A stretch of DNA of 64,000 bases. Origin: a virus. Taxonomy: Duplodnaviria > Heunggongvirae > Uroviricota > Caudoviricetes. Shown one piece after another: positions 1 through 64,000 of the stretch. The position numbers were made by a program, and so were the translations under genes. The stretch is taken from the IMG/VR virus record IMGVR_UViG_2877948078_000003. One strand, written 5' to 3'. The notes under the pieces were generated by a model that ran no database searches, was not told where the DNA came from, and was given only the letters and a program-made list of their open reading frames with translations. Within the stretch, counting starts at the first letter, position 1, and every line of letters starts with the position of its first letter.

Positions 1-588
1 ATGAATACAGCTATAACTTTTTCTAACGAGTCACCAAAAGTCTTTTTCAAAGATGGTCGCTTGGTAACCACCTCTCAAGCTGTTGCCGACTACTTCGACA
101 AACAACATAAACACGTTTTAGCTAAGATTGACGCACTCGACTGCTCTCCTGAATTTACATCAGCCAACTTTTCGGCTGATGTTCAAACTGTCGAAATTGG
201 CAACTGCGCAGAACGTGAATCACGATGCTACCTGATCACAAAAGACGGCTTCATGTTCCTCGTGATGGGATTTACTGGCAAAAAAGCAGCCAGACTAAAA
301 GAAGCTTACATTGCAAAATTTAACGCAATGGAAGAAGTACTCCACAAACAACCACAAACAACCACAAACAACCACAAACAACCACCAACAGCACAAAACT
401 CCCCACCCCCAAATGATGGGTGCGCATTATTGATCCACTTCGATAAACACGGGCAGGTCGAATTCACGGAAAAAGTACCCGCCTATGCGATGGTATGCAC
501 TCTGGAACGGTTTAAATTTTATCTGGAGCAACACGGCTGGATCGTTGCCCGTAAAGAACAACTGGTAGAACGGTTGATGCGGTTGTAA
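1..588 (+). CDS. Rha-family phage regulatory protein (antirepressor-like)
   Basis: 195-aa ORF; N-terminal segment VTTSQAVADYFDKQHKHVLAKI fits the Rha-domain pattern as I remember it; C-terminal part unassigned. Confidence 0.6.
   Translation: MNTAITFSNESPKVFFKDGRLVTTSQAVADYFDKQHKHVLAKIDALDCSPEFTSANFSADVQTVEIGNCAERESRCYLITKDGFMFLVMGFTGKKAARLKEAYIAKFNAMEEVLHKQPQTTTNNHKQPPTAQNSPPPNDGCALLIHFDKHGQVEFTEKVPAYAMVCTLERFKFYLEQHGWIVARKEQLVERLMRL
342..391. repeat. 10-bp tandem repeat CCACAAACAA, four perfect copies plus one degenerate, inside the Rha-like CDS
   Basis: Read directly at 342-391; encodes the HKQPQTTTNNHKQPP linker. Confidence 0.9.
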
Positions 589-1367
589 TGATTGCAAAAC
601 CCCGGATGATCACCAGGGTTAATTTTATCGAGCGTGATTGCCGCTAATCGCCATCTCTCTGATTGAGCGTAAATCATCCTGGTTATGCTGTTCTTCCTTC
701 ATCTCACGCTGGCGTTGACAAACCTCGTCATTGCGATCGACCTGCGCCTGAACCATTGCAGTAAGCAGCTCATCCAGTTGTTGTCTTGGCAGATTGCAAA
801 ACATGTGATAACAATATGTTTACAAAAGAAAAGCATACTTTTGTGATGCTTTTTTATACCGTTTCATACATTTTTAACTGCCTGATTTTGTTAAAGTCTT
901 TTTTATTTTGCAGTGTCTTATCCCTTCCTTTATAGATCACTTCATCAAAAACAGAGAGGTCAATGTTGACGTAATTGTCACAGGCGCCAGCAATGATAGG
1001 CTCTCAATTTTAAGAGCCGTAGATAAAGAGCCAGCACGTACGTTCATTAAGGAAACGCTTCAAAATGTCTGGGAAAAAATACGGACTTCCGGAAATCTGA
1101 AAAATCATCCATATCAACAGGATGCACGAAAAATGAGAGTTCCGTCACTTCCGGAATTAACTTTTCCGTGGCACTATTTACCCGGCATAGTGTATATCTT
1201 CACAATAATGACATAATCAACGCAGTTCATGGGGGAAGTGATGGTCCCCCATCTTTTTGTCTGTTATTTCTCCCCCCTGTATGCCTGTATCTCATCTGCA
1301 CTGCTCAGCGTTTCCAGCCCCTTACCGTGCTACACTGGCGGTTCTCACCTGACTGCCGTCGTTCTCT

Positions 1368-3290
1368 TCACGATATACGCTGAAACAGCCCCACACAGTA
1401 AGGGTATATTGAACTGACCTGAAGTGGACTACAGACCCGCCATGTTCCTGGCAATGTATTACCGGTTAATGTGGCTGCTTTCTGAGAGCCCAGTTGAATG
1501 CTACATTCTCTCAGTTTACTTCCCGCAAGCACGGCACCTGCGGCATATTTTTCACTGTTACTTATACTGGCCTGAGCAAAGACAAATGCCCCAACAGCAT
1601 GCAAACCACCTGCCGGTGAGCCAGCTGGTCCCTGTGGGCCTGTTGCCCCCCGGGGACCGGGATCACCTTTATCCCCTTTAGCTCCCTGTGGCCCGGTTGC
1701 GCCGGTGGCACCTTTCTCACCCTTTGCCCCGGGAGCGCCAGTATCCCCTTTTGGTCCCTGTGGCCCGGTTGCGCCGGTGGCTCCTTTCTCACCCTTTGCC
1801 CCGGGAGCGCCAGTATCCCCCTTTGGTCCCTGAGGGCCGGGATCACCTTTATCCCCTTTTGCTCCCTGTGGCCCGGTTGCGCCGGTGGCTCCTTTCTCAC
1901 CTTTTGCCCCGGGAGCGCCAGTATCCCCCTTTGGTCCCTGAACGCCCCCCGGCCCAGCCGGACCTGCTGGCCCCGTGTCCCCTTTATCTCCTTTCGGACC
2001 GGGAACACCACCTCCTGCAGCAGCCTCTTCTGCCTTTGTTTTCGCTTCATTTGCCACATCCATTGCCGCCTTCACGGCCTTCGGCGTGGCTGCCTTTGTT
2101 TCGTCATTACTGTTAGTATCACTGCTTAACTGCACCACGCCTTTCTGCGTCGTGCTGGCATCCCGCTGGCTGACCGTATCCGGTTTGTTCTTTGTGCTGT
2201 AATCCACCCGCCAGTGGAAATACTGTGTGTCGCCGTAAACCGTACAGGTACAGACCGTGCCATTAATAAACCCCGTTGCACCGTATTCGCCAATGGTGAC
2301 CCGGACTATGGCTGCCTCATACTTCCCCATCACCTCAATGACACAGCCACCCAGATTAAGTTTTCCCGGTCCGACATCCGTGATGACCTTATTGAATCCC
2401 GCATGCAGTGATGCCTTCATCATCCAGTAAGGCTGGTCAAATGCCCCTTTGGCTTTCAGCCAGGCGACAAACTCGGTCGTGGTCCATTCACCGGCCCCCG
2501 TATGAATGTCCCGCCCGTATACTCTGGCTGCTCCCACAGTGTTCAGAAACTGCACCTTATCCGGGATATCGTCACCGTTTTTCGCTTTCTCCAGGCATCC
2601 GTCCGCTTTGCCCATTGCCGCTTTCACCGCTTTCGGGGTGGCTGCCTTCGTTTCATCATCACTGTCCGTTGCGCTGCTTAACTGCACAATTCCCTTCTGT
2701 GCCGTCGTCGCATCCGGTCCTCCCGGCTCGCCTTTTTCGCCCTTCTCTCCCCGTTCACCTTTCACACCCTGAAGCCCCTGCGGCCCCCTCTCACCACGCT
2801 CACCCTTTGGCCCCCGCTCGCCGGTATCGCCTTTTGGCCCGGGAATACCCTGTGGCCCCGTGTCTCCCTTATCCCCCTTCGGTCCCCTCGCATTCTCTGC
2901 CCGTTTCTTCGCTTCCTCTGCACTCGCCGCTGACGCTTCCGCACGTTTCAGGATTTCCGCGGCCACCGCTTCCAGCTCTGCAAGGGCTTTCGGGTAATAC
3001 TGTGCGTCCTCCAGGTCCATCAGAAATTTATTCAGCGTTCCCGGTGCAGAGTCCGCCTTCACCAGAATGTCACCCACATATGACGGCGCGTACCCTTCCG
3101 TGTTCAGCGTCACCCGGTACAGACCCGGCTCAACATCCATACTGTAACTGCCGGTTTCCCCCGGCTGACCATACGCCACCGTGGTGACAATCACCGTCTC
3201 CGTTGTGCGTCGCGCTTTCAGCTCTATCGTGCATCCCGGTACCGGCTTACCGGCCCCGTCCTTCAGCACACCAGAAATTTTAACCGTCAT
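1368..3290 (-). CDS. stf: Side tail fibre protein with collagen-like Gly-X-Y repeats, probably 3'-truncated or recombined
   Basis: N-terminus [16 protein letters not shown] and the [24 protein letters not shown] motif resemble lambda Stf; long [11 protein letters not shown] repeats; last ~70 aa look non-fibre-like and no tail fibre assembly gene follows. Confidence 0.7.
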
Positions 3291-3302
3291 ACCTTTCCAC
3301 CA

Positions 3303-3336
3303 ATAAAAAAGCCCGCAGCAGTAATGCCACGGGCTT
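3303..3336 (-). terminator. Intrinsic terminator between lom and stf
   Basis: Minus-strand hairpin AGCCCG..CGGGCT followed by TTTTTTATTGG. Confidence 0.45.
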
Positions 3337-3440
3337 CAGGACAGTGTAACTTTACGTTTCCTCAGACGCAGTTCACCCCATAAGGTGGATGAACATGCTC
3401 ATTATACCAATATTTACAGAAGATAAAGCTGTATCTGCCG

Positions 3441-4064
3441 TCAGAAACGGTATCCAATCCCAACAATAAACGCATCCGTTCGCCAGTCACCATGACCGGC
3501 CACTTCGTACGCAAGATCAACCGCCACCGTATCCGCCAGATTAAACTGAAGTCCTGCCCCCCATGCCAGCGTCAGATGACGTGCAGAATGACCATCACTG
3601 GCAGTGGTGGTCACCCTGACATCCCCCGGTGTCACTTCATCACGCCGGTAATCCTGAACACTGTCAGACCAGCGGGTGTGCGCCATCCCGGCCATGCCAT
3701 AAAGGCTGAGCTGCTCACTGACCTGCCAGACCGGCCCCGCCATCAGGCTCACATAACGGCCACGCAGACTTTCATAATGAAATGCCTTATCCCCGGTCAT
3801 CGTGGTTCTGCTCTTTTTCGCAGAGGCGTAACTCAGCGAGGCTATGCCGCCCAGATGGTCCGTGAATTCATAACGGTATTTCACGTTGATCCCTTTTAAA
3901 TCACCTGTACGGGCACCGGTACCGGACAATACCGGCACGCCGCCCGGGTGAACCTGAGCATATCCCACGGAAAATGCACCGTGTCCGCCTGCAGCCTGTG
4001 CAGGAAAAGTCATTACTGCCGGCAGGGTGGTAAAAAATAAAATGGCTCCGTATAAATACCGCAT
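3441..4064 (-). CDS. lom: Lom outer membrane protein (Ail/Lom family)
   Basis: Strong similarity to lambda Lom over the whole length (NVKYRYEF, AWGAGLQFN, GDWRTD, FIVGIGYRF); signal peptide; start at internal ATG 4064 with AAGAGG SD. Confidence 0.9.
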   Translation of the reverse strand: MRYLYGAILFFTTLPAVMTFPAQAAGGHGAFSVGYAQVHPGGVPVLSGTGARTGDLKGINVKYRYEFTDHLGGIASLSYASAKKSRTTMTGDKAFHYESLRGRYVSLMAGPVWQVSEQLSLYGMAGMAHTRWSDSVQDYRRDEVTPGDVRVTTTASDGHSARHLTLAWGAGLQFNLADTVAVDLAYEVAGHGDWRTDAFIVGIGYRF

Positions 4065-4132
4065 GATTACCTCTTTGTTTTCAGTCAATAAAAAAGGCAC
4101 CACTTCGGGTGCCCGTCCGGGTTAATAAACCG

Positions 4133-7100
4133 TCAGCTGATACTGATACCTGATGCCCCCTTTTTCATCACAAGAACCTGTACATCACTGGCAAACGTAT
4201 CCGGCGGAATATTTCCCGAATGCCGTGTGGACGTGACAGTGAATGTCAGGGTTACGTGTCCACCTCCCGCACGCATATCCACAATTCGGGCGAAAACCTG
4301 AGGTGCATCATTCGCCACGCCGTCATAAATCACTGCACCGTTCATCAGCACCTTCAGATAACACATCGAATATGTTGTTCTGCCGCTGTCGGTACGCCTG
4401 CTTCCGCGAAATGTCAGCGGAAGTACCACTATCTGGCGGTCAAACGGGTGATCATCATACACAGTGAACGTGCGCGTTCCGGAAGGCCAGTTCACACTGC
4501 CCTCATTCTGACGCGGGAAAGCGCCACTCCCGCCCTTGATAAGATCCCCGATGATGTTTCCCGCTTTCAGTGTGCCATTTATCGTGCAGTTCTCCGCTAT
4601 CACGACATTATTCAGCGTGCCCGAGTTAGCACTGATATGTCCGCTGATATCCGCATTGCGGGCCGTCAGCCTGCCCTCCGGCGTCAGGGAGAACGTCGGG
4701 GGATTGCCGGATGACGTGATACTCACCGCAAACAGTCGCTTCAGGAACACGTCGTTCATGAACAGCTGATTCCCCTGTGCCACAAACAGCGGCGTGGTGT
4801 TGCCGTTCTCCGGGGTAATCATCGCGATACGGTCCGCCTGCAGCAGAATATTGCTCAGCGTCTGGCCATCAGCATCCTCAATCCCCGCACCAATACCGGC
4901 AACATACGGAATGCCGTTTTTCGTTTTCTGCACCTTCAGCATGTACAGCGCTGCCAGCTCATCATTCGTGTCTGACTGGACCTGCTGTATCTGCTGTATG
5001 GTGGCGCTCTGGTCTTCCAGCTTTTTATCCGTGGTCGAGGTGATTTCACTCCCTTTGTCATCCACGTACTGGCGGACCTGCGCTATCTGCCTGGCATTTT
5101 CCTCCGTGCTCTGGCTGACTGTCTGTGTGATTTCACTGCTCACCCGGTCCACCTGCTGACTCACCTGCGCGATGGCCAGCGTCTGGTCCTCATTCTTTTT
5201 CGCAACCAGCTGCGTGAGGCTGTTTTCTGCCTCCCCGATTTTTCGGGTCACTTCCGCAACATCCGTCTCCAGCCGCTGGCGGATGTCTTCTTCCAGTTGC
5301 GTGACCTCAGTACGCAGGGCTGACGCATCAATACGCTCTTTCAGTGCCTTCCCCAGCAGCGCCTCATCTATCAGCCCACGGAAAATTTCCAGATACCCTT
5401 CACCATCATTGCTGGCCTGCCCGCTGGCCTCCACAAACGCAGATTTCCCCACCAGGTTGACGCTGCGCACATAAAACCAGAAATCCGTCCCCGGCCTGAT
5501 GTGCGGGCCGGAGACGCTCCACTGGCTGCCGGTACCCAGATAACGGGCTGAGGTTTCCACCTGTGCCGTGTCCGTGATGCGTTTTTCTGAGAACCAGAAT
5601 TCATACTGTACCGTCGGGTCATACACCGCAGGATGCGGGACCACCGTTATCTGAAAATAGCCCGGCGTCAGTTCAATGCTGGCCGGTGCCGCCGGTGCAT
5701 TAATCCGGAATGTGGTGGTGGCAGGTTCGCCCTGCTGGCCGTAGCTGTTTATCGCCCTGACCGTCAGGGTGTATTCCCCGAGCGGCAGGCCACTGAAACG
5801 GTGCTCCGTGTCCGCCGTGATGGCGCTGGTCACCAGGCGGCTGTTCTCACCACTGCCACTGGTCAGGCGCAGACTGAAGCGCACGCCCTTCACCACCCGC
5901 GGCGTGTCCCATTTCGCCAGCGCCAGATACTGGCCGTCTGAGGCGCTCACCTCCACCGTGAGGTGCTGCACCGCCGGCGGGATGACGCTGTTCAGTGAAC
6001 CGGAGAGCGGCTCAAAGGTGGCCCCGTTATCCACGATGGCTTCTTTTTCCGGTACGTGCTGCACTGCCGTGATGGCAAAGGTGCCGTCCGTGTTTTCCCG
6101 GATGGAAACACAGCGGAACAGGCGACGACGCAGTGACGGCAGGGAGAGTCCCCACACACCGTATGTCGCCACGCCATCCGGCAGGGCGCTGACCTGTATC
6201 CGGTCCGGGGCCAGTTGTGCAGTGATGTCCACGCGCACCGGCTTACCGCTGCCGTTAATCAGGTTCACCGTCGATGTCCCTGTCTCCGGCATGGTCACCT
6301 CACGGTCCAGCGTCAGTGTGCGGCTGGCGGCATCAATGGACAGGATGCGTCCGCCGGTCAGGGTCCCGGCGTAGTCGTTATCACAGATTTCAATGATGTC
6401 ACCGGGCGTATGCCGCAGCCCCTGTGACCCGAGCGTGAAATCCACCGTCTGCGTTTCCAGCAGTTCTGTCTTTATCACCCACAGTCCGGCACGGTGGGCC
6501 TGACCGCGGCTGGTACAGCCAAACGCGTCCATCTTCAGCAGGTTGCGCCCGTAGCGCAGGATGGCGTCCGGGTCTTCCACCAGTTCCGTGGAAGTCTGCC
6601 AGCCGTTCTGCGGGTCGGTGTAATTCACCTCCACCGCCGTGTGCCGGTCCTTCAGGGCACTGAAGCTGTAGCGGAACCCCACGCCGTTATCATCCACCAC
6701 CACATCGCTGTTGGTGTACGGCCACACCACATCCGACGGGCGGTCCTGAACGAACGTCAGCGTCTGGCCGTTCCATACCGGCATACAGCGCATCGCCGAG
6801 CAGAAATCCCCCAGGACATCCCAGACCTTACGCTGCTGTGACAGGTACGCATTGAAAGTCATCCGCGGCTCTGTGCCCCCGAAACCATCCGGGACCGTCT
6901 GGTCACAGTACTGCCCGATGGCATACAGTGCCCACTTGTCCACATCCGCCGCCCCCAGGCGTTTTCCCATCCCGTAGCGCGGGTGGGTCAGCATGTCCCA
7001 CAGGCACCAGGCCGGGTTATTGCTGTATGCCGGTTTCAGACTCCCGTCCCAGATACCGCTGTAGGTGCGTTTTTCCGGGTCATAGTTTGACGGCACCTGA

Positions 7101-7828
7101 ATGATGCGGCCGCGGATATGGTAGTTCACCACCATCTGCTGGCCACCGAACTGCTCCGCATCCACCTGCAGCCCCACAATGGCCGTGTTCGGGTAGCACT
7201 GTTTCACATCGATGATTTCGGTGTATGACGACCACAGCGTTCTGTTCTGCAGCTGGTCCGTGGTACTGTCCGCCGTCACCCTGACCACCCGGATGTTAAA
7301 GGGGCGCTCAGGGAGATTATTCAGAATCACCGACGTCAGGTACTGCGAGGTGGTCTTGCCGTTAATGGTGACATCCTTCTCCGTCACCCAGTTACCGTTA
7401 CGCTCAAGCTGAATCAGCAGGCGGACAGAAGAGGGATTACGGTCACCCTTTGAGGTGGTCTCCACCAGTGACTGCACCCCGAAGGTGACCCGCAGACGGT
7501 CAATGTTCGCTGACGTGATGGTGCGCGTCACCGGCTTTGCCTTCGTCACCTCCACACCCAGTGCGGTTTCCGCCCCGGAGGACTCAAAGCCTTCCGGCGG
7601 TGTCTGCTCCTGCTCCCCGGCACGCCAGACGGCGGTCACACCGTGTATCACGGGATTACCGTCCGTGTCCGTCAGCGGGGTTTTGTTCACCAGAATACTC
7701 TGCAGTCCCTTCACCGGGCCTTCCACCGGTCCCTCACCGATGGCATCAATCACGCTCATCATCTGCGTGGATTTGAGATTGTCCTTCGCCTCACGCGGTG
7801 TGTGCCCCTTGCCGCCCCCTTTACCCAC
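4133..7828 (-). CDS. J: Host specificity protein J (central tail fibre)
   Basis: Near-colinear with lambda gpJ from [20 protein letters not shown] to the C-terminus; start reassigned to GTG 7828 behind a GGAGAGGGGG SD; the track start at 7879 is a TTG extension. Confidence 0.95.
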
Positions 7829-7870
7829 TCTGTCCCCCTCTCCTGTCTGATGTCTGAATCTGTTTATGCC

Positions 7871-7900
7871 CAAAAACAACAGGCACCCCGGAGGGTGCCT
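7871..7900 (-). terminator. Terminator-like hairpin just upstream of J on the coding strand
   Basis: Perfect 8-bp stem AGGCACCC/GGGTGCCT with 4-nt loop, followed on the minus strand by GTTGTTTTTGGG. Confidence 0.4.
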
Positions 7901-8031
7901 GTGTCATGACGGAATAAAATTTCTGAAATTCTTCACATTTCCGGCAATTGCCTGTAGCCGTAATAATGACGCTGCGTTACATTTTTGATGCCTGAAAAAT
8001 AACTCCATAACGTTAATCTTCATCGTTCTCT

Positions 8032-8065
8032 CCCGCAGCTCCGCTGATTCTGCGGGATTTTTTTA
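8032..8065 (+). terminator. Plus-strand intrinsic terminator hairpin, repeat unit 1
   Basis: CCCGCAG-CTCCGCTGATT-CTGCGGG followed by ATTTTTTT. Confidence 0.45.
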
Positions 8066-8273
8066 TCCCTTAAACCCGGCACGATGTTATCTGTCTTCTT
8101 CCACAGATACCCGCCTGGCTTCCGCTCCCCCGCTACCGGATAAAAAGTCTGAATTTATTCACATTTCTGCAAATTACCTGTAGCCACAATAATGACGCTG
8201 CGTTACATTTTTTGCGGGTAAATAAAAATAAAACGCCAACAGGTTAGTCAACATCGTTCTCTTCCCGCAGCAC

Positions 8274-8305
8274 GGAGTACTGCGGGATTTTTTTATCCCC
8301 TGAAC
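8274..8305 (+). terminator. Plus-strand intrinsic terminator hairpin, repeat unit 2
   Basis: CCCGCAG-CACGGAGTA-CTGCGGG followed by ATTTTTTT. Confidence 0.45.
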
Positions 8306-8482
8306 CCGGCATGATGCCTTCTGTCCTCTGCCACCGATATCCGGCCCCTCCCTTCCCGTGAATAAAAATTCTGAGTTTATTCACATTTCCGCACACTGAC
8401 TGTAGTGCTCATAATCACGCTGCGTTACAGTTCATCTGCCAGAATAATGAAAAATTCCTTAAAGTTAATCTTCGTATCTCTT

Positions 8483-8515
8483 CCCGCAGGCGCCGAACAC
8501 TGCGGGATTTTTTTT
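8483..8515 (+). terminator. Plus-strand intrinsic terminator hairpin, repeat unit 3, abutting the I stop codon
   Basis: CCCGCAG-GCGCCGAACA-CTGCGGG followed by T8; the I stop (TGA, minus) overlaps the last T. Confidence 0.45.
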
Positions 8516-9195
8516 CATCCCCGCCCGATAACCACCACTTTCCCGTCACCGCCCTCATCACGGGTGCTGATGTCCTGGGATATCCGTCGTGAACCAACCA
8601 GCATTTCACCGTAAGGCACCGGCATCGGATTCCCCTGAGCAATCATGTTGTCCAGTGACGAAAAATACGTGTTCTGTTTACCGTTATCCGTACTTTTGTA
8701 TTCCGGCGTCTTTGCCTTCGGGGCCAGCATCTGGGCCACACCACCCAGTATCATGCTGGCACCCAGTGAGAACAGCATCGTGGTGGCAGTCAGCCCTCCG
8801 GCACTCAGGGCTGCGCCCCACAACGCCATCGTTGCACCGGCGGTGAAGAAAGAGCCCACGATGGCTGCAGCCCCCAGCACCACCTGAAAAACACCATTTC
8901 CCCCGGCCCCTGCCAGCCTCGGTACAATATGAATCACGGCCCTCCCGCTCAGCGGTTCATGAAGACGGGCATACACCGCCTCCGGCGCGGTATCCTCACC
9001 GGCAATACGTATCTGATACCAGCCTTCGTTCATCTGACAGCGGAATCCCGGCACCTGCAGCGACAGGGCACGGATGGCCTCCGCTGCCGTGTTCACATAC
9101 AGACTGATGCGGCGACCAAATCGTTGTAAATCCCCGTGAAGGCAGATGCGGACCAGTGGCGGTGACGCCAGACAGAATGCGTTCGTCGTTGCCAT
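8515..9195 (-). CDS. I: Tail assembly protein I
   Basis: Similar to lambda gpI (ICLHGDLQRFGRRI, NGKQNTYFSSLDNM). Confidence 0.9.
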   Translation of the reverse strand: MATTNAFCLASPPLVRICLHGDLQRFGRRISLYVNTAAEAIRALSLQVPGFRCQMNEGWYQIRIAGEDTAPEAVYARLHEPLSGRAVIHIVPRLAGAGGNGVFQVVLGAAAIVGSFFTAGATMALWGAALSAGGLTATTMLFSLGASMILGGVAQMLAPKAKTPEYKSTDNGKQNTYFSSLDNMIAQGNPMPVPYGEMLVGSRRISQDISTRDEGGDGKVVVIGRG

Positions 9196-9836
9196 TTTTC
9201 AGAATACCTCTCCCGTTTACTCAGTTGTTCAGGTATATGGTGAAGCAGGTCACCGTTGCCACAGTAAATGGCGGCATGATTCGGCACCGATGCGCCAAAG
9301 CAGCACAGCAGGATATCGCCTGCCTGTGCAGAGGACAGGGACACCCGGCAAAAGCCAGTGGCCTCCATATTGTCCAGGTACAGGTTCTGGCCGTTGCGCC
9401 ACCAGTCATCCTCGCGGTGAAAATCCGGCATCTCAATCCCCGCCAGATGGTATGCATCCCGGAACAGGGTGTAACAGTCCGTCACACCGTGTTCAAAGCG
9501 CCGTCCGGTCAGGTGCGGCACACAGCGGAACCGGTGAATTTCACCCCGGCAGACCAGCCACCAGGGCAGGGCACTCTTTATCTGCAGCCGCCGGTCCGCC
9601 TCGCTCAGCCAGGGCAGACCAGCGGGATGACTGTGGACCAGCGCCACAATCTCCCCCTGTATCTGTGCCTGCAGCCAGTCTTCCGGCGCAATACGAAAAT
9701 ACGCCTCCGGCTCTGCGGAGATATTCACGCAGGACTGGTACCGTTCGCCCTCCGGGGTGCTTATCACGAAGCCGCACGACTCCGCAGGCGCACACCGCCG
9801 GGCATGCGCCAGAATCACTGATTCAGTCTGTGTCAT
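9093..9836 (-). CDS. K: Tail assembly protein K
   Basis: MTQTESVILAHARRCAPAESCGF onward matches lambda gpK; start moved to ATG 9836; overlaps I as in lambda. Confidence 0.9.
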   Translation of the reverse strand: MTQTESVILAHARRCAPAESCGFVISTPEGERYQSCVNISAEPEAYFRIAPEDWLQAQIQGEIVALVHSHPAGLPWLSEADRRLQIKSALPWWLVCRGEIHRFRCVPHLTGRRFEHGVTDCYTLFRDAYHLAGIEMPDFHREDDWWRNGQNLYLDNMEATGFCRVSLSSAQAGDILLCCFGASVPNHAAIYCGNGDLLHHIPEQLSKRERYSEKWQRRTHSVWRHRHWSASAFTGIYNDLVAASVCM

Positions 9837-9846
9837 AAAACGGGAT

Positions 9847-10545
9847 TTACTGCGAAAGTTTATTAATGGAAAGGAAACCGCCGAAATTAGCCACCATGCC
9901 GCGCATCTCACACCCGCGCATGCATTTACTGCATCTGTCCTTCCGGATATCCGTGGTGGGGTTGTCGAACTCATCCGCCACTGCCGGACCGTTATACCCG
10001 CATTCATCGCCCCGGTAATCCCACATACAGGTGTTCGCCAGCATGATGCGACCGGGAAACAGCGCACCGTCCGTCTCCGTCGGTGTCGCCAGCACAAACG
10101 AGGCCGTCATGGTCGTCAGCGCTGACATCTGCTCCACCACCCACCGGTCCGTCAGCTCCTGCTCCGGGTCGGCCTCAGGATTGCCTGCCACAAAATTCAC
10201 CGCATCCAGAAAACGCGCATACACCCGGCGACGGACCACCGTGGCACCCACCAGGCTCTGCAAATCCTCCGCCATCCCGGTGACAAGGCCGAAAAGATTG
10301 GACACCGTCAGCGACGGGCGGGCACTGCTGCCCTTTCCGTTCATCTCAAAGCCGCTGCCCTCAATCGGGTACGCCTCATACTTCCGCCCCTGCCAGGTCA
10401 CCGGCTCCCCTTTTTCATTCAGCTCATTGCAGAAAAAATACCGCTCACCGCCCTGCACCGTCAGGTCGATTTCCCAGAGCACCACCCGCGGTGACTGCTC
10501 TGACTTAACCGACTCGTTCAGGCTTGCTTCGTGAATATCCTGCAT
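9847..10545 (-). CDS. L: Minor tail protein L
   Basis: Matches lambda gpL (VVLWEIDLT, GGERYFFCNE, FGGFLSINKLSQ). Confidence 0.9.
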   Translation of the reverse strand: MQDIHEASLNESVKSEQSPRVVLWEIDLTVQGGERYFFCNELNEKGEPVTWQGRKYEAYPIEGSGFEMNGKGSSARPSLTVSNLFGLVTGMAEDLQSLVGATVVRRRVYARFLDAVNFVAGNPEADPEQELTDRWVVEQMSALTTMTASFVLATPTETDGALFPGRIMLANTCMWDYRGDECGYNGPAVADEFDNPTTDIRKDRCSKCMRGCEMRGMVANFGGFLSINKLSQ

Positions 10546-10874
10546 CAGTTCACCACCTGCTTAAACTCCGCGCTGAACTCAACGCGCAACATCCCGACCC
10601 GCGCAGACCACCCGGCACAGGTCACCTTTATCTGCCGGTATGCATAGGGTGGCTTCCACAAAAATGCCTTCCAGCCCCCGTGCTCTGCCAGGAACGCTTC
10701 CAGATGCCGGGCCTCCTCCCGGGTCACGGAAAGCATCACCCGGTATGTTTTCAGGTCAGCATTCAGCCCTGCCGCCATACGCTGTGAGTACCCGTCACCA
10801 AAACGCACTTCACGCACCGATGGCTGCGAGTTCACCTCCATATCCGGCTTCACTTTCCAGCGAAAGGTTTTCAT
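10545..10874 (-). CDS. M: Minor tail protein M
   Basis: Matches lambda gpM (MKTFRWKVKP..RVEFSAEF). Confidence 0.9.
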   Translation of the reverse strand: MKTFRWKVKPDMEVNSQPSVREVRFGDGYSQRMAAGLNADLKTYRVMLSVTREEARHLEAFLAEHGGWKAFLWKPPYAYRQIKVTCAGWSARVGMLRVEFSAEFKQVVN

Positions 10875-13450
10875 CGCCCGCTCCCTGATAACATACCGCC
10901 ATCACGCAACTGCAACCGGAGCTCATCCTGCGCCCCCTTGCGGGCCATGTCATACACCGCCTTCATCAGCTGCGGCCCCGCCTGTCCGTTGATACCGTCG
11001 TTCTGAATCACCACGTGATTGTTCTGATTAAAATTAATACCTTCCGCCCGCCGCATCTGCGCCGGACTTCCGGCACCACCCACATAACCCCCTTCCGCAT
11101 ATCCGCGCATCAGACGGTAAAGATTCCCCACGCCTATCCGGCTGGTTGCCTCCTTCGTGAAAACAAACTCCCCGCGGTGAACTATCCCCGCAGGCTCATA
11201 TTTGCCGCCCGTCCCCGTAAATCCGCCGGTCGCAAAATGAAAGTTCGCCGCCGCAGCCTCAATGGCCGTTCCCGTGGAAGCGGATGCGCCACCACCGAAA
11301 GCACCACCAATGGCGCTGCCGATACGCCCGACAATGCCCACCATGGCCTGTTTAAGCAGGATTTCTGTCATCATGGACAGCACCGAACGGGTGAATCCCC
11401 GCCAGTCTGCCTCTGCACCGGTCAGCATCGCCGCCATATTCTGTGCAATACCGTCAAAGGTCTGCGTGGCAGCACTTTTAACCTGCGAAAAACTGTCCGT
11501 CGCACTTTCCGCCCACTCCCCCCAGCCGGACTTCAGCCCGGCCAGCCAGTCACCGCGCAGCATGTCTTCATCCGCCCATGTCTGTTTCAGTGCCCCGGTG
11601 ACCTGTGCCAGCGCCTGCGGATTATCGCCGTACACGTCACGAAGACGCTGCGCTTCAGACTCCCGCTGTGCCTGACGGTCAGTGAGACCACGGGCTTTTG
11701 CGCTGATGGCGGCCTGCTTCGCGCTCTGCTGCTCTTCAAACCGCACCGCCTGCTGTGCCAGCTCATTCAGCCGTTTCTGGTATTCAACCTTGTCGCCCAG
11801 CTCAGCCAGCTGGCGTTTGTACTCCAGCGTCTCTTTCTCATGGGCCAGCAGGGATTTTTCCTGCCCGGATAACTGTCGTTTCGTGGCGGCCTCTTTCAGG
11901 ACTGCATACTGACTTTCCGCCTTCCATAAATCACGGCGCTGCTGGCTGATTTTCTCATTCGCACCGCTGTGCTTCTCCAGCGTCCGGAGCTCGGTTTCAA
12001 GCGCCAGCAGGGCAGCATGTGCCCGGTCTTCCTGGCGCTCACCGGCAGACACCTTCGCACCTGACGACTTCGGTTTTTTCAGCGTCGATTCATAATCCTT
12101 TTTCGCCGACGCCATCAGCGTGTTGTAATCCGCCTGCAGGATTTTCCCGTCTCTCAGGGCCCTGTTCAGTTCTTCCTGACGGGCGGTATATTTCTCCAGC
12201 GGCGACAGCAGGCGTTCATACGCTTTCTGCGCCTCTCCGGTATACTTCAGCTGTGACGCCTCACGCTCAGCCCTGTCCCTTGCCGCCAGTTCACCGGCTT
12301 TTTCCATATCCGACTGCAGCGTTGCCGCCGCCAGCCCCAGACGGGCATTTTCCCGGTCATCCCATGCACCCTGAAGGTTGGCCCGGAAAGAGGAGGTTTT
12401 ACCGCGGCGCTGGCTCCGGCTCTGGTACCACTGCCATTTTTTATCCGCCTCATCAAATGCCTTCTGCGCACTGGCGAGCATATCCGCTGAGGATTCAGGA
12501 CGACCGATATCCAGAATGGCATCCCACATCGATTTGAACGCCTTTCCTGTTTTATCCGCCCAGGTTTCCAGCGTCCCCATGTTCTCTTTCAGGCGGCGGG
12601 TCTGCTCATCAAAGCCTTTCGTGGCAGCATCGTTCGCCGCCTGTAAGGCACCGGCCTCGTCTCCGGAACGCTGCAGCTGTGCAACATACGCAATCTGCTC
12701 CGCCGTCACGTTGCGGAACTGGCGTGCCATCGCAGTCAGCCCCGACGTCGGGTCGGTGGTCAGTTTTCCGAAAGCCTCTGCAACCTTGTCCACCTCCACA
12801 CCGGAGGCAGACGCAAAACGCGCCACACTCTGGTTAATGGCATCAAACTGTTCACCACCACGCACACCGGCACTGACCAGGGCTGCCAGTGACTCTCCCG
12901 CCTGGTTAAACGTCAGCCCTGCCGCCTGCCCGGCTCTGGAGAGCGTCAGCATGCGCTCTGCCGTCAGTCCTGACTGATTACCGGAAAGAACCAGGGTTTT
13001 ATTAAACGCTGAAAGCGTGGAATCCCCCTGGTACCAGGCGTACGCCAGCGCACCGGTCGCCACCGCCAGCGAGGTGACCCCGACCATCGGCAGGCTGATC
13101 GCACCGGCAAGCCCCCGGAACATGGGGATCATCCCGCCGAATGAGTCCTTCACCTGACCGCCCTGTTGCAGCAGGATGAGCCAGGGATTCTGACCACCGG
13201 CAAGCTGCGTGGCCACGTCGGTGAACTGCATGGGTAGCATACGCATGGCGGCTTTATACTGCCCGACGGACATCCCGGCTTTTTGTGCAGCCAGCGCCTG
13301 GCGGCTCAGCCCCTGCTCAACAGCAGTGGCGGTTTTTCTGGCGTCAGTCTCCAGTCCTGAAAAATGACGCCTTACGCGGGTCATCTGCTCATCGAAACGG
13401 ACCGCATCCAGACTCAGGTCAATAACAAGATCACCAACCGGCTGGGACAT
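10871..13450 (-). CDS. H: Tail tape measure protein H
   Basis: 859 aa, colinear with lambda gpH. Confidence 0.9.
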   Translation of the reverse strand: MSQPVGDLVIDLSLDAVRFDEQMTRVRRHFSGLETDARKTATAVEQGLSRQALAAQKAGMSVGQYKAAMRMLPMQFTDVATQLAGGQNPWLILLQQGGQVKDSFGGMIPMFRGLAGAISLPMVGVTSLAVATGALAYAWYQGDSTLSAFNKTLVLSGNQSGLTAERMLTLSRAGQAAGLTFNQAGESLAALVSAGVRGGEQFDAINQSVARFASASGVEVDKVAEAFGKLTTDPTSGLTAMARQFRNVTAEQIAYVAQLQRSGDEAGALQAANDAATKGFDEQTRRLKENMGTLETWADKTGKAFKSMWDAILDIGRPESSADMLASAQKAFDEADKKWQWYQSRSQRRGKTSSFRANLQGAWDDRENARLGLAAATLQSDMEKAGELAARDRAEREASQLKYTGEAQKAYERLLSPLEKYTARQEELNRALRDGKILQADYNTLMASAKKDYESTLKKPKSSGAKVSAGERQEDRAHAALLALETELRTLEKHSGANEKISQQRRDLWKAESQYAVLKEAATKRQLSGQEKSLLAHEKETLEYKRQLAELGDKVEYQKRLNELAQQAVRFEEQQSAKQAAISAKARGLTDRQAQRESEAQRLRDVYGDNPQALAQVTGALKQTWADEDMLRGDWLAGLKSGWGEWAESATDSFSQVKSAATQTFDGIAQNMAAMLTGAEADWRGFTRSVLSMMTEILLKQAMVGIVGRIGSAIGGAFGGGASASTGTAIEAAAANFHFATGGFTGTGGKYEPAGIVHRGEFVFTKEATSRIGVGNLYRLMRGYAEGGYVGGAGSPAQMRRAEGINFNQNNHVVIQNDGINGQAGPQLMKAVYDMARKGAQDELRLQLRDGGMLSGSGR

Positions 13451-13895
13451 ATCTCACACCTCCGGAAATCCCCGCTGAAGCCATCATTAATGCAACATCA
13501 TCCTCGCTGACATCCACCACATCCGCAGAAGGTGAAATATCGCCCCCTCCCTCCCCACCGAACCGGACGCCTCCGGCAAGTCCTGCCGCTTTCTGCATCA
13601 GCATGTCTTCCTCATCCGGCCTCTCCGTCTGCGCTTCCTCACGCCGGGGGACAAGCAGACTGAAATCCGAGGGATGCATATCCGGATCGCAAAAAAACAG
13701 GCTGAGTACGGCGTACGTCAGCCCGGAAAAATGCATATCCAGCTGGGTATCGTGAAAATAATGCGTGCGGTAAAAACGTCGCCAGTCGGCATATTCGGTG
13801 GATGTCATCCCGGCAAGCATGGCGCGCCAGTCGGGTCTCCCCATCTCACGCGCCAGTCTGAGGGCAAAGTTCAGCTCGCCGTCGAAGACTTTCCC
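13431..13895 (-). CDS. T: gpT segment of the G-T tail assembly chaperone, made by -1 frameshift from G
   Basis: ORF in the -1 frame downstream of G; slippery heptamer GGGAAAG conserved as in lambda. Confidence 0.75.
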   Translation of the reverse strand, partial: GKVFDGELNFALRLAREMGRPDWRAMLAGMTSTEYADWRRFYRTHYFHDTQLDMHFSGLTYAVLSLFFCDPDMHPSDFSLLVPRREEAQTERPDEEDMLMQKAAGLAGGVRFGGEGGGDISPSADVVDVSEDDVALMMASAGISGGVRYVPAGW

Positions 13896-14302
13896 GCAGA
13901 AAAATCATCATCAGTCAGCGTGTTATTTTTCGCCACTTCAGTAATATCAGTATCCGGACGAACAGCTTCGATCATCCCGGACAGGCACAACACAACGTCT
14001 TCCGCCCGGGCAATGGCATCGGCAGGCCAGGTGGTGAGCACTTCCTGCTCTATCTTCATCACGGCCTCATTCATTGACGGTGACTGCGTTTTCTGTGGAT
14101 GGTTATGCCACAGGGACATCGCCACCAGAAACGCCCCGGTTCTGACAAGGTCTTCCACGCTCACCTGCAGGTTGCCGCTGGCTTCAGCCTCTTCTGCCCG
14201 CCGTTTCAGGAGGGCAAGATGCTCAATACGCTGCAGCGCAGACAGCTCAGAAAGCGTGACAGACACACCGTTATATTCAAATTGTTCTGTTTTCAGAAAC
14301 AT
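13871..14302 (-). CDS. G: Tail assembly chaperone G
   Basis: Matches lambda gpG (MFLKTEQFEYNGVSVTLSELSALQRIEHLAL). Confidence 0.9.
   Translation of the reverse strand: MFLKTEQFEYNGVSVTLSELSALQRIEHLALLKRRAEEAEASGNLQVSVEDLVRTGAFLVAMSLWHNHPQKTQSPSMNEAVMKIEQEVLTTWPADAIARAEDVVLCLSGMIEAVRPDTDITEVAKNNTLTDDDFSAGKSSTAS
13889..13895 (-). other. Programmed -1 ribosomal frameshift site (GGGAAAG) for G-T
   Basis: Heptamer read on the minus strand near the 3' end of G, same motif and position as lambda. Confidence 0.7.
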
Positions 14303-14317
14303 GCTTTATCTCCCCTC

Positions 14318-15067
14318 TCAGCCTGCAGCGCCATCCGTGACGGTGATCTCCGCCACCGCCGCAAACTCACCATTGCCAGTGACAACAGGGATCTGCGCTT
14401 TACCGGCCGCAACACCTTTCACCGTGATCGTGTTCCCTTTCACGGTAATGGTCGCAAAATTCTGATTCGCCGACGTGGCGCGGAAGGTTTTATCCGTCGC
14501 CCCTTCCGGCTGAACAGCCACGGTCAGGGTGATATTCTGACCTTTTGCCACATTGCCCGTTGGTGGCGTCACGGTAATACCGGTGACCGGTGTGATGTCC
14601 CCCTGATCTTCCGCCAGCGACGGACGACCGATATTGGTGATTTTTACCGTACGGGTGATCACCTCTTTGGCGGTCACCGCTTTACCAATGGCGCTCACCC
14701 AGCCACGAAACACATCCACCGTGCCATTCGGGAAACGGATTTTGTAGGCCCGGCTCTCACTGCTGTCAAACCAGGCAATCAAATCGCGCTGCCCTTTCTC
14801 GCCCGGCTTCCAGGCCAGCGTAAAACTGGTGTCACCGGCAGATTTCTGCCCCTGCCCGGTGGATACCCAGTCAGCATCCTCATCATCCAGATAGTTATCA
14901 TCGTAGGATTCTGCCGTCATCTCGCCGGGGGTCAGATCTTTTATTTTTGCCAGGCGCGTCCACTCATCGTCTGACAACGGGTTTGCATAAGCATCACCCT
15001 TGCCGGTGTAAACCCACAGTGTGGTACCGGCACCTTTTACCGGCTCCAGGGGATTTGGTGTTGCCAT
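14318..15067 (-). CDS. V: Major tail protein V with C-terminal Ig-like domain
   Basis: Matches lambda gpV; C-terminal Big_2-like segment. Confidence 0.9.
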
Positions 15068-15074
15068 ATCGTCC

Positions 15075-15470
15075 TCACATCTCGTATGTAATGGAATAAG
15101 TCAGATCTGCAGAACTCCACAATGCCATATCGTCATCACGACGATACTCATAGCCCTGCGTAACCATCGTGGTAATCATGCCCGCCAGTGCCGGGATCGC
15201 AGTTATCGCCGGGTAAATCCGGCTTTCCATCCACAGATCAAGCTCTGAATCCGGTACCTGTGCCGGTAAAAACACCTCAATATGCAGTGTGGCCCGCCAG
15301 GTATCTGCATCCAGCTCTTCACCGGTATACTCTGCATCCGTCAGATAAACCGCGATCGCGGGAAAATCCTCTTCGTCAAAAACAACGGGGCGACCATCAA
15401 ACAGCGTCGCCCCGTGTTCATGCTGCTCGAGTGCATCCAGCACTGCGGCACGAATATCAGTATGTTTCAT
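15075..15470 (-). CDS. U: Tail terminator protein U
   Basis: Matches lambda gpU. Confidence 0.9.
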
Positions 15471-16042
15471 CGTTTTATCGCAATCCTCAGTTGTTGTTTC
15501 AGCGCATATGCCAGTTCTTTGGGCAGGCGTTCTCGACGGATACGGTCAACGTTTTCATCAAACGCCTGTTTCAGTGGGGCCGCCATCGGGATTTTCACCA
15601 CCTGAATGGGAAGGCGATTACGCTTTTTCCTGCCCTTGTCATCATTGCCCTCCTCATATCTGGCCTGGGGAAGACGTTGCATAACATGCCAGCGCCCATT
15701 ATTTAATCGCTGGATAAATGCCCGCTGATAACGATGCTGACCGGCTTTGAGTATGCTGTCCGGACGACGCCCCAGCATTCTGATCCCCAGCTTAATCACA
15801 GGGAGATCACCGCGGTTAACGATAATTTTTGCATTCGGATTTCTGACCGTGGCCCGTTTCAGTCTGGACCGTTCCTTAACCAGTTTCCGGCGTACCTTTG
15901 TCTCACGGGCAACCTGTGATGAAGACTGATTAATCGCCGTTGTGGCCACGCGGTTAATCGTCATTGCTGAAGCCGCCGGAATGGCGTTTTTACGAACCCG
16001 GCTCAGATTGTCAATCGCCTGATCAAGCCCTTTTATCGCCAT
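15467..16042 (-). CDS. Z: Tail completion protein Z
   Basis: Position and similarity to lambda gpZ. Confidence 0.85.
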   Translation of the reverse strand: MAIKGLDQAIDNLSRVRKNAIPAASAMTINRVATTAINQSSSQVARETKVRRKLVKERSRLKRATVRNPNAKIIVNRGDLPVIKLGIRMLGRRPDSILKAGQHRYQRAFIQRLNNGRWHVMQRLPQARYEEGNDDKGRKKRNRLPIQVVKIPMAAPLKQAFDENVDRIRRERLPKELAYALKQQLRIAIKR

Positions 16043-16057
16043 AATTTCACCCTGCGT

Positions 16058-16411
16058 TTATCGTCGCCGGTTAACAGCGGGTGGTTGCCCACGGTTGAGC
16101 CAGAGATAACAGCTGCCCCCGTCATCCGGAGAAACACGATCCACCCAGAACATCCCGCCGTTAATGGTCAGCGTGTCACCACGCCGCACGGCACGCACCG
16201 TATCCGTCCGCACAAATAATGACGGGCTGCTTCCTTCAATACGGACCCCGCCACCGGCAAAACCCAGCGACTCCGGATCGTCAAAAACCCCCTGAACTTC
16301 ACCGCCACGTTGTGCTCCGGAGGTGAACTGCGCACGGATCCCCATCACTTCAACAATCGTGCTGTCCACCCCCGCAAGGGCGGCATCAAAGGCATTCTTA
16401 AAATCACGCAT
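16058..16411 (-). CDS. FII: Head-tail joining protein FII
   Basis: Position and similarity to lambda gpFII. Confidence 0.85.
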   Translation of the reverse strand: MRDFKNAFDAALAGVDSTIVEVMGIRAQFTSGAQRGGEVQGVFDDPESLGFAGGGVRIEGSSPSLFVRTDTVRAVRRGDTLTINGGMFWVDRVSPDDGGSCYLWLNRGQPPAVNRRR

Positions 16412-16787
16412 ACTCAGCCGTTCCGTGCTGTATCATGGCCATTGCCAGTGATGATGGCACCAGAACACGCATCCCCCGGAACGTAAGCTCAACAGGACGG
16501 CCTGTCTCCGGGCAATACCCCATCACATGCAGGCACTTGCGCACACGGACGGCTTTAACATCATCCGGAGCATCCGTGTTGTTCAACGGCTCACCATCGT
16601 CTGTGTCATTTTGATCAGACCAGCTCTCATCAGAGTGCATAATGCCCTCCCGGGAAGCTGCAAGCTCCTCTTCCCACTCAGACACACGCTGAGCAATATC
16701 CGCAGCACTCCCCGACATATCCGCCTCGCGCCCCAGCAGACCAGCCAGTTGACGAAGACGATTCAGATTTTCTTCTTTTGTTGCCAT
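16404..16787 (-). CDS. FI: DNA packaging protein FI
   Basis: Position between E and FII; acidic linker; start set at internal ATG (MATKEENLNRL). Confidence 0.65.
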   Translation of the reverse strand: MATKEENLNRLRQLAGLLGREADMSGSAADIAQRVSEWEEELAASREGIMHSDESWSDQNDTDDGEPLNNTDAPDDVKAVRVRKCLHVMGYCPETGRPVELTFRGMRVLVPSSLAMAMIQHGTAEYA

Positions 16788-16838
16788 CTCAGCCCCCTGT
16801 GAAAAAAGACACGGGGGCATTTCGCCCCCGCTCCCGGA

Positions 16839-17867
16839 TTATTTCACCTGTACCACCACAAACTCATCCGGATCCGGCAGCACCATCAGCGGTGCAGACT
16901 GCGTCATGGTGAATTCACGGGCCGGATCGCCCACGGTCAGCCAGTGTTTCGGGTAACGGGAAGAAGCCACCACACCTTCGGACAACGCCTGTGCATCCTG
17001 AATGGCACCGTAACAACGGATCCCCTCTGCTGACGTATTTCCCAGGACCAGCGTGCCCTCTGGCAGATAACGTTTTTCGGTACCGTCCTCTGCCACATAA
17101 GACGTTTTCGCCACCACAATAGCCAGATCGCCGTAATACCCTTTGAAAGACACCACCGCTCCCAGGTCTTTCACTGCCGTTTCGAGTTGTGAATTTGAGC
17201 CGCGACGGGTATCCAGTTTTTCGCGGAACAGCTTAAAGCCATTCAGCAGACGCCAGACCGTACCGTCCATAATGGCGATATTCACAAGACCGCTGGCCTG
17301 ATCGCAGTAGAGGTCAATATCATGCGTCGGATCAAACGTATCACGGTCCTGCTCAGACCATTTTTTACCATCAGCCTGCTCAATGTTATTTCCTTCAGAG
17401 CGCCCGAAATCAACCTCGACAGTATCAAACTGCTCCCCTTCCATGGTGTATTTGCCATACAGCACGGCATTCACCGCCTGCATTTCTTCCACCTGGACAA
17501 TGGCATGCTCTTCCTGTTTGAGGTTATCGGTGATGATACGCAGACGACGGTAGGCCGGGTCGTTCAGCTGCGCCGGATCTTCACCGGGAAGGCGCTCCAC
17601 CGCCTGCTGGTAATTAAATTCGTGTTTCGGCTTGACGTAGCCCGGACGTAACACGCGGGTTTCACCACCACGATGACGCAGCACTTTTCCTTCAACAACC
17701 GGGGAGACATAGGCTGCCACCGGCGTTTTTCCGGTAATTTTGTCCAGCATCACCTCTTCGGTGTGGAAATTCACCGTACGGCGGAAAAACAGTTCCAGAA
17801 ACAGCGCACGAAATTTCACTTTTTGTTCGGTATAACCGAGTAACTGGCGGGTCGTAAACAATCCCAT
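16839..17867 (-). CDS. E: Major capsid protein E
   Basis: 342 aa, colinear with lambda gpE. Confidence 0.95.
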   Translation of the reverse strand: MGLFTTRQLLGYTEQKVKFRALFLELFFRRTVNFHTEEVMLDKITGKTPVAAYVSPVVEGKVLRHRGGETRVLRPGYVKPKHEFNYQQAVERLPGEDPAQLNDPAYRRLRIITDNLKQEEHAIVQVEEMQAVNAVLYGKYTMEGEQFDTVEVDFGRSEGNNIEQADGKKWSEQDRDTFDPTHDIDLYCDQASGLVNIAIMDGTVWRLLNGFKLFREKLDTRRGSNSQLETAVKDLGAVVSFKGYYGDLAIVVAKTSYVAEDGTEKRYLPEGTLVLGNTSAEGIRCYGAIQDAQALSEGVVASSRYPKHWLTVGDPAREFTMTQSAPLMVLPDPDEFVVVQVK

Positions 17868-17924
17868 AAATCAGTTCCTTTCATTCAGAAATCAGTCAGG
17901 CCAACGCGGTGGCCTGATAACGTG

Positions 17925-18272
17925 TTACGGCAGCGCCGCGTGACTCAGGGCTGTGCCGACAAAGGCGTTGGCCTTTTTGTGTTCATCCACACGTTCAGGC
18001 CAGCGGATTGCCTCCGTCGCAAAGGTCCCCGACTTGTAATAGGTCAGCACCGTCTCTGTGCCTTCAAGCGGCAGTACCAGTATGCCAGCCGCACTACCGG
18101 CTTTCTGTCCGTCCCAGACCACCAGTTTCCCGGTGGACTCATCCAGCATCAGGGGTGTCAGTGCCGGTGTTGCCTGAGAAATCCCGCTGCTGCCTGTGGC
18201 GGTATGAGCCGGATCATTACCGGCAAAAATACGTACTTCCGCACGCTGTTCAGTGATGGTTTTCGTCACCAT
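17925..18272 (-). CDS. D: Head decoration protein D
   Basis: Matches lambda gpD (NDPAHTATG, TPLMLD, YKSGTF). Confidence 0.85.
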   Translation of the reverse strand: MVTKTITEQRAEVRIFAGNDPAHTATGSSGISQATPALTPLMLDESTGKLVVWDGQKAGSAAGILVLPLEGTETVLTYYKSGTFATEAIRWPERVDEHKKANAFVGTALSHAALP

Positions 18273-18307
18273 TTTGTTAAAACCTCATATTGATGTCAGC
18301 ACTGACT

Positions 18308-19813
18308 TCATGGCATGGCCATGAGCATTTTCACGTCCGCATCACCGTCTGCTGACGTCTGTGGCACGCCACCCTGCACCGCTGCCGGTGAATGGTTCGC
18401 CATGAAATGTTCAAACAGGGCGGTTGTGGATGCAGAAACCGGTTCTGCCTTACCTGATCCCGCAGCCAGCACAGCCCGGGCGTTCTCCACGGTCATTCCC
18501 GGGCAGGCCGCCAGTTTTTCAGCCTGCGCCTCAGCCCCTTTTGCCTCATCCAGGGCCATGATCTGATCACGGAGTGAGGGCCCGACACCCGCCTGTGGTG
18601 CAGCCGCCAGGACAGGGCGGGCTTTTTCCACCGTCATATCCGGCATCGCCGCCAGCGTTGCCGCCAGTTGTTCACGACCTTTCGCTTCTTCACACGCCAT
18701 AATGCGATCGGCTTCACTCAGCGTGGATGCCACCGGCTGCTGTGGTGCTGCCGCGGCCAGAATCGCCCGGGCCTGTTCAACGCTCATGCCCTGTTGTCCT
18801 GCCAGCATCGTGGCAAGGTGTTCACGTCCTTTCGCTTCCTGACACGTCAGGATCCCCATCACTCGCTGGTTCTCCTGCGCGGCAGCTTCCGTTGCAGTTA
18901 ATTGCGGCATAGTGCCTCCTGTATCATGTGTGTTCAGCGCCGCAGCCATCACGCTGATGGCATCCGACGCATTGATTAATTCATCCGCCAGTCCGGCCTT
19001 AATACCGGACTGACCTTCAAAAACGGCAGCCTCTGTCCCCGTGACAGCTTCCACAGACAGCCCCGTATACATCGCCACTTTTTCGGCAAACATCCGGTGC
19101 GCCGCATCAATGCGCTGCTGCATGTCCTGACGCACCTCTGACGGTAACGCTTCAAACTGATTGCCATCCACCTTATGCGCCCCGGCATAAATCAGCGTGA
19201 TATCCACTCCGGCCTGCGCCAGATGACCGGCATAGCTGACATGGCTCATCATCACGCCAATGGAGCCGATACGGGATGTCTGGGTAACCAGCCGTCGGGA
19301 GCAGGCCGACGCCAGCAGCATGGCTGCAGAACAGGCCGTGTCATTGCACAGTGCCCAGACCGGCTTCTGCTGCCGGAGGCGGTAAATCATGTCAGCGCAG
19401 TCAAACGCGCCTGCGGCCTGCCCGCCCGGACTGTCAATGTCCAGCAGTACGCCCCGCACCTGGCTATCCGCCATTGCCTGCTGAAGACAGGCGACAATGC
19501 CGTCATAGCCTGTCATTCCGGAAAATGGCCGCATGCCACCCAGCCGGTGCACCAGCGTGCCGGTCACCGGCAGTACAGCAATACCGTTCACCACCCGGTA
19601 AACACGGGCCGGTCGTTTACCTCCGGCCATGTACTCGTCCGTTTCAGCCAGCATTCCGGGAGCATCAAGCTGCACCTGCTGTTGTGGAACCGAAAGACTT
19701 GCTGCCCCCATCTCGCGCCCCAGCGCGCAAAAGAAAACCCGCGCATAGGCGGGCTCCAGAAGCAGCGGTTCATTGAACGCTGCGGCAATAATGTGTGAAA
19801 GATTACGTCTCAC
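18308..19813 (-). CDS. C: Head protease/scaffold C with nested Nu3-type scaffold region carrying a triplicated ~45-aa repeat
   Basis: N-terminal S49/ClpP-like region similar to lambda gpC; C-terminal EAKGRE..MTVE.AR.VLAAA motif present three times. Confidence 0.85.
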   Translation of the reverse strand: MRRNLSHIIAAAFNEPLLLEPAYARVFFCALGREMGAASLSVPQQQVQLDAPGMLAETDEYMAGGKRPARVYRVVNGIAVLPVTGTLVHRLGGMRPFSGMTGYDGIVACLQQAMADSQVRGVLLDIDSPGGQAAGAFDCADMIYRLRQQKPVWALCNDTACSAAMLLASACSRRLVTQTSRIGSIGVMMSHVSYAGHLAQAGVDITLIYAGAHKVDGNQFEALPSEVRQDMQQRIDAAHRMFAEKVAMYTGLSVEAVTGTEAAVFEGQSGIKAGLADELINASDAISVMAAALNTHDTGGTMPQLTATEAAAQENQRVMGILTCQEAKGREHLATMLAGQQGMSVEQARAILAAAAPQQPVASTLSEADRIMACEEAKGREQLAATLAAMPDMTVEKARPVLAAAPQAGVGPSLRDQIMALDEAKGAEAQAEKLAACPGMTVENARAVLAAGSGKAEPVSASTTALFEHFMANHSPAAVQGGVPQTSADGDADVKMLMAMP

Positions 19814-29362: not shown

Positions 29363-29477
29363 AAAATAGCCAAAACACCAAAAATACCTTGATTTGGTAT
29401 TTTTAGTGATGCATTATTTACCCGTGCAGATATCCGCACGAATATCCGCGCGGGTAACTTTTTAGAATAGAGGAAGT
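29363..29477. promoter_or_regulatory. Early control region between c and ner (divergent promoters and operators)
   Basis: Inverted repeat AAAAATACC-N7-GGTATTTTT and direct repeat ATATCCGC x2 in a 115-bp divergent intergenic region. Confidence 0.5.
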
Positions 29478-29726
29478 ATGAGTAGAAGAGAAGTTTCAGA
29501 TCACGATTGGCCGCCTGAAATCATCAAGGCGCGCTTACACATGGCTGGCTTATCACTGCGCTCTTTATCTTTAAAGGCTGGTTACAGCAGGGATTCGCTG
29601 AAAAGCGTATTACGTACTCCTTGCCGACCGTATCAGCAAATAATTGCTGATGCTCTTGGGGTATCGCCTGAAGAAATCTGGCCCAGTAGATACCAGGTTA
29701 AGAGCTATATGAGAAAGGCGTCATGA
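29478..29726 (+). CDS. ner: Ner-like DNA-binding regulator
   Basis: 82 aa; conserved QQIIADALGV..PEEIWPSRY C-terminal motif of the Ner/Nlp family. Confidence 0.8.
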   Translation: MSRREVSDHDWPPEIIKARLHMAGLSLRSLSLKAGYSRDSLKSVLRTPCRPYQQIIADALGVSPEEIWPSRYQVKSYMRKAS

Positions 29727-29727
29727 T

Positions 29728-31818
29728 ATGTATGTCATTGCAAAAGAACTGATTGGCGCGCCCGGAATGCCTGCTACAACAAAAGGTATTCGCCAGGCAT
29801 TACAACGTTACGTACAAGGGAAAAGCTGTTGTTCCCGTCGTCGCTCAGGCTCTAAAGCAACTGAATACAGCATCGACTGTTTACCTGAAGTGACGCAGCA
29901 GGCATTACGTGAACGTTATGCCCTGCAACTGATGACGCAAAAAGCCGATGAATCACCGGCTCCGGTGGTGACAAAGGCCAGACGCTCATCTGACGTGGTT
30001 GATGCGGTGGAGGCATATCGCGGATCACCACAACTGATGGTCGAACGCCTCAATGCCCTGACTGAAAACCAGCGCCAGGTGGCTGATGCACGAATCGCGA
30101 TCGTCAGCGAAGTGATGAAAGTCGCGCAACAACCCGGTTTCAGCTGCGCGAAGGCTATCCGGTTTATCGTTGACAACCTGGCACGTTCACAGCTGGACGA
30201 GCGCATTGTGGCAATGGTTGAGACGGCGAACGCCAAAAAGGGAAACAGCCGTGCGTTGAGTGAAATCACGCTGAAGCGATGGATTGCGGCCTTTAACAAG
30301 GCACAGAACGCCGCTGAACGCCTGCTTTTACTGGCACCGGGTAAACGCCAGGAAATAAAAGCCGAAGATATTAACTGGCTGCCCGAATTTCTGGCGCAGT
30401 ATCGCCAGTCAAACGGCCGACCAATGACCGAGGCTTACGAGGATTTTGTTGCTGAATGGCAGCACCGGCACGCTGATGAGCCTTATATGCTCGATATCAT
30501 GCCCTCTTATGACACCATTCGCCGCGCAATGAAGAAACTGCCGGAAGTGGTGAAACAAAAAGGCCGGGTGACAGGCAGTGAATACCGTCAGCTTGAGGGA
30601 TTCACGCGCCGCGACTGGTCCAGAATGCCGGTGAATTATGTCTGGATTGGTGACGGTCACGGCATGAAGATGAAATGCAGGCACCCGGTTCACGGGCGGC
30701 CATTTGCACCGGAAGTGACCTTTGTTATCGACGGTGGCACGCGCTTTGTGGTGGGCTGGAGCCTTGACCTGGCTGAAAATGTTTTCGCCGTAGCCGGTGC
30801 CATACAGCACGGTATTCGCCATCACGGCAAACCGTTTCTGTATTACTCGGATAACGGTTCGGGGGAAACCGCCGACATCCTGGATAAGGAGGTTGTGGGG
30901 ATCCTGCCGCGCCTGGGGATTAATCACCCGACAGGGATTGCCGGTAATCCGCAGGGGCGAGGCATTATCGAACGGCTTAACCGCACATTACCGATGCGCA
31001 TAGCCCGTAAATACCGCACCTATTTCGGGAAAGGTGCAGATCGCGAGACGTTACGCAAAACCAACCGCGATTTACGCTCGGCATTCACTGCCCTGCAACA
31101 GGACAAACGGCTGAACGCCCGGCAGCAGTCAGCGATGCGTGATTTACCGTCCTGGCCTGAACTGATTGATGCCATCCGTGATGGTGTCGAGTGGTACAAC
31201 AACCGGCCGCACAGCGGATTGCCGGTGAAACCGAACGGTAAGCATTACAGCCCGGCGGAATACAGGAAAAAACGCCTGGCAGAAGAGGACACGGAAATTG
31301 AATGGCTGTCCGATGTTGAGCTGCGGGATATGTTCCGGCCGATGGTGGAACGCCCGGTAAGACGCTGTGAAATACGCTGGCTGAATAATATTTACTACGC
31401 GCCCGAGCTGCGTGATGAGCATGGCCGTAAGGTGCTTATCAGCTATGACATTCATGATGCCGAACGAATTACCGTGCGTCGCCTGGATGGCAGCGTGATT
31501 TGCGAGGCGGTATGGGACGGCAATAAACGCGAAGCCTTCCCGGTCAGCGCGGAATACTACAAACAGCAGCAACGCCTTAAAGGCATGCGTAAACGCGCAG
31601 AGGAAAAAATCCGTGATGCCGAGGATGAGGTGGTCAACGTGCTGGAGCACAAGCCGCAAGAGCCCTGGCTGGAAAACATCTATCGCCCGGTAGGTAATAC
31701 GGTGGCCGTTCAGCAACCTGCCGTTGATGATGAGCCTGATGAAGAATACGAGCGTAATTTCCAGCGGGGATTGCAGTTGCTCGAAGCGAAATTAAAAGAA
31801 AATGACCCGCTGGCCTGA
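29728..31818 (+). CDS. A: Mu-type DDE transposase A
   Basis: 696 aa; position after ner; overall resemblance to MuA. Confidence 0.85.
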   Translation: MYVIAKELIGAPGMPATTKGIRQALQRYVQGKSCCSRRRSGSKATEYSIDCLPEVTQQALRERYALQLMTQKADESPAPVVTKARRSSDVVDAVEAYRGSPQLMVERLNALTENQRQVADARIAIVSEVMKVAQQPGFSCAKAIRFIVDNLARSQLDERIVAMVETANAKKGNSRALSEITLKRWIAAFNKAQNAAERLLLLAPGKRQEIKAEDINWLPEFLAQYRQSNGRPMTEAYEDFVAEWQHRHADEPYMLDIMPSYDTIRRAMKKLPEVVKQKGRVTGSEYRQLEGFTRRDWSRMPVNYVWIGDGHGMKMKCRHPVHGRPFAPEVTFVIDGGTRFVVGWSLDLAENVFAVAGAIQHGIRHHGKPFLYYSDNGSGETADILDKEVVGILPRLGINHPTGIAGNPQGRGIIERLNRTLPMRIARKYRTYFGKGADRETLRKTNRDLRSAFTALQQDKRLNARQQSAMRDLPSWPELIDAIRDGVEWYNNRPHSGLPVKPNGKHYSPAEYRKKRLAEEDTEIEWLSDVELRDMFRPMVERPVRRCEIRWLNNIYYAPELRDEHGRKVLISYDIHDAERITVRRLDGSVICEAVWDGNKREAFPVSAEYYKQQQRLKGMRKRAEEKIRDAEDEVVNVLEHKPQEPWLENIYRPVGNTVAVQQPAVDDEPDEEYERNFQRGLQLLEAKLKENDPLA

Positions 31819-31889
31819 AATAAAAAAATAACCCGAGCGGCGACTCAGGTTATTTGATTAAACAAGGTATCAAATGAGAGGTTAATAAT

Positions 31890-32822
31890 ATGACTGATAT
31901 TAACGATGTAATCAAGACCATTGATGAACTTATTGATGGCGGCGTACTGACGCAGTATGCCATCGCCAGAGAGGCGGGAATTTCCGACGGCACATTATCG
32001 GCTTTCCGTAAGGGAAAATATAAAGGCGATAACGCTGCTGTGGCTGCTTCCCTGCGCTCCTGGTATGAGAACTGGAATAAACAAAGCGCACTGCCGGAAC
32101 CGCCGCAGTTTGTGGAAACGCAGACAGTCCAGGAGCTGCGCGCACTGTTTCAGGCGGTTCGTCTGATGGGCTGTATTAACGTTATTGTGGGCGTACCGGG
32201 TGTGGGTAAAACGGCCACCGCCCGTAATTACTGCCAGGAGCAACCAAACACCTGGATGATCACCCTGTCTCCCGCGCATTCCAGCGTCACGGAGTGTCTG
32301 CTGGAGCTGGCCGATGCGCTGGGGATTGATTACACCCGCGCGAACAAAGGGGCATTATCCCGCGCCATCCGCCGTCGCCTGATGGGAACGCGCGGACTGG
32401 TGATTGTGGATGAGGCGGATCATCTTGGTATTGACGGTCTGGAGCAACTCCGGGCAATTCAGGACGCCACGGGGATCGGGATGGTGCTTATTGGTAACCC
32501 GCGCGGACTGTTTAAAGGTGGACGCCGCGCCTTTGATGATTTATCGCGCCTGTTCAGCCGTCTTGCCCGTACAAAACAACTTCGCAGGGCTAAAAAGGCG
32601 GATGTGCTGGCTATTGCCAGGGCATGGGGTATCAGTGGTGAGGCCGAGCTGGCTGTCATGCAGGCTATTGCTGAAAAACCGGGAGCATTACGTGTTCTGA
32701 CACATACGCTTAACCAGGCGTGGCTCACAGCCAGCGGTGAAGGCGCGGCGCTGACAGAAAAACATATTAATGCGGCCTTTAAAGAGGTTTACACCAACCC
32801 TGAATTACTCTCGCAGGTGTGA
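31890..32822 (+). CDS. B: Mu B-like AAA+ ATPase (transposition target DNA activator)
   Basis: Walker A GVPGVGKT, Walker B VIVDEADH; directly after the transposase. Confidence 0.85.
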   Translation: MTDINDVIKTIDELIDGGVLTQYAIAREAGISDGTLSAFRKGKYKGDNAAVAASLRSWYENWNKQSALPEPPQFVETQTVQELRALFQAVRLMGCINVIVGVPGVGKTATARNYCQEQPNTWMITLSPAHSSVTECLLELADALGIDYTRANKGALSRAIRRRLMGTRGLVIVDEADHLGIDGLEQLRAIQDATGIGMVLIGNPRGLFKGGRRAFDDLSRLFSRLARTKQLRRAKKADVLAIARAWGISGEAELAVMQAIAEKPGALRVLTHTLNQAWLTASGEGAALTEKHINAAFKEVYTNPELLSQV

Positions 32823-32824
32823 TT

Positions 32825-33046
32825 ATGGCTGTATTTAATATTCCTGATATTTACGGACGCTTTTACCTGGTGAATTTCGATAACGTCAAAGCAGTCTCCA
32901 TGTCTGACAGTGAAGAATGTGGCGATTTACTCTTTGAATTTAATGATCGCACCCGAATGGCAATATCGGCAGGACTTGATCGTGAAGGTGCGAAAGAAGC
33001 TTACAGCAATATTTGTCGCTTTATCGGTGCAAGACGGGTTAGTTAA
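32825..33046 (+). CDS. Hypothetical small protein in the Mu kil position
   Basis: ATG overlaps the B stop; no recognisable motif. Confidence 0.45.
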   Translation: MAVFNIPDIYGRFYLVNFDNVKAVSMSDSEECGDLLFEFNDRTRMAISAGLDREGAKEAYSNICRFIGARRVS

Positions 33047-33058
33047 ACGAGAGGTTAT

Positions 33059-33478
33059 ATGAAAATGCAGATACAGCAGGAAATCAATGTTCTCCACAGC
33101 TTTCGAGAGTTTAACGTCGATGACGGGGAGGTTTGTGATTATATCTATGAATTGATGGACGGTGATGGTGTGTGTTTTCTGTATATAGACCTGTATCAGT
33201 GGTATGCAGACATGCAACTTGATTCCATCAGACGCCGTTTTAATCATGAATGCTTTGATGTGGATGTATGGGAAAGCCTGTGCTTTGGTTTTCTGATTAT
33301 GGATGATTATCGCCAGGGGTGGCGACACGGTTACTCCATTCTTCGTGCAATCATGCGTGGCGAAACCCGAAAAATGCCGGGGATGGGTAAAGTTAATCGA
33401 GGCTTCCTGTCAGAGCTGGCTGCATTGCGCATGAATCCATTACTGATACAACCGGAGTTCACTTATGAATTTGTTTGA
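33059..33478 (+). CDS. Hypothetical acidic protein
   Basis: 139-aa ORF, tight spacing within the early operon. Confidence 0.5.
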   Translation: MKMQIQQEINVLHSFREFNVDDGEVCDYIYELMDGDGVCFLYIDLYQWYADMQLDSIRRRFNHECFDVDVWESLCFGFLIMDDYRQGWRHGYSILRAIMRGETRKMPGMGKVNRGFLSELAALRMNPLLIQPEFTYEFV

Positions 33479-33695
33479 TTCACTGAATAACGCCCGTCGC
33501 CTGACCGAGCTTGCCGGTGCGGTACTGGAACGCAGTAAGCGCTATCCGCAACGCTTTGCACTGAAAACCACGCCGCCGGTAGGTGAGGTTCAGGGGAGTG
33601 GTGAGGAAATTGAAATCACCGTTAAGACCAACGGCCTGCGCCGCCGTGTGAAAGCCACCCGCATAAGCGGATGCACGGTTTACTGGGAAGTATGA
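33465..33695 (+). CDS. Hypothetical protein
   Basis: 76-aa ORF overlapping neighbours. Confidence 0.45.
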   Translation: MNLFDSLNNARRLTELAGAVLERSKRYPQRFALKTTPPVGEVQGSGEEIEITVKTNGLRRRVKATRISGCTVYWEV

Positions 33696-33769
33696 AGTTG
33701 CTTCATGGTTCGGCTCTGTCATCAGGTCAGATGCCGGGTCAGTTATCCGAACAAAACGAGAGCCAGAGG

Positions 33770-34042
33770 ATGAGTAAAGTCGTACGCATTATTTTCGAAT
33801 ACAAGGAAGATGTTATCTGCAAAAACTCTGATGGCAGCACGCACAGAGGGGTAAGTCTGGATATACGTTCAACCGGAATAAAGAAGAAAGATAATGGACC
33901 CGCCATGATTTTTGGGGTGGTTATGCTGGCAGAAAGCAGAAACTTCGCAGAGCTTGTGGCAATGAAAGCCAGTGCATTCATGAAAGACAGGGGTATGGCT
34001 TCCGGGGTTATTAACGGTAATGAATTTAATCAGCAGGGGTAA
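33770..34042 (+). CDS. Hypothetical protein, paralog 1 (MSKVVRIIFEY..)
   Basis: AGAGGA SD; paralogous to the next gene. Confidence 0.5.
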   Translation: MSKVVRIIFEYKEDVICKNSDGSTHRGVSLDIRSTGIKKKDNGPAMIFGVVMLAESRNFAELVAMKASAFMKDRGMASGVINGNEFNQQG

Positions 34043-34046
34043 TTCC

Positions 34047-34340
34047 ATGAGCAAAGTACGCGTTATTTTTGAATTTGAGCATGTTTCGCATGACGAAAAG
34101 CTGGCAGGCAATGACTGTGTTGAAGTGCATGAAAAGATTGGAGTGAATGTGAAAACAGAACGTGATACGGAGAACAGCCCGACGTCACTCTGTGATGTTT
34201 ATGCAAGTATTCTCCAGTATCACAGTCCTGCAATTATTCAGCTTCTCTCAGCGGAATTTCAGGCATCTGTACAGGCTTTTGGGGCGGATGCCATCATTAA
34301 ACGCCACCGTGTGCATAAAGCATCAGGCACGCTGCAATAA
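34047..34340 (+). CDS. Hypothetical protein, paralog 2 (MSKVRVIFEF..)
   Basis: AGGGG SD; tandem paralog of the previous gene. Confidence 0.5.
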   Translation: MSKVRVIFEFEHVSHDEKLAGNDCVEVHEKIGVNVKTERDTENSPTSLCDVYASILQYHSPAIIQLLSAEFQASVQAFGADAIIKRHRVHKASGTLQ

Positions 34341-34350
34341 GGAAAACAAA

Positions 34351-34881
34351 ATGGTTAAACGTGTTACAAAATTAAAGGCCGCAGCCGAGGCCGCACCACA
34401 GACCCGCGAAGAAGTCAGCCGCGATATCCGCACTCTGGGCGATATTCAGCGAGAGGCGCTGCGCCTGGAAACGGCAATGAATGATGAAGTGGCAGAAATC
34501 ACCGCCCGTTATACGCCGCAGATTGAAAACCTTAAAAAAGAAATCAAAGTGCTTTTTAAAGGGATTCATGACTGGTGTAAAACCAACCGCAATGAGCTGA
34601 CGAACGGCGGCGAAACCAAAACTGCCAATCTGACCACCGGAACGGTGTCATGGCGGCTGGGAAATCCATCATGCAGCGTCAGTCGTGATGTGGAAGGTGT
34701 GATTGAAATGCTGCGTCGTATGGGGCTTGAGCGCTTCATCCGCACGAAAGAGGAAGTGAATAAGCAAGCTGTCCTGGCGGAGCCGGATGCGGTGAAAGGG
34801 ATTGCTGGTATTAAGGTGAATAAAGGCGCTGAAAGTTTTCATGTCGAGCCTTTTGAACAGGACGCCGGACTGAATAAATAA
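34351..34881 (+). CDS. gam: Host-nuclease inhibitor Gam (Ku-like DNA end-binding)
   Basis: Strong similarity to Mu Gam (GDIQREALRLETAMNDEVAEIT, ELTNGG..KTANLTTGTVSWR, ERFIRTKEEVNK). Confidence 0.85.
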   Translation: MVKRVTKLKAAAEAAPQTREEVSRDIRTLGDIQREALRLETAMNDEVAEITARYTPQIENLKKEIKVLFKGIHDWCKTNRNELTNGGETKTANLTTGTVSWRLGNPSCSVSRDVEGVIEMLRRMGLERFIRTKEEVNKQAVLAEPDAVKGIAGIKVNKGAESFHVEPFEQDAGLNK

Positions 34882-34965
34882 CACCGCATTAAATCTTTAA
34901 ATATCACATCGTTTTAATTATGGCGCTTGCGTCAGGGGACTGCTCGCGCCTGAATGAGGCATATC

Positions 34966-35544
34966 ATGAGTATAAAATATCGTTATTTTAAAATGAATGA
35001 GCGCGATTCCCGTCATTATCACAGGGAATGGCTTGATTGCGCTGGCAGGGAGCGCAAGAAATTGATTGATGATTTTCTCAGTAATCATAGAGCTAAAGGA
35101 TACCTTTACTTCTGGTGTTATGGGCATATTTTTGTCACATCAATACTGGTTCATGAGGATGTTGATGTCGGAAGAAATAAGCGGGTGCTGTCTGATAAAT
35201 TTGATGAAGATGGCCGCGTTTTATTTTCAGTTAAGCCCGACCGCAGATTCCGAGAGGGAAAAAAACTGAACAAAGCACTGAATATCTTAAACGAGAAGTT
35301 AAAACAGCTTCCGTCATTCAGTACCTGGATGGTTAATAAACTGGACTGCTATTTTGAGGTTTTTGGTGTCAGCAACGGCCGCACAGTTATGGCGTGCTCT
35401 TCTGCCGGGTTCTATGGCGACAAAGGGGCTGTTGTGGTTCGTATTCCTGTCGGTGAATCAGATAATGCCTTTTCCCCTGAAAAGCTGCATCCGTCATTGA
35501 TGGCAATCAAGCATTCCGAATTCATCGCAATAACGGAGGAATAA
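34966..35544 (+). CDS. Hypothetical protein
   Basis: ORF with GAGG SD at second ATG; first gene of a tightly coupled four-gene block. Confidence 0.5.
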   Translation: MSIKYRYFKMNERDSRHYHREWLDCAGRERKKLIDDFLSNHRAKGYLYFWCYGHIFVTSILVHEDVDVGRNKRVLSDKFDEDGRVLFSVKPDRRFREGKKLNKALNILNEKLKQLPSFSTWMVNKLDCYFEVFGVSNGRTVMACSSAGFYGDKGAVVVRIPVGESDNAFSPEKLHPSLMAIKHSEFIAITEE

Positions 35545-35547
35545 TTC

Positions 35548-36081
35548 ATGATTGATGCAAAAGTGCTTGAAGGGGTTAAAAACTGGCTGAGTATTTACGG
35601 GCGTCTGACTTGCGGTGTTCTGGCTGAAAAAATGAATATGCCGCCATCCTCGATGGTTTATTTTCTGCGTGATGCGGTTGATGCAGGCGTGCTGACGGAA
35701 CGTAACGGTTTTTATGATATTCCGCGTCCCCGCCCGGTGCAGCCGGTTCGTCGCAAATGCAGCCAGGAATGTGCGGCTGATGATGTTCAGTGGTGCAGCT
35801 TCAGAAAGTCCCTGCCGTGGATTGAGGGGCATGATATTCCGTCGATGGCGTGGGAATTTGCTCAGGGCGTTCTGACCTGTGAAACCGTTTATGTGGTGGC
35901 TGAAGTTGATGAGCAGGCCATGAAAGAAGGCGTGCCCCAGTTTGTGATGGCGTATATCGACATTCGCCTGGGTGTCATCATCTGCGGTTTAAGCGGCTGG
36001 AATATCACCGCGCGTGTTCTGCGCTACCTGATTGTTGACCGGACAGCAGCGCCTGCCGGGATATCTGCGGAGGTGGCGTAA
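35548..36081 (+). CDS. Hypothetical protein with N-terminal winged-helix-like segment
   Basis: 177-aa ORF, 3-nt gap to the upstream gene. Confidence 0.5.
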   Translation: MIDAKVLEGVKNWLSIYGRLTCGVLAEKMNMPPSSMVYFLRDAVDAGVLTERNGFYDIPRPRPVQPVRRKCSQECAADDVQWCSFRKSLPWIEGHDIPSMAWEFAQGVLTCETVYVVAEVDEQAMKEGVPQFVMAYIDIRLGVIICGLSGWNITARVLRYLIVDRTAAPAGISAEVA

Positions 36082-36596
36082 TGTTCTTTAAAACATCAAA
36101 CCCTTCCGCGCTGGCTGCGTGGCAAAAATACCAGCAGGACTGCCAGAAAGTTAAGGATGAGGCAAAGCGCCTTGAGGCTGTGCTGAATGTTGCGTGCCGG
36201 TCGGTATTTGAATTCAGTATCAGTGGCTTTTGTTTTAAGGGGCTGCGTTTTACGGATGACAAATATCCTTTTCATCGTGATTTATGGCGAAAACCAACTG
36301 CGTCGAATGGCTGGAGCTGCACACCGCGCACATCACGTATTCCCAAAGCCCTGCGCGTTGCCTCTGACGAACTTAACAGTCTGTGGCGTGAATATTCGCC
36401 CGTCACGTATGCCAGAACCGATGCCCTGTTGTTCTGGCTGGGCATTGATTTCTCGGCAATCCTGTTTGGCCCTGTGGAGTGGTTCTGCGTTGACGATGTG
36501 ATTTACCTTCAGTGCGGCGTAAAACCCGCAAAACAGAAAATGACCGAAATTCTGTCTGATGAGTTTTATGCTGCTGAAAAGCGAGTCAGGGGGTGA
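36081..36596 (+). CDS. Hypothetical protein
   Basis: 171-aa ORF; TAATG stop-start overlap with the upstream gene. Confidence 0.5.
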   Translation: MFFKTSNPSALAAWQKYQQDCQKVKDEAKRLEAVLNVACRSVFEFSISGFCFKGLRFTDDKYPFHRDLWRKPTASNGWSCTPRTSRIPKALRVASDELNSLWREYSPVTYARTDALLFWLGIDFSAILFGPVEWFCVDDVIYLQCGVKPAKQKMTEILSDEFYAAEKRVRG

Positions 36597-36599
36597 TGC

Positions 36600-37151
36600 A
36601 TGATGATATTACAACCCATGGGGCGAAAAGGCCGTGCACCCGCTCATGTTCGCGCATGGACACCTGAAGAAGATGCGCTGCTGATTGCGCTTTATCCATC
36701 CACCCCGGTTAAGGATATTGCTGTCAGGATAAAAAGAAGTTTCTGGGGTGTACATAACCGGATTGTTTTATTACGCGGTACTTACCCGGAGTTGCTCAAA
36801 TGCAAACGTCCAAGATTTAAACATGATGAAGATAAATTTATCCGAAAAAATGCCAGAACGATGACCGGTAAGCAAATAGGAGAATATCTGGGGCGAGACC
36901 GGGATTCTGTCCACAATCGGGCGCGATATATTGGCGTAAGCATGAAAAAATACGGAGAATTGCTGCCCTTCACCCGTATACCTGACGATGATGTTCATCT
37001 TATTCGTGAATTACGGGATGCTGAATCACCACGACGTCTTACCTTCCGGGAAATAGGCGAGAAATTTGAATTATCCGAGAGTACGGTGAATTTTATTTAT
37101 CACCATCGCCGGACTGCCGAGGACGCTGTATTACGGGAGTTAACGCCATGA
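36600..37151 (+). CDS. Hypothetical protein with three HTH-like repeats
   Basis: 183-aa ORF; repeated HTH-like segments. Confidence 0.5.
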   Translation: MMILQPMGRKGRAPAHVRAWTPEEDALLIALYPSTPVKDIAVRIKRSFWGVHNRIVLLRGTYPELLKCKRPRFKHDEDKFIRKNARTMTGKQIGEYLGRDRDSVHNRARYIGVSMKKYGELLPFTRIPDDDVHLIRELRDAESPRRLTFREIGEKFELSESTVNFIYHHRRTAEDAVLRELTP

Positions 37152-37333
37152 TAAAGAGACTTGTATTTTTCGCAATTTTCGTTCCGGTGTTGGGGGTTGG
37201 TTTTATATTTGCGATTACAGGAAACCTGTCCATGATGCCAGATATTTGGTTCTTTATCAGGATGTCGCTCTTCCTGTTTATTATGAATCTTCTTATCGAC
37301 ATATATATCCGTATTACTGGAAAACATAAATGA
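37148..37333 (+). CDS. Small hydrophobic (membrane) protein
   Basis: 61-aa ORF, two hydrophobic segments, overlapping stop-start. Confidence 0.35.
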   Translation: MIKRLVFFAIFVPVLGVGFIFAITGNLSMMPDIWFFIRMSLFLFIMNLLIDIYIRITGKHK

Positions 37334-37704
37334 GAAAAATCACGTCCTTGTCAGAGTTACAGGAGATGAATATGAGTATTGAATTAAGATCGTCTTATGA
37401 GTATCGCAAATTTCTTATCGCCGGAGGCATGAAACCGGAAGATGTGGAAAAAATCGTTTCTTTTATGGATAAGGAATGTGACAAGCGGGATGTGTCAGAA
37501 ATTATTATGGATGACATGATTCTGGATTCAGTCGTGGCGTTAAGTCCGTTATGGATTGTGCATTCTCTTGCGGAAATTGCCAAAGGCACCGATAAACAGG
37601 CAGCTGTTGCTGCCCTTCAGACGCTTAATGAAATGCGTATATCTCCACGCCCGACATTAATACAGATGATTTTGTCCAGTATGGAGGATAAAGCAAATGA
37701 ATAG
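37330..37704 (+). CDS. Hypothetical protein
   Basis: 124-aa ORF in operon context. Confidence 0.45.
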   Translation: MRKITSLSELQEMNMSIELRSSYEYRKFLIAGGMKPEDVEKIVSFMDKECDKRDVSEIIMDDMILDSVVALSPLWIVHSLAEIAKGTDKQAAVAALQTLNEMRISPRPTLIQMILSSMEDKANE

Positions 37705-37894
37705 TCTACCCGCTGGATGGGCGCGCCCTCTGATGGCTAAGAAGTATCATTTTTTTAAAACTGGCGATAATATCAGTATATGTAGGCGGTGGTTATATCT
37801 GGCTCATAATCGCGAGCCGGATACATTTGAAAGCCCTGATGACTGTGCCGAATGTCGCAGAAGACTGAATAAGGAGAAAGATAATGGACAGTAG
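37697..37894 (+). CDS. Hypothetical small protein with Cys pair (CAECRRR)
   Basis: 65-aa ORF. Confidence 0.35.
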   Translation: MNSLPAGWARPLMAKKYHFFKTGDNISICRRWLYLAHNREPDTFESPDDCAECRRRLNKEKDNGQ

Positions 37895-38180
37895 TTCGCA
37901 GTTGTTCTGGTGTTTATATATCACATCGTTTTTCGGTGCATTCGTCATTACACGATGGCTGTGCCGGAAAGTTATCAGTATTTTTCATAAAAAATACCTG
38001 ATTGGGCTGGCGGCGACTTCTCTGATTAATGCACTTGCCAGATATCATAAGGGGGAATACTACTCAAGAATAAAAACTGATGATGGTTTTAATATTTTTG
38101 TGATTCCTCCGGAGTATCGGGTTCAGCTCGATCGGGAAAGTAATATCTATCATATCAGCAGGAGTGTTGATACAGCATGA
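37884..38180 (+). CDS. Hypothetical membrane protein
   Basis: 98-aa ORF with N-terminal TM segment. Confidence 0.4.
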   Translation: MDSSSQLFWCLYITSFFGAFVITRWLCRKVISIFHKKYLIGLAATSLINALARYHKGEYYSRIKTDDGFNIFVIPPEYRVQLDRESNIYHISRSVDTA

Positions 38181-38686
38181 GAGGGAAACTGATATCCGCT
38201 ATTCATGTGGCAAAGCGCGAGCTTGCCCTGGATGATGAGACCTACACATTCGTACTACTGGCAGCCACCGGCAAAACCAGTTGCCGGGATATGTCACCCG
38301 GTGAGTTATCCCGCGTGCTGGATGTTTTCAAAAAACGCGGTTTTAAAGTGCGTCAGAAACCGGTTAACCGGGCCTTAAAACCGGGTACGGTGACCGCCAA
38401 AATTCGCGCCATCTGGAAAGTGATGCACCGGCAGGGCTTTATCTCTGATGGTGCGGAAACCGCTCTTAACCGCTGGGTGAAATCGCAGACGGCCGCGCAG
38501 AACGGCGGCGAAGGTGTGGCAAACTGGCAGTGGCTGGAGCAACACCCCGCCCTGGCCTCAGATGTGCTGGAGCGTCTCAAGCGATGGCACCGCCGCAAAA
38601 TGCTGGCCGCGATGGGAATGCCCGAACGCACGCTGATGGGGTATGACGCCGTTTGCAGGCAGTATGAAAAATCACTTCCCCGTTAA
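38177..38686 (+). CDS. gemA: GemA-like regulatory protein
   Basis: Position before Mor/C; N-terminal ISAIHVAKRELALDDETY resembles Mu gp16. Confidence 0.7.
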   Translation: MRGKLISAIHVAKRELALDDETYTFVLLAATGKTSCRDMSPGELSRVLDVFKKRGFKVRQKPVNRALKPGTVTAKIRAIWKVMHRQGFISDGAETALNRWVKSQTAAQNGGEGVANWQWLEQHPALASDVLERLKRWHRRKMLAAMGMPERTLMGYDAVCRQYEKSLPR

Positions 38687-38755
38687 CCCCAAATCCCGCC
38701 ACAACGCGGGATTTTTATTTTAAACTTACCGGGAACGCGAGAACCGGAGGCTGAT

Positions 38756-39181
38756 ATGGCAGAAACTCAGATGAGCATGTTTGGTGGTGACAGTGAGCAA
38801 CTGCACGCCCTTATCGACCGCCTTGATGACATCCCTGATGATGTTCTCAAAAAGAACTGGCCGCGGACCCTGTCAGAACTGGTTGAAGTCACCGGCGCAG
38901 AACTTCAGCGTCAGGGGATTGAGCCGGTACTGGCCGGTAAACTGGCACGCAAGGTGGCTGCGGCTCAGGCAGCCTATATGGGCGGACGGGGTTATTACCT
39001 GCCGGTCGGGGAATCTCTCTTTGCCGAGCTGCGAAACAATGAGATATTTTCGCGCTGGGACCGGGGCGAGAAGATTGAATCCCTTCGCCGCCATTACCGG
39101 ATGTCAGAAACCCAGATTTATACCGTCATACGTGAACAGCGCCGTCTGCATCTGGCAAGAACGCAACCGCCACTTTTCTGA
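38756..39181 (+). CDS. mor: Mor/C-family transcription activator
   Basis: 141 aa; position between gemA and lys; C-terminal HTH. Confidence 0.7.
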   Translation: MAETQMSMFGGDSEQLHALIDRLDDIPDDVLKKNWPRTLSELVEVTGAELQRQGIEPVLAGKLARKVAAAQAAYMGGRGYYLPVGESLFAELRNNEIFSRWDRGEKIESLRRHYRMSETQIYTVIREQRRLHLARTQPPLF

Positions 39182-39252
39182 TATTCCGCAAAGCCTGCCG
39201 CCTCTCCTTCACCGTTACGCTGACTCAGAGAACATCATGAGACAGCGTAACA

Positions 39253-39753
39253 ATGCCAAAACTCCCCGCACCACTGCGTAAAAAGCTGATTGCCCTTGTT
39301 CTGGCCGGTGCCGGGACGTTCACGATTGCCACGCATTACACCGGTTACTGGGAAGGGAAAGAAAACTCCACGTATATCGATCCCACCGGTACACCCACCA
39401 TCTGTTACGGCCATACCGGCCCGGATGTGAAACCGGGTATGACCCTGACAGATGAAGAATGCCTGGAACTACTGGAAAAGGACATGAAATGGGCCTTTGC
39501 GGCCATTGATCGGCGTGTTCAGGTGCCGCTTACCCGTGGTCAGACGGTGGCGCTGGCTTCGTGGATCTTCTGGGCCGGTGAAACGAACTTTCGCAACTCC
39601 ACGCTTCTGCGCCTGATCAATGCCGGGCAGATGCCCGCGTCCTGTAAGCAGTATATCCGCTGGATTTATTCAAAGGGGGTGAAACTTCCCGGCCTTGAGG
39701 CCCGCCGTTCGGCGGATGAATGGTTATGTCGCTACGACTTGCCGAAAGTCTGA
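39253..39753 (+). CDS. lys: SAR endolysin (lysozyme)
   Basis: SAR-like N-terminus LIALVLAGAGTFTIA and E..D..T lysozyme pattern. Confidence 0.8.
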   Translation: MPKLPAPLRKKLIALVLAGAGTFTIATHYTGYWEGKENSTYIDPTGTPTICYGHTGPDVKPGMTLTDEECLELLEKDMKWAFAAIDRRVQVPLTRGQTVALASWIFWAGETNFRNSTLLRLINAGQMPASCKQYIRWIYSKGVKLPGLEARRSADEWLCRYDLPKV

Positions 39754-39817
39754 ACCGCTTCTGGCGACCGCTCATGATAGCGCTGCTGTGTGCGGTACTG
39801 CTGTTACGGGGTGTCCT

Positions 39818-40216
39818 GTGGCTGCGGTGAATAACGCCTTACCGGCCCTGATTGCCGGGGCGTGCATGGCGGCGCTGGGGACTATCGCTGTACTGGTTGC
39901 CGCGATATGGGGAATGCACCAGAAGACGCAGCGCCTTGAAGACAATAATCAGGTGCTTGTGCGTGAGCGGGATGAGGCGCGTCAGGTGCTGGCAAATCAG
40001 CAGCACACCCTGCAACTCATTTCACAAATCAGTGAGGCGGCCACGAATGAAAAGCAACAGAACATTCAGCACAGCGAGGAGCAGCAGAGCGTTGTCCGCC
40101 GGTCGCTGGCAGCAGTGCCTGCGGCCTCTGTCCCTGTTCCTGATGATGTGGCTGACCGGGTGCGCCGGGCCGTCTGTGAAATACGTGCCTGTGAAGCCGG
40201 TGCCGATCCCCGCTGA
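39818..40216 (+). CDS. Spanin inner-membrane subunit (start uncertain, GTG)
   Basis: TM segment followed by coiled-coil; overlaps the lipoprotein gene. Confidence 0.55.
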   Translation: MAAVNNALPALIAGACMAALGTIAVLVAAIWGMHQKTQRLEDNNQVLVRERDEARQVLANQQHTLQLISQISEAATNEKQQNIQHSEEQQSVVRRSLAAVPAASVPVPDDVADRVRRAVCEIRACEAGADPR

Positions 40217-40418
40217 ATGGCTGGCTGACTGCCTGGTCCCTCCTGCGCCGGAGCCGTTCACGTTTGGGGCATCGGTCACTTACAACCTGCAACTGCTGGC
40301 GGTGATCAAGAACTGCAACGTGGATAAGGCCAGTATTCGTCGTCTGGAGGCGCGGCGACAACATGAATTTACTGATATGGCCGGAACGCCTGCTGTTCCG
40401 GCAGGAAAGACGAAGTAA
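40047..40418 (+). CDS. Spanin outer-membrane lipoprotein
   Basis: Signal peptide with lipobox LTGC; out-of-frame overlap with the i-spanin. Confidence 0.6.
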   Translation: MKSNRTFSTARSSRALSAGRWQQCLRPLSLFLMMWLTGCAGPSVKYVPVKPVPIPAEWLADCLVPPAPEPFTFGASVTYNLQLLAVIKNCNVDKASIRRLEARRQHEFTDMAGTPAVPAGKTK

Positions 40419-40428
40419 GGAAAAAGGT

Positions 40429-40656
40429 ATGGATGATTCAGATCGTGCTCAGGCTGTGATGGAGCGGGGATCAGAACGCGCCCTTTGTAACCGGCTGACA
40501 CGTAAGCGCCAGGCAGTGGATACGCCGGGCAGACGTGTCTGCGCGGACTGTGGCGGAGAGATCCCCGCCGCACGTCTTGTTGCTGTGCCGGATGCCATCC
40601 GTTGTGTGAACTGCCAGAACATCATGGAGGCCCGTCATGTGGGTCAGCATCGTTAA
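40429..40656 (+). CDS. TraR/DksA-family C4 zinc-finger protein
   Basis: CADCGGEIP..CVNCQ motif; AAGGAAAAAGG SD. Confidence 0.65.
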   Translation: MDDSDRAQAVMERGSERALCNRLTRKRQAVDTPGRRVCADCGGEIPAARLVAVPDAIRCVNCQNIMEARHVGQHR

Positions 40657-40945
40657 AGATTATGTTGTGCCGATCCTTTCGGCGACGGCAACCGCTGGCG
40701 GGATATTCATGGCGCTGATGCGCAAAACGTTTGTCCCCCGCGAGGCCTTTGAAAAACTCTCCGACCGCGTTGAGAAGGTGGAAACCCGTCTGTCGTCACT
40801 GCCGACAGAAGCCGAGGTCAACCGTCTGAATGTGGAAATCGTGACCCTGCGGGGTGAACTGAAAACCACGAACGCCACGCTCCGCTCTGTCTCCTATCAG
40901 AACGAACTGCTGCTGGAGCAGGCTGTAAGGAAAAAAACGCAATGA
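40637..40945 (+). CDS. Membrane protein with coiled-coil (Mu gp25-like)
   Basis: N-terminal TM segment then coiled-coil. Confidence 0.5.
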   Translation: MWVSIVKDYVVPILSATATAGGIFMALMRKTFVPREAFEKLSDRVEKVETRLSSLPTEAEVNRLNVEIVTLRGELKTTNATLRSVSYQNELLLEQAVRKKTQ

Positions 40946-41232
40946 GTGATTTCATTACTGAAGATCAGCGTCTGGTCATTCTGCGGTCGCTGGCAGATTA
41001 CAACGGTGAACTGGGTGAATCCGTGCTCCAGGACTGTCTGGATGATTACGGCCACCGCGTGTCCCGCGACACCGTTCACACCCACATTGCCTGGCTTGCC
41101 GAGCAGGGACTGGTGCGCAAACGTGTTCTGATTAACGGTTATTTCATCGCAGAGCTGACCGGCCGGGGGCAGGATGTGGCGGAAGGCCGCGCCAGTGTTC
41201 CGGGTGTGAAGAAACCACGCGCAAGGGGGTAA
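40942..41232 (+). CDS. Hypothetical protein (Mu gp26 position)
   Basis: 96-aa ORF between lysis genes and terminase. Confidence 0.5.
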   Translation: MSDFITEDQRLVILRSLADYNGELGESVLQDCLDDYGHRVSRDTVHTHIAWLAEQGLVRKRVLINGYFIAELTGRGQDVAEGRASVPGVKKPRARG

Positions 41233-41234
41233 CG

Positions 41235-41816
41235 ATGGACAAGCCGACGCGTGGTCGTGTACGCAAGGTGGATTTGCTCCCCGACAGTATCCGTAAGCCG
41301 CTGCTGGAAATGCTGCGTGAAAAACGTCTGACGCAGGTCCAGATCCGCGAGGAAATCAACCGTCTGATCCGTGAGGCGGGCCTGCCGGAAGAGCAGCAGC
41401 TTTCACCGGCGGCCATCAGCCGGGAAGCCTCCCGTAATGAGCTGATTGCCCGTAACCTGCGTGATTTACGCGAGCAGACAAAAGCCATGATGGCCGAACT
41501 GGGGGACAAGCCGACCGGTGAAACCACTGCACTGATTCTGGAGATGTCCCGCGCCCTGATGTACCGCCGTCTGCGTGCCGCCACCGAATCCCTGAACAGC
41601 GACAGCGACGTGGATATGCGTCTTATTAAGGACATCCTCCTGTCAGCACAGCGTGCGGAAAGTGCCGCCGAGCGCAGCATTAAGCGTGAAAAAGAAATCC
41701 GGGCTGCATTTGCTGAAGAGATGGCAAACGCCGTCACCGACGAGCTGCGCGGCGTGGACGGGATGAGTGAACAGCTTGAGTCCCGTATTAAGGGGATTCT
41801 GTTGGGTAAAGCCTGA
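41235..41816 (+). CDS. Mu gp27-like protein (candidate terminase small subunit)
   Basis: Immediately upstream of the large terminase; N-terminal HTH-like region. Confidence 0.55.
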   Translation: MDKPTRGRVRKVDLLPDSIRKPLLEMLREKRLTQVQIREEINRLIREAGLPEEQQLSPAAISREASRNELIARNLRDLREQTKAMMAELGDKPTGETTALILEMSRALMYRRLRAATESLNSDSDVDMRLIKDILLSAQRAESAAERSIKREKEIRAAFAEEMANAVTDELRGVDGMSEQLESRIKGILLGKA

Positions 41817-43480
41817 TGAATAACGCCGAAGAACGCTCACCCTTACTGACGAATACCGTCTCCACCCGCAAAATTGATCTGGCCGGTGAAAAAGCCCTGC
41901 TGGGCGTGGATGTGCCGGACAGCCTTGATTTGCCCGGTGATATGCCGGTGTTTCTGGATTATCAGGCCCGCTGGTTTGAGGATGAAAGCGAGGTCTGCAT
42001 CGCGGAAAAATCCCGCCGCACCGGGCTTACCTGGGCGGAAGCCGGGCGTAACGTCATTACCGCTGCAAAACCGAAGCGGCGTGGTGGCCGCAATGTGTTT
42101 TATGTGGGGTCAAAGCAGGAGATGGCGCTGGAATATATTTCTGCCTGTGCATTGTTCTCCCGTGCCTTTAACCAGCTGGCCGATGCTGATGTGTATGAGC
42201 AGACCTTCTGGGATCGGGATAAAAAAGAAGAAATTCTGACCTACATGATCCGCTTTCCGAACAGTGGATTCAAAATTCAGGCGCTGTCTTCCCGTCCGTC
42301 AAACCTGCGCGGCCTTCAGGGGGATGTGGTGATTGATGAAGCCGCGTTCCACGAGTCGCTGGATGAACTTCTCAAGGCGGCAATGGCGCTTACCATGTGG
42401 GGCGCGCGCGTGCGTATTATCTCCACGCATAACGGCGTCGATAATCTGTTTAATCAGTACATTCAGGAAGCCCGCGAGGGGCGCAAGGATTACAGCGTCC
42501 ACCGCATTACCCTGGATGATGCCATTACGGACGGGTTGTACCGTCGTATCTGTTATGTCACCGGCCGCGAATGGTCACCGGAAAGCGAGCAGAAGTGGCG
42601 TGATGATCTCTACAAAAACGCCCCGACCCGTGAGGATGCCGACGAGGAATACGGCTGTATCCCGAAAAAATCCGGCGGTGCCTATATTCCTCACGCACTT
42701 ATTGAAATGGCGATGATCCGCGACATCCCGATTCTGACGTTTGAAGCCCCGGACGACTTCATCAGCCGTGCCGCATGGCTGCGTGAATCGGAAGTTTTAA
42801 CCTGGTGTGAAGAACATTTAAAACCGCTTTTAGAGGCGTTAAATCCCCGTTCCCGCTTCAGCTTCGGGGAAGACTTTGCCCGCACCGGTGACCTGTCCTG
42901 CTTTGTGCTGCTGGAAATCACTGAATCCCTGGCAAAACGCGAGGTGTTTCGCGTGGAGCTGCGCAACCTGCCGTATGCCCAGCAGGAGCAGGTGATGATG
43001 TACATCCTGACCCGCGTTCCGGCGCTGGTCGGTGCGGCGTTCGACGCCACCGGTAACGGCGACTATCTGGCCGAAGCCGCGCTGCTGGCCTTTGGCCCGG
43101 ACATCATCGACTGCGTGATGTTATCGCCGAAGTGGTACGGCGAGTGGATGCCAAAACTGAAGGCCGAGTTTGAAGATCAGAATATCCTCGTCGCCCGCCA
43201 TCAGACCACGCTTGATGATTTGCGCCATGTGAAGATGGTGAACGGTATCCCGCAAATCGACAAGGGGCGCACGAAGGACCAGAACGCAACGGCTGTGAAC
43301 GCCCGCCGCCATGGCGATTTTGCCGTGGCGCTCTGTATGGCAAACCGGGCGTCATACATGGAGGGCTTCATCCTGGATGAATCAGCCTGTCAGGCGCTGC
43401 CGGAGCGGTCGCGGGCAATGGAGGGCGGTTATCGTGATGACGATGAGGCATATCATGAATTTGATCGGGGGTGCTGGTAG
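41816..43480 (+). CDS. Terminase large subunit (Mu gp28-like)
   Basis: 554 aa; ATPase motif VVIDEAAF; position. Confidence 0.85.
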   Translation: MNNAEERSPLLTNTVSTRKIDLAGEKALLGVDVPDSLDLPGDMPVFLDYQARWFEDESEVCIAEKSRRTGLTWAEAGRNVITAAKPKRRGGRNVFYVGSKQEMALEYISACALFSRAFNQLADADVYEQTFWDRDKKEEILTYMIRFPNSGFKIQALSSRPSNLRGLQGDVVIDEAAFHESLDELLKAAMALTMWGARVRIISTHNGVDNLFNQYIQEAREGRKDYSVHRITLDDAITDGLYRRICYVTGREWSPESEQKWRDDLYKNAPTREDADEEYGCIPKKSGGAYIPHALIEMAMIRDIPILTFEAPDDFISRAAWLRESEVLTWCEEHLKPLLEALNPRSRFSFGEDFARTGDLSCFVLLEITESLAKREVFRVELRNLPYAQQEQVMMYILTRVPALVGAAFDATGNGDYLAEAALLAFGPDIIDCVMLSPKWYGEWMPKLKAEFEDQNILVARHQTTLDDLRHVKMVNGIPQIDKGRTKDQNATAVNARRHGDFAVALCMANRASYMEGFILDESACQALPERSRAMEGGYRDDDEAYHEFDRGCW

Positions 43481-45069
43481 TGGGACGCATAATTGATCTT
43501 GACGGAAAACCTTTCTCCTTTGACCCGGAGATGCAGAGTGCCGTGCTGGATATTCCGCAGATTGCCAGCCGTTATATTGAGCATCCGGCCTCGGGTATCA
43601 CCCCGAACCGGGCGGCACAGTGCCTTCGCGGGGCTGAACGTGGCGATCTGATTGCCCAGTCCGATCTGGCCGCTGACATTGAAGAAAAGGATACCCATCT
43701 TTTTGCAGAGCTGGGCAAGCGACGTCTTGCCATTCAGGGGGTGCCCTGGAGTATTGAGCCGCCCCCGAACGCCAGCGCGAATGAGAAAAAGGACGCGGAA
43801 ATGCTCGACGAATACCTGCATTCCGCCGACTGGTTTGATGCCATGCTGTTTGATGCCACCGATGCCATCCTGAAAGGCTATTCCTGCATGGAGATTGAGC
43901 ACGGGATGCTCGGTAAAATGCACATCATCCGCGCCATCCGCTGGCGTGACAGCGGGCATTTCTGCCTTAACCCGGATGATTTGAGCGAACTGCGGCTGCG
44001 TGACGGCAGCCATGCCGGGGTGGCGTTTCAGCCCTTTGGCTGGATAGTGCATCAGTCACGTTCACGCACCGGTTACGGCGGCGCAACAGGGCTTGTCAGA
44101 ACGCTTATCTGGCCGTTCATTTTCAAAAACTATTCCGTGCGCGATCTGGCTGAATTTCTGGAGGTGTACGGCCTGCCGATGAAGGTCGGTAAATACCCGT
44201 CCGGGGCAACACCGGAGCAGAAAAGCGCCCTGATGCGGGCGGTGATGGATATCGGGCGACGTACAGGCGGGATCATCCCGGCCGGGATGTCGCTGGAGTT
44301 TCAGGCAGCCGCGAACGGTCAGGCCGATCCGTTTGAAACCATGATTTCGTGGGGGGAGCGTTCCATCTCCAAAGCAATACTCGGCGGCACGCTGACCACG
44401 GAAGCCGGAGACAAAGGCGCGCGCTCGCTGGGTGAAGTGCATAACGAGGTGCGCCGGGAAATCAGGGATTCTGATTTACGCCAGCTGGCCGCCACGCTGA
44501 ACCGCGATCTGGTGTATCCGCTGTATGCCCTGAACACCGCCCACGCCATTGATATCCGTCGCCTGCCGCGTATCTGTTTCCAGACAAAAGAGCCGGGGGA
44601 TATCACCAAAATCACCAGTGCGGTGATGCAGCTCAGTACGGGGATGGATATTTCTGATCCCTGGATAAGGGAGCAGACCGGTATTCCGCAGCCCACGCCC
44701 GGTGAAGCCATCTTCCGTGTCCGTCAGAGTGGCAATGAACCTGCTCAGACAGACAAAGAGATGCCACCGGAAAAACAGGAGAAGACAGAGCAGACAGCGC
44801 TGGCTGCCAGACTGCCGGAAGCGAAAAGCAGCCCCCGTGATGAACTGGACGACATGGGGGATGCGGTGCCTGCCCGCCGGTTACAGGAGGCCATCGACCC
44901 GGTACTGGAGCCGGTCATTGATGCCATCAGAACGCGGGGGCTGGCGGAGGCACTGGCAGACCTGCCCGCCCTTTACCGTGAAATGGATGATTCCCGCCTG
45001 ATGACGCTGCTCAGTGATGCCATGTTTGCTGCGGAAATGAAGGGGATGCTGGATGGCACAGGGGATTGA
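43471..45069 (+). CDS. Portal protein (Mu gp29-like); start uncertain (GTG)
   Basis: 532 aa directly after the terminase. Confidence 0.8.
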   Translation: MLVVGRIIDLDGKPFSFDPEMQSAVLDIPQIASRYIEHPASGITPNRAAQCLRGAERGDLIAQSDLAADIEEKDTHLFAELGKRRLAIQGVPWSIEPPPNASANEKKDAEMLDEYLHSADWFDAMLFDATDAILKGYSCMEIEHGMLGKMHIIRAIRWRDSGHFCLNPDDLSELRLRDGSHAGVAFQPFGWIVHQSRSRTGYGGATGLVRTLIWPFIFKNYSVRDLAEFLEVYGLPMKVGKYPSGATPEQKSALMRAVMDIGRRTGGIIPAGMSLEFQAAANGQADPFETMISWGERSISKAILGGTLTTEAGDKGARSLGEVHNEVRREIRDSDLRQLAATLNRDLVYPLYALNTAHAIDIRRLPRICFQTKEPGDITKITSAVMQLSTGMDISDPWIREQTGIPQPTPGEAIFRVRQSGNEPAQTDKEMPPEKQEKTEQTALAARLPEAKSSPRDELDDMGDAVPARRLQEAIDPVLEPVIDAIRTRGLAEALADLPALYREMDDSRLMTLLSDAMFAAEMKGMLDGTGD

Positions 45070-46384
45070 TTTAGGTTATGCCGCCACCCTTCCCTCAAAA
45101 GAGGCGGTGGCATACTTCCGCGCCAAAGGGGAGCATATCAGCTGGAACTGGTTCGAAACAGACGCGGATGTTCATGCCCGTTCATTCACGGCGGCAAGAG
45201 TGGCACGCCTGGACGTACTGACCACACTACAGGCGGAAGTGCAGCGTGCTGTTGATGAGGGGATTTCACAGAAAGCATTTATCAGCACGCTGACACCCCG
45301 CCTGCAAAAGCTGGGATGGTGGGGAAAACAGATTGTGGTGGACAGCGCCGGTAACGCAGAAGAAGTGCAGCTGGGCAGTCCCCGCCGTCTGGCGCTGATT
45401 TACAACGTGAACACCCGTGTGGCTTACAATGCCGGGCGTTACACGCAGATGATGAACAACACGGACACGCATCCGTTCTGGCAGTATGTGGCGGTGATGG
45501 ACAGCCGCACCCGCCCGGCGCATTCCGCTCTTAACGGTCTGGTATTCCGCTATGACGATCCGTTCTGGAATACACACTACCCACCCAATGGCTGGAACTG
45601 TCGCTGCCGTGTCCGGCCATTGTCTCAGGCCCGTCTGGATGCAATGGGGTTATCCGTTTCATCCGGTCAGGATCATCTCTCCACCCGCAATGTTGAGGCT
45701 GGCGTGGATAAGCAGACCGGGGAAGTCAGAGAAATGCCGGTGACCACATATTCAGATGGCACCAGAACCATGACACCGGATGTGGGCTGGTCATATAACC
45801 CCGGTTCGGCGGCGTTCGGCACAGACCAGGCGCTGATCCGTAAACTGATCGAGGTGAAAAGCCCGGCGCTGCGGGAAATGGTGGTTCAGGAGATGAACAA
45901 CAGCCCGGAGCGGCAACTGGCGTTCCGCATCTGGGCAAAAAACATCATGAAAACCCGGCGAGGCGGTAACGATATCCGCACGCTGGGCTTTATGACCGAA
46001 AGCATTGCGCAGGCGGTGGAAAGCCGGACGGGAACGCCACCAGCCCGCCTGCTGGCGATGAGCGGTAAAAATGTGCTCCATGCGGACAGCATGAAACATC
46101 AGAATGACGGTATCGCCCTGACGCCGGAGGATTTCGGGCGCTTACCGGCAATGCTGGCAAGGCCAAAAGCGGTACTGTGGGACAAACGGCACAACAATCT
46201 GATGTATATCGTGGAAAATCAGGATGGCAGTGTGCAGATTGCCGTTAATGCACCGTACAGCCTGAAGCGTCAGCCGGATAAACTGGATGTGATTGTTAAT
46301 GCTTACCGGGTTATCAATATGGATAAGCTGAAATCGGATGTCCGGGGCGGAATGCTTGAGGTACTGGAAGGAGATATTGATTAA
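45053..46384 (+). CDS. Head morphogenesis protein (Mu F-like)
   Basis: 443 aa; TRPAHSALNG..YPPNGWNCRCR motif typical of the Mu F family. Confidence 0.8.
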   Translation: MAQGIDLGYAATLPSKEAVAYFRAKGEHISWNWFETDADVHARSFTAARVARLDVLTTLQAEVQRAVDEGISQKAFISTLTPRLQKLGWWGKQIVVDSAGNAEEVQLGSPRRLALIYNVNTRVAYNAGRYTQMMNNTDTHPFWQYVAVMDSRTRPAHSALNGLVFRYDDPFWNTHYPPNGWNCRCRVRPLSQARLDAMGLSVSSGQDHLSTRNVEAGVDKQTGEVREMPVTTYSDGTRTMTPDVGWSYNPGSAAFGTDQALIRKLIEVKSPALREMVVQEMNNSPERQLAFRIWAKNIMKTRRGGNDIRTLGFMTESIAQAVESRTGTPPARLLAMSGKNVLHADSMKHQNDGIALTPEDFGRLPAMLARPKAVLWDKRHNNLMYIVENQDGSVQIAVNAPYSLKRQPDKLDVIVNAYRVINMDKLKSDVRGGMLEVLEGDID

Positions 46385-46505
46385 CGGTCAGTGGCGGGGG
46401 TCGAACCCGCATACATGATCCACCCGGAGGCAGGCACCGACTTTACCAGTTAAGCGTACACTGACCGCCTGTTTATTTTATATTCATCCTTTATGCGGAG
46501 GCAAT

Positions 46506-46979
46506 ATGTCATCCATTGATGCCGCTGTCGTTGTTGACGTTACGCGTCTCCAGCGGGTCTTTGCCCGGCTTCAGTTTGTGGGTGGTGGAAAAGACCTGAC
46601 CCGCAGTGTGGCGTCCAGCCTTCTGTCATCGTCAGAAATGGCGTTTGAACAGGAAAAAGAGCCGGACGGCGAACGCTGGCATGACTGGTCAGATCCTTAC
46701 CGCAAGTGGCGTACCCGTAAGGGATACATGCCCGGCAAAATCCTGACGCTGAACGGCGATCTGGCCCGACGCCTGACCACGGATTATGGCGATACCTGGG
46801 CGCTGATTGGATCAAATGAGCCTTATGCGGCCATTCATCAGTGGGGGGGCCTGCCAGGTATGCCGCCTGGACCGGCGGCCATTGGTGCACGTCCGTATAT
46901 GGGCTTTGATCAGGTGGCAGAGCAGGAGATCATGGACGAAATCAGAAAACGCTTTAAAAAGGCCACAGAAACGCCTTAA
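46506..46979 (+). CDS. Virion morphogenesis protein (Mu G-like)
   Basis: 157 aa; position between F and the protease. Confidence 0.65.
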   Translation: MSSIDAAVVVDVTRLQRVFARLQFVGGGKDLTRSVASSLLSSSEMAFEQEKEPDGERWHDWSDPYRKWRTRKGYMPGKILTLNGDLARRLTTDYGDTWALIGSNEPYAAIHQWGGLPGMPPGPAAIGARPYMGFDQVAEQEIMDEIRKRFKKATETP

Positions 46980-47154
46980 TTGTTTAAGGTATGCAAATGC
47001 ATTACCTTACCCCCTTCAGGCGCGTGTCGTGATTTTCTAACCTGTATTTAACGGGCTTTAAAATCTGCGTGAAGCGCCTTTGCATTTTTTCCTGAAAGCA
47101 CTTCCTGAAATCCCGCAAAACCCGCCCTGAAAATTCCCGGCCTATGCTGCCGGA

Positions 47155-48279
47155 ATGAAGACGAAAAACACGCCCAAACTTGCTTATGCCATTCTGAATG
47201 CCATCAGCCTGTCCGCAGACGGGGACGGTGACTGGTGTCAGATCATGCCAGCCGGTCGGGTAAAGGCCCGTGACGGTCGCCCGGAAAAACCGGCCGAGGG
47301 CTGGCTGATCAACCATGCAGCCGTTGAGCGCATGGTCTCCCGTGTTGTGGCGCTCAATCAGCCGGTGAAAATTGACTACAACCACCAGACCCTGATTGAG
47401 GGACATCCGGCACCGGCTGCCGGTTTTGTGATGGCCTCACCGGAGAATTTTCGCTTCAGTGAAGAGCGAGGTTTCGAGGTGCGCCCGAAGTGGAACCCTC
47501 CGGCCCTTGAACATCTGCGTAATAACGAATTCCCCTGGTTTTCACCGGTGATTGGCTATGACGAGAGCACCGGCGAACCTGTCGAACTTCGGATGCTGGC
47601 TATTACCGGTGACCCCGGTCTGACCGGCATGAATCCTGTCGCCGCACTGTCGGCGGATGACCTTTATAACGCCTTAAACCCTCCTTTAAAGGATACCTCC
47701 ATGAATGAGCAATTACGCCAGTTGCTGACGGCGCTCGGTCTGACCGTGGCTGACGGTGACGAATTTACGCCGGAGCTGGGCACGGCAGCGCTGTCTGCCC
47801 TCACCGGGATCAAAACCCGTGCGGATGCACACGACAACCTGAAAACACAGGTCGCCAGTCTGTCGGCAGAGCTGGAAACTGCAAAAGGCACACCGGCTGG
47901 CGGCAGTATTGACCTGACGAAATACGTGCCCGTTGAAACGTATAACGCCCTGCGTACCGAATACGTTGCGCTGTCGGCGCAGCACGGCAGCACCACGCTG
48001 GAGCAGTTGCTGGACAAGGCCGAGTCCGAAGGACGCATCTTCAAAAGTGAACGCGGCTATCTGGAACAACTGGGCGGGCAGATTGGCGTGGCGGCACTTT
48101 CTGCACAGCTTGACGCCCGCCAGCCGGTTGCGGCCCTGACCGGCCTTCAGACCGACACCGTGACCGTGCCGGATAAAAAGACTGCCACCGCTGTGCTGTC
48201 GGCTGAAGATATCGCGGCCGCCAAACTGCTGGGTAAAACCGAAGCCGAGTTCCTGAAAATGAAAGAGGAAATGCAATAA
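47155..48279 (+). CDS. Head maturation protease / scaffold (Mu I-like)
   Basis: 374 aa immediately upstream of the major head gene. Confidence 0.7.
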   Translation: MKTKNTPKLAYAILNAISLSADGDGDWCQIMPAGRVKARDGRPEKPAEGWLINHAAVERMVSRVVALNQPVKIDYNHQTLIEGHPAPAAGFVMASPENFRFSEERGFEVRPKWNPPALEHLRNNEFPWFSPVIGYDESTGEPVELRMLAITGDPGLTGMNPVAALSADDLYNALNPPLKDTSMNEQLRQLLTALGLTVADGDEFTPELGTAALSALTGIKTRADAHDNLKTQVASLSAELETAKGTPAGGSIDLTKYVPVETYNALRTEYVALSAQHGSTTLEQLLDKAESEGRIFKSERGYLEQLGGQIGVAALSAQLDARQPVAALTGLQTDTVTVPDKKTATAVLSAEDIAAAKLLGKTEAEFLKMKEEMQ

Positions 48280-49226
48280 TGCCTACCCCGATTACACCGG
48301 CGATGATCACCGCCCTGATGACGGGCTACCGTTCTGATTTTCAGGCCGGGATGTCCATGGCCCCGTCGCAGTACAAAAAAATTGCGATGACCGTGCCCTC
48401 CACATCGAAATCCAACACCTACGGCTGGCTGGGGCAGTTCCCGCAGTTCCGTGAGTGGATCGGCTCCCGCGTCATCGAGAAGATGAAGGCCTATGGCTAT
48501 GCCATCGTGAACAAAACCTTTGAAGGCACCGTCGCCATTAACCGCGATGACTTCGAAGACGATAACCTCGGTATTTATTCCCCGTTGTTCCAGGAGATGG
48601 GGCGCGCTGCGGCGGTACAACCGGATGAGCTGGTCTTTGCTGCCCTGCGTGACGGGATCAGTGCGGCCTGCTATGACGGTCAGAACTTCTTTGATACCGA
48701 ACATCCGGTTTACCCCAAAGTGGATGGCTCCGGGGATGCGCAGATGGTCAGCAATATGTTTGTGGCAAAAACCGGCTCTGTCGGCGCACAGGCTGATTAC
48801 AGCGGTCCGGCCTGGTATCTGCTTGACTGCTCCCGCGCGGTAAAACCGCTGATTTATCAGGATCGCCGTAAGGCTGAACTGGTTGCCCAGACCAAAGTCG
48901 ATGAAGGTCGCGCATTCACCGATAACGAATTTGTGTTTGGTGCATCCGCCCGTCGCAATGTGGGCTACGGCTTCTGGCAGATGGCCTACATGATGCAGTC
49001 ACCGCTGACGCTGGATGCACTGTGGCACGGCTGGTCAGCCATGCGCGAATTTACCGCTGACGGTGGCCGCAAACTCGGCATTAAACCCACCCATATTGTT
49101 GTCCCCACCTCGCTGGAAAAACAGGCGGTGCAGCTGCTGGAGCGTGAACTGTTCGCAGACGGAAACGCAACCGTCTCTAACGAGATGAAGGGCAAGCTGG
49201 AGCTGGTTGTCGCGGATTATCTGTAA
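48279..49226 (+). CDS. Major head subunit (Mu T-like)
   Basis: 315 aa; position and composition. Confidence 0.85.
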   Translation: MPTPITPAMITALMTGYRSDFQAGMSMAPSQYKKIAMTVPSTSKSNTYGWLGQFPQFREWIGSRVIEKMKAYGYAIVNKTFEGTVAINRDDFEDDNLGIYSPLFQEMGRAAAVQPDELVFAALRDGISAACYDGQNFFDTEHPVYPKVDGSGDAQMVSNMFVAKTGSVGAQADYSGPAWYLLDCSRAVKPLIYQDRRKAELVAQTKVDEGRAFTDNEFVFGASARRNVGYGFWQMAYMMQSPLTLDALWHGWSAMREFTADGGRKLGIKPTHIVVPTSLEKQAVQLLERELFADGNATVSNEMKGKLELVVADYL

Positions 49227-49269
49227 ACGGTGAGCCGGGCTTACGGCCCGGCCCCTGCGGAGGGCAAAT

Positions 49270-49623
49270 ATGAATGAACATCACACTGTGGCAGCAACAG
49301 ATGATTCAGGTCTTCAGGTCAGTGGTGACAATTCTGTCACGGTGCTGGCAGAAGTGCGTTGCAGTCGTTCGGCGTTTCGTCGTGCGGGGTTCCTGTTCAC
49401 GCGTGGACGTCAGCAGGTTGAGGTCACCCCGGAGCAGCTTGCCCGACTGGAGGCGGAGCCATGCCTCACTGTGCGAATACTACAGACGCCTGCTGATGAT
49501 GCGGGGAGCGTGGCGGGTGTGGTTCATGCAGTGGCCGGTACAGATTTAGCCGAAGCCGGACAGGATACTCCCCGGAAAAAGACCGGTAACAAAGCGAAAC
49601 AGGCGAAAAAGGCCCGCGCATGA
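49270..49623 (+). CDS. Hypothetical head-associated protein
   Basis: 117-aa ORF. Confidence 0.45.
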   Translation: MNEHHTVAATDDSGLQVSGDNSVTVLAEVRCSRSAFRRAGFLFTRGRQQVEVTPEQLARLEAEPCLTVRILQTPADDAGSVAGVVHAVAGTDLAEAGQDTPRKKTGNKAKQAKKARA

Positions 49624-50039
49624 ATTACGCCACTGAAACCGATATGCGGGCGCGTTACCGCGAGGATTTGCTCAGGCCGTTACTGGCTGTGCCCCGTTCG
49701 GATGAGCCGGACACGCGCAAGCTGAACCGGGCGCTGACAGATGCGTCGGCGCTTATCGACAGCTATCTGTCCGCCCGTTACACGCTGCCGCTGGAGGTTA
49801 TCCCGGCAGTTCTTGTTCAGCACTGTTGCGCGATTGCCTTTTATTACCTGTGCGATCAGCGAGCCTCCGATCAGGCGCGTGACCGTTACCGTGAAGCGCT
49901 GGCCTGGCTGAAAGATGTCATGAACGGCAATGTGCCGGTAGGTGTGGATACGAACGGTGCGGCCCCTGAATCCGGGGATTTACCGCAGGTTCAGTCTGAT
50001 GCAGCGGTATTCGGGCGCAACCAGAAGGGCTTCATATGA
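49620..50039 (+). CDS. Hypothetical head-tail region protein (Mu gp36 position)
   Basis: 139-aa ORF. Confidence 0.5.
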   Translation: MNYATETDMRARYREDLLRPLLAVPRSDEPDTRKLNRALTDASALIDSYLSARYTLPLEVIPAVLVQHCCAIAFYYLCDQRASDQARDRYREALAWLKDVMNGNVPVGVDTNGAAPESGDLPQVQSDAAVFGRNQKGFI

Positions 50040-50599
50040 TTACGGAAACCGAACAGGCATACATCGCCCGTATCCGTGAGTATTTCGGGAATGAACTGGT
50101 GTCTGTTGACACGCATCCCGGCGACTGGAGCGACAGCGTACTGCGCACCATGCTGATTAACGCCCCGGCGATCTACGTTGCCTGGCTGGGTGCCGGTGAA
50201 GGCCGTACCCGTGGTCGCCTGGTCAGTCACTGGGTGTTCTACGTCATCGGCGACATGCTCAACGGGCGTGAGGCCAGCCGTCCCGGACTGTATCAGATTG
50301 TGGCCCGGCTGATTGCCGTGCTTAACGGCTTCAGAACCGAAAAAACTTCACCGCTTTACTTTGAAAAGGCGGTCAACGGTTACACCGAAACCCAGGCGGA
50401 CAGTGGTGCGGTGATGTATGCGCTTTATTTCTCCTGCGAGGAAATGATCGCACCGCTGACCGATATCAGCTCGCTGGACGACTTCCTGCGTCATTACGAA
50501 ACCTTCACCGAACCGGAAGGTACACCGGCATTTGAGGCACACATCAGCCTGCCTGGTGCAACCGCCGCCGGTGAAAAAGCCGGACCGTCAGAGGAATAA
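50036..50599 (+). CDS. Hypothetical head-tail region protein (Mu gp37 position)
   Basis: 187-aa ORF. Confidence 0.5.
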   Translation: MITETEQAYIARIREYFGNELVSVDTHPGDWSDSVLRTMLINAPAIYVAWLGAGEGRTRGRLVSHWVFYVIGDMLNGREASRPGLYQIVARLIAVLNGFRTEKTSPLYFEKAVNGYTETQADSGAVMYALYFSCEEMIAPLTDISSLDDFLRHYETFTEPEGTPAFEAHISLPGATAAGEKAGPSEE

Positions 50600-50602
50600 C
50601 AG

Positions 50603-50833
50603 ATGACAACCATTTTTATCAAACCCGCGCCGGGATGCCTGATTCGTGATCCCGACACAATGCGCCCGCTGGCACAGGAGGGGGAAGAAAAACCCTTCAC
50701 ACCGTTCTGGTGTCGGCGTCTTGATGACGGCGATGTGATTGAGATTGAAAAAACAGCCGGTTCTGCGGATGCACCGGCAGAAAAACCCGCAGCGACTGTA
50801 AAACCCGTGGCATCTGACAAGGAGGCTTCCTGA
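50603..50833 (+). CDS. Hypothetical small protein
   Basis: 76-aa ORF. Confidence 0.45.
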   Translation: MTTIFIKPAPGCLIRDPDTMRPLAQEGEEKPFTPFWCRRLDDGDVIEIEKTAGSADAPAEKPAATVKPVASDKEAS

Positions 50834-52314
50834 TGATCAACTTTGATTCCATCAGTAATACAAACCGTATTCCGCTTTTTCAGGCGGAATTCAATAACTC
50901 CATGGCGGTAACCGGTACTCCGCCGCAGCGTCAGTGTGTCCTGTTGTTCGGACAGAGAAGTTCTTCTGTTGGTGGTGTTATTAACGTTCCGTACCGTATC
51001 ACAAGGGCAGAACAGGCCGCCGAGCGCTGGGGAAGAGGCTCCATGATTGCCCGCATGGTGGCTGAATTTATTGCCATCAATCCTGATACAGAACTGTATG
51101 CCATCGCACAGGATAACGGGACAGGCAAAAACGACGCCGGAACGATTACGATGAGCGGAACATCCGTTGTTGACGGTGTGCTCAGTATTTATATCGCCGG
51201 TAAGGGGTATCCGGTGGCTGTCAGCAAAGGAGAAAAAGCGGCGGATGTTGCCGGAAAACTGGCTCTGCTCATAAATCAGGATCTGGATGCGCCTGTTGCT
51301 GCTGTGGCAAACGCCCCGTCAGACAATAGTGATGCCACAAAAAAAGTCATCGCACTGTCAGCAAAGTTCGTCAGCGAGTGTGACCATGATGTCCGGCTGA
51401 ATTACTACCCGGAGGATGTTGCTCCGCTGGGGATTACCGTGATCATCTCCGGTCGCTCAGCCGTCCCCAAAAACCCGGATATCACCCGCAGCGTGGCTGC
51501 GATGGGGGATCGGCAGTACAACTATATCGTCATGCCGTATAAAGATGCAGCCAATCTGAAGATTCTGGCGAACGAACTGCTGACGCGCTGGGGACCGGAA
51601 AAAATGAATGATGGTATGGTCTGGATGGCGCATACCGGTACGTTTGGTAATGTGTCCAGCTTCGGGGAGTCCAGAAATGATTTTCTGTTTACCTGTACCG
51701 CGATCCCAAAAGCACCGGAGCCGGATTATATCTGGGCAGCCACCCTGTGCGCCACCTGTGCGCCGTCTTTATCAGTCGATCCGGCGCGACCTCTGCAATC
51801 TCTGGCATTGCCTTCCCGACTGGCTCCGGCATTGTCTGCCCGCCTTACAAATGAGGAACGAAACAGTCTGTTGTATACGGGGATTTCCACAGTAACGGTG
51901 GGAGCCGGTGATGTGATGCAGATTGAGCGTCAGGTGACCATGTATCGCCAGAACGCATACGGCGAAAGCGATCCCAGCTATCTGGATGTGGAAACCATCT
52001 ACACCCTGTCATATCTGCGTTACTCCCTGCGGGTATTCATTACACAGCGTTTCCCCCGCCATAAGCTGGCAGATGACGGAACGCCTGTTGGTCCCGGACA
52101 GTTCATTGTGACACCGCAGATCATGAAGCTCCAGTTGATTGCTCTGGGTGAAGAGTGGATTGAACAGGGGCTGGTCGAGAATATGGAGGTATTTAAAAAC
52201 AATCTGCTTGTGGAGCGTAACGCAACCGATCGTAACCGTCTGGATGTGATGTGTACACCGGACCTGGTTAACCAGTTCCGCTTCATGGCAGCGCAGATCC
52301 GTTTCATTTTGTGA
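50833..52314 (+). CDS. Contractile tail sheath protein
   Basis: 493 aa, followed by tube gene. Confidence 0.85.
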   Translation: MINFDSISNTNRIPLFQAEFNNSMAVTGTPPQRQCVLLFGQRSSSVGGVINVPYRITRAEQAAERWGRGSMIARMVAEFIAINPDTELYAIAQDNGTGKNDAGTITMSGTSVVDGVLSIYIAGKGYPVAVSKGEKAADVAGKLALLINQDLDAPVAAVANAPSDNSDATKKVIALSAKFVSECDHDVRLNYYPEDVAPLGITVIISGRSAVPKNPDITRSVAAMGDRQYNYIVMPYKDAANLKILANELLTRWGPEKMNDGMVWMAHTGTFGNVSSFGESRNDFLFTCTAIPKAPEPDYIWAATLCATCAPSLSVDPARPLQSLALPSRLAPALSARLTNEERNSLLYTGISTVTVGAGDVMQIERQVTMYRQNAYGESDPSYLDVETIYTLSYLRYSLRVFITQRFPRHKLADDGTPVGPGQFIVTPQIMKLQLIALGEEWIEQGLVENMEVFKNNLLVERNATDRNRLDVMCTPDLVNQFRFMAAQIRFIL

Positions 52315-52322
52315 GGTAAGGC

Positions 52323-52688
52323 ATGAGCGGAAAACAGTATCAGGGCACGGCCACTATCCGTGTGAACGGTCAGGAATACTCCACCCTTGAGGGGGCCACG
52401 TTCTCCCCGTCCGGCTTTGAGCGTGAAGTGGTGAAAGGCGCAAAAGTCTATGGCTATCGCGAGAAACCACGTGAAGCGACGCTGGACTGCAAATTTCCGG
52501 CAGGCGGAGACGGTTCACCGGCTGCTGATGAAATCAACACCTGGACTGCGGTCACCATCGAGTTTGTGGCGGACACCGGCGAAGTCCACATGATGACGAA
52601 GGCCTGGAGCAGTGAACCGGCCTCACTTGACGGTGGCGGGGAGATCTCCGCGAAGTTCGCCAGTGCCACCAGTACCCGTGTCCAGTAA
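52323..52688 (+). CDS. Tail tube protein
   Basis: 121 aa directly after the sheath gene. Confidence 0.8.
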   Translation: MSGKQYQGTATIRVNGQEYSTLEGATFSPSGFEREVVKGAKVYGYREKPREATLDCKFPAGGDGSPAADEINTWTAVTIEFVADTGEVHMMTKAWSSEPASLDGGGEISAKFASATSTRVQ

Positions 52689-52702
52689 TCAGGAAAAATA
52701 AA

Positions 52703-53179
52703 ATGACCACACGTAAGAAAAAAACAGCGGTTTCTGACGAAGCCGTTATTGAGGCTATCCGTGATGCACTTGAGGACGGCGATCCACGCACCGCCGGTCT
52801 GGCTGAACAACTGGCGAAAGGCTATGTGGATCTGCTTGATGGTCTGCCATTCGGTGAGTCCCGTGAATACCGCGTCACCTTCCGTGAACTGACGGCGAAA
52901 GACAGCATTGATGCGGAAACCGATGCTGAACGTCTTATGGAAACCCGAAATGGCCCGGTTCTGGTGGCATCACCGGCCCTGCGCGGTATTGCGCTGCTGC
53001 GTCGCCAGATTGCCGCTGTCGGTGACATTCAGGGGCCGTTGTCACAACGCCAGATTGGACAGTTAAGCGAGCGCGATCTCTCCCGTCTGATGGCAGCGGT
53101 CAGCCTGCTGGATACAGCGCTTGCCGGAAAGCTGGCGGCTGATCGGGGGCGAGCAGGCGCAGTGTCGGGCGCAGATTGA
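52703..53179 (+). CDS. Tail assembly chaperone candidate
   Basis: 158-aa ORF between tube and tape measure; overlapping downstream ORF 53121-53303 in another frame. Confidence 0.55.
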   Translation: MTTRKKKTAVSDEAVIEAIRDALEDGDPRTAGLAEQLAKGYVDLLDGLPFGESREYRVTFRELTAKDSIDAETDAERLMETRNGPVLVASPALRGIALLRRQIAAVGDIQGPLSQRQIGQLSERDLSRLMAAVSLLDTALAGKLAADRGRAGAVSGAD

Positions 53180-53306
53180 AGAAGCGGCAATAGTGCTGGG
53201 GATGGTGACCAGAAGCGGCCCGGAATGGGCACTTAACCTCCCCTTATCGCAACTTTACCGGCACTGCCAACAAACGGAAAAAATTCTCAGAACGAAGCAG
53301 TAATCC

Positions 53307-55361
53307 ATGGCAAAAAACCTGAAAGCCTCCCTGATTGTCGATTTACTCGGCAATGTTTCCGCCAAATCCCGCCAGTGGTCACAGGAGCTGGGAGCGTTCT
53401 CCCGCGTCGGCAGGACGGGGCTGGGTGGTATTGGAAATGCAGCCCGCCGTGCCGGTCAGGAGACAGAGCTTGTCGGCTCCCGTATGCAGCGTACGCTTGC
53501 CGGTGTCCGTGGCAGTATCCGCACGGTAACGTCGGATTTTGACCGTCTTCAGGGCAGTATTACCGGCACACTGGGACGTCTCAGCAACCTTTACGGGATG
53601 CTGGCAGGAGGGGCTGCGGTCTACGGTTTTAATAAAGCCTTTATCCGCCCGGCCGCAGAGATGGAGAACTATATTCTGCGTCTCAATGCCATTAATCATG
53701 GCGATACGGCAAAAACGGAAGCAGTGAAAGCCTGGGCGGTACAGAACGCAAAGGAAACCACCTGGGGGCTGGCGGGGGTTATGCAGGAATACGCCTCCAG
53801 TCGCGGGTTCGGTATGAGTGACAGGGAAGCCCGCCGCTTTATTACCATGCTTCAGGATCAGGGCGGCTATCACGGCTGGTCACTGTCAGATGCACAGGGT
53901 GCGTCCCTGCAACTCAAACAGATGTTTGCCCGCCAGAGTATCCAGGCCGCGGACGCCAGTATCCTGACCGGATACGGGATAAACGTTTACCAGTTGCTGG
54001 CCGATAAACTGGGTGTAAACCAGAAGACCATCCGTGAGAAAGGCGAGAAAGGAAAACTGGGACCGGACAGCATTCGGCTGTTATTTCAGGTGATGGCCGA
54101 ACAGGCAAAAGGTGCCCAGAAAAACGCCATGAACTCATGGACAGGGATGACATCCATGATGGGCGACGTCTGGGACGGATTTGCCCGTGAAGTAATGGCA
54201 AAAGGGCCATTTGACAGCCTGAAAAAGAGCCTGAAAGGCTTCCTGGATTATGCCGATGCGGCACAGAAAAGCGGCTTACAGGACAAGCTGGCCACACAAA
54301 CAGCCTCAGCCCTGAATCAGGGGTTTGAGTATGCCAGAGACGCAGCGACGGGTTTTTACCGGGCCATTCAGAAAGTCAGGGAAACGCTTCAGGCATTGCG
54401 TGACGCTGGTTATGGCGATGCGCTGAATCGCATTGGTCAGGGCGCACAGACCGCCGCGAAATATCTCCTGTATATGTATCTCGCCACCCGTGCGCTGAAG
54501 GCTGTCCGCGCCATAGGTCTTGGGGCACTGCGACCGGGGGCGGCATTGTTGGGGTACGGGTTATCCACGGCCGCTGTGCTGACCTCGCCTTTTCGTAAAC
54601 CGCAGACCACCGTTCCGGGCACGCAGCCAGGACGTGGCCAGCGTTTTATGAACTTTCTTACCGGGGTAAATCCTGCTGCCGTTCAGCCCGTACTGGTCAC
54701 CAACTGGCCTGCGGGTGGTCTGGCATCAGGTGGCGGGGATGTGGTGGTCAGCGGTGACGGCAAAACCGTGCGCGGTCGTAAAAAACGCGGCCCCGGACGT
54801 GGGCGGGGTGTTTCGACCGTTGTGACCGCAGGCGAACAACTGGCAGAGAGTGCCGGTAAACAGGGCTTCTTCGGTCGAATGATGAGCCGTGCCGGTGGTC
54901 TGCTTTCGGCTGCCGGAAACCGCATGGGACTGGGGCGTTTTGCCGGGCTTTTCCGTGGTGCTGGTCGGCTGGGTGGTGGTGCCCTGTGGGCCGGTGCCAT
55001 GGCGGCTCCTGTACTGCTGGACAGCAGTGCCAGTGCCGTTGATAAAGCCGGTGCCGTGGGTTCCCTTGCCGGAAGTATCGCCGGTGGTGCGCTGGGGGCT
55101 GCCGCCGGTCCGGTCGGGGTTGCCATTGGTTCCACGGTGGGCAGTTATCTCGGTGATTATCTGGGGGGATGGCTGACCGAAGCCTGGCAGAAATTACGGG
55201 GCAGTGATGAAAATGGCGGACAGGCCACCGCGAAAACCGCCGCACGGGTGGAGCTTGTGGCCCCTGAAGGCTGGCGGGCACGCAGTATTGATGTGGATGA
55301 TACCGTACAGCATGGCCTGGATGTGAACGTCTGGAACGGAGGGAACTATGGCCTCTACTGA
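53307..55361 (+). CDS. Tail tape measure protein
   Basis: 684 aa, Gly/Ala-rich, position. Confidence 0.8.
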   Translation: MAKNLKASLIVDLLGNVSAKSRQWSQELGAFSRVGRTGLGGIGNAARRAGQETELVGSRMQRTLAGVRGSIRTVTSDFDRLQGSITGTLGRLSNLYGMLAGGAAVYGFNKAFIRPAAEMENYILRLNAINHGDTAKTEAVKAWAVQNAKETTWGLAGVMQEYASSRGFGMSDREARRFITMLQDQGGYHGWSLSDAQGASLQLKQMFARQSIQAADASILTGYGINVYQLLADKLGVNQKTIREKGEKGKLGPDSIRLLFQVMAEQAKGAQKNAMNSWTGMTSMMGDVWDGFAREVMAKGPFDSLKKSLKGFLDYADAAQKSGLQDKLATQTASALNQGFEYARDAATGFYRAIQKVRETLQALRDAGYGDALNRIGQGAQTAAKYLLYMYLATRALKAVRAIGLGALRPGAALLGYGLSTAAVLTSPFRKPQTTVPGTQPGRGQRFMNFLTGVNPAAVQPVLVTNWPAGGLASGGGDVVVSGDGKTVRGRKKRGPGRGRGVSTVVTAGEQLAESAGKQGFFGRMMSRAGGLLSAAGNRMGLGRFAGLFRGAGRLGGGALWAGAMAAPVLLDSSASAVDKAGAVGSLAGSIAGGALGAAAGPVGVAIGSTVGSYLGDYLGGWLTEAWQKLRGSDENGGQATAKTAARVELVAPEGWRARSIDVDDTVQHGLDVNVWNGGNYGLY

Positions 55362-56706
55362 CACGCCGGGGCGTGGCTCCTTTCGTGGTGTACCGTTTCT
55401 GGTTTATCAGGAACAACGGGAACGGGGCGGACGTAACATTGTACGCCGTGAATATCCTCTGCGGGAAAGCGGCGGCGCGGATGATTTGGGGCCAAAACTC
55501 CCGGAGTTTACATTCACGGCTCTTGTGATCGGCGATGATCTTCAGACGCAGCGAAGCCGCCTGCGGGATGCGCTGCGGGCACCCGGTGCCGGTGAACTGA
55601 TGCACCCGGATTACGGCACCTTAAACGTGCTGATAAACAGCTTTGAAAGCCGTTATAACGCCAGCGAACAGGGAACGGTTGAGTTCACAATCAACGTGAT
55701 CCCCGCCTGTGATGATACCGCACCGGCGGTGGCTGAAGACACGGCTGCCGTTCTGGAGCAGAAAAGCGGTTCAGCAATGAATCAGTTGTTTAACACGCTT
55801 TCAGACGGCTGGACAGTGATTTCAGACGGCCTGCATGATGTGCAGGCCATGACCGACACCATCAGCGATAAAATTGATGCGCTGGAGAATGCCGTTTCGG
55901 GAATGGGGATTGTGCAGGATATCAGTGCCTTTACGGCCAGTTTCACTGCCCTGAAAGGGAATGCTGCCGCCCTGATTAATTCGCCCCGTCGCATGGCTGA
56001 ATCTCTGGCCGGAATGTTTGCGGTGCTGACGGGACTGCCCGGCGATCCTTCCCTGTCACTGACCGGGAAGGCCGCAACGCCGTCCGGCAGCCTGACCACA
56101 AACCGTGACAGCATGACAGAGCAGGCAATGCCGCAACTGTACCGCACACTTTCTTCCCTGCGTTATACCCTCAGCGGGCAGGATGATCCGCAGATCCTGA
56201 TTGGTCTGACGCCTGCGGCACAGAAAAATATCTGTCTTCTGCGGACAGTCATGCAGAGCGCAACCCTGGTGTCACAGGCGCAGACGGTAGGAAAACTGCT
56301 GGATCAGGTCGTCCGGCAGAGTGCGACGCACGTTCAGGATACTGACCGGGAGGGCGGACTGGCCTGGCTGGAAAGTTCTGCCGATGTGCAGCGGCTCAAC
56401 CGGGATTTGAGTGATGCCCTGGAACAACAGGTGCTGGATTTGTCCGCACAGGGCCATACCGGAACCGCCCTTGCATTACGTGATGCCAGGCTTGCGCTGA
56501 CAGAGGATTTAACAACGCGTAGCGTGCATCTTCCCGGCGCTTCTCAGGTCATGGTGCGAACCACCGAACCGGCACTGGTCACGCTGTACCGTGCCACCGG
56601 CAACAGCCGTCGCTGGCAGTATTTTGTCCGCAGGAACAACATCCCTGATCCGGTTTTTGTTCCTGGTGGTCGCAGTGTGGAGGTGATCAGTGAGCAGCAT
56701 GATTGA
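55348..56706 (+). CDS. DNA circularization protein (Mu N-like)
   Basis: 452 aa after the tape measure. Confidence 0.7.
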   Translation: MASTDTPGRGSFRGVPFLVYQEQRERGGRNIVRREYPLRESGGADDLGPKLPEFTFTALVIGDDLQTQRSRLRDALRAPGAGELMHPDYGTLNVLINSFESRYNASEQGTVEFTINVIPACDDTAPAVAEDTAAVLEQKSGSAMNQLFNTLSDGWTVISDGLHDVQAMTDTISDKIDALENAVSGMGIVQDISAFTASFTALKGNAAALINSPRRMAESLAGMFAVLTGLPGDPSLSLTGKAATPSGSLTTNRDSMTEQAMPQLYRTLSSLRYTLSGQDDPQILIGLTPAAQKNICLLRTVMQSATLVSQAQTVGKLLDQVVRQSATHVQDTDREGGLAWLESSADVQRLNRDLSDALEQQVLDLSAQGHTGTALALRDARLALTEDLTTRSVHLPGASQVMVRTTEPALVTLYRATGNSRRWQYFVRRNNIPDPVFVPGGRSVEVISEQHD

Positions 56707-57817
56707 GCTGTATATTGGTGGCAGTATTTTTTCCGGCTGGCTGACAGTAAGCGTCCGTCGTTCTCTGGAGCATCTGGCCGGGTCGTTTGAACTGGGGCTG
56801 ATGCTGCCCGGTGAGCGCATCCCCTCAGCCCTGCGGACCGGTCAGTCCCTGACGCTCAGAATTAACGGGCAGACGGTCATCAGTGGCTGGCTGGATCAGG
56901 TCAGTCAGCGGATCAGTGCAACCCGTCATCAGATCAGCATCAGCGGTCGGGATAAAACCGGCGACCTGGTGGACTGTGCCGCCATCCATCCCGGCAGTCA
57001 GTGGCGAAACCGGACGCTGGCACAGATTGCCGCAGATTTATGTGCGCCCTTCGGAATAGCCGTGCGCTGGCAGGTTAACGACGACACGGCTGCACGCCCC
57101 TTCAGCTCTTTTACCCTGGAAAACTCAGAAACCGTGGCGGATGCGCTGACCCGTGCGGCCCGGCATCGTGGGGTGCTGGTGACCAGTAATGCTGACGGCG
57201 ATCTGGTGTTCACCCAGGCAGGAAATCAGCAGACGGACAGACTGGTGCTGGGGGAAAACCTGCTTGATGCCGATTACAACACGGACTGGCGCGGACGATA
57301 CAGCGAATACCGTGTCCGGGGGCATGGACGCGGTGGTGGCAAACGGGGAGACAGCGAATCCGCCGCCCGGCTGGCGGCCCCTGTGGGTGTCATCAGTGAT
57401 GATCAGATCGGTCGCTACCGGCCGAAAATCATCCTCGCCGATCAGCAGACAGACACCACCGGTGCACGGCAGCGCGCCCTGCGGGAGATGCGCCGTGCGG
57501 TTGCCCGTTCAGAGCGGTTTTCCGCCACCGTGCGTGGCTGGTTCCGGGATGATGGCCGGTTATGGGATGTCAATCTGCTGACCGGTGTTTCGGCCCTGCG
57601 TTTCGGTATCGAACAGACTGAGCTGCTGGTCTGCCAGGTGGAGTTTTTACTGGATGAACAGAACGGGGAAGTCACCCGGCTGGTCCTGGCACCGCGTGAC
57701 GGCTTTATCGTTCCGGCAGAGCCGGACAGCAAAGGCCGTGGCGGTGGTTACGGTGACGATGTTGATGCCTTTATTCGCCAGCAGATGAAAAAACAGGGGA
57801 TCAGCTTTGATGAATGA
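56690..57817 (+). CDS. Baseplate hub protein (Mu gp44 / gpD-like)
   Basis: 375 aa; position. Confidence 0.7.
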   Translation: MSSMIELYIGGSIFSGWLTVSVRRSLEHLAGSFELGLMLPGERIPSALRTGQSLTLRINGQTVISGWLDQVSQRISATRHQISISGRDKTGDLVDCAAIHPGSQWRNRTLAQIAADLCAPFGIAVRWQVNDDTAARPFSSFTLENSETVADALTRAARHRGVLVTSNADGDLVFTQAGNQQTDRLVLGENLLDADYNTDWRGRYSEYRVRGHGRGGGKRGDSESAARLAAPVGVISDDQIGRYRPKIILADQQTDTTGARQRALREMRRAVARSERFSATVRGWFRDDGRLWDVNLLTGVSALRFGIEQTELLVCQVEFLLDEQNGEVTRLVLAPRDGFIVPAEPDSKGRGGGYGDDVDAFIRQQMKKQGISFDE

Positions 57818-58421
57818 TGAAGTGTTCAGCCGCCTGATTGCCCCGGTAACGCGCGGCATTCGCCTGTTGTTTGGCCGGGGCGTTCTGACCGGCACACATG
57901 ACGAACTGAAAATGCAGAATGTGCAGCTCACCGGCATGGACGGCGAAACCTTTGATGATGTGGAGCGTCCCCAGCAGTACGGGCAGATCAGCGTTCCCCT
58001 GCCGGGTGCGGAAACCTTTTTTGCCTGTCTGGGCGGGCAGCGTGATCAGACCGTGGTGCTTGTGGTGGAAGACCGCCGCAGTCGCCCGACCGGACTCACT
58101 GCCGGAGATACCGGCGTGTATCACCATGAGGGACACCGTATACGTCTTACCCGCGACGGGAGGATCATCGTGACCTGTAAGACGCTGGAGATTTACGCCG
58201 ATGAAGGTGTTCAGGTGGATACACCGGAAGCCACTTTTACGGGCAATGTCACGGTGGATAAAAACCTGCATATCAAAGGTAATCTGACCATTGACGGCAC
58301 AGGAAAATCACAGGGTACGTTCACGATGTCCGAGGCTGTTATTGCCGGAATCACCTATTCCGGCCATGTACATCATGATAACGGTGAAGGCAGTAAGACA
58401 GGAGCGCCGGAGAATGGCTGA
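57807..58421 (+). CDS. Baseplate assembly/spike protein (Mu gp45-like)
   Basis: 204 aa; position. Confidence 0.7.
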   Translation: MMNDEVFSRLIAPVTRGIRLLFGRGVLTGTHDELKMQNVQLTGMDGETFDDVERPQQYGQISVPLPGAETFFACLGGQRDQTVVLVVEDRRSRPTGLTAGDTGVYHHEGHRIRLTRDGRIIVTCKTLEIYADEGVQVDTPEATFTGNVTVDKNLHIKGNLTIDGTGKSQGTFTMSEAVIAGITYSGHVHHDNGEGSKTGAPENG

Positions 58422-58851
58422 TATTGCAATTGTGTGGGATAAGGGATGCGGTTCGCTGCAACTGAACGGTGCAGACCTGCTGACAGATGACAGCCTGATG
58501 ACAGCGGTTCTGATTTCACTGTTCACTGACCGCCGGGCACTGACGTCGGATGAAATCCCTGATGGCACTCGTGACCGCCGGGGATGGTGGGGAGACAGCT
58601 TTCGCCAGCGTCCCATTGGCTCCCGTCTGTGGCTTCTCAGCCGGGAAAAAACGCTGGCCTCTGTGATAAGCCGTGCCCGTGCCTACGCGGATGAGGCGCT
58701 GGGCTGGCTCAGTCAGGATGGCGTGGCGTCATCCGTGGTCTGTCATGCAGAACGTGTGGGGCACGCGCGGCTGGCGCTTTCGGTGCGCATAACCCTGCCT
58801 GATGGTTCGGTAAGACCCATGATTTTTTATGCTGATCTTAAGGGGGAGTAA
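58414..58851 (+). CDS. Baseplate protein (Mu gp46-like)
   Basis: Start at internal ATG 58414 with AGGAG SD; position. Confidence 0.7.
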   Translation: MADIAIVWDKGCGSLQLNGADLLTDDSLMTAVLISLFTDRRALTSDEIPDGTRDRRGWWGDSFRQRPIGSRLWLLSREKTLASVISRARAYADEALGWLSQDGVASSVVCHAERVGHARLALSVRITLPDGSVRPMIFYADLKGE

Positions 58852-59933
58852 TGCCTTATCAGCCTTTACCGCTGGCACAGTTAATCACGCAGACACAGCA
58901 GGATATCAGCCAGCGTCTTCCCGGTTCGCAGCCGGGCGTGAATGAAACCACCCTGAATGCCATTGCGTATGCTCAGGCAGGATTGTCTGCACAGGAGCAT
59001 GAACATCTGGCCTGGATTGCACGTCAGATCATCCCGACAGAAGCCGATGAAGCCGAGTTGCTGAAGCACTGCGCTTTCTGGGGTGTCATGCGTAAACCCG
59101 CCTCACGGGGTGACGGGCCGGTTCAGCTGATGCTGACCACGGATGCGGGGATCACGGAAGGTGTGCTTCTCCAGCGCAGTGACGGCGTGGTTTACCGCAT
59201 CACCTCCTCACTGACCGGTAAAGCCGGTACGCTGAATGTCAGTGTGGAGGCCGAAAGTGCCGGTCGTGCGGGAAATGCCCCGGCAGGGACGAAACTGACG
59301 TTTGTCACTCCGCAGGCGGGGATCAACCAGACGGCCACGGTGACCGGAACAGGGATCACCGGTGGTGCGGATGTGGAAACGGTGCCGGAGCTGCTTTCCC
59401 GTCTGGTTTTCCGGGTGCAGAATCCGCCGTCCGGCGGTACACAGTACGATTTTGAACGCTGGGCGCGTGAAGTGCCGGGGGTGACGCGGGCATGGTGCCG
59501 CCCGGAATGGCCGCAGGCGGGCTGCGTGGGGGTGACGTTCGTTCAGGACAACAACCCGGACATTTTTCCCGGTGAAGGTGATGTGAAACGTGTGGCGGAT
59601 TATATCCGCAGTCATGATGATCCGGCGACCGGTCAGCCTGTCGGTCAGCCGCTGGGGCCGACGGTGACCGTGTTTAAACTGACCAATAAGCCAGTGCCCT
59701 TCAGTATCAGGATCATCCCGAAAACACCGGAGAATCAGGCGGCAGTAAAACAGGCACTGACCGACCTGTTATACAACGAATCCCGCCCCGGCGGTCTGGT
59801 TCTGGCGTCGTCTTTCTGGCGTGCCGTGGCGGGGGTGAAAAATCTGGAGGATTTTGAAGTGCGCAGCCCGCTGACGTCGGTTCAGGCGGGAGACAGCGAG
59901 CTGCTGACAGTGGGGGAAATCACATGGCTGTAA
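58851..59933 (+). CDS. Baseplate J-like protein (Mu gp47-like)
   Basis: 360 aa; position. Confidence 0.8.
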   Translation: MPYQPLPLAQLITQTQQDISQRLPGSQPGVNETTLNAIAYAQAGLSAQEHEHLAWIARQIIPTEADEAELLKHCAFWGVMRKPASRGDGPVQLMLTTDAGITEGVLLQRSDGVVYRITSSLTGKAGTLNVSVEAESAGRAGNAPAGTKLTFVTPQAGINQTATVTGTGITGGADVETVPELLSRLVFRVQNPPSGGTQYDFERWAREVPGVTRAWCRPEWPQAGCVGVTFVQDNNPDIFPGEGDVKRVADYIRSHDDPATGQPVGQPLGPTVTVFKLTNKPVPFSIRIIPKTPENQAAVKQALTDLLYNESRPGGLVLASSFWRAVAGVKNLEDFEVRSPLTSVQAGDSELLTVGEITWL

Positions 59934-60484
59934 CCCTCACTCCGCATCAGCGCGCCCTGTTGCAGTTGCTGCCTGACGGACTGGCCTGGGACAAGCGGCC
60001 GTCATCCGTACTGGCTGCGTTATGCCTTGGCCTCAGCCATTCCACCGAACGTGTTGCATGGACGGGAAAACAACTGCTGGCAGAACGTTTCCCTGACAGT
60101 TCCCGTCTGCTTCTGGAAGACTGGGAGCGTTATCTCGGCCTTCCCGAGTGTGATATGGCCGGAGCCACCATCACAGAACGACAGCGTTATGCCGGGAATA
60201 AATACCGGATGAAACCTTCGCTGAACCGTGAATTTTATATCCGGTTTGCGGCAGAGTTTGGTTATGAAATAGATATTCAGCCATCACCGTATTCACAGTG
60301 GGTCAGTATTGTCACGATAAACAGTGAAACCGGCTACCGGAATATGAATGTGCTGGATGATATTCTCACCCCGCTGCGTATTTATGAGGGCGGTGCGCTG
60401 GAATGTATTCTGAACCGTTATAAGCCTGCATGGCAGACGTTTATTTACGTGTATGCAAACAGTCACGAGGAGGAGAATATTTAA
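59924..60484 (+). CDS. Tail protein (Mu gp48-like)
   Basis: 186 aa; position. Confidence 0.7.

Positions 60485-64000: not shown

What the first reader, a model, noticed from the sequence alone, without database searches (positions are those of the whole stretch)
342..391. Out-of-frame 10-bp tandem repeat inside the Rha-like gene
Four perfect and one degenerate copy of CCACAAACAA lie in the linker of the Rha-like CDS. The unit is not a multiple of three, so gain or loss of a copy by slipped-strand mispairing would frameshift the C-terminal domain, a possible on/off switch for an antirepressor-like regulator. The copy number is low, so the switching rate may be negligible.
Basis: seen in the sequence. 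Interest (0 to 1): 0.4.

Follow-up and report, generated by a model that had tools for sequence, protein, structure and literature searches.

The report
Frame-breaking 10-bp repeat in prophage rha
A 10-base repeat in the linker of a prophage regulator gene really does gain and lose copies among near-identical E. coli strains, repeatedly breaking and restoring the reading frame, but it looks more like a mutational hot spot than a purpose-built genetic switch.

Summary
Window 342-381 holds four perfect CCACAAACAA units and 382-391 a degenerate fifth (CCACCAACAG). They lie inside a 195-aa Rha-family gene (1-588, +), in a disordered linker between two folded domains.

Public E. coli assemblies carry the same allele with 2, 3, 4 or 5 units. 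Only 2 and 5 units keep the frame. With 3 or 4 units the protein stops after the N-terminal DNA-binding domain, and RefSeq marks those genes "frameshifted".

Six sets of loci that are identical over 3.16 kb still differ in unit number. Strains EH41 and EH53 have no SNP in 20 kb of chromosomal flank yet differ by one unit. Two hybrid units point to slippage in other registers.

About 87% of roughly 870 contigs with this allele are out of frame. No allele with six or more units was found. The repeat occurs in only 12 of 5426 complete genomes. The common repeat-free allele showed no length change in 44 of 44 sampled genomes.

Most likely this is a young, slippage-prone repeat that acts as a slow, reversible frameshift hot spot. 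An adaptive phase-variation switch is not shown.

The parts
1..588 (+). Rha-family regulator gene, 195 aa in this window (the in-frame, 5-unit allele). It sits at the tail-fibre end of a lambdoid prophage integrated in ompW. An Ash-like ORF lies just upstream of the window and overlaps the start codon (ATGA).
   Evidence: ORF list. RefSeq annotation of an identical locus, WP_047642936.1 'Rha family transcriptional regulator'. PHROG 995 covers both the Ash-like ORF and Rha.
67..336 (+). Coding region of the Phage_pRha domain (aa 23-112). It is retained in every repeat allele, in frame or not.
   Evidence: Pfam PF09669, E=2.8e-26, 92.3 bits against a cut-off of 29.9. The AlphaFold model folds aa 10-116 with pLDDT about 70-85.
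342..381 (+). Four perfect tandem units of CCACAAACAA. This is the variable part: 1, 2, 3 or 4 perfect units in public genomes.
382..391 (+). Degenerate terminal unit CCACCAACAG. Hybrid forms (CCACAAACAG in JNEC-KY175, CCACCAACAA in SRR25501288) mark slippage in other registers.
349..411 (+). Coding region of the disordered inter-domain linker (aa 117-137). Besides the repeat it holds an interrupted C-run (401-410), which is an uninterrupted C9 in another allele.
   Evidence: pLDDT below 50 for aa 117-137. Linker alignment. C9 in L005.
414..416 (+). TGA that ends the 131-aa product when the tract has 3 units (2 perfect plus the terminal one).
   Evidence: Allele translations.
431..433 (+). TGA that ends the 140-aa product when the tract has 4 units. 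It overlaps the in-frame TTG at 430-432 (TTGA).
   Evidence: Allele translations. Sequence.
430..588 (+). C-terminal domain coding region (AlphaFold fold aa 141-194). In 4-unit alleles the source annotation calls it a separate 52-aa ORF starting at this TTG. Otherwise it is lost from the product in out-of-frame alleles. The same domain is joined to an ORF6N N-domain in other prophages at the same site.
   Evidence: fold. (L056, ORF 3420-3578, 52 aa). (ORF6N fusions). (phrog_25059 and phrog_2379 C-terminus).

Best explanation
This is a young, lineage-specific tandem repeat of a 10-bp unit in the linker-coding part of a prophage Rha-family gene.

Proposed origin and mechanism. The starting sequence was an imperfect two-unit repeat, CCACAAACAA-CCACCAACAG, which gives an in-frame 185-aa protein. 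Replication slippage between the 10-bp direct repeats adds or removes whole units. The tract now exists with 2, 3, 4 or 5 units.

Consequences for the protein.
- With 2 or 5 units the ribosome reads through into the C-terminal domain, giving 185 or 195 aa.
- With 3 units translation stops at the TGA at 414-416 (131 aa).
- With 4 units it stops at the TGA at 431-433 (140 aa).
- Both truncated products keep the N-terminal Rha DNA-binding domain but are uncoupled from the C-terminal domain.

The site therefore behaves as a reversible mutational toggle between a fused two-domain protein and a truncated or split one.

Shown: the repeat, the allele series, the frame consequences, and recurrent changes on identical genetic backgrounds.

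Inferred:
- Slippage is the mechanism.
- The rate is roughly 1e-8 to 1e-6 per generation, well below classical phase variation.
- The toggle is a by-product hot spot in a dispensable or decaying prophage-end gene, not an evolved contingency locus.
For: - Allele series. The indels are exact 10-bp units in otherwise identical sequence. RefSeq annotates the 3- and 4-unit genes as frameshifted pseudogenes.
- Population counts by exact protein look-up: 185 aa (2 units) 9 contigs, 131 aa (3 units) 337, 140 aa (4 units) 421, 195 aa (5 units) 107. The products predicted for 1 unit and for 6-10 units are absent.
- Recurrence. Among 41 non-redundant loci, six haplotypes identical over 3156 aligned bases each carry two different unit numbers. 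Twelve of 21 zero-SNP pairs differ in unit number. A neighbour-joining tree needs at least 19 changes, against 11 SNP sites in 1440 prophage-side bases.
- EH41 (5 units) and EH53 (4 units) have no difference in the 20 kb of chromosomal flank.
- Hybrid units in L019 and L061 fit slippage in shifted registers.
- The 2-unit allele occurs on both main prophage-side haplotypes, consistent with it being ancestral.
- Control. The repeat-free allele was exactly 558 bp, with no indel, in 44 of 44 evenly sampled complete genomes. Nine of the 12 repeat-bearing complete genomes are frameshifted.
- Against an evolved switch. The repeat is absent from homologues and found in only 12 of 5426 complete genomes. 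The neighbouring genes are pseudogene fragments. No long tracts exist.
Against: - The loci analysed for haplotypes were retrieved allele by allele. The sample is therefore enriched for allele diversity, and the event-to-SNP ratio is biased upwards.
- Recombination between prophages could place different tracts on identical flanks, although that would need very short conversion tracts.
- The frame-restoring 5-unit allele is fairly common (107 contigs) and sits beside 4-unit alleles on three haplotypes. No 6-unit allele was seen. This pattern could reflect selection for the intact gene in some settings.
- The repeat-free allele is conserved intact in hundreds of genomes, so the gene is not obviously junk.
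- No within-culture data exist, so the true switching rate is unknown.
Confidence: 0.72

Rival explanations
1. It is an evolved contingency locus. On this view the repeat is kept because stochastic ON/OFF (or fused/split) switching of the Rha regulator benefits the prophage or the host, for example by varying induction, superinfection exclusion or host gene control. This would be the same logic as repeat-mediated phase variation in Haemophilus or Neisseria.
For: - The unit length is out of frame and the tract lies inside an ORF.
- Both ON (2 and 5 units) and OFF (3 and 4 units) states occur in nature and interconvert on identical backgrounds.
- The frame was restored at 5 units and that allele reached 107 contigs.
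- No 6-unit allele was found despite frequent changes between 4 and 5 units.
- The intact gene is conserved elsewhere.
Against: - The tract has only 2-5 units, whereas classical loci carry long tracts (own knowledge).
- The estimated rate is orders of magnitude below 1e-5 per generation (inference).
- The three sequenced UC4224-derived genomes all have 4 units.
- The repeat is restricted to one recent sublineage and absent from all homologues.
- About 87% of contigs are OFF.
- The neighbouring genes are decayed.
- No phenotype is known.
Confidence: 0.15
2. The frameshift alleles are not null. They would convert a fused two-domain protein into two separately made polypeptides. In the 4-unit allele the stop of the N-domain ORF overlaps a TTG that opens a 52-aa ORF for the C-domain (TTGA), which would allow termination-reinitiation. 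In the 3-unit allele a +1 slip at CCC-AAA-TGA, or reinitiation at the same TTG, would do likewise.
For: - The TTGA overlap can be read in the sequence.
- The 52-aa ORF is called in the source annotation of a 4-unit genome (L056 3420-3578).
- The C-domain folds on its own in the model and occurs fused to a different N-domain, ORF6N, elsewhere.
- The upstream Ash-like ORF and rha are themselves a split, ATGA-coupled version of fused Ash-Rha proteins.
Against: - TTG is a weak start and I saw no convincing Shine-Dalgarno sequence upstream of it.
- The only X_XXY_YYZ heptamer (CCCAAAT at 408) is in register with the full-length frame, not with a frame that needs rescue.
- There is no homopolymer long enough for transcriptional slippage.
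- No expression data exist.
Confidence: 0.1
3. The repeat is a DNA-level element: phased protein-binding sites (iterons) or intrinsically bent DNA with a 10-bp helical period. On this view its coding consequences are incidental.
For: The period equals one helical turn and the unit is A-rich.
Against: - There is no other exact copy of the unit in 64 kb, and near-copies are at the chance level: 10 found, 5.5 expected, 5 of 100 shuffles reach 10.
- The repeat is absent from most alleles of the same gene at the same site.
- No promoter-like site lies in or next to it.
- Matches in other genomes are in unrelated taxa only.
Confidence: 0.02
4. The copy-number differences are sequencing or assembly artefacts.
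For: Repeats can be mis-assembled in principle.
Against: - The whole tract is at most 50 bp, shorter than any read.
- Each allele recurs in tens to hundreds of independent assemblies from different laboratories and platforms, including closed genomes.
- The differences are always exact 10-bp units.
Confidence: 0.01

Closest known systems
Simple-sequence contingency loci (for example tetranucleotide repeats in Haemophilus influenzae lic and mod genes, the CTCTT pentamer in Neisseria opa genes); own knowledge
   Same: A tandem repeat inside an ORF whose unit is not a multiple of three. Slippage changes the unit number and shifts the frame. Both in-frame and out-of-frame alleles are found among close relatives.
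   Different: This tract has only 2-5 units of a long (10-bp) unit, not tens of short units. No high-frequency switching within a clone has been shown. The repeat is confined to one recent sublineage of a prophage gene in E. coli, a species whose known phase variation runs mostly through DNA inversion and Dam methylation (own knowledge). The product is an intracellular regulator, not a surface structure or a methyltransferase.
VNTR loci used for MLVA typing of E. coli O157:H7 and other STEC; own knowledge
   Same: Short tandem arrays, some in prophage or ORF sequence, whose copy number differs between very closely related isolates.
   Different: To my knowledge, MLVA loci that lie inside genes generally have units that are multiples of three. 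The tail-fibre collagen-like array in this same window behaves that way: gene lengths across strains all differ by multiples of 9. The rha array breaks the frame with each step.
Rha of phage phi80 and its P22 relative (Henthorn and Friedman 1995, own knowledge); Pfam PF09669 Phage_pRha
   Same: [quoted passage not shown]
   Different: The C-terminal domain here belongs to no Pfam family. The gene sits at the attachment-site end of the prophage, beyond the tail fibre. No function has been tested for this protein. No repeat-containing linker is described for Rha proteins.
Fused Ash-Rha regulators (PHROG 995; Rha/Ash proteins next to cI in Eru6, Eru7 and Eru9 Stx phages, PMC8951638)
   Same: One PHROG profile covers the upstream Ash-like ORF (profile positions 18-92) and this Rha protein (positions 101-300). 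Fused 230-284-aa homologues exist in Salmonella and other genera.
   Different: Here Ash and Rha are separate, overlapping ORFs (ATGA). In the repeat lineage the Ash-like ORF is annotated at only 44-58 aa. The gene is at the prophage end, not beside cI.
ORF6N-domain proteins at the same ompW prophage end
   Same: They have the same genomic position and about 90% identical DNA for the C-terminal domain. Their linker is related (QKQPPATQNSP against HKQPPTAQNSP).
   Different: The N-terminal DNA-binding domain is different (ORF6N instead of pRha) and the 10-bp unit is not expanded. This shows the linker is a domain-shuffling junction.

Membership tests
Repeat-mediated phase-variable (contingency) locus | Tandem repeat tract within the ORF or promoter of the controlled gene | tested here: met
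   Window 342-391 lies inside the ORF at 1-588.
Repeat-mediated phase-variable (contingency) locus | A change in unit number alters expression or reading frame (unit not a multiple of 3) | tested here: met
   The unit is 10 bp. Modelled and observed alleles give 185, 131, 140 and 195 aa for 2, 3, 4 and 5 units.
Repeat-mediated phase-variable (contingency) locus | Unit number differs between closely related isolates, with both ON and OFF states | tested here: met
   Six identical 3.16-kb haplotypes each carry two unit numbers. EH41 and EH53 have no SNP in 20 kb of flank and differ by one unit.
Repeat-mediated phase-variable (contingency) locus | High-frequency (about 1e-5 or more per generation), reversible switching within a clonal population | not testable with these tools
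   No read-level or culture data were available. Indirect estimate from events per SNP, using a substitution rate of about 2e-10 per bp per generation (own knowledge), is roughly 1e-8 to 1e-6. This is rough and biased by the sampling. Three UC4224-derived genomes share 4 units.
Repeat-mediated phase-variable (contingency) locus | A phenotype that switches with the tract and is subject to selection | not testable with these tools
   The function of this Rha protein is unknown. No literature on this locus was found.
Repeat-mediated phase-variable (contingency) locus | The repeat tract is maintained across the family or lineage rather than being a one-off | tested here: not met
   The repeat is absent from 17 aligned homologues. 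It is absent from about 435 complete genomes carrying the repeat-free allele, from the species representative genomes of Enterobacterales, and from the viral and metagenome collections.
Rha family (Pfam PF09669, Phage_pRha) | Match to the Phage_pRha profile above the curated gathering score | tested here: met
   92.3 bits against 29.9, aa 23-112, profile positions 1-91 of 91. PHROG 518 'Rha-like transcriptional regulator', E=3.6e-42.
Rha family (Pfam PF09669, Phage_pRha) | Regulatory or anti-repressor activity | not testable with these tools
   Only annotation-level labels are available (PMC8951638).
VNTR (variable-number tandem repeat) locus | Head-to-tail array whose copy number is polymorphic in the population | tested here: met
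   Alleles with 2, 3, 4 and 5 units in 9, 337, 421 and 107 contigs, verified at the DNA level in 44 loci.
Programmed ribosomal frameshift or transcriptional slippage site | Slippery heptamer in the register of the frame that needs shifting, or a long A or T homopolymer | tested here: not met
   The only heptamer, CCCAAAT at 408, is in register with the full-length frame, where a -1 shift runs straight into TGA. The longest homopolymer is C5.

The most novel reading that the evidence does not exclude
A contingency locus caught at birth in E. coli. On this reading a decanucleotide repeat arose from an imperfect two-unit sequence in a prophage Rha regulator. It now toggles the protein between a fused two-domain form and a split form: the N-domain alone, plus a C-domain re-initiated at the TTGA overlap. 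This would give STEC lysogens heritable but reversible variation in a prophage regulatory function such as induction or superinfection control.
Probability: 0.1. Interest if true: 0.7.

Novelty: new member of a known kind. Interest (0 to 1): 0.4.

Why it matters
Repeat-driven frameshift switching is textbook biology in Haemophilus, Neisseria and Helicobacter but is hardly documented in E. coli. Here the whole allele series is visible in public genomes: an ancestral 2-unit in-frame form, 3- and 4-unit frameshifted forms, and a 5-unit form with the frame restored. Changes recur on identical backgrounds. This gives a natural example of how a slippage-prone repeat is born and grows inside a gene.

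There are two practical points.
- Pipelines label the 3- and 4-unit genes as frameshifted pseudogenes, although they are one slippage step from an intact or differently truncated gene.
- The tract could serve as a fine-scale typing marker for STEC lineages that carry the ompW prophage.

If the frame state turned out to change prophage behaviour, it would also matter for how prophages are regulated in Shiga-toxin-producing strains.

Tried and rejected
- Chance or artefact: rejected.
- Dispersed motif or iteron idea: no other exact copies in the window, and near-copies at the chance level.
- Two-unit pattern in species representative genomes and in viral contigs: only unrelated taxa matched, with no Enterobacterales.
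- Pattern with left flank in metagenome contigs: 0 matches.
- Alleles longer than 5 units: exact look-ups of the predicted 141, 150, 205, 151 and 160-aa products, and of the 1-unit 130-aa product, all came back absent.
- Identity of the C-terminal domain: no Pfam family, no PDB sequence relative, and no significant Foldseek match in the PDB (best E=0.3). Only function-less PHROGs and the C-terminus of an 'anti-repressor' PHROG matched.
- Rfam over the whole window: no match at gathering scores.
- Promoter and terminator scan of 1-1400: nothing associated with the repeat. One terminator-like hairpin on the minus strand at 420-402 is within chance expectation for the region.
- Programmed frameshift or transcriptional slippage: no suitable motif.
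- Literature: four searches found nothing on this repeat or this locus's Rha. Two promising titles matched only through 'rhamnose'.
- I first assumed the window was strain 2013C-3181. It is not. It matches that prophage only up to about 28.5 kb.

Full report
**1. The observation**

Window 342-381 is CCACAAACAA four times without a mismatch. Window 382-391 is CCACCAACAG, which matches the unit at 8 of 10 bases. Tandem Repeats Finder reports 342-390, period 10, 4.9 copies, 97% matches, score 91. It is the only short-period array in the 64-kb window.

The longest run of period-10 self-matches is 34 bases, against at most 11 in 100 shuffles. The expected number of 30-base runs is about 7e-14. The unit does not recur elsewhere in the window.

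The tract lies in the ORF at 1-588 (+), 195 aa. Residues 23-112 of that ORF match Pfam Phage_pRha at 92.3 bits, against a gathering score of 29.9.

An AlphaFold model built on 18 homologues gives three segments:
- a folded N-domain, aa 10-116;
- a segment with pLDDT below 50, aa 117-137;
- a small folded C-domain, aa 141-194.

The repeat encodes aa 115-131.

**2. Genomic setting**

An identical 1.3-kb stretch occurs in E. coli 2013C-3181. There the gene is the outermost gene of a lambdoid prophage integrated in ompW. The order is trpA-yciGFE, an ompW fragment, a short Ash-like ORF overlapping the rha start, rha, a DUF4376 pseudogene fragment, a DinI-like fragment, and then the tail fibre, lom and J on the other strand.

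One PHROG profile (995) covers the Ash-like ORF and then Rha. Fused Ash-Rha proteins of 230-284 aa exist in other enterobacteria. The locus is therefore a split version of a three-part regulator.

Other prophages at the same site carry the same C-terminal domain behind a different N-domain, ORF6N. The linker is thus a domain-shuffling junction.

Rha domains are described as winged helix-turn-helix regulators with a suggested role in the lysis-lysogeny decision, and the Ash domain has no assigned function (PMC8951638). The function of this particular protein is unknown.

**3. Copy number in related genomes**

Among 5426 complete E. coli genomes, 12 carry the repeat allele:
- 3 with five units, in frame;
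- 6 with four units;
- 3 with three units.

RefSeq annotates the four- and three-unit genes as 'frameshifted'. Reading the DNA shows that the differences are exact 10-bp units in otherwise identical sequence.

I modelled the products for 1 to 10 units in all (0 to 9 perfect copies plus the terminal unit) and looked them up by exact sequence in a collection of about 15 billion proteins:

| Units in tract | Predicted product | Contigs found |
|---|---|---|
| 2 | 185 aa, in frame | 9 |
| 3 | 131 aa, truncated | 337 |
| 4 | 140 aa, truncated | 421 |
| 5 | 195 aa, in frame | 107 |
| 1, and 6 to 10 | various | 0 |

About 87% of the carrier contigs are therefore out of frame. Clonal sampling of outbreak lineages makes this a count of assemblies, not of independent events.

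The common allele of the gene has no repeat at this position (CCACAAACGTCCTCCTGCAG, 185 aa). In an evenly spaced sample it was exactly 558 bp in 44 of 44 complete genomes. Aligned homologues have linkers of similar length and no repeat. The 10-aa insert KQPQTTTNNH is unique to this allele.

**4. Are the changes recurrent?**

I collected 44 loci: 10 complete genomes with 20-kb flanks and 34 places found by exact protein look-up. I removed the tract and aligned 2.2 kb upstream plus 0.65 kb downstream.

Among 41 non-redundant loci there are 77 SNP columns in 3156 ungapped columns, forming 28 haplotypes. Six haplotypes each contain two different unit numbers: 5 with 4 three times, 4 with 2 once, and 3 with 2 twice. 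Twelve of the 21 pairs with zero SNPs differ in unit number. A neighbour-joining tree needs at least 19 changes, or 24 single-unit steps. Only 11 SNP sites occur in the 1440 prophage-side columns.

EH41 (5 units) and EH53 (4 units) have no difference in 20 kb of chromosomal flank. Apart from the repeat unit, their differences lie mostly in the prophage tail genes at about 24.8-29.8 kb of the locus.

Two alleles carry hybrid units: CCACAAACAG as the last unit in JNEC-KY175, and CCACCAACAA as the third unit in SRR25501288. Both changes sit exactly at the position that distinguishes the terminal unit, and each produces the other unit's base. Slippage in a shifted register predicts this. A random point mutation would rarely do it.

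The 2-unit allele occurs on both main prophage-side haplotypes. It is the only form that could precede an expansion, so I take it as ancestral. Expansion then happened more than once.

One caveat applies. The loci were retrieved allele by allele, so allele diversity is over-represented and the ratio of events to SNPs is inflated. The six identical-haplotype cases do not depend on that.

**5. Mechanism and rate**

The simplest reading is replication slippage between 10-bp direct repeats. The step from events to a rate is inference. At least 19 events at one site, against 11 substitutions in 1440 bases, gives a site rate on the order of a thousand times the per-base substitution rate. With about 2e-10 substitutions per base per generation in E. 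coli (own knowledge), this is roughly 1e-8 to 1e-6 per generation once the sampling bias is allowed for.

That is well above ordinary frameshift rates at a given site. It is well below the 1e-5 to 1e-2 typical of contingency loci (own knowledge).

**6. Consequences for the protein**

With 3 units translation ends at the TGA at 414-416. With 4 units it ends at the TGA at 431-433. Both products keep the whole Rha domain.

In the 4-unit allele the stop overlaps an in-frame TTG (TTGA at 430-433). That TTG opens a 52-aa ORF covering the C-domain, and one source annotation calls this ORF. Out-of-frame alleles might therefore yield two separate polypeptides rather than a null. I found no support beyond the sequence.

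There is no slippery heptamer in a useful register and no long homopolymer.

**7. Switch or hot spot?**

For an evolved switch:
- the unit is out of frame;
- both states occur and interconvert;
- the frame-restoring 5-unit allele is common and no 6-unit allele was found;
- the intact gene is conserved in other lineages.

Against an evolved switch:
- the tract is very short;
- it is restricted to one recent sublineage and is absent from homologues, from Enterobacterales species representatives, and from the viral and metagenome collections;
- the out-of-frame majority is large;
- the neighbouring genes are decayed;
- three derivatives of one strain share the same unit number;
- no phenotype is known.

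I put about 0.72 on a slippage hot spot that acts as a slow, reversible frameshift toggle without being an adaptation. I put about 0.15 on true adaptive phase variation. The split-gene reading (about 0.1) is compatible with either.

**8. Comparison with known systems and novelty**

The site works like a repeat-mediated contingency locus. It meets the structural criteria and the polymorphism criterion. It fails the criterion of being maintained across a lineage. Rate and phenotype could not be tested.

It is equally a variable-number tandem repeat of the kind used for typing STEC, with one difference: each step breaks the frame. The collagen-like array in the tail-fibre gene of the same window changes only in multiples of 9 bases across the same strains.

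I found no paper on this repeat. I class it as a new member of a known kind. Interest is moderate. The phenomenon is real and well resolved in public data, but the mechanism is familiar and a biological role is unproven.

Noticed in passing
window 1662-1941, inside the tail-fibre gene 1368-3290 (-): Collagen-like (Gly-X-Y) tandem arrays with periods of 36, 72 and 108 bases. The homologous gene is 1851, 1860, 1896, 1932, 1968, 1995 or 2040 nt in related strains, and 1923 nt here. The differences are always multiples of 9, so this array varies in copy number but stays in frame. It is a useful contrast to the rha repeat.
   Followed up: partly
window 7912-8429: A 226-bp tandem repeat (2.3 copies, 76% matches) in the gap between the J gene and the tail assembly gene. 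In related strains this gap is about 690 or about 915 bases, so its copy number probably varies too. Rfam gave no match.
   Followed up: no
window about 28500-64000 (for example ORFs 29728-31818 and 31890-32822): The window matches the ompW lambdoid prophage of strain 2013C-3181 only up to about 28.5 kb. Beyond that lies a Mu-like prophage: a 696-aa ORF and a 310-aa ORF that look like a Mu transposase and its ATPase partner (my reading of the translations, no family search run), followed by large structural-size ORFs. It is 96-97% identical to regions annotated as 'inserted Bacteriophage Mu-like phage' in two Stx-converting phages (LC727895, LC727881). This is a phage inserted into a prophage.
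   Followed up: partly
window 400-410; L005 at the equivalent position: Just downstream of the repeat the linker contains an interrupted C-run (CCCCACCCCC). In another allele (strain SA53-3) the run is an uninterrupted C9, a second potential slippage site in the same linker.
   Followed up: no
just upstream of window position 1 (L001 2870-3004; L004 2729-3004): An Ash-like ORF overlaps the rha start codon (ATGA). It is annotated at 44-58 aa in the repeat lineage and at 91 aa in others. Its longest annotated start is the TTG of a TTGACA hexamer, which looks more like a promoter -35 box than a start codon. Fused Ash-Rha proteins of 230-284 aa exist in Salmonella and other genera.
   Followed up: partly
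L006, L007 and hits H63-H98 (the same ompW prophage end in other E. coli): The C-terminal domain of this Rha protein is found at about 90% DNA identity behind an ORF6N N-terminal domain instead of a pRha domain, at the same genomic position. This is a domain swap at the linker. The ORF6N gene of strain C5 is itself annotated as frameshifted.
   Followed up: partly
L011, L012, L014, L015, L016 (about 30.7-32.0 kb of each locus): In several strains that carry the same rha end, the prophage has a different (HK97-like) tail and head module. It includes an ompC porin gene between the tail genes. The att-proximal rha segment is therefore linked to at least two different structural modules.
   Followed up: no
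L017 (STEC17-190) and L057: IS66-family insertions lie close to rha: between the DinI fragment and the tail-fibre gene in L017, and directly after the truncated rha in L057. This is further evidence that this prophage end is decaying.
   Followed up: no

What the first reader, a model, noticed from the sequence alone, without database searches (positions are those of the whole stretch)
589..1367. Unassigned AT-rich region left of the tail fibre with a 59-aa minus-strand ORF and plus-strand terminators
A 59-codon minus-strand ORF (625-804, MFCNLPRQQLDELLTAMVQAQVDRNDEV.., below the ORF-track cut-off) and two plus-strand hairpin plus T-run elements (826-852 AAGCAT..ATGCTT-T6; 1229-1262 ATGGGGG..CCCCCAT-CTTTTTG) lie between the Rha-like gene and the truncated tail fibre. 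This may be a recombination scar or the edge of another element.
Basis: seen in the sequence. Interest (0 to 1): 0.25.

Follow-up and report, generated by a model that had tools for sequence, protein, structure and literature searches.

The report
Decayed prophage junction, not a gene
The stretch is leftover DNA at the end of an E. coli prophage inserted in ompW: stubs of three dead genes, a fossil copy of the phage attachment-site arm and one old terminator, which is ordinary prophage decay.

Summary
The same 779 bp occurs at 99.9-100% identity in 12 complete E. coli genomes, beside an ompW-integrated lambdoid prophage. NCBI's annotation pipeline (PGAP) already marks two pseudogenes there.

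- **59-aa ORF (625-804, minus):** the last 57 codons of a 195-aa DUF4376 tail-fibre-associated gene, of the phage P27 L57 type. Its ATG lies past the homology break and has no Shine-Dalgarno sequence.
- **787-913 (GC minimum, 33%):** a diverged copy of the phage arm that elsewhere sits directly against the ompW attachment sequence. It is a fossil prophage edge, joined to the DUF4376 stub through 9 bp (TGGCAGATT) that resemble both parents.
- **944-1075:** a dinI-like fragment missing both ends.
- **1229-1259:** a conserved plus-strand terminator that follows dinI-like in phage 1720a-02.
- **1264-1326:** a second DUF4376 stub of about 20 codons.
- **Hairpin 827-855:** AT-rich and not conserved in five homologous arms, so probably not a terminator.

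Related strains have deleted 699-967 cleanly, so nothing there is under selection. The "recombination scar or edge of another element" reading holds. Interest is low.

The parts
1..588 (+). Rha-family regulator gene. It is context: part of the older ash-rha-DUF4376 module next to the att site.
   Evidence: Pfam Phage_pRha E = 2.8e-26 and TIGR02681 E = 1.3e-22. PGAP calls it a Rha family transcriptional regulator. The same order, ompW'-ash-rha-DUF4376, is seen in strains K_EC180 and H105.
598..620 (.). Inverted repeat between the convergent rha and DUF4376 stop codons. It is a candidate shared terminator, weakened here by one stem mutation.
   Evidence: The minus-strand RNA folds at -13.1 kcal/mol (z = -2.2) and the plus strand at -8.8 (z = -0.1). 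Relatives K_EC180 and H105 have the perfect stem CCCCGG/CCGGGG. The terminator scan does not report it.
625..795 (-). DUF4376 pseudogene stub 1: the last 57 codons of a roughly 195-aa tail-fibre-associated gene.
   Evidence: BLASTP against the intact 195-aa protein of K_EC180 aligns residues 139-195 at 72% identity, E = 5e-27. DNA homology ends near 795. tblastn hits the C-terminus of phage P27 L57. PGAP annotates 625-777 as a DUF4376 pseudogene missing its N-terminus. There is no Shine-Dalgarno sequence before the ATG.
787..913 (.). Fossil attachment-site arm (equivalent to the lambda P arm on the tail-fibre side) of an ompW-integrating lambdoid phage. The 9 bp at 787-795 (TGGCAGATT) are the junction overlap.
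   Evidence: It is 75-80% identical to arms that directly abut the ompW att sequence in SCU-204 (L008 3998-), 2013C-3181 int-side junction (L010 4760-) and 2013C-3181 outer junction (L001 4950-5079). The GC minimum of 33% falls here.
827..855 (+). It is probably not a functional terminator.
   Evidence: Folds at -10.0 kcal/mol with only 2 G-C pairs. The scan does not report it. The homologous segments of five other arms fold at -1.1 to -7.0 kcal/mol with different structures.
944..1075 (+). dinI-like pseudogene fragment covering only the middle 44 codons.
   Evidence: 29 of 44 residues are identical to residues 31-74 of the intact 82-aa DinI-like protein of phage 1720a-02, E = 2e-18. The Pfam DinI score of 16.7 bits is below the 24.2 cut-off. 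PGAP annotates 959-1075 as a DinI-like pseudogene missing both termini. A 108-bp deletion relative to 1720a-02 removes the 3' end at 1076.
1229..1259 (+). Intrinsic-terminator-like hairpin with a T-run. It is the relic terminator that lies between the convergent dinI-like and DUF4376 genes in phage 1720a-02.
   Evidence: The scan reports 8 pairs, 5 of them G-C, then CTTTTTG. The stem is invariant and only the loop varies in RM10466, 2014C-3097, phage 1720a-02 and 88-3493. There is no T-run on the minus strand.
1264..1326 (-). DUF4376 pseudogene stub 2: about 20 C-terminal codons (..LETLSSADEIQAYRGEK*) of a different DUF4376 gene, carrying a 9-bp deletion.
   Evidence: DNA alignment with the intact DUF4376 genes of RM10466 and phage 1720a-02. 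The intact C-terminus is ..LESLSSADEILAYRVGWAQE*. Homology ends around 1323-1335.
1327..1367 (.). 3' flank of the tail-fibre gene, which travels with the fibre's 3' end.
   Evidence: Window 1324-1640 is at least 98.7% identical in 35 of 5426 genomes. One of these is a prophage at potB in strain 88-3493, where homology runs from 1076 into the fibre gene.
1368..3299 (-). Collagen-repeat tail-fibre gene. It is context.
   Evidence: Pfam phage_tail_N E = 1.5e-41, Phage_fiber_2 and Collagen. PGAP annotates an intact 643-aa protein.

Best explanation
Window 589-1367 is non-coding debris at the tail-fibre end of a lambdoid prophage integrated in ompW. It is built from two prophage ends laid one on the other.

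**Left part (to about 795).** This belongs to an older module next to the att site, in the order ompW'-arm-ash-rha-DUF4376. Only the last 57 codons of the DUF4376 gene survive.

**Right part (from about 787).** This is the original end of the lambdoid phage:
- its att arm;
- a dinI-like gene that has lost both ends;
- that gene's terminator;
- about 20 codons of the phage's former DUF4376 gene;
- the present tail-fibre gene.

**The joint.** The two parts meet in a 9-bp overlap, TGGCAGATT, that resembles both the end of the ompW att core and the DUF4376 gene.

**Most likely history (inferred).** Two ompW phages sat in tandem or nested. Everything between a core-like sequence in DUF4376 and the inter-prophage att site was then deleted, by integrase or by microhomology-mediated recombination. 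Small deletions followed.

**Function.** None of the ORFs is functional. At most the 1229-1259 hairpin, and perhaps the 598-620 repeat, still stop transcription from running antisense into the tail-fibre operon.
For: - **Identity and annotation:** identical DNA lies next to ompW' in 12 complete genomes, with PGAP pseudogene calls at 625-777 and 959-1075.
- **Stub 1:** it matches the C-terminus of intact DUF4376 proteins (E = 5e-27) and phage P27 L57. Homology stops near 795.
- **Arm:** 787-913 (up to 1076 in two cases) is homologous to three arms that directly abut the ompW att sequence. The closest relative, 2013C-3181, has ompW prophages in tandem, with int-ompW'-arm-dinI' at the next junction.
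- **Literature:** a 121-bp att sequence for ompW prophages, tandem ompW prophages and prophage-in-prophage integration are published (PMC8112680).
- **dinI fragment:** E = 2e-18 against an intact phage DinI-like protein.
- **Stub 2 and terminator:** both align with RM10466 and phage 1720a-02.
- **No selection:** RM10466 and 2014C-3097 have a clean deletion of 699-967, which removes most of the ORF and the whole arm.
- **No expression signals:** there is no Shine-Dalgarno sequence before the ATG and no Rfam hit.
Against: - No intermediate genome was found with an intact DUF4376 gene, an int gene and a full ompW att sequence followed by this arm. The arm occurs at 90% identity or more only in the 12 genomes that share the junction. 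The order of events is therefore inferred.
- The window starts at rha and is interrupted by a Mu-like prophage from about 28.5 kb. Neither the ompW junction nor the int end of this genome was seen, and the context comes from relatives that are 99.8% identical over 24.7 kb.
- A 7-of-9 match to the core is expected by chance somewhere in a 590-bp gene, so the overlap does not prove that integrase was involved.
- No expression data exist, so silence of the ORFs is inferred.
Confidence: 0.85

Rival explanations
1. The junction at 787-795 is a live secondary attachment junction. On this reading the lambdoid phage integrated by its own integrase into a core-like sequence inside the DUF4376 gene of a resident prophage (prophage-in-prophage), and it can excise from there, leaving the ash-rha-DUF4376' relic behind.
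For: - The breakpoint falls exactly at the arm-proximal end of the ompW att sequence.
- Intact DUF4376 genes carry TGACAG(T/C)TT where attB has TGACATGTT, a 7-of-9 match.
- Prophage-in-prophage integration is documented for ompW prophages (PMC8112680).
Against: - In 2013C-3181 the int side of the prophage is followed by a normal ompW' sequence plus the arm of a third prophage, not by the 5' part of DUF4376.
- Almost all of the 121-bp att sequence is missing at the internal junction.
- A 7-of-9 match is expected by chance somewhere in the gene.
Confidence: 0.15
2. The 59-aa ORF, or the 102-aa ORF at 908-1216 that contains the dinI-like segment, is a genuine small gene retained for function. Examples would be a mini-DinI that modulates RecA or a C-terminal DUF4376 peptide.
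For: - Both frames are open.
- The region is 99.9-100% identical in 12 genomes.
- A weak promoter-like site lies at 786-815 on the plus strand.
Against: - Both ORFs align only to internal or C-terminal parts of longer proteins.
- The ATG at 802-804 lies in junction sequence and has no Shine-Dalgarno sequence.
- The acidic C-terminal end of DinI (TADDWFIH) is deleted.
- Related lineages delete 699-967.
- Pfam and NCBIfam give no hit above threshold.
- One promoter-like site was found where 2.5 are expected by chance.
- Identity among the 12 genomes reflects recent common descent, not selection.
Confidence: 0.04
3. The region is an ordinary phage b-region or moron locus assembled by homologous recombination among lambdoid phages. 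On this reading there was never a second integration event, and the arm-like segment was inherited as a passenger.
For: - Lambdoid phages are highly mosaic.
- The module 1076-1367 plus the tail fibre also occurs in a prophage at potB.
- The truncated dinI next to the arm is shared by three arm lineages that are about 75% identical, so that joint is old.
Against: An arm that is otherwise found only directly against the ompW att sequence must at some time have been a phage end. This rival therefore differs from the best explanation only in when and where the fusion happened.
Confidence: 0.3

Closest known systems
Lambda-like prophages integrated in ompW (PPompW), with tandem and prophage-in-prophage clusters in Shiga-toxin-producing and enteropathogenic E. 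coli (Nakamura et al. 2021, PLoS Pathog, PMC8112680)
   Same: - The integration locus is the same.
- An att sequence derived from the ompW 3' end lies next to an AT-rich arm at the tail-fibre end.
- Several ompW prophages sit side by side in the closest relative.
   Different: - The window has no type III secretion effector genes between the tail fibre and the arm.
- It lacks the 21-bp attB-in-PP_1 sequence.
- The internal junction has lost the 121-bp att sequence except for about 9 bp.
Phage P27 L57 and DUF4376 (PF14301) tail-fibre-associated proteins
   Same: The 59-aa ORF aligns with their C-terminal 50-57 residues at 51-72% identity. In P27 and K_EC180 this gene lies in the last few genes before the attachment site, next to the tail-fibre genes.
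   Different: Only 57 of about 195 codons remain. The Pfam domain itself spans residues 73-177 of the intact protein and is not detectable in the stub.
Prophage DinI-like proteins (PF06183), for example AGR48330.1 of phage 1720a-02
   Same: The position is the same, between the att/int region and the convergent DUF4376 and tail-fibre genes. Identity is 66% over 44 residues.
   Different: About 30 N-terminal and 8 C-terminal residues are missing, and the score is below the Pfam cut-off.
Lambda attR (POB') and the b-region
   Same: It is an AT-rich arm lying between the tail-fibre genes and the crossover core, in the position of the lambda P arm. This comparison rests on established knowledge of the lambda map.
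   Different: The integrase family target and the arm sequence are different. Here the bacterial side (B') is replaced by a gene stub from another prophage. No integrase or IHF binding sites were identified.

Membership tests
DUF4376 (PF14301) protein | Pfam domain hit above the gathering score | tested here: not met
   The 59-aa ORF gives no DUF4376 hit. Intact relatives score 63-65 bits against a cut-off of 25.
DUF4376 (PF14301) protein | Sequence homology to bona fide members | tested here: met
   BLASTP E = 5e-27 with 72% identity to residues 139-195 of the 195-aa K_EC180 protein. DNA identity to the 3' ends of annotated DUF4376 genes in about 470 genomes is mostly 80-95%.
DUF4376 (PF14301) protein | Full-length open reading frame with its own start | tested here: not met
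   Homology ends near 795, and the ATG at 802-804 lies in unrelated junction sequence with no Shine-Dalgarno sequence.
DinI-like family (PF06183) | Pfam hit above the gathering score and a full-length protein of about 80 aa | tested here: not met
   The score is 16.7 bits against a cut-off of 24.2, covering profile positions 22-58 of 63. Both termini are missing relative to the 82-aa protein of phage 1720a-02.
Intrinsic (Rho-independent) terminator | G+C-rich stem-loop followed by a T-run, conserved in homologues | tested here: met
   For 1229-1259: 8 pairs, 5 of them G-C, then CTTTTTG. The stem is invariant in four relatives. Termination itself was not tested.
Intrinsic (Rho-independent) terminator | The same criteria applied to the 827-855 hairpin | tested here: not met
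   It has only 2 G-C pairs and the scan does not report it. The structure is absent from five homologous arms.
Attachment site of ompW-integrating lambdoid phages | Arm sequence homologous to arms that flank confirmed ompW junctions | tested here: met
   Identity is 75-80% over 127-292 bp, with E from 3e-15 to 5e-51, to three junction arms.
Attachment site of ompW-integrating lambdoid phages | The 121-bp ompW-derived identity segment next to the arm | tested here: not met
   Only TGGCAGATT remains. The sequence to its left is DUF4376, not ompW. The 121-bp figure comes from PMC8112680.
Attachment site of ompW-integrating lambdoid phages | Integrase and IHF binding, and recombination activity | not testable with these tools
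   This needs excision PCR or in vitro recombination.
Exchangeable effector locus of lambdoid prophages | Type III secretion effector genes between the tail fibre and the att site, plus the 21-bp attB-in-PP_1 sequence | tested here: not met
   There is no annotated intact gene in 589-1367, no family hit for its ORFs other than the two fragments, and no copy of the 21-bp sequence with up to 3 mismatches in the window.

The most novel reading that the evidence does not exclude
The 787-795 joint would record, or still support, integrase-mediated integration of an ompW-type lambdoid phage into a core-like sequence inside the DUF4376 tail-fibre-accessory gene of a resident prophage. That would be a further attB-in-prophage site beyond the three described in PMC8112680.
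Probability: 0.15. Interest if true: 0.3.

Novelty: already known. Interest (0 to 1): 0.1.

Why it matters
It matters little beyond annotation. The 59-aa ORF should not be called a gene.

The prophage boundary in this family is composite. A 1.7-kb relic (ash-rha-DUF4376') lies between ompW and the real end of the lambdoid prophage. The unannotated fossil att arm marks where one element ends and the other begins.

This helps when delimiting prophages and reconstructing tandem or nested integrations at the ompW hotspot in Shiga-toxin-producing E. coli.

Tried and rejected
- **Family searches on the small ORFs:** Pfam and NCBIfam on the 59-aa ORF and on the plus-strand ORFs at 1168-1383 and 1229-1417 gave nothing meaningful.
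- **RNA families:** an Rfam scan of 1-3600 at E up to 1 gave no hit.
- **Second copy in the window:** a BLAST of 589-1367 against the whole window found none.
- **Far end of the prophage:** I tried to read it in the window. This failed because the window departs from strain 2013C-3181 after 28.5 kb, where a Mu-like prophage is inserted. The int-side junction could therefore only be examined in the relative.
- **Tail-fibre C-terminus:** tblastn of the last 120 residues against the phage collection found no match, partly because collagen repeats are masked. I did not settle whether the fibre is truncated.
- **attB-in-PP_1:** the 21-bp sequence is absent.
- **11-bp direct repeat:** GATTGCAAAAC at 590-600 and 792-802 brackets stub 1. 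I considered it as a recombination signature and set it aside. Of composition-matched shuffles, 8% contain such a repeat, and the left copy is native to the lineage.
- **Promoter-like site at 786-815:** rejected as evidence of expression, because one site was found where 2.5 are expected.

Full report
**Observation**

The 59-codon minus-strand ORF is at 625-804 with the quoted translation. The second hairpin, ATGGGGG...CCCCCAT at 1229-1252 followed by CTTTTTG, is picked up by the terminator scan with 8 pairs, 5 of them G-C.

The first hairpin has AAGCAT at 831-836 and ATGCTT at 846-851, with Ts running to 855. It folds at -10.0 kcal/mol (z = -2.4) but has only two G-C pairs, so the scan does not report it.

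GC drops to 33% at 801-1000. The flanking genes are a Rha-family gene at 1-588 and a collagen-repeat tail-fibre gene at 1368-3299 on the minus strand.

**Where the sequence comes from**

The 779 bp occur at 99.9-100% identity in 12 of 5426 complete E. coli genomes. In strains 2013C-3181 and EH41 the order is trpA-yciG-yciF-yciE-ompW' (3' remnant)-small ash-like ORF-rha-[this region]-tail fibre-lom-J. This is the tail-fibre end of a lambdoid prophage in ompW.

PGAP already annotates window 625-777 (minus) as a DUF4376 pseudogene missing its N-terminus. It annotates 959-1075 (plus) as a DinI-like pseudogene missing both termini.

The window is 99.8% identical to 2013C-3181 over its first 24.7 kb. 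It diverges after 28.5 kb, where a Mu-like prophage is inserted. Context to the left of the window, and at the int end, therefore comes from relatives.

**Segment 1: 589 to about 795**

About 470 genomes match 589-779, mostly at 80-95% identity, and every match falls on the 3' end of an annotated DUF4376 gene. In strain K_EC180, which carries an Stx2e prophage remnant at ompW, the order is ompW'-ash-rha-DUF4376, with DUF4376 intact at 195 aa.

The 59-aa ORF aligns with residues 139-195 of that protein at 72% identity, E = 5e-27. It also aligns with the C-terminus of phage P27 L57. The intact protein carries PF14301 at residues 73-177. The stub alone gives no Pfam hit.

DNA homology stops near 795, so the ATG at 802-804 lies in unrelated sequence. 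No Shine-Dalgarno sequence precedes it.

Between the convergent rha and DUF4376 stop codons lies an inverted repeat at 598-620. It forms a perfect stem in K_EC180 and H105 and carries one stem mutation here.

**Segment 2: about 787 to 913, the AT-rich core**

In distant mode, 790-975 matches about 97 phylogroup-B2-type genomes at 80% identity. The match lies immediately beside their ompW' remnant.

Alignments show that this segment is a diverged copy of the phage arm that directly abuts the ompW-derived att sequence at three places:
- the SCU-204 junction;
- the junction behind the int gene of the 2013C-3181 prophage;
- the outer ompW' junction of the same prophage as the window.

K-12 ompW shows where bacterial homology ends...CCACACTG ACATGTT. 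A 121-bp att sequence for ompW prophages, tandem ompW prophages and prophage-in-prophage integration were determined experimentally and by comparison in PMC8112680.

In 2013C-3181 the int gene is followed by ompW'-arm-dinI' and then a third prophage. Tandem occupation of ompW is therefore real in this lineage.

The window's internal arm is thus a fossil phage end. It is joined to the DUF4376 stub within TGGCAGATT (787-795). That 9-mer matches arm-side cores at 8 of 9 positions and intact DUF4376 genes at 7 of 9. This much similarity is expected by chance somewhere in a 590-bp gene, so it fits integrase action at a pseudo-core and microhomology-mediated deletion equally well.

Its counterparts in five homologous arms fold at -1.1 to -7.0 kcal/mol with different structures. 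I therefore do not regard it as a conserved terminator.

**Segment 3: 944-1075**

The frame of the 102-aa ORF (908-1216) matches residues 31-74 of the intact 82-aa DinI-like protein of phage 1720a-02. Identity is 29 of 44 residues, E = 2e-18. The Pfam DinI score of 16.7 bits is below the 24.2 cut-off.

The N-terminal truncation is shared with the SCU-204 arm and the 2013C-3181 int-side arm, which are about 75% identical over 787-1076. That truncation is therefore old. The C-terminal end is removed by a 108-bp deletion at 1076 relative to 1720a-02.

**Segment 4: 1076-1367**

This block is 92-96% identical in RM10466, 2014C-3097, phage 1720a-02 and a potB prophage of strain 88-3493.

It contains the 1229-1259 hairpin. 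The stem is invariant and only the loop varies. In 1720a-02 the hairpin lies between the convergent dinI-like and DUF4376 genes, and it has a T-run only on the plus strand. It is best read as the dinI-side terminator that shields the tail-fibre genes from antisense read-through.

Positions 1264-1326 are the last 20 or so codons of a second, different DUF4376 gene (..LETLSSADEIQAYRGEK*, against ..LESLSSADEILAYRVGWAQE*). This stub carries a 9-bp deletion. Homology to DUF4376 ends around 1323-1335.

The remaining flank travels with the 3' end of this tail fibre, which is at least 98.7% identical in 35 of 5426 genomes. PGAP treats the fibre as intact. I could not confirm or refute truncation.

**Evidence against function**

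- RM10466 and 2014C-3097 have a clean deletion of window 699-967. It removes two thirds of the ORF, the whole arm and the first hairpin.
- Rfam finds nothing.
- One promoter-like site was found where 2.5 are expected.

**Conclusion**

The region is a layered scar. The stub of an older att-proximal module (ash-rha-DUF4376') is fused at a core-like 9-mer to the original arm-dinI'-terminator-DUF4376' end of the lambdoid prophage.

The small ORF is not a gene, and only one of the two hairpins looks like a real terminator.

The order of events, tandem or nested integration followed by deletion, is inferred. No intermediate genome was found. The finding is ordinary prophage decay at a known integration hotspot.

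Noticed in passing
window about 28,507 to 64,000 (runs past the window end): A Mu-like transposable prophage (transposase, Gam, Mor, Mu-type head, sheath, baseplate) is inserted into the lambdoid prophage. Collinearity with strain 2013C-3181 stops inside the gene annotated there as a SASA-family carbohydrate esterase. The best matches elsewhere are 97-98% identical Mu-like prophages at other chromosomal sites.
   Followed up: partly
window 342-390 (inside rha): There is a 10-bp tandem repeat, CCACAAACAA, in 4.9 copies at 97% match inside the Rha coding sequence. The Rha proteins of K_EC180 and H105 are 10 aa (30 nt) shorter. Copy-number changes that are not multiples of three units would shift the frame.
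   Followed up: no
L010 4628-9490 (strain 2013C-3181, beyond the int gene of the homologous prophage): The closest relative carries a second ompW' remnant, another arm and dinI-like fragment, then an S6-family autotransporter peptidase, a YadA-like adhesin gene, an IS66 element and a third prophage's DUF4376 and tail-fibre genes. This is a tandem prophage array at ompW with virulence-type cargo at the junction.
   Followed up: partly
window 590-600 and 792-802: An exact 11-bp direct repeat, GATTGCAAAAC, brackets the DUF4376 stub. Of composition-matched shuffles, 8% contain such a repeat, so it is probably chance.
   Followed up: yes
window 24,725 (compared with L009 24,734-26,063): Strain 2013C-3181 has an IS3-family element splitting a beta-family protein gene near the terminase genes. 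The window lacks this insertion.
   Followed up: no
window 1650-1950: The collagen-like part of the tail-fibre gene is built from 72- and 108-bp tandem units at 93-97% match. It is likely to vary in length by recombination: fibre lengths of 334 to 664 aa are seen among relatives.
   Followed up: no

Follow-up and report, generated by a model that had tools for sequence, protein, structure and literature searches.

The EHEC prophage collagen-like (EPcl) family is recognized by a PfN domain and one or more (Gly-X-Y)n domains, and its EPclC class by two collagen domains parted by Pf2, usually with no PCoil (PMC3368898). Recombinant EPclA made in a laboratory strain of E. coli trimerises, the trimer and its collagen having been shown by CD, SEC-MALS or EM of the recombinant protein, and its small C-terminal PfC domain brings about trimerisation and re-nucleates the collagen helix (PMC3368898). 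The prototype of EPclC, the ORF-401-like protein of P-EibA (AAF63232; Ghosh et al. 2012, PMC3368898), is encoded after J and lom in a lambdoid prophage. The same position is held by Stf of phage lambda, which carries a PfN domain and Pf2 repeats and whose presumed role is that of an accessory fibre allowing faster adsorption or wider receptor use (PMC3368898). In Alteromonas phage V22 (gp26/gp27) a DUF4376 gene directly follows the fibre gene, and experiments support its product as the chaperone of that fibre (PMC7289586, PMC10579305).

Here we describe a related locus in a 64,000-nt stretch of Caudoviricetes DNA (IMG/VR record IMGVR_UViG_2877948078_000003; hereafter the window). Its features, listed along the direction of fibre transcription, are as follows.

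4133-7828, minus strand: J, tail tip or host specificity protein (open reading frame; gpJ annotation in a near-identical record)
3441-4103, minus strand: lom, Ail/Lom outer-membrane protein, directly upstream of the fibre gene (PF06316, E 9e-50)
1368-3290, minus strand: side tail fibre gene, predicted EPclC-type collagen-like prophage fibre, 640 aa, stop codon at 1368-1370 (open reading frame list, Pfam, PHROG)
2889-3290, minus strand: PfN, prophage tail fibre N-terminal domain, aa 1-134 (PF08400)
2715-2888, minus strand: collagen block 1, 19 Gly-X-Y triplets, aa 136-192, ending with a GEPGGP interruption
2583-2705, minus strand: Pf2 repeat 1 (QKGIVQLSS...; PF03406), direct repeat copy at 2612-2715
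2157-2582, minus strand: middle domain, aa ~237-378, resembling a portion of the tail fibres of P2 (H), PSP3 and Mu (tblastn)
2031-2156, minus strand: Pf2 repeat 2 (QKGVVQLSS...; PF03406), aa 379-420, direct repeat copy at 2060-2163
1614-2009, minus strand: collagen block 2, 44 Gly-X-Y triplets, aa 428-559
1371-1613, minus strand: C-terminal tip domain (GLHAVGAF...AGSKL...PGTWR...GLFQRIS), 81 aa (HMMER, profile, AF2, dN/dS)
1319-1367, minus strand: spacer between fibre stop and chaperone stump, 49 nt; the stump starts 45-49 nt past the stop
1264-1323, minus strand: remnant of a DUF4376 gene for a tail-fibre chaperone, comprising its final 17 codons (LETLSSADEIQAYRGEK-stop) and carrying a 9-nt deletion
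959-1075, plus strand: DinI-like gene fragment, both ends missing (RefSeq annotation of a 99.8% identical record; weak PF06183 match)
625-777, minus strand: second DUF4376 stump, of a different lineage, C-terminal ~50 codons (RefSeq annotation)

The fibre is one intact 640-aa open reading frame on the minus strand, in which PfN, collagen 1, Pf2, a P2-H-like domain, Pf2, collagen 2 and an 81-aa tip follow one another. Pfam matched PF08400 over its full length (fibre aa 1-134 to profile positions 1-134, E 1.5e-41), along with two copies each of PF01391 and PF03406; the protein falls in PHROG 366, tail fiber (E 6e-126), and a RefSeq CDS that matches the gene at 99.8% identity bears the name 'prophage tail fiber N-terminal domain-containing protein'. 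Amino acids 193-370 share 50% identity with the P2 and PSP3 tail fibre genes, and the Stf-like fibre matches of the whole protein were restricted to aa 1-370 (tblastn). The fibre sequence has no long alanine-rich coil between PfN and collagen 1, and no match to PF06820 (PfC) was found with Pfam. With J and lom directly upstream and tail, head and terminase genes farther on, the gene sits in a lambdoid prophage tail module. In the window a Mu-like prophage splits the carrier prophage, of which strain 2013C-3181 (NZ_CP027312.1), for example, has an uninterrupted copy; another tfa-like gene lies at 61431-61703. Judged by its sequence, the gene encodes a side tail fibre of an ordinary kind for a lambda-like E. 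coli prophage, full-length and with collagen domains; its PfN, two collagen domains, non-PfC prototype-like C-terminus and lambdoid tail module place it in the EPcl family, closest to the EPclC architecture.

The window fibre and ORF-401 of P-EibA are 89.6% identical across the PfN region (first 154 aa), each has two collagen domains parted by Pf2 and lacks an alanine-rich PCoil, and each ends in a C-terminal domain of the same family (AVGSF...PGTWR...LFQRI in ORF-401). The window protein, unlike ORF-401, contains an extra P2-H-like domain and a second Pf2 repeat, and its tip is shorter (81 versus ~100 aa, with 39% identity over the aligned C-terminal segment). P-EibA moreover keeps a DUF4376 chaperone gene, ORF-191A, 13 nt downstream of the fibre, whereas the window retains just a 17-codon stump. 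Lambda Stf lacks collagen, differs in its distal half and needs the downstream tfa, in contrast to the collagen shaft, unrelated tip and missing tfa of the window. The closest intact relative is the fibre of Stx phage 1720a-02 (KF030445), which shares 97% protein identity with window aa 1-411 and 93% DNA identity over window positions 1882-3318. This homology ends inside collagen block 2, at ~1882, beyond which the distal collagen block of 1720a-02 is shorter than that of the window and is followed by an unrelated tip (...SYRPLQVTFDGSQWRTVSVGEYVSSGASGFEYFPL) and an intact 223-aa Tfa-N/DUF4376 gene; the DNA after that chaperone-like gene is again 92% identical to the window (1076-1318).

An earlier sequence-only reading had described the gene as a collagen-repeat Stf-like fibre with an internal duplication, and both Pfam and repeat analysis bear this out: the duplicated QKG(I/V) module is real, with 104 nt at 80% identity (2060-2163 versus 2612-2715). 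The same reading took both collagen blocks to be built of near-identical DNA repeats. There are indeed two Gly-X-Y runs, of 19 triplets (nt 2715-2885) and 44 triplets (nt 1614-2009), but strong tandem DNA repeats in the fibre gene are confined to the distal block, at 1670-1941, where TRF reported periods of 72 nt (93% matches) and 108 nt (97% matches) with scores of 300-386. In the proximal block (2700-2900) TRF detected no tandem repeat at a score of 30 or more, and a repeat search gave 62-74% matches in 9-nt phase.

The last ~70 codons had been thought unlike a receptor-binding tip, and the fibre likely truncated; neither idea survived comparison with other fibres. A HMMER search of 1.8 billion representatives recovered homologues of the tip that were all at the protein C-terminus, mostly after collagen where examined, and a profile search yielded 444 members of the family, whose pattern is VGxF...AGSxL...GTWR...LFQRIS-stop. 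In alignments of 7 and 114 sequences the motifs VG(S/T/A)(F/Y), AGSxL, GTWR and L(F/W)xRI(S/A/V)-stop form invariant or near-invariant columns, VG, GTWR and L..RI being invariant in the homologous tips of full-length fibres, and every homologue ends within 1-2 residues of the terminal motif. Homologous tips cap a 415-aa PfN-coil-collagen fibre, Citrobacter prophage fibres of 513-670 aa and P-EibA ORF-401 (hhalign probability of the ORF-401 tip against the family profile 91.7%, E 7.6e-7). Among PDB sequences, the profile matched residues 849-961 of the 962-residue gp47 of Pseudomonas phage Pa193 (PDB 9B45 sequence; E 9.9e-9), a Pbunavirus (PB1-like) fibre whose last ~110 residues include VGSY, GTWRCMG and LFQRV-stop. 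Gp47 belongs to a myovirus baseplate, its shaft is a bead-like beta structure and, unlike the window protein, it has neither collagen nor PfN; its structure models residues 1-340, and its tip is without an experimental structure (PMC11456595). Because the fibre ends in a small conserved tip domain common to other phage tail fibres, it is not truncated, and full-length fibres with such an ending are the very disproof that the earlier reading had named for itself.

AlphaFold run on the last 129 aa as a single sequence gave no informative model (pLDDT 45.6), and one based on an alignment was used instead. The tip was modelled by AF2 with the alignment as an all-beta fold (pLDDT 84, pTM 0.73), predicted to be a small beta-sandwich, and Foldseek of the model in BFVD returned tail fibre proteins of Pseudomonas, Aeromonas, Sinorhizobium and other phages, so that the window tip and predicted tail fibre tips share a compact beta fold. 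We found no usable model of the tip in Pfam, NCBIfam or PHROGs (best match phrog_17472, E 0.011). No match to the tip was obtained by tblastn in 50,697 phage records, nor any kinship of the distal half with lambda Stf or T4 gp37-type tips; the P-EibA-type tip was present in just 2 phage records. The exact window-type 3' end occurs in 35 complete E. coli genomes. Megablast of complete E. coli genomes gave no match to the Citrobacter-type tip or to that of another E. coli copy, L035; a scan of genome contigs was dominated by the collagen pattern GPQGPAG, with just two Citrobacter loci confirmed. By these comparisons the 81-aa tip is a short variant of a widespread, unnamed family of tail-fibre tips.

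The fibre frame is the sole open frame across 1371-1622. Between the window tip and the L035 copy, which is 73% identical and sits on a different shaft, dN/dS is 0.11 and 41 of 68 differences fall at third codon positions, homology ending ~5 nt beyond the stop codon. On this evidence the last ~80 codons are under purifying selection, and the tip is a conserved, selected domain and not frameshift or deletion debris. Eleven window-type copies, at three insertion sites (ompW, tRNA-Ser/ykgJ and yecD), have intact fibre reading frames of 616-664 aa and show two variable sites in the tip, both synonymous; with L035 included, all 12 short-tip copies have intact fibre reading frames and occupy four insertion sites. 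The window-type copies, at least 99% alike, are too similar to show selection continuing after loss of the chaperone, and the dN/dS signal could predate that loss.

The expectation that no tail fibre assembly gene follows the fibre proved correct, as no intact tfa (Caudo_TAP or DUF4376) was found within 1.3 kb downstream and stumps alone remain. The one at 1264-1323 has 92% identity to the 3' end and downstream DNA of the 1720a-02 chaperone-like gene and 93% identity to the corresponding stretch of a complete DUF4376 gene of NZ_AP027256.1, and was also recovered by tblastn. Hundreds of E. coli genomes carry an intact DUF4376 gene whose 3' end is 85-90% identical to the stump at 625-777, which also has 40% identity to a Citrobacter-type chaperone (tblastn). 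The 49-nt spacer has no similarity to chaperone gene starts or to any of the loci compared. We considered it as a chaperone 5' remnant and rejected this, there being no significant DNA similarity and an eight-residue resemblance (VRTASVAR to VRGAVYTR) that is too weak. Likewise, 1324-1640 was rejected as a chaperone or tip read in another frame, because the five other frames are stop-rich and nothing matches them. V22 and its host are unrelated to the window, the likeness lying in the class of chaperone gene, which is that of the stumps and of the neighbours of longer tips.

Alignment with 1720a-02 located the breakpoints that the sequence-only reading had proposed to look for, downstream at ~1318-1323 and upstream within the collagen-coding repeats, near 1880. 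There is a recombination or deletion scar just downstream of the fibre; its earlier placement at 1400-1600 falls inside conserved tip coding sequence and does not hold. Of the supposed loss of distal fibre and chaperone, the chaperone was lost, down to the 17-codon stump, but the distal tip was exchanged, not deleted. The presence of a chaperone gene also tracks tip length. A DUF4376 or Caudo_TAP gene lies 12-13 nt downstream of the long-variant tips in all 28 loci examined, and in none of 12 copies of the short-variant E. coli tip, the window included. Since every longer-tip relative keeps a chaperone gene, the tip family as a whole looks chaperone-dependent. The short E. coli knob lacks two loops found in the chaperone-linked forms.

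We consider it probable that the locus encodes a complete modular side tail fibre with a selected tip, whose distal cassette was exchanged and whose cis DUF4376 chaperone was lost. The distal cassette (collagen 2 plus tip) is not that of the closest intact phage: one crossover is located within the collagen repeats, and an illegitimate junction cuts what was the 3' end of the chaperone gene, with loss of the cis-encoded DUF4376 chaperone. PfN would anchor the trimer to the tail tip by analogy with lambda Stf. The shaft would be made of the middle domain, the Pf2 repeats and both collagen triple helices. The C-terminal beta-sandwich knob may register the three chains, nucleate the collagen helix from its C-terminal end and carry the receptor-binding loops. 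Most likely, the short knob would fold without a dedicated cis chaperone or borrow one from a co-resident prophage. A more tentative suggestion is that the two-loop-deleted 81-aa GTWR tip could be a self-folding knob for chaperone-independent trimerisation and receptor binding.

That the fibre is truncated, its last ~70-80 codons being out of frame or junction-derived after deletion of the true receptor-binding tip, is highly improbable. Such an event would fit the different tip and the chaperone gene of 1720a-02, the stump just downstream in the window and the absence of a Pfam, NCBIfam or strong PHROG family for the tip, but it is at odds with the many full-length fibres whose extreme C-terminus is a tip homologue bearing the invariant VG, GTWR and L..RI, with the match to a genuine phage tail fibre among PDB sequences, with the confident predicted fold, with the strong purifying selection in the fibre frame and with the stop-rich state of the five other frames. 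The N-terminus of the protein, which is not signal peptide-like, its full PfN, Pf2 repeats and P2-H-like domain, all typical of tail fibres, and the occurrence of the tip family on tail fibres of lytic phages make it equally hard to credit that the product is no virion component but a prophage-borne collagen-like bacterial surface protein or adhesin (a moron), comparable to streptococcal Scl or Legionella Lcl, even though the gene lies in a prophage region of lom and other lysogenic-conversion genes. NCBIfam collagen-like adhesin models did match below threshold (130 bits against cut-offs of 325-500); these matches were rejected because they are driven by the Gly-X-Y repeats and far below the cut-offs.

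A less remote alternative, though one we still hold to be unlikely, accepts an intact reading frame and a genuine tip and supposes that the protein is functionally dead, unable to trimerise without its cognate chaperone and thus a recently orphaned relic in decaying prophages. The chaperone gene kept directly downstream in 28 of 28 long-variant loci speaks for this, as does the stump, which marks an earlier chaperone at the window locus. Decay is also evident farther downstream, in the DinI fragment and the second DUF4376 stump; some copies of the fibre adjoin a frameshifted J or Rha gene, the window prophage is split by the Mu-like insertion, and the tip was not found in sequenced phage isolates. 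However, the reading frame is intact in 11 of 11 copies despite highly recombinogenic repeats, the two tip polymorphisms are both synonymous, and one junction has spread to three insertion sites. The independent, 27%-diverged short-tip copy of L035, on another shaft (dN/dS 0.11), has neither a chaperone gene nor any stump. In addition, O157 EPclA fibres fold without a co-expressed chaperone (PMC3368898), and many other tfa-like genes in STEC genomes, the one at 61431-61703 in the window among them, could act in trans.

Under the reading that we favour, of a complete fibre with an exchanged tip, the gene is to be read as a complete predicted receptor-binding fibre and not as a pseudogene, and the locus would record the swapping of a distal fibre cassette through one crossover in collagen repeats and one illegitimate junction in a chaperone gene. 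The C-terminal region of EPclC, left undefined by Ghosh et al., now finds a place in a widespread family of tail-fibre tips. Fibres of therapeutic Pseudomonas Pbunaviruses end in tips of this family, for which there is neither a Pfam model nor a solved structure. In PE1, a phage related to Pa193, the fibre mutation T896I, which lies in a C-terminal loop and may fall in the tip-homologous domain, has been linked to better LPS recognition (PMC12635225), an indirect sign that the tip may bind a host receptor. That long tips come with a chaperone gene and short tips do not provides a testable handle on chaperone dependence. If the short tip does fold by itself, it would be an example from nature of a fibre tip that has become free of its chaperone, and a compact foldon-like cap for collagen triple helices that could be moved between shafts by recombination of Gly-X-Y repeats. 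Collagen block 2 varies in length among strains, and this is the sole difference among the fibres of the 11 copies.

The fibre gene, encoding a Stf-like side tail fibre, lies within the tail module of a lambda-like prophage inserted at ompW, adjoining yciE and trpA, and sits directly downstream of J and lom. Over its first 4.2 kb the window matches E. coli 2013C-3181 at 99.8% identity, and the gene there carries the annotation 'prophage tail fiber N-terminal domain-containing protein'. The product matches PHROG 366 'tail fiber protein' (E 6e-126), Pfam identifies a prophage tail fibre N-terminal domain (PfN), two collagen regions and two Phage_fiber_2 (Pf2) repeats, and residues 193-370 share ~50% identity with a portion of the tail fibres of P2, PSP3 and Mu. 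The genes and the fibre's domains are as follows:

4133-7828: J, upstream of the fibre gene
3441-4103: lom, upstream of the fibre gene
1368-3290, minus strand: fibre gene, a single ORF of 640 aa
aa 1-134: PfN
aa 136-192: collagen 1, 19 triplets
between collagen 1 and the P2-H-like domain: first Pf2 repeat
between the two Pf2 repeats: P2-H-like domain
between the P2-H-like domain and collagen 2: second Pf2 repeat
aa 428-559: collagen 2, 44 triplets
after collagen 2: C-terminal segment (the tip), 81 aa

The fibre is not truncated, nor has its distal tip been removed, as the sequence-only reading had supposed. Across 1300-1680 the fibre frame alone is open, the five other frames being full of stop codons. 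Searched exhaustively with HMMER, the last 96 aa of the fibre brought up, besides near-identical E. coli proteins, distant homologues, among them a 415-aa PfN-coil-collagen fibre. The match reaches the final residue of every one of these homologues, and it comes after collagen triplets in the majority of those examined. Full-length fibres with the same C-terminal sequence, which the sequence-only reading had itself named as its refutation, do exist. The alignment is invariant at the VG, G, L, GTWR and L..RI positions, and a profile of the family recovered 444 proteins with the consensus ...GAVGTYAF...AGSxL...LSGTWRCMG...TLWLRIS-stop. AlphaFold, given a 114-sequence alignment, modelled the tip as a confident all-beta domain (pLDDT 84, pTM 0.73). 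When this model was compared by Foldseek with predicted viral structures, it matched tail fibre proteins from many unrelated phages (probability 1.00, query-normalised TM-score 0.55-0.74).

In E. coli the short tip has a second copy, at locus L035, which is carried on another shaft (PfN, then an alanine-rich coil and collagen) where a prophage adjoining ydfJ ends. This copy shares 73% DNA identity with the window tip, with a dN/dS of 0.11 and 41 of the 68 differences at third codon positions, and the homology stops ~5 nt past the stop codon. The 3' end of the window fibre is present in 35 of 5,426 complete E. coli genomes. Among 11 window-type copies, at three insertion sites (ompW, tRNA-Ser/ykgJ and yecD), the ORF is always intact (616-664 aa), all length variation falls in collagen block 2, and the tip varies at two sites, synonymously in each case.

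The fibre belongs to the EHEC prophage collagen-like proteins and fits the EPclC class (Ghosh et al. 2012): it has PfN and two collagen domains with Pf2 between them, lacks a PCoil, and is unrelated to PfC at its C-terminus. What sets it apart from the EPclC prototype is an inserted P2-H-like domain with a second Pf2 repeat, a tip of the short form, and the loss of the chaperone gene from its locus. It may be likened to a Stf-type accessory fibre, yet it departs from lambda Stf/Tfa in lacking tfa and in having an unrelated distal half. RefSeq already contains the fibre proteins, and the family and chaperone class are known too; what the curated libraries lack is the tip domain. The tip family consists mostly of metagenomic proteins (P0012, P0027-P0126) of ~130-175 aa that have no Pfam domain, carry a conserved N-terminal motif, DNPxAIAxGxxGAP, and are without collagen or fibre shaft.

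What had been observed of the gene's internal repeats was largely correct, the proximal block excepted. TRF detected strong DNA tandem repeats in the distal collagen block (1670-1941; 72-nt and 108-nt periods, 93-97% matches, scores 300-386), whereas neither TRF nor a repeat search found near-identical DNA repeats in the collagen-coding proximal block (~2715-2888). The duplicated QKG(I/V)VQLSS module is real, a 104-nt direct repeat (2060-2163 versus 2612-2715, 80% identity) whose copies correspond to the two Pf2 repeats. Comparison of the window with ten loci (L001, L002, L005, L007-L009, L038-L041) revealed collagen 2 (1614-2009) to be length-polymorphic, giving fibres of 616, 619, 640, 643, 649, 652 or 664 aa; changes are always of whole triplets, and the tip protein sequence is invariant in the same strains. 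The tandem repeats are an in-frame length-variation device and probably also a crossover site for cassette exchange.

Stx phage 1720a-02 is the closest intact relative. Its fibre is 97% identical over aa 1-411 (DNA 93% over window 1882-3318), and beyond that point the collagen block is shorter and the tip unrelated. The 223-aa gene that follows is Tfa-like at its N-terminus and has DUF4376 at its C-terminus; window 1076-1318 is 92% identical to the last ~17 codons of this gene and the DNA downstream (window LETLSSADEIQAYRGEK-stop, 1720a-02 LEKLTSADEILAYRVGWAQE-stop). A related ompW prophage stands in the same relationship to the window. The window therefore carries a replaced distal cassette. 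It comprises some of collagen 2, the tip, and 49 nt with no match among chaperone-gene starts or the loci compared; one crossover falls inside the collagen repeats, and an illegitimate junction falls at ~1318-1323, inside the former chaperone gene. The suspected recombination junction with chaperone loss is borne out, but not its placement at 1400-1600. No intact tail fibre assembly gene was found after the fibre gene, as had been noted, only stumps:

1264-1323: DUF4376 3' end (chaperone-gene stump)
959-1075: DinI fragment, downstream of the fibre gene
625-777: second DUF4376 stump, 3' end only, from another lineage

The 0.8 kb between the fibre and Rha genes (589-1367) is a mosaic of three gene stumps, each matching a different prophage lineage, and records repeated earlier exchanges at the prophage end.

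In Alteromonas phage V22, experiments support a role as fibre chaperones for DUF4376 proteins whose genes come immediately behind fibre genes (PMC7289586, PMC10579305). Long tips (~100 aa; 41-46% identity to the window tip for most, 35% for one locus) end fibres in 25 IMG/VR loci and two Citrobacter genomes, and in all of these a 194-aa DUF4376 or 136-aa Caudo_TAP gene starts 12-13 nt past the fibre stop. Chaperone genes beside long tips include:

L012, 5318-5902: chaperone gene beside a long tip
L014, 5328-5738: chaperone gene beside a long tip
L042, 2661-3236: chaperone gene beside a long tip

The DUF4376 and Caudo_TAP chaperones have an N-terminal module in common, M(N/E)I(E/Q).I.AP.WAN...TAI(N/D)C, and differ in their C-terminal halves. 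This ~45-aa module tracks the tip family with either C-terminal half, which suggests a modular chaperone whose N-terminal part may be specific to the tip. The tip of the EPclC prototype, P-EibA ORF-401, likewise belongs to the family (hhalign probability 91.7%), and ORF-191A, which follows ORF-401, is 47% identical to the Citrobacter-type chaperone.

The chaperone gene is kept in 28 of 28 long-tip loci and in none of 12 short-tip copies, so either the short form no longer needs a chaperone in cis or these fibres are orphaned. We favour, as the somewhat likelier case, a functional window-type fibre, given the intact ORFs across window-type copies, their spread over several insertion sites, the strong selection signal in the independent, chaperone-less L035 lineage, and the precedent of EPclA and its small PfC knob, which trimerise when expressed alone in a laboratory strain of E. 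coli (PMC3368898). The proposal that the short tip is a knob naturally independent of a chaperone is tentative, and we consider it rather doubtful. An orphaned relic is likewise less likely than not, though it would accord with the absence of the tip from sequenced phage isolates, with E. coli copies too alike to reveal selection after chaperone loss, and with the splitting of the carrier prophage by a Mu-like prophage from ~28.5 kb onward.

This transposable prophage (~28,507 to at least 52,000) encodes a Mu-type transposase, a MuB-like ATPase, a DUF935 portal and a tail sheath, and includes these ORFs:

29728-31818, plus strand: Mu-like prophage ORF
31890-32822, plus strand: Mu-like prophage ORF

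It begins where collinearity with the reference lambdoid prophage ends and appears to interrupt the lambdoid prophage of the window close to that prophage's SASA/NanS-p esterase gene; if so, the late genes, including the fibre gene, would be cut off from Q and the early region. Within it, 61431-61703 (plus strand) encodes a Tfa-like N-terminal domain with 34% identity to the N-terminus of the 1720a-02 chaperone-like protein, possibly a candidate trans-acting fibre chaperone in the same cell. Beyond the stumps, the Rha-family gene (1-588, plus strand) contains a short tandem repeat of ACAACCACAAACA-like units at 330-400, encoding HKQPQTTTNNHKQP... in the regulator's linker, possibly another length-variable stretch.

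Follow-up and report, generated by a model that had tools for sequence, protein, structure and literature searches.

The hairpin that lies between the tail genes I and J of this lambdoid prophage is probably the Stx/EHEC-prophage version of a terminator that is conserved in position at the I-J boundary, and that would be read through by Q-modified RNA polymerase in lytic growth and be insulating in lysogens. This reading draws on the observed structure, conservation and position of the hairpin and on its analogues in other phages. It would remove the apparent paradox of a terminator placed ahead of an essential, co-transcribed gene, and it would make the I-J gap a conserved punctuation point and insertion slot in the lambda-like tail modules of temperate as well as virulent phages. 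On its own the hairpin matters little; a terminator at the I-J boundary has already been annotated in phage HK75.

Structure and setting of the hairpin

The window, i.e., the whole stretch of 64,000 nucleotides that was analysed, carries a lambdoid prophage with its late genes on the minus strand. The gene for the major capsid protein, E (17867-16839, Pfam), the tail assembly gene I (8515-9195, Pfam Lambda_tail_I), the gene for the tail tip or host specificity protein, J (4133-7828, Pfam GpJ domains), and the genes lom (4103-3441, Pfam) and stf (3290-1368, Pfam) are all on this strand. The GTG start codon of J (7828-7826) is in frame with the open reading frame 4133..7879, and the start at 7828 is supported by homology to lambda (19 protein letters). 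The J leader (7829..7868, minus strand) has a Shine-Dalgarno sequence, GGAG, at 7843-7840. It also contains a CAGACAT/GACATCA heptamer (7845-7858), which is found in one to three tandem copies in relatives, e.g., L004, L008 and L029, so that the distance from the terminator to the ribosome-binding site of J changes. The 781 bp around the hairpin are 100% identical in Escherichia coli STEC 2013C-3181 and SI-NP020. Related sequences are present at 2,795 places in 811 of the 5,426 complete E. coli genomes and also in 96 phage records, mostly those of Stx-converting phages. The hairpin is without annotation in the database records opened, while the kind of feature to which it belongs is already recognised.

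A terminator scan placed the stem at 7902..7879 on the minus strand, reading ACAGGCACCC-TCCG-GGGTGCCTGT in DNA letters and ACAGGCACCC-UCCG-GGGUGCCUGU in the RNA, with 10 base pairs (seven of them G-C) and a loop of 4 nt. Directly 3' of the stem is a U-tract, UGUUUUUGGG (7869..7878, minus strand; TGTTTTTGGG in the DNA letters of the scan from 7878 to 7869), with 6 U within the first 8 nt (UGUUUUUG). The site is intergenic, between I and J, and the stem and the U-tract end 50 and 41 nt, respectively, upstream of the J GTG. The first-pass annotation had described a terminator-like hairpin on the coding strand between a repeat array and J, approximately 45 bp upstream of the J start, and both the place and the distance agree with our computation. 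The 8-bp stem that it gave (AGGCACCC/GGGTGCCT) is present as well, as the core of the longer 10-bp stem.

The features expected of an intrinsic terminator are a GC-rich stem of about 5-14 bp, a loop of 3-8 nt and a U-rich tract that begins 0-2 nt past the stem on the transcribed strand, and all of these were found. On the plus strand the sequence past the stem is TGTCATGACGG, without a U-tract; the letters examined for such a tract were TGTCATGA. The terminator shape is therefore unidirectional, in the sense of the tail genes. The predicted folding energy was -20.8 kcal/mol for the hairpin alone (z = -5.2) and -27.8 kcal/mol for the hairpin with its flanks (z = -5.0), and in neither case was it reached by any of 200 shuffled sequences. 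Within 20 kb, one single other terminator-like site equals the hairpin in quality. By its structure the hairpin is a Rho-independent (intrinsic) terminator signal, at which termination would be expected. Rfam searches of the whole window at the gathering threshold, and of 7700-8700 at E-values up to 10, returned nothing relevant. A palindrome, GTCATGAC, adjoins the hairpin; it was considered as a conserved element and rejected, relatives having GTCATGAT, GTGATGAT or GTCAGCAG in its place.

The neighbouring repeats and conservation of the hairpin

The interval of 0.65 kb between I and the hairpin is taken up by three tandem units of approximately 225 bp, each ending in a plus-strand terminator (CCCGCAG..CTGCGGG followed by T7-8). 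Unit 1 (7912..8064, plus strand, terminator with T7) is the only one that adjoins the hairpin; its promoter region includes a CRP-like site, TCTGA-N6-TCACA (7922-7937), and a -10 element, AATAAT (7962-7967), and its RNA would extend from roughly 7974/7987 to 8064. Unit 2 (8138..8294, plus strand) and unit 3 (8360..8515, plus strand) are preceded by spacers (8065-8137 and 8295-8359) that have no sense-strand terminator, and the stop codon of I overlaps the T-run of the third unit terminator on the opposite strand. The copies have diverged to about 76-79% identity and are antisense to the tail operon.

These units belong to the same family as PasB of the EPEC strain E2348/69 and EcOnc22-24 of the EHEC strain Sakai, with which they share the gap, the strand, a matching terminator and a matching probe sequence. 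The reverse complement of the PasB Northern probe (PMC8550237, Table S6) matches 8036-8058 with four mismatches. In prophage PP6, PasB is encoded in the gap from I (E2348C_1436) to J (E2348C_1437), antisense to the tail genes, and the same hairpin is found upstream of its promoter. In Sakai, the I-J gaps of the prophages Sp15, Sp14 and Sp11 contain the Hfq-bound RNAs EcOnc22, EcOnc23 and EcOnc24, respectively. Northern blotting gave a length of approximately 85 nt for EcOnc22, which is less stable when Hfq is absent (Tree 2014, PMC4104026, Table S2); for PasB and EcOnc22-24 together, the Hfq-bound RNA is about 83-85 nt. With the published coordinates the EcOnc22 Hfq peak would fall over the hairpin, and this assignment was rejected, as a shift of +135 nt puts the peak on the body of the sRNA. 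The shift, between NC_002695.1 and NC_002695.2, was calibrated with two landmarks of the Stx1 phage, the pR' start and tR', some 24 kb away from the I-J junction of Sp15, and is assumed to be valid there. The three Hfq peaks share one offset from J in Sp11, Sp14 and Sp15.

Comparison with these loci identifies the repeat array as a tandem triplication, as judged from sequence, of a validated Hfq-dependent prophage sRNA gene of the PasB/EcOnc22 family. The gene is present as a single copy in VT1-Sakai and in most relatives, while other contigs have two or three units; in some complete genomes the match to the 781-base query extends over about 1,000 bases, suggesting that a fourth unit exists there. 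In a 2026 survey of Pas RNAs the minimum distance between pasB copies was 28 kb (bioRxiv 10.64898/2026.05.13.724894), and tandem arrays thus appear to be undescribed. The tandem copies are a more interesting object than the hairpin itself. The EPEC study gives no EHEC homologue for PasB (PMC8550237); EcOnc22-24 of Sakai occupy the same place. A CRP-like TCTGA-N6-TCACA site precedes the -10 element in each unit (7922-7937, 8148-8163 and 8370-8385, plus strand) and is also found in EPEC and in every variant seen. In EPEC, PasB is reportedly more abundant when growth conditions are nonactivating than when they are activating (PMC8550237), a pattern that would fit activation by cAMP-CRP provided that the activating medium is the one rich in glucose. 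Two other prophage sRNAs were considered and set aside: svsR (PMC12803456) sits at the 3' end of cI, and HnrS/EcOnc10-12 (PMC13502914) are located elsewhere, in the Sakai prophages Sp9, Sp10 and Sp12.

The hairpin is a neighbour of the sRNA gene, and lies outside both the sRNA and the repeat unit, on the other strand and upstream of the sRNA promoter. One option offered in the first-pass annotation was an insulating element acquired together with the repeats. Such an arrival is not supported by the spacers of units 2 and 3, which are without a hairpin, nor by the unrelated terminators that occupy the same I-J position in phages having no sRNA gene. On this comparison the hairpin is best assigned to the I-J boundary and not to the repeat unit, and the PasB/EcOnc22-type sRNA genes, like other morons, would have been inserted between I and the terminator.

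Conservation was followed in 80 IMG/VR contigs in which the encoded J N-terminus is at least 93% identical. The 130 nt upstream of J exist as 35 variants in this sample; the hairpin and its U-tract are kept in about 70 of the 80 contigs, ahead of four different J leaders, and are missing from a group of ten contigs that carry sodC. Across 16 distinct sequences of the hairpin region, 98.7% of the stem cells are paired. One pair is doubly changed, from C-G to U-A, in three variants, and U.G intermediates occur; the loop varies (UCCG, UCAG, CGGUGA), and the U-tract reads TTGTTTTT, TCGTTTTT or TTCTTTT in every variant that bears the hairpin. The covariation score, based on one covarying pair, was reached by 27 of 500 shuffles, modest statistics that follow from the fact that most of the stem columns never vary. 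A scan of genome contigs with the J N-terminus gave nine loci, each of them either contaminating lambda or a Shigella prophage of lambda-like type.

In the sole open reading frame that spans the hairpin, from an ATG at 7907 to a TAA at 7821, the paired changes in the stem alter the amino acid (Pro to Ser, Val to Met), so that the constraint is on the RNA structure and not on a peptide. This frame of 28 codons overlaps the J start and could in principle encode a leader peptide whose translation is coupled to that of J; in four leader types it stays open from the ATG, which lies in GTCATGAC, as far as the J start or close to it. An open frame of 20-28 codons is, however, expected by chance in approximately one case out of three, no Shine-Dalgarno sequence precedes the ATG, and the ATG itself is absent in L018. 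With these properties and the nonsynonymous paired changes, a leader peptide at 7907-7821 is very improbable and was rejected.

Several relatives have a rearranged gap. In the sodC group (the L036 group, 10 IMG/VR loci, e.g., L036:780-1500) an antisense cassette with sodC, for a Cu,Zn superoxide dismutase, replaces the sRNA promoter and the hairpin, and the 3' end and terminator of the sRNA alone are left, adjoining I. No substitute terminator was found before J in these ten contigs. In L080 (500-749) an apparent antisense transposase-like reading frame, judged by eye, adjoins the sRNA promoter region on the side toward I, with an intact hairpin and J leader. In the 300 nt upstream of J of L030, L033 and L018, sRNA bodies and terminators of quite different sequence are attached to the same promoter-proximal region and hairpin, one of the divergent terminators being TCTCCCGTAATA..TATTACGGGAGA; the promoter/terminator frame is more conserved in these three than the sRNA itself.

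The close association with the sRNA promoter region raises another possible role, that of ending an unannotated short sense RNA, e.g., one divergent from this promoter region and overlapping the sRNA in antisense. A hairpin with a U-tail is typical of an sRNA 3' end, and the hairpin is always 65-90 nt from the sRNA promoter region, which is itself more conserved than the sRNA bodies. Nevertheless, no good sense-strand promoter was found: simple and PWM scans of the sense strand from I to the hairpin gave no convincing sigma-70 promoter. The Sakai data list no orphan Hfq peak of the minus strand here in Sp11, Sp14 or Sp15, and the EPEC RIL-seq tables examined, which hold gene-level counts only, contain no I-J intergenic feature; the tail genes are nearly silent in these supplements (baseMean 2-27). 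In addition, phages that lack an sRNA gene have analogous terminators. We consider a short sense RNA quite improbable.

Terminators at the I-J boundary of other phages

In lambda the I-J gap is 60 bp long and has no sRNA gene, yet it contains a hairpin that is terminator-like and unrelated in sequence, GAAACCGCC-UGCG-GGCGGUUUU with GUCAUUU directly after it. A hairpin of this kind occurs at the boundary in each of the 80 lambda-type contigs examined; it is the lambda sequence with loop changes only in 76, and it has a variant stem in the other four. In L104, L105, L113 and L115 (about 795-1131) an AT-rich, sense-oriented lipoprotein moron (111 aa, MNKTILFCTIIALTGC...) lies between I and the variant terminator. 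In HK75 (NC_016160) a "terminator" is annotated at 14460-14483 between the I-like and J-like genes, with five further annotated terminators in the late operon, six in all. Equivalent I-J hairpins are present in mEp213 and in Cronobacter phage phiES15. No paper discussing an I-J terminator in lambda was found in a literature search.

The hairpin of the window and those of HK75, lambda, mEp213 and phiES15 have no sequence similarity. What they share is the position, the strand and the anatomy: the stem is GC-rich, the tetraloop is of the TTCG/TCCG/TGCG type, and a T-run immediately precedes the ribosome-binding site of J. They differ in spacing: the hairpin described here is separated from I by 0.65 kb of antisense sRNA genes and is 41 nt from the J start, whereas the other four terminators are about 10-20 nt from J.

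A canonical I-J terminator is also found in the virulent T1-like phages IME18, herni and IME253, in Klebsiella phage Roth47 and in Serratia phage Serratianator. In the three T1-like phages it lies in an I-J gap of roughly 80 nt. A -10-like element between the terminator and J was seen in four of these five phages (IME18, herni, IME253 and Roth47), and suggests, from the sequence, that J heads its own transcription unit in T1-like phages. In the virulent T1-like I-J gaps L185, L186 and L188 a near-consensus -10 (TATAAT, TGTATAAT or TAGAAT) is located 10-20 nt past the terminator. The window differs in this respect. While J of the T1-like phages is probably a new transcription unit, no J promoter was found past the hairpin of the window by simple and PWM scans, and the expression of J should here depend on read-through by Q.

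No terminator was found at the I-J boundary of Providencia phage PSTCR8lys, in which I and J are 2 nt apart, or of phi80, in which the moron gene morF overlaps J. These two phages and the sodC-type relatives show that the I-J terminator is dispensable. Taken together, the comparisons indicate that a terminator at the I-J boundary is an old, common and dispensable feature of the lambda-like tail module. They also indicate that the I-J gap serves as a slot for morons, the terminator being on its J side, as illustrated by the lipoprotein moron and by the antisense sRNA genes. Morons bring their own promoter and terminator and can be expressed from repressed prophages (PMC3594210). In common with the terminators that bound morons of the HK97 gene 15 type (PMC3594210), the hairpin marks the edge of independently transcribed, acquired DNA in the tail operon. 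In contrast to that type, the insert of the window is transcribed from the opposite strand, and a terminator of its own lies at its I-side end; the hairpin is thus not the terminator of the moron's own transcript.

In the read-through late mRNA the hairpin might serve in stability or processing, either by holding back 3'-5' exonucleases or by forming a structured end once the mRNA has been cleaved, possibly by RNase III in a PasB:mRNA duplex; the I-proximal and J-proximal halves would then differ in half-life. The hairpin is a stable intercistronic structure that is conserved as RNA, the late mRNA immediately before it is fully complementary to the sRNAs, and virulent phages keep a hairpin at the I-J boundary as well, all of which would suit such a role. 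Against it stands the conservation of the U-tract together with the stem, as a U-tract is needed by a terminator and not by an exonuclease barrier. A role in mRNA stability or processing is accordingly regarded as rather unlikely.

Transcription through the boundary

Internal terminators are well known from the antiterminated late operons of phages. In lambdoid and Stx phages, late transcription starts at pR' and is carried out by Q-modified polymerase, for which terminators are no barrier (PMC7547250, PMC3851460), and a Term-seq dataset exists for Sakai (GSE143631, per PMC7547250). In sister strains with a 100% identical I-J region, a Q gene is present upstream of the late genes, before the lysis genes. 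Further strong sense-strand terminators are found in the late operon of the window: between J and lom (4085..4114, minus strand, listed by the terminator scan as 4114-4095; GGGCACC-CGAAGU-GGUGCCU followed by UUUUUAUUGA), between lom and stf (3298..3337, minus strand, listed as 3337-3308; a 13-bp stem followed by UUUAUUGGUG) and after the capsid gene (16831-16811, minus strand).

Our preferred reading, that of an I-J boundary terminator passed by Q, would then work as follows. In lytic growth the Q-modified polymerase from pR' would read through the hairpin and the other internal terminators, and J would still be made. In the lysogen, polymerase without the Q modification would stop at the hairpin and be kept out of J, lom and stf; the transcription stopped in this way could be stray, or could have begun in or near the inserted sRNA genes. 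The promoter scans of the sense strand from I to the hairpin, in which no convincing promoter appeared, count against this part of the reading. The label of insulating element, which the first-pass annotation had offered as one of two options, seems reasonable for such a function. As virulent T1-like phages also keep an I-J terminator, insulation of the prophage is not the whole or the original reason for its presence.

The other option, that a terminator at this place implies attenuation of J, does not follow. As Q-modified polymerase passes terminators, and as strong terminators are also found at J-lom, at lom-stf and after the capsid gene here, and at six places in the late operon of HK75, a terminator before J need not attenuate J. 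A weaker form of this option is that Q overrides the terminator only partly, by which J and the distal genes would be expressed at a lower level than the upstream tail genes. The terminator is strong and conserved, and the boundary separates transcription units in T1-like phages, in which J apparently has its own promoter, suggesting that the dosage of J is set separately. Late transcription is nevertheless antiterminated by Q (PMC7547250, PMC3851460), several equally strong terminators lie within the operon, some of them upstream of genes needed in large amounts, and the sodC-type relatives express J without the hairpin. No shared competing (antiterminator) helix was found in the 130 nt upstream of J of the hairpin-bearing variants, every minimum-energy fold of which keeps the hairpin. 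Partial attenuation is judged to be unlikely.

A more speculative view, to which we give little credence, is that the terminator is a partner of the antisense sRNA genes, with a PasB-type RNA altering the passage of polymerase or of the mRNA and so tying J to the regulation of the sRNA, which may be CRP-dependent; more broadly, the I-J terminator might be a docking point for morons, such as the sRNA genes, sodC, the lipoprotein gene and morF. If true, the expression of J, the host-range protein, would be tied to the sRNA's own regulation, and, in the broader form, the conserved I-J terminator would make the gap a preferred slot for morons.

Two minor observations concern the same operon. The stem after J (GGGCACC/GGUGCCU) resembles the core of the stem before J (GGCACCC/GGGUGCC), and J may thus be bracketed by similar hairpins, a resemblance that is possibly coincidental. 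Also, a Mu-like prophage (about 28600-33000 and beyond, plus strand) interrupts the SASA/NanS-type esterase gene that the lambdoid prophage carries between Q/pR' and the lysis genes. It encodes a repressor (28757-29362, minus strand), a MuA-like transposase (29728-31818, plus strand) and a MuB-like protein (31890-32822, plus strand); a canonical Mu end sequence was looked for at this prophage and not found. Of the esterase gene, the DUF6645 C-terminal part only is left (28044-28481), while in the sister strains with the identical I-J region the esterase gene is intact and Q is present. The late operon of the prophage described here has probably been cut off from its promoter.

Follow-up and report, generated by a model that had tools for sequence, protein, structure and literature searches.

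The closest described relative of the element reported here is PasB (pathogenicity-associated sRNA B), which is encoded in prophage PP6 of EPEC O127:H6 E2348/69 (Pearl Mizrahi et al. 2021, PMC8550237) and was included in a later survey (Zhu, Shabalina and Storz 2026, bioRxiv 10.64898/2026.05.13.724894). PasB is an 83-nt RNA from the minus strand (NC_011601.1, 1466343-1466261), validated by Northern blotting and dependent on Hfq, with a log2 fold change of −6.8 in an hfq deletion mutant in one condition. In published RIL-seq data it takes part in 37 interactions, nearly always as RNA2 of the chimeras. According to the survey, PasB variants differ by few nucleotides, copies lie at least 28 kb apart and no tandem copies are reported (bioRxiv 10.64898/2026.05.13.724894). 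In E2348/69 these coordinates lie in the gap that separates gpJ from tail assembly gene I, and PasB runs antisense to the two genes.

A second set of RNAs, EcOnc22, EcOnc23 and EcOnc24, was described in EHEC O157:H7 Sakai, where Northern blots, shown for EcOnc22, give a size of ~85 nt and loss of stability without Hfq (Tree et al. 2014, PMC4104026, Table S2). We find that they map to the I-J gaps of prophages Sp15 (Stx1), Sp14 and Sp11, respectively, with Hfq-CRAC peaks opposite in strand to the tail genes. The peaks fall on the sRNA body after a coordinate offset of ~+142 between genome versions, which was calibrated on AgvB at 1.94 Mb rather than at the three EcOnc loci and on which the EcOnc assignment relies. 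The published literature examined does not link EcOnc22-24 to PasB; sequence comparison suggests that these names denote one family.

Other systems share some of these properties. AgvB and AsxR, anti-sRNAs carried by Stx prophages and their relatives (Tree et al. 2014), are likewise short prophage RNAs that bind Hfq. They contain A-R-N-type motifs, couple a conserved 3' terminator module to a targeting part that varies, and occupy a fixed 'moron' position in many lambdoid prophages. They differ in being unrelated in sequence, 51-60 nt long and located downstream of PR', beside the stx/lysis genes and not in the tail operon, and in sequestering the core sRNAs GcvB and FnrS. Neither the AgvB model (RF02702) nor the AsxR model (RF02703) has a match in the window, by which we mean the whole 64-kb stretch of E. 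coli prophage DNA analysed here. Tandem paralogous sRNA genes are represented by OmrA/OmrB in E. coli, PrrF1/PrrF2 in Pseudomonas and LhrC1-4 in Listeria, which resemble the present locus as adjacent homologues that each have a promoter and terminator, share a conserved 3' module and have diverged where they pair. They are core genes of the chromosome whose regulators and targets are established, whereas the array in the window is phage-borne, lies within a structural operon but on its opposite strand, and varies in copy number (1-4) from prophage to prophage via recombination. The literature within reach of our search holds no tandem arrangement of PasB-family genes, but elements of this kind are known.

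The I-J gap and its three units

Genes I and J are separated by 686 bp in the window (J starts at 7828, and the stop codon of I occupies 8515-8517), compared with 60 bp in lambda, in agreement with the initial annotation, which had contrasted a gap of ~690 bp with the short one of lambda. The three ~220-bp tandem units that it described are resolved as head-to-tail units at 7912-8515 with periods of 226 and 222 bp. Tandem Repeats Finder (TRF) reported 7912-8429 with a period of 226, 76% matches and a score of 522, and a repeat search returned an 89-nt family with three copies (7912, 8138 and 8360; 76-79% identity to the reference copy) together with 40-nt and 25-nt families. In the 64-kb window, CTGCGGGATTTTTTT occurs exactly three times, always on the + strand (8050, 8280 and 8500; chance expectation 0.01), and TTCACATTT-N-CGCTGCGTTA has three occurrences only (expected 0). 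Comparisons among the units, or of the units with PasB, give identities of ~72-82%, and the bodies and loops differ. The features of the region are as follows.

7912..8064, + strand: unit 1, putatively a complete PasB-family sRNA gene with upstream block, promoter, sRNA and terminator
8065..8137, no strand: spacer 1, in which no feature was recognised and whose derivation from gene I could not be demonstrated
8138..8294, + strand: unit 2, putative PasB-family gene with a mosaic promoter and the body AAACGCCAACAGGUUAGUCAACAUCG, which lacks CUCCUU
8295..8359, no strand: spacer 2, its first part ~84% identical to spacer 1
8360..8515, + strand: unit 3, putative PasB-family gene
8515..9096, − strand: gene I, tail assembly (flank; annotated by RefSeq in strain 2013C-3181, where this region is identical)
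4133..7828, − strand: gene J, tail tip / host specificity (flank; RefSeq annotation, strain 2013C-3181)
7879..7902, − strand (the tail-gene strand): intrinsic-terminator-like hairpin with T-run, outside the repeat, between the array and J

The array itself carries no annotation, and the unit 3 T-run ends on the third position of the stop codon of I. The hairpin at 7879-7902 has a counterpart in all related loci examined, and lambda has an analogous hairpin within its 60-bp gap; it looks like an ancestral trait of the I-J junction. A search for tRNA genes found none.

We estimate a probability of roughly 78% that the gap holds three paralogous sRNA genes of the PasB/EcOnc22-24 family, arranged head to tail and antisense to the tail operon. 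The present data contribute homology, position, orientation, promoter and terminator anatomy, and a conservation of the cassettes exceeding that of the spacers; the literature on the homologues contributes the existence of the RNA, its length of ~83-85 nt, its Hfq dependence and its many trans partners. An nhmmer search with a profile built from 18 canonical PasB-type loci, excluding window-like sequences, matched unit 1 (E = 2.2e-25), unit 2 (1e-18) and unit 3 (2.9e-28) and nothing else in the 64-kb window. Each unit aligns to the E2348/69 PasB locus from the upstream block through the T-run, and the PasB Northern probe matches the unit 1 terminator. The units lie on the + strand between J and I, both on the − strand, as do PasB and the Sakai loci relative to their tail genes, and PasB shares with the window units the terminator stem CCCGCAG/CTGCGGG-A-T7. 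The comparison with related I-J junctions that had been proposed for this locus thus found PasB-family cassettes in EPEC E2348/69 and in Sakai Sp11, Sp14 and Sp15. Window unit 1 is the variant present in these three Sakai gaps, and the Sp15 cassette is of its type. PasB is a single cassette and each Sakai gap holds one, whereas the window has three cassettes 222-226 bp apart, with different bodies and loops.

Homology and position also support the earlier description of short, terminator-ended + strand units antisense to the tail operon. Their suggested nature as antisense sRNAs stands as regards strand and orientation, but the published RIL-seq data on PasB describe a trans-acting Hfq sRNA.

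Rfam 15 gave no family at E ≤ 1 in 7000-9500 and none at gathering score in the whole window, which we did not count against membership because Rfam evidently contains no PasB model. Megablast with PasB found no match in the window, and default blastn found unit 1 only; given these results, the published survey search (word size 28, >75% coverage) would have missed the array.

Promoter region, RNA body and terminator

The conserved elements upstream of each predicted RNA are listed below.

7922..7937, + strand: unit 1 CRP-like palindrome TCTGAAATTCTTCACA, matching 9/10 core positions of TGTGA-N6-TCACA and followed by TTT
7962..7967, + strand: unit 1 −10-like hexamer (i), AATAAT, 24 nt 3' of TCACA
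7978..7983, + strand: unit 1 −10-like hexamer (ii), TACATT, 40 nt 3' of TCACA, predicted start at ~7990
8148-8163, + strand: unit 2 CRP-like site, TCTGA-N6-TCACA
8188-8193, + strand: unit 2 hexamer (i), AATAAT
8204-8209, + strand: unit 2 hexamer (ii), TACATT
8370-8385, + strand: unit 3 CRP-like site, TCTGA-N6-TCACA
8410-8415, + strand: unit 3 hexamer (i), CATAAT
8426-8431, + strand: unit 3 hexamer (ii), TACAGT

A canonical −35 element is absent, and the promoter scan of the region returned no canonical sigma-70 site, in line with the earlier reservation that such a promoter was not established. The distance from TTCACA to (A/C)ATAAT is 24 nt, as had been noted, a spacing that rules out TTCACA as a −35 element. 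On its sequence, TTCACA reads instead as the right half of a CRP-like palindrome. What is new is that the invariant upstream block appears to be a CRP-like site, TCTGA-N6-TCACA, held at fixed spacing to two −10-like hexamers. All three units carry TCTGA-N6-TCACA(TTT) with 9/10 core positions, accounting for three of its four matches in the 64 kb. Among 61 distinct units, retrieved without requiring TCTGA, the N6 spacer varies between half-sites that never change, and in every full-length unit the site is followed by hexamers (i) and (ii) without indels. Positions T1, A2 and T6 of hexamer (ii) are retained in all in-register variants, even in types lacking hexamer (i), and the start predicted from its equivalent in E2348/69 lies 1 nt from the published PasB 5' end. 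The predicted RNAs measure 91-98 nt from hexamer (i) and 75-83 nt from hexamer (ii), compared with ~83-85 nt on the Northern blots of homologues.

CRP sites are canonically centred at −61.5 in class I and at −41.5 in class II promoters. With hexamer (ii) as the −10 element the CRP-like site would be centred at approximately −60.5; with hexamer (i) the centre would be −44.5, which does not coincide with the class II position. CyaR is an sRNA with a CRP-dependent promoter, and the units resemble a promoter of this type in placing a palindrome related to TGTGA-N6-TCACA at a fixed distance 5' of a weak promoter without a −35 element. They differ in the left half-site, TCTGA, in which a C replaces a contacted G, and in the candidate position, which is only roughly that of class I. 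PasB levels are higher in overnight static LB than in DMEM and the CRP-repressed Spf shows the opposite, a contrast confounded by growth phase and oxygen. Control of the units by CRP is putative.

The body plan of PasB, an A-rich stretch together with a CUCCUU...AUCUUC segment, recurs in the units, except that CUCCUU is missing from unit 2. This segment, just 5' of the terminator, is a candidate PasB seed. The corresponding candidates in the window, and the terminators, are the following.

8001..8023, + strand: unit 1 candidate seed AACUCCAUAACGUUAAUCUUCAU, an anti-Shine-Dalgarno-like CUCC plus the family-conserved UUAAUCUUC, with an A-rich (A-R-N-like) stretch 5' of it
within 8360..8515, + strand: unit 3 candidate seed AAUUCCUUAAAGUUAAUCUUCGU
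8032..8064, + strand: unit 1 intrinsic terminator, CCCGCAG, 11-nt loop CTCCGCTGATT, CTGCGGG, A, T7
8264-8294, + strand: unit 2 terminator, loop CACGGAGTA, T7
8483-8515, + strand: unit 3 terminator, loop GCGCCGAACA, T8

Units 1 and 3 retain AACUCCAU..UUAAUCUUCAU and AAUUCCUU..UUAAUCUUCGU, in place of which unit 2 has CGCCAACAGGUUAGUCAACAUCG. The unit 1 candidate seed is conserved across body types, of which the phage-contig sample contains at least 10. Predicted folds combine the terminator hairpin with a largely open body; the candidate seed lies partly in a weak predicted helix in unit 1 and is unpaired in the centroid structures of PasB and unit 3. We treat the identity of these segments as seeds as provisional.

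The terminators bear out the initial annotation on both counts, namely identical CCCGCAG/CTGCGGG stems with differing loops and T-runs (7, 7 and 8 T) 3' of the hairpins on the + strand only. All three units have the GC stem of the family and, 3' of it, a run of at least 6 U that is also the likely Hfq site. The consensus terminator scan, with a loop limit of 8 nt, caught unit 1 alone. Of the 43 distinct terminator variants in the family, 36 have this stem and the others pair via different stems (three alternatives in all), and pairing is preserved in variants such as CCCACAG/CUGUGGG and CUCCCGU/ACGGGAG. The loops are the most variable part of the cassettes. We considered them as hypervariable specificity determinants and rejected this. 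The clearest case consists of two loops on otherwise identical unit 3-type cassettes, and there the loop change accompanies a change of the downstream I allele, indicating a recombination junction in the terminator, so that we claim no selection on the loops.

Distribution and origin of the arrays

Whole-unit homologues are present in 1,824 of 5,426 complete E. coli genomes, none of them annotated among the records listed, and O157 genomes contain up to 10 copies. Arrays of 2-4 units exist, and the window array or its 4-unit relative was found in 92 of the 5,426 genomes. STEC with a 4-unit array include RM10042 and an O91:H21 strain. In nine related 4-unit arrays, variable sites number 10/586 in the units, 16/194 in the spacers and 7/47 in the loops (Fisher p = 6e-5 and 9e-5), making the spacers ~5 times more variable than the units, in a test that rests on few closely related, recombining sequences.

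Serial duplication had been suggested as the origin of the array. The kinship of the units stands, but at ~76-79% likeness they are too diverged to be recent duplicates, and their sequences suggest that the window array derives by recombination from a commoner array of 4 units, each with a distinct body. Read against the units of a related array locus, L003, unit 2 is a mosaic. The accompanying suggestion that the spacers are decayed 3' ends of I was not supported: local alignment to the last 185 nt of I gave scores of 14 and 17, compared with shuffle means of 15.4 and 15.2, blastn-short of the spacers against related loci covering several I alleles matched other inter-unit spacers only, and the spacer translations bear no resemblance to the I C-terminus. 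Only a few bases past the T-run (ATCCC) are shared.

Proposed mode of action and alternatives

We propose that each unit is a self-contained cassette, in which a CRP-like block and two −10-like hexamers would precede an RNA of ~75-95 nt. Its 5' part would be A-rich and mostly without structure, and would lead into a candidate seed, a 7-8-bp GC stem and U7-8. Such a layout is typical of an sRNA that binds Hfq. In a lysogen, each cassette would be transcribed separately, probably more when cAMP-CRP is active, and the RNAs would pair with mRNAs in trans, the U-tail and the A-rich stretch serving to bind Hfq. It seems probable that all three units are expressed, with units 2 and 3 included because their signals are intact. 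Units 1 and 3 would pair by an anti-Shine-Dalgarno-like seed (CUCC/UUCCUU...UUAAUCUUC) and unit 2 by a different one, and the array would be a source of three non-redundant regulators. The terminator loops would be free to vary, and recombination between cassettes would explain both the origin of the array and its reshuffling.

The RNAs might instead act mainly in cis or on relatives, as perfect complements of the I-J part of the late tail-operon mRNA, both of their own prophage and of co-resident or infecting lambdoid phages with the same cassette. Pairing would lead to cleavage and uncouple or lower J expression or, in the opposite direction, the late mRNA, being abundant, would act as a sponge for the sRNAs upon induction, and an array of mixed cassettes would widen the range of affected phages. 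The family does lie in the I-J gap antisense to the tail genes at every inspected locus, the unit 1 type is the sole cassette of other prophages such as Sakai Sp15, the copies in O157 genomes are numerous, and the large variable loops between fixed stems are like those that give plasmid and phage antisense RNAs their specificity. However, the predicted RNAs overlap neither the J ribosome-binding site nor the I coding sequence, apart from one stop-codon base, and in RIL-seq PasB has the behaviour of a trans-acting sRNA, with 37 partners. Cassettes with the unit 2 body, and those of the unit 3 or L003-unit-2 type, were encountered almost exclusively within arrays, indicating that arrays are not mere collections of other phages' cassettes, and the association of loop changes with I alleles suggests recombination junctions over loop selection. 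We consider this alternative unlikely, although the most credible of those weighed here, and it is compatible with the main reading.

Slightly less credible is the possibility that a functional sRNA gene is present in one unit only, likeliest unit 1 or else unit 3, next to I, and that the rest are functionless, decaying by-products of unequal recombination. Few loci have tandem copies, a single unit being present at 179 of the 201 that were sampled and gave a match; the third unit of the 4-unit arrays has lost hexamer (i), reading GTGCAT; and unit 2, besides lacking CUCCUU, has the weakest score with the PasB profile. Decay of this kind is difficult to reconcile with the retention in all three units of the CRP-like site, hexamers, A-rich body, stem and T-run at unchanged spacing, with the ~5-fold lower variability of the pooled units relative to the spacers in the nine 4-unit arrays, and with the conservation of unit order and content among the arrays of different strains.

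A more speculative idea, to which we give little credence, is that the array is an RNA-based device for inter-prophage competition or immunity, in which cassettes shuffled by recombination each join a nutrient-sensing (cAMP-CRP-activated) promoter to a different Hfq sRNA, with the variable loops as specificity determinants. Each sRNA would be perfectly antisense to the tail-operon mRNA of any lambdoid phage having that cassette. If this were true, a multi-cassette prophage would interfere with J expression of several rival or co-induced phages; alternatively, sponging by the late mRNA would turn the sRNAs off on induction, with host mRNAs also regulated in trans.

It is very improbable that the conserved element is a late small-protein gene on the tail-gene strand (MKINVMELFF..., 39 aa, 8023-7904) with incidental + strand hairpins: the unit 1 ATG has a GGAG-type ribosome-binding site 6 nt upstream, the MKINV(K/M)ELF N-terminus recurs in PasB-type and unit-1-type cassettes, some differences between these types fall at third codon positions and two phage records annotate hypothetical ORFs here, but we rejected the ORF for its missing start codon (ATG changed to ACG or deleted in at least about a third of the units sampled, window unit 3 among them) and its inconsistent length and frame (11 to >39 aa, with frameshifts and unrelated C-termini), while AAGATTAA is conserved even without a start codon, codon 5 varies at all three positions and + strand RNAs have been demonstrated experimentally for the homologues.

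With three trans-acting PasB-family genes as the preferred reading, the locus bears on a family whose described members, PasB and EcOnc22-24, rank with the more abundant prophage RNAs bound by Hfq in EPEC and EHEC. The family is larger and more diverse than reported, and cAMP-CRP is proposed as a concrete, testable regulatory input. Long-word BLAST surveys would undercount such genes, which affects the comparison of sRNA repertoires between pathogenic strains. Some STEC prophages carry 2-4 different members in tandem, which may provide a natural allelic series for the rules relating seeds to targets.

The I-J gap and its surroundings

The array region of the window is identical to that of a lambdoid prophage in STEC strain 2013C-3181, whose record holds no annotated feature between tail genes I and J, and the I-J gap measures 686 bp versus 60 bp in lambda. 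The features of the locus are listed below, with the gene boundaries taken from the annotation of the identical region in 2013C-3181.

4133-7828, minus strand, tail gene J
7879-7902, minus (tail-gene) strand, strong intrinsic-terminator-like hairpin with T-run
7912-8064, plus strand, unit 1
8138-8294, plus strand, unit 2
8360-8515, plus strand, unit 3
8515-9096, minus strand, tail gene I

The three tandem units with terminator hairpins that the initial annotation described are real: Tandem Repeats Finder returned a period of 226 in the gap (76% matches, score 522), a repeat search placed the copies of an 89-nt family at 7912, 8138 and 8360 and found shorter families covering the remainder of each unit, and the 64 kb contain the 15-mer CTGCGGGATTTTTTT three times, versus 0.01 expected. 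On the plus strand, each unit (cassette) ends in CCCGCAG-loop-CTGCGGG-A-T7/8, the loops being CTCCGCTGATT, CACGGAGTA and GCGCCGAACA.

The minus-strand hairpin lies within the late operon, immediately upstream of J, and would halt non-antiterminated sense transcription ahead of J. The 60-bp gap of lambda contains an analogous hairpin, so that this element looks ancestral, with the cassettes inserted between it and the I stop codon. Between the hairpin and the J start codon, the J 5' leader carries the 7-nt repeat TGTCTGA, in two copies in the window (7844-7857), five in L003, the reference four-unit array from a related locus (1474-1508), and variable numbers among four-unit arrays, which changes the distance from the hairpin to the J ribosome-binding site. 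Read antisense, the lambda gap (L325, lambda 15445-15504) shares CCCGCAGGCG with the unit 3 terminator and TTCACA with the CRP-like half-site of the cassettes; both strings could be a coincidence or a cassette vestige. The 2013C-3181 prophage adjoins yciE and an ompW remnant (a truncated OmpW-family pseudogene), and its tail-fibre-gene end holds a Rha-family regulator and fragments of DUF4376 and DinI-like genes (annotation of locus L002; window about 1-3300).

Membership in the PasB/EcOnc22-24 family

The units are homologues of a known sRNA gene, whose family has been detected experimentally, and the earlier guess that the repeats are plus-strand sRNA units was right. PasB, an 83-nt sRNA of EPEC E2348/69 prophage PP6 (NC_011601.1 1466343-1466261, minus strand; Pearl Mizrahi et al. 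PMC8550237, Table S6), was confirmed by Northern blotting with a probe whose reverse complement is AGCTCCGCGATCACTGCGGGATT (PMC8550237). In the RefSeq record, its position falls in the gap between a tail assembly gene (ending at 1466255) and gpJ (starting at 1466496), on the opposite strand, and alignment indicates homology with window units 1-3 from ~70 nt 5' of the RNA through the T-run. A profile built from 18 canonical PasB-type loci only matched unit 1 with E = 2.2e-25, unit 2 with 1e-18 and unit 3 with 2.9e-28, with no further match in the window.

The family had been recorded earlier in EHEC: EcOnc22 (Sp15), EcOnc23 (Sp14) and EcOnc24 (Sp11), Hfq-bound RNAs of EHEC O157 Sakai, are mutual homologues (Tree et al. 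PMC4104026, Table S2), and EcOnc22 gives a Northern band of about 85 nt and loses stability when Hfq is absent (PMC4104026). All three peaks map to I-J gaps, opposite to the tail genes (NC_002695.2), each gap holding one cassette, that of Sp15 being of the same variant as window unit 1. The published coordinates refer to an older genome version, and in the current record AgvB1 (the unrelated prophage sRNA AgvB) is shifted by ~142 nt to higher coordinates; with this offset, the CRAC peaks would fall on the sRNA body, a placement that we infer because the calibration was made at 1.94 Mb and not at the three EcOnc loci.

PasB levels fall strongly in an hfq deletion mutant (log2 fold change -6.8, one condition), and in RIL-seq its 37 interactions place it nearly always as the second RNA of the chimera. 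The late I-J mRNA contains the exact complement of each cassette RNA, which speaks for a cis-antisense or inter-phage role, one compatible with family membership; we nevertheless consider such a role unlikely, since the RNAs overlap no J ribosome-binding site and no I coding sequence except one stop-codon base, and the PasB data point to action in trans.

Rfam 15 has no model matching the array, and the link between PasB and EcOnc22-24 is absent from the available text of the 2021 paper (PMC8550237) and of a 2026 PasB survey (Zhu, Shabalina and Storz, bioRxiv 10.64898/2026.05.13.724894). The survey describes PasB variants differing by few nucleotides, no copies closer than 28 kb, and a search at word size 28 with >75% query coverage. 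With PasB as query, megablast gave no match in the window and default blastn matched unit 1 only, so that these search settings account for the survey's failure to find arrays and diverged types. New here are the tandem array with its diversified units, the wide extent of the family, the CRP-like promoter architecture and the assignment of PasB and EcOnc22-24 to one family.

Arrays, distribution and constraint

Two IMG/VR pattern scans followed by nhmmer yielded 201 loci with at least one unit, namely 179 with one, seven with two, five with three and ten with four; the loci counted include the window itself, the genome that it comes from and a single E. coli record, and not all contigs are complete. 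The unit order in four-unit arrays is fixed.

Units of the four-unit arrays (positions numbered after L003)
Position 1: body (the part 5' of the terminator) of window unit 1
Position 2: own distinct seed region; distinct terminator stem CUCCCGU/ACGGGAG
Position 3: body of window unit 2; hexamer (i), a -10-like element, degenerate
Position 4: body of window unit 3

In the window array, the order is unit 1, unit 2, unit 3. Side-by-side reading of the sequences identifies unit 2 as a mosaic, with a CRP-like region matching L003 position 2, a -10 region of the unit 1 type and a body matching L003 position 3, which argues that arrays evolve by recombination between cassettes rather than by recent simple duplication. 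In a second kind of array (L246 9818-10156, L279, L294), there are two cassettes at a distance of only 179 bp, the first with an L003-unit-2-like body and a stem containing a U-G pair (CUCCCGU/GCGGGAG), the second with the CCCGCAG stem.

At least 80% of the 711-bp array region is present in 92 of 5,426 complete E. coli genomes; most best-matching records span about 934 bp, as four units would, and only five of the 5,426 match the window at ≥99%. Many hosts among the matches listed are cattle-associated or human STEC. Whole-unit homologues, taken as ≥80% of a 153-nt unit, are present in 1,824/5,426 genomes; they number 5,531 places, with a maximum of 10 per genome, and none of the 40 matches listed overlies an annotated feature. 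The 2013C-3181 genome has six such places, hence three further copies outside the array. The family comprises at least 10 body types.

Across nine four-unit arrays, 10 of the 586 unit sites vary, against 16 of 194 spacer sites and 7 of 47 terminator-loop sites (Fisher p = 6e-5 and 9e-5). From this low variation in units versus spacers and loops, all cassettes look maintained while spacers and loops drift, although the sequences are few and related and the comparison is supportive only. That only one unit works is improbable, a reading weakened by the intact signals of the units and by this conservation. The same stem encloses at least 20 different loops, 4-17 nt long, and pairing is preserved in the stem variants CCCACAG/CUGUGGG and CUCCCGU/ACGGGAG. 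The cluster of loop changes in the last unit is accompanied by another I allele downstream, suggesting that recombination joined sequences within the terminator. A small ORF on the opposite strand, that of the tail genes, was rejected, as it is not conserved across the family; the 'hypothetical protein' ORFs annotated on that strand across the cassette in phages 1720a-02 (L123 712-864) and PhiR12_1 (L124 885-983) are therefore probably over-predictions. The derivation of spacers from the 3' end of I, proposed initially, is unsupported.

Promoter region, RNA body and candidate seed

The best-conserved part of each unit lies 5' of the RNA and reads GAATAAAA-nn-TCTGA-N6-TCACA-TTT, in which TCTGA-N6-TCACA agrees with the CRP core TGTGA-N6-TCACA at 9/10 positions. 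The window has only four CRP-like matches, three of which are the units, and both half-sites are invariant in 61 distinct units, retrieved without requiring TCTGA, with a variable N6 spacer. Two -10-like elements follow at fixed, indel-free distances: hexamer (i), (T/A/C)ATAAT, 24 nt 3' of TCACA, the TTCACA to (A/C)ATAAT distance being as initially reported, and hexamer (ii), TAnnnT, 40 nt 3' of TCACA. Hexamer (ii) retains T1, A2 and T6 in all in-register variants, including two types lacking hexamer (i), and predicts a start 1 nt off the published PasB 5' end. The CRP-like centre would lie at about -60.5 with hexamer (ii), close to the class I position, and at -44.5 with hexamer (i). PasB is more abundant in static overnight LB cultures than in mid-log DMEM and the CRP-repressed Spf shows the opposite, a suggestive but confounded contrast. 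We infer that the cassette promoters may be under CRP control.

Folding of the transcript from either candidate start gives a largely open, A-rich 5' body, then a 7-8-bp GC hairpin and U7-8. An A-rich (A-R-N-like) stretch with a U-tail is the usual Hfq-binding arrangement, and Hfq binding is predicted for the RNAs of the units, which have both. Directly 5' of the stem, (A)AYUCCUUA...UUAAUCUUC is common to most body types. Because CUCCUU is complementary to the Shine-Dalgarno sequence, the most economical guess is that this candidate seed would repress translation at the ribosome-binding sites of targets. Unit 2 has a different sequence at the seed position, and the three RNAs therefore probably have different target sets.

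Follow-up and report, generated by a model that had tools for sequence, protein, structure and literature searches.

The semi-essential (SE) region of phage Mu, which extends from kil/gp5 to gemA/gp16 (4.3-8.8 kb of NC_000929), comprises 14 ORFs, lies within the long early transcript and has a toxic effect on the host (PMC3325207), and its functions are largely unknown (PMC3820752). It is dispensable for plaque formation and affects phage yield and host killing (PMC3325207), and infected cells regain viability when it is deleted (PMC3325207; PMC3820752). The Mu gene order is kil-gp6-gp7-gp8-gp9-gam-gp11-gp12-gp13-gp14. In Shigella phage SfMu and the Yersinia vB_YpM Mu-type phages a DUF5420 gene is located between gam and gp11 and the rest of the SE region is in the Mu order, with gp12 missing from vB_YpM_3; ORF11 of SfMu has been described as having no homologue in Mu or D108 (PMC4406740).

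The sequence analysed here (the window) is a stretch of 64,000 nucleotides from a virus of the Caudoviricetes (IMG/VR record IMGVR_UViG_2877948078_000003). Between B (31890-32822, + strand; Pfam Phage-MuB_C, 48% identical to MuB) and gemA (38177-38686, + strand) there are 14 small ORFs, numbered o1 to o14, all on the + strand and separated by -14 to +84 nt. This agrees with the count of about 14 genes in the earlier note, and RefSeq lists the same set for an E. coli prophage that is 95% identical. A PHROG family was found for each of the 14, and at least nine have a counterpart in Mu, in Mu-type phages or in a Pfam family. The block shares its strand with ner, A and B and is bounded by B and gemA, and homologues of kil, gam and gemA occur amid about a dozen small ORFs. 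Very probably, the interval represents the SE early genes of a transposable prophage of the Mu family, belonging to the E. coli O157 Sp18 type. The block is real, ordinary and of a kind already known; it is unsurprising because most of its 14 genes match already catalogued phage Mu early genes. The earlier note had recognised Gam only, but Kil, gp8, gp7-like, gp11, gp12, gp9-like and DUF5420 proteins are recognisable as well. Assignment of the ORFs to known Mu early functions had been named there as the outcome that would count against novelty, and half of this was found: the ORFs do correspond to known Mu early genes, but described roles exist for Kil, Gam and GemA only, and the other catalogued Mu counterparts are mostly uncharacterised.

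As in Mu, the block lies between B and gemA on one strand and has about 14 small ORFs (PMC3325207), and the families Kil, gp7, gp8, gp9, Gam, gp11, gp12 and GemA are common to both, together with an identical 1-nt overlap of gp11 and gp12. Unlike in Mu, the order here is o1, gp8-like, kil, two gp7-like genes, gam, DUF5420, gp11, gp12, gp9-like and o11-o14. Further differences from Mu are the lack of gp6, gp13, gp14 and the antisense gp15, the duplication of the gp7-like gene, a third, N-terminal Myb-type repeat in the gp9-like protein, the additional genes o1, DUF5420 and o11-o14, and a terminator before a single Mor/C-family gene. Since the gene order is unlike that of Mu and transposase A is only 22% identical to MuA, this phage is a distant cousin of Mu and not a Mu variant.

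Sp18-type E. coli prophages, among them that of RM9245 (NZ_CP044314) and Mu-like insertions carried by the Stx phages LC727895 and LC727881, match 78-96% of the interval at 92-95% nucleotide identity, and their annotated genes and gene order are the same as here. They differ in cassettes, namely in the alleles of o2, o4/o5 and o14 (51% identical in RM9245), and in LC727895 genes like Mu gp13/gp14 replace o11-o14. The region was matched at 80-99% identity in 232 of 5426 complete E. coli genomes; no identical record was present in the complete-genome collection, the best match being 95%. Among 60 related loci, each with B and gemA and all retrieved via gp11, gp11 was present in 60, a gp7-like gene in 59, gam in 55, gp9/o10 in 55, gp12 in 42 and DUF5420 in 33. 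The genes o2, o7 and o11-o14 are present, absent or exchanged for other cassettes among relatives, and such gene presence/absence and cassette swaps bear out the description of this interval as an accessory and variable Mu-like early block.

The first gene, o1 (32819-33046; 75 aa; phrog_3375, E 3e-41; pN/pS 0.27), has a GTG start overlapping the B stop, where RefSeq takes the ATG at 32825. It has no counterpart in Mu itself, and a second copy of its family follows kil in some relatives. The next, o2 (33059-33478; 139 aa), is a homologue of Mu gp8 (E7): the gp8 family of Mu matches it in hhalign over 103 columns (P 6e-11, probability 97%), and BLASTP gives 32% over 76 aa; it is found in some close relatives and missing from others. 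The Kil family is represented by o3 (33465-33695; 76 aa), which matches phrog_2679 "Kil protein" (E 3e-39) and Mu Kil by hhalign (P 4e-6), has a pN/pS of 0.08, and has a copy in relatives for which Pfam Kil_protein (PF26843) is recorded. The Kil family has been described as a septation inhibitor or host killing function.

Two gp7/E6-like genes follow in tandem: o4 (33770-34042; 90 aa; phrog_4107, E 6e-55), which is the more divergent, and o5 (34047-34340; 97 aa; phrog_2230, E 1e-37), with the N-termini MSKVVRIIFEY and MSKVRVIFEF, respectively. The earlier note took them for a tandem paralog pair on the basis of these starts. Direct comparison by BLASTP gives a weak match (24% over 54 aa, E 0.19), and alignment of o4 with o5 in one hhalign run is limited to 16 N-terminal columns. 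Profile comparison backs the common ancestry: o4 matches the pooled gp7-like family with P 2e-6 (probability 89.5%, 72 columns) and the pool without o5 with P 3.8e-5, compared with about 6e-4 for the strongest of the unrelated pairs in a set of about 500 family pairs. For o5, the genes that occupy the gp7 position in Mu-type phages give P 1e-9 to 4e-14; against Mu gp7 itself, o5-type genes match only weakly (P 4e-4). These sequence comparisons support a shared ancestry of o4 and o5 as gp7/E6-like genes, the link of o4 to gp7 being moderately supported. The o4 family is very narrow: a search of 1.8 billion representatives gave about six genuine relatives at E <= 0.001, and the remaining matches were long repetitive proteins. 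At one related locus (L031) o4 is absent and an o5-type gene directly follows the o4 leader.

Gam (34351-34881; 176 aa) was correctly identified in the earlier note; it matches Pfam Phage_Mu_Gam (PF07352) at E 2e-39, has 54% identity to Mu Gam and is a double-strand DNA end-binding protein shielding ends from host exonuclease. In the spacer between gam and o7 there is a conserved 20-nt motif, TTTAAATATCACATCGTTTT (34896-34915, + strand), with a second copy within o14 (37913-37932). Two matches in the window compare with 0.01 expected, and none of 100 shuffles reached two. The spacer copy is kept, regardless of the next gene, in Sp18-type relatives whose sequence spans the spacer. After this spacer, o7 (34966-35544; 192 aa; phrog_2260) matches DUF5420 (PF17457) with E 1.6e-13 and 51.3 bits against a cut-off of 26, over residues 83-189 only. 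No counterpart of o7 is present in Mu, and the DUF5420 allele located likewise in SfMu and vB_YpM is only about 23-27% identical to it. Among relatives there are two alleles about 23% identical, and some relatives lack o7 or have a replacement.

The orthologue of Mu gp11, o8 (35548-36081; 177 aa; 67% identical over 177 aa), has a C-terminal Gp11_C domain (PF25754; E 5e-40, 136 bits against a cut-off of 27), and its N-terminal part of about 60 residues is winged-helix-like, with sub-threshold matches only to HTH_20/HTH_24. The orthologue of Mu gp12, o9 (36081-36596; 171 aa; 55% identical over 169 aa, E 4e-68), belongs to Pfam Phage_Mu_Gp12 (PF26885), which is found on the precomputed records of all 79 homologues and of the relatives' copy of the gene. 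The o8 stop and the o9 ATG overlap by a single base, precisely the arrangement of Mu, and the o9 structure model is confident, with no solved structural relative found. The gp9-like gene, o10 (36600-37151; 183 aa; phrog_323), was said in the earlier note to carry three HTH-like repeats, and the AlphaFold model (AF2, pLDDT 82) accordingly has three-helix bundles at residues 22-59, 75-110 and 129-169, similar to each other by hhalign (repeats 1 and 2, P 4e-15; repeats 2 and 3, P 4e-5). Two of these domains appear Myb/SANT-like, and one sigma-r4/AsnC-like; repeats 1 and 2 bear a W/F-x2-[ED][ED]D signature. Its homologue in Mu, gp9 (E8), is shorter and corresponds to repeats 2-3 alone (BLASTP of residues 66-168, E 2e-8, 30% identical). 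Like the tandem three-helix repeats of Myb/SANT proteins (PF00249/PF13921), the bundles are separate in the model, and homologues 41-58% identical match Pfam Myb_DNA-binding. Unlike members of those families, o10 itself reaches no Pfam gathering score and has sub-threshold HTH matches, and its third repeat is nearer to the AsnC/sigma-r4 HTH (cf. the sigma-70 region 4 type). A Foldseek search with the whole chain gave no significant match (best E 0.13). In the public assembly collection, 145 indexed blocks contain exactly this protein. Both o10 and gp11 (o8) are predicted DNA binders.

The distal genes are o11 (37148-37333; 61 aa; pN/pS 0.33), which has two predicted membrane-spanning segments (Kyte-Doolittle, residues 5-23 and 36-54) and is swapped for other cassettes in many relatives; o12 (37372-37704; 110 aa; phrog_1988, E 5e-44, residues 15-123); o13 (37697-37894; 65 aa; phrog_2358, E 2e-32; pN/pS 0.17); and o14 (37884-38180; 98 aa; phrog_17269, E 9e-66; pN/pS 0.43), which has a hydrophobic N-terminus and two alleles about 51% identical among relatives. 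For o12 the likely start is 37372, with AGGAG 6 nt before it and a RefSeq call of 110 aa, and a start at 37330 would give 124 aa; its homologues are located between gp13 and gp14 in D108-type phages.

Could several of these ORFs be chance open frames in an AT-richer spacer and not genes? Four are only 61-76 aa long, GC falls to 35-44% in o11-o14, and eight of the 14 (o1, o2, o4, o5, o11-o14) have no Pfam match in the local library. Each ORF, however, has its PHROG family and is conserved in frame in relatives, pN/pS values of 0.08-0.48 across all 14 indicate purifying selection, and independent gene callers annotate the ORFs in public assemblies. The conservation data effectively refute this explanation, which is scarcely credible. 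A second proposal concerns the genes at 34966-37151, which the earlier note singled out as a tightly packed cluster of four: that DUF5420, gp11, gp12 and the triple-HTH gene form one translationally coupled module with products in a complex. The junctions are indeed tight (+3, -1 and +3 nt, with a GGAGG-type Shine-Dalgarno for each start), the gp11/gp12 overlap of 1 nt is identical in Mu, two of the four products are predicted DNA binders, and colinear motifs are common to DUF5420 and gp12, which flank gp11. Such junctions (-11 to +3 nt), however, run on into o11 and, with a likely gap of 38 nt at o12, as far as gemA, so that the four genes do not stand apart. At the gp11-bearing loci gp12 is present in only 42 of 60 and DUF5420 in only 33 of 60, gp11 is alone at many loci, the Mu homologue of o10 is upstream of gam and not beside gp12, and the similarity between DUF5420 and gp12 is not significant (hhalign P 0.02-0.035). 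A module of this kind is very unlikely. As a cluster, the four genes are not conserved, the 1-nt overlap of gp11 with gp12 being the only part that is, and the tight packing of the block is no more than expected and normal in a phage operon.

It has also to be considered whether the block is chiefly an anti-defence or counter-immunity island, in which the small variable genes (o1, o2, o4/o5, o7, o11-o14) inhibit host defences and turn over in an arms race. Among near-identical prophages, genes are present, absent or replaced by other alleles in the manner of cassettes, and the small proteins have no solved relatives, as would suit such an island; Mu-like Gam and GemA, which adjoin these genes, act on host DNA-end processing and on RecBCD-type functions and are themselves sensed by Gabija (PMC12407980), and host killing by Mu is relieved once the SE region is deleted (PMC3325207). 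Against this, no sequence or structural likeness to characterised anti-defence proteins was found: a PADLOC scan of 10 block proteins for known defence systems gave only a sub-threshold homing-endonuclease-like DNA-binding match in o10 (E 0.0098), and sequence searches with block proteins against solved structures gave no matches. The pN/pS range is that of ordinary purifying and not diversifying selection. The core (Kil, gp7-, gp8- and gp9-like, Gam, gp11 and gp12) is common to this phage and Mu despite the deep divergence of the transposase, which speaks for accessory housekeeping roles and not for fast-evolving counter-defence. We regard a mainly anti-defence block as rather improbable.

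We prefer to read the interval as an SE-type early block, which would form the distal two-thirds of one long early operon of ner, A, B, the 14 accessory genes and gemA. To judge from the gene arrangement, transcription most likely starts from an early promoter (Pe) upstream of ner, although a consensus promoter scan gave no enrichment over shuffles. The transcript is most likely closed by a strong intrinsic terminator-like hairpin just after gemA (38691-38714, + strand; 9-bp stem with 5 G-C pairs and a T-run). Because each gene has its own ribosome-binding site and stop and start codons overlap or nearly abut, ribosomes can pass from gene to gene on the polycistronic RNA, and this translational coupling would be normal phage operon economy and not a special four-gene device. 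Replication-stimulating and host-modulating activities have been mapped genetically to this part of Mu in the older Mu literature, and the coupled gp11-gp12 pair would act together, plausibly in such activities. By homology to characterised proteins, Kil blocks host cell division and kills the host, Gam caps double-strand DNA ends against RecBCD, and GemA, the last gene product of the operon (gp16 family; Pfam GemA, PF06252, E 1e-29; 43% identical to Mu GemA), perturbs host DNA transactions. The gene content is a mosaic of Mu gene families in a different order, plus the exchangeable cassettes o1, DUF5420 (o7) and o11-o14, which include predicted small membrane proteins. Cassette loss in relatives is consistent with dispensability of o2, o7 and o11-o14, and the variable cassettes would be dispensable accessory functions, exchanged via recombination between related prophages.

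The block of small genes between B and gemA is the semi-essential (SE) early region of a Mu-type phage, and it belongs to a Mu-like prophage whose left end occupies the window from about 28.7 kb onward. The following genes are arranged there: a repressor gene on the minus strand (28757-29362), ner (29478-29726), transposase A (29728-31818), B (31890-32822), fourteen small ORFs on the plus strand (o1 to o14), gemA (38177-38686), a single activator gene of the Mor/C family (38756-39181), and a lysozyme gene (39253-39753). Because A is only 22% identical to MuA, although B is 48% identical to MuB, the phage is a distant cousin of Mu. The SE region of Mu has been known for decades. It likewise has 14 ORFs, which share the long early transcript of A and B and are largely uncharacterised, and host killing after infection is due to it (PMC3325207, PMC3820752); Gam and GemA of Mu-like phages disturb DNA-end processing in the host (PMC12407980).

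Lambdoid phage tail genes (tape measure, gpG/T and minor tail proteins) at 10000-14000, within the stretch 1-28500 that is lambdoid more generally, match E. coli SI-NP020 at 100% identity. The Mu-like prophage therefore adjoins or sits within a lambdoid prophage, a position comparable to that of the recorded Mu-like inserts also carried by Stx phages LC727895 and LC727881. Because of this upstream identity, and because the interval matches E. coli prophages, the host is E. coli and the prophage one of the O157 Sakai Sp18 type. This type has been treated in the literature (PMC2669165, PMC4406740), and the content on Sp18 of a 2026 paper is prophage excision only. Among related loci, A genes of Mu type or Sp18 type were found with either type of SE region, and this mixture indicates modular exchange at the left end. 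A good part of the 71-nt spacer between A and B is taken up by a hairpin with a 13-bp stem and flanking T/A runs (31826-31855), which is terminator-like on the minus strand by scan score.

The feature is real and correctly located, and it is ordinary and already known, being present many times in annotated genomes. At 92-95% identity the interval matches the Mu-like inserts of two Stx-converting phages, as well as prophages that 232 of the 5426 complete E. coli genomes contain. In the best match, E. coli RM9245 (95% identity over 96% of the interval), the same genes are annotated by RefSeq, and a public assembly collection lists an identical o10 protein in 145 blocks. An accessory early region of this kind is to be expected in the prophage family concerned, which about 4% of complete E. 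coli genomes carry. The novelty suggested in the earlier note is not supported, the anti-defence role that it raised is a hypothesis, and the discovery value is small, since RefSeq gene calls and Pfam and PHROG families already cover these genes.

All 14 ORFs were found in place, and they are real genes, with pooled pN/pS values of 0.08-0.48 against 4-41 homologues apiece from related loci. Although only Gam, between o5 and o7, had been held recognisable, each of the 14 could be placed in a PHROG family (mostly labelled "function unknown"), and the following identities were assigned: o2 to Mu gp8/E7 (hhalign P 6e-11), o3 to the Kil family (phrog_2679 at E 3e-39, Mu Kil by hhalign at P 4e-6, and a recorded Pfam Kil_protein entry for this gene in relatives), o7 to Pfam DUF5420 (51 bits, where the cut-off is 26), o8 to Mu gp11 (67% identical; the Pfam Gp11_C domain at E 5e-40), o9 to Mu gp12 (55% identity; Pfam Phage_Mu_Gp12), and o10 to Mu gp9/E8 (match over residues 66-168; clusters with gp9). 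The unnamed gene o12 has homologues between gp13 and gp14 in D108-type phages. Sequence and profile searches of o7, o8, o9 and o10 against all PDB chains gave nothing at E < 0.07. Among 10 proteins scanned, NCBIfam gave zero matches and PADLOC nothing meaningful. A full-text literature search for DUF5420 gave no papers, and literature searches for Mu gp11 and gp12 gave nothing relevant. Two membrane-spanning segments are predicted in o11 (37148-37333), and o14 (37884-38180) has a hydrophobic N-terminus; both are predicted small membrane proteins within the early operon.

A translationally coupled cluster of four genes, o7 to o10 (34966-37151), had also been described, and its junctions are indeed tight (+3, -1 and +3 nt). 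Because the packing continues beyond o10 (o10/o11 -4, o12/o13 -8, o13/o14 -11 and o14/gemA -4 nt), to single out these four genes from so dense an operon is arbitrary. The ATG of o12 at 37372 has AGGAG 6 nt upstream, RefSeq and other callers start there (110 aa), and a protein numbered from the longer 37330 start matches its PHROG only from residue 15 on; o12 therefore probably starts at 37372 rather than 37330, leaving a 38-nt gap after o11 as the one likely break in the overlapping run. The early transcript likely ends at a strong hairpin with a T-run (38691-38714), five bases past the gemA stop. This terminator separates gemA from the sole Mor/C-family gene, which the lysozyme gene directly follows. 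Since that gene is closer to Mu C (39% identity) than to Mor (27%), and lies past the terminator and before lysozyme, the phage seems to be without the separate Mor-then-C middle step of Mu, with its activator gene beyond the early terminator. An Rfam scan of 28-40.5 kb found no RNA family. The 20-nt motif TTTAWATATCACATCGTTTT occurs twice, in the gam-o7 spacer (34896-34915) and in the N-terminal codons of o14 (37913-37932), against 0.01 matches expected, and two copies were seen in none of 100 shuffles. The spacer copy is kept after gam, whatever gene follows, in Sp18-type relatives with the spacer covered, and by our reading the motif resembles an IHF-type site.

For comparison of related loci, eighty viral contigs and one Citrobacter genome with a gp11 homologue were fetched, the latter being the only locus found by a gp11 scan of genome contigs. 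B and gemA both occur, 2.5-6.3 kb apart, in 60 loci, a count that takes in the window as well as reference records of Mu and E. coli. As gp11 served to find the loci, its presence in 60/60 is by construction; gp7-like genes, gam, gp9/o10, gp12 and DUF5420 are present in 59, 55, 55, 42 and 33 loci, respectively. Near-identical prophages either have o2 or lack it, and where it is absent a second o1-family gene follows kil. For DUF5420 there are two alleles that share about 23% identity, and some loci lack the gene; a 73% allele of o10 exists among relatives, and o11-o14 are often swapped for Mu gp13/gp14-like or other cassettes. In this comparative map Kil, gp7-like, gp8-like, gp9-like, Gam and gp11 make up the conserved core, with gp12 less consistent, and o1, o2, DUF5420 and o11-o14 are exchangeable cassettes. 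The general placement in an accessory, variable early block was right, whereas the four genes are not a conserved unit, because DUF5420, gp12 and o10 vary in presence or allele; of their junctions, the 1-nt gp11-gp12 overlap (TAATG) alone is common to Mu and the window.

The supposed tandem paralogues o4 (33770-34042) and o5 (34047-34340) start with MSKVVRIIFEY and MSKVRVIFEF, and their mutual identity is only 21-24%. With profiles from related loci, o5 matched gp7-position genes of Mu-type phages (P 1e-9 to 4e-14). A deep search with o4 over 1.8 billion representatives gave a tiny family with one useful new member, the divergent homologue P0123, which was added to the o4 profile. This family matched the pooled gp7-like family (P 2e-6, probability 89.5%, 72/90 columns), and also the pool minus the o5 subfamily (P 3.8e-5); in a control with about 500 pairs of unrelated local families the best P was about 6e-4 over 9 columns. 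A join of o4 to o5 by single-linkage clustering through the related locus L031 was rejected, since what the sequences shared was an upstream leader, non-coding but translated as if it were protein, and the test was rerun on trimmed sequences after this link was dropped. In L031 itself o4 is lost and the o4 leader runs straight into an o5-type gene, the arrangement that recombination between the starts of o4 and o5 would give; the first ten codons of these two genes are about 87% identical in DNA. We accept o4 and o5 as probable divergent paralogues of a gp7/E6-like family with moderate confidence, because one profile run aligned only the 16 N-terminal columns and Mu gp7 itself is matched weakly (P 4e-4). 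Near-tandem or tandem duplication of small early genes is not unique to this pair, since relatives without o2 (L005, 5840-6118; L004, 8126-8395; and similar loci) have a second o1-family copy just after kil.

The three HTH-like repeats reported for o10 were upheld. Its AlphaFold model (24-sequence alignment, pLDDT 82) has three separate three-helix bundles (residues 22-59, 75-110 and 129-169), and profile similarity makes repeats 1 and 2 clearly (P 4e-15), and repeats 2 and 3 probably (P 4e-5), homologous. Since Mu gp9 (99 aa) covers repeats 2-3, o10 is gp9 plus an extra Myb-type repeat. Homologues at 41-58% identity match Pfam Myb_DNA-binding and several also sigma-70 region 4; o10 of the window is itself under every Pfam threshold, and Foldseek of its model against PDB gave generic multi-HTH proteins only (best E 0.13). 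We infer that o10 binds DNA.

The model of gp12 is confident (pLDDT 92.5), and a viral structure library gave unnamed phage proteins at TM 0.84 and 0.74, with weaker matches in actinophages (Gordonia and Mycobacterium phages); the predicted fold is an uncharacterised, phage-borne one for which no solved relative exists. DUF5420 (o7, 34966-35544) and gp12 (o9, 36081-36596) flank gp11, are of similar length, and have colinear motifs ([YF]FK near the N-terminus, P[DR]RR, and EIxxSEFxA at the C-terminus). These motifs are suggestive of paralogy, but hhalign of the two profiles was not significant in three attempts (P 0.02-0.035), and we treat paralogy only as a lead; a further locus scan added zero new diversity. 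The two may be very distant paralogues. The BFVD hits A0A7G8Z7V2 and A0A6G5YHC7 may be DUF5420 proteins. It is conceivable, though we think it improbable, that gp12 and gp11, the latter a winged-helix joined to Gp11_C, make up a conserved module of two translationally coupled proteins, to which DUF5420 might belong as a very distant paralogue of gp12. If so, the module could underlie one of the Mu early functions (stimulating replicative transposition or modulating the host, for example) that to our knowledge were mapped genetically and never assigned to genes; a new activity in host takeover or counter-defence would be just as possible.

The residual value of this block is as a reminder that most genes of the host-toxic SE region of Mu are still without a molecular function. 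The comparative map of core genes and cassettes points to the best candidates for a functional screen, and gp12, with its confident model and no solved relative, and the triple-HTH gp9 variant would be reasonable first targets.
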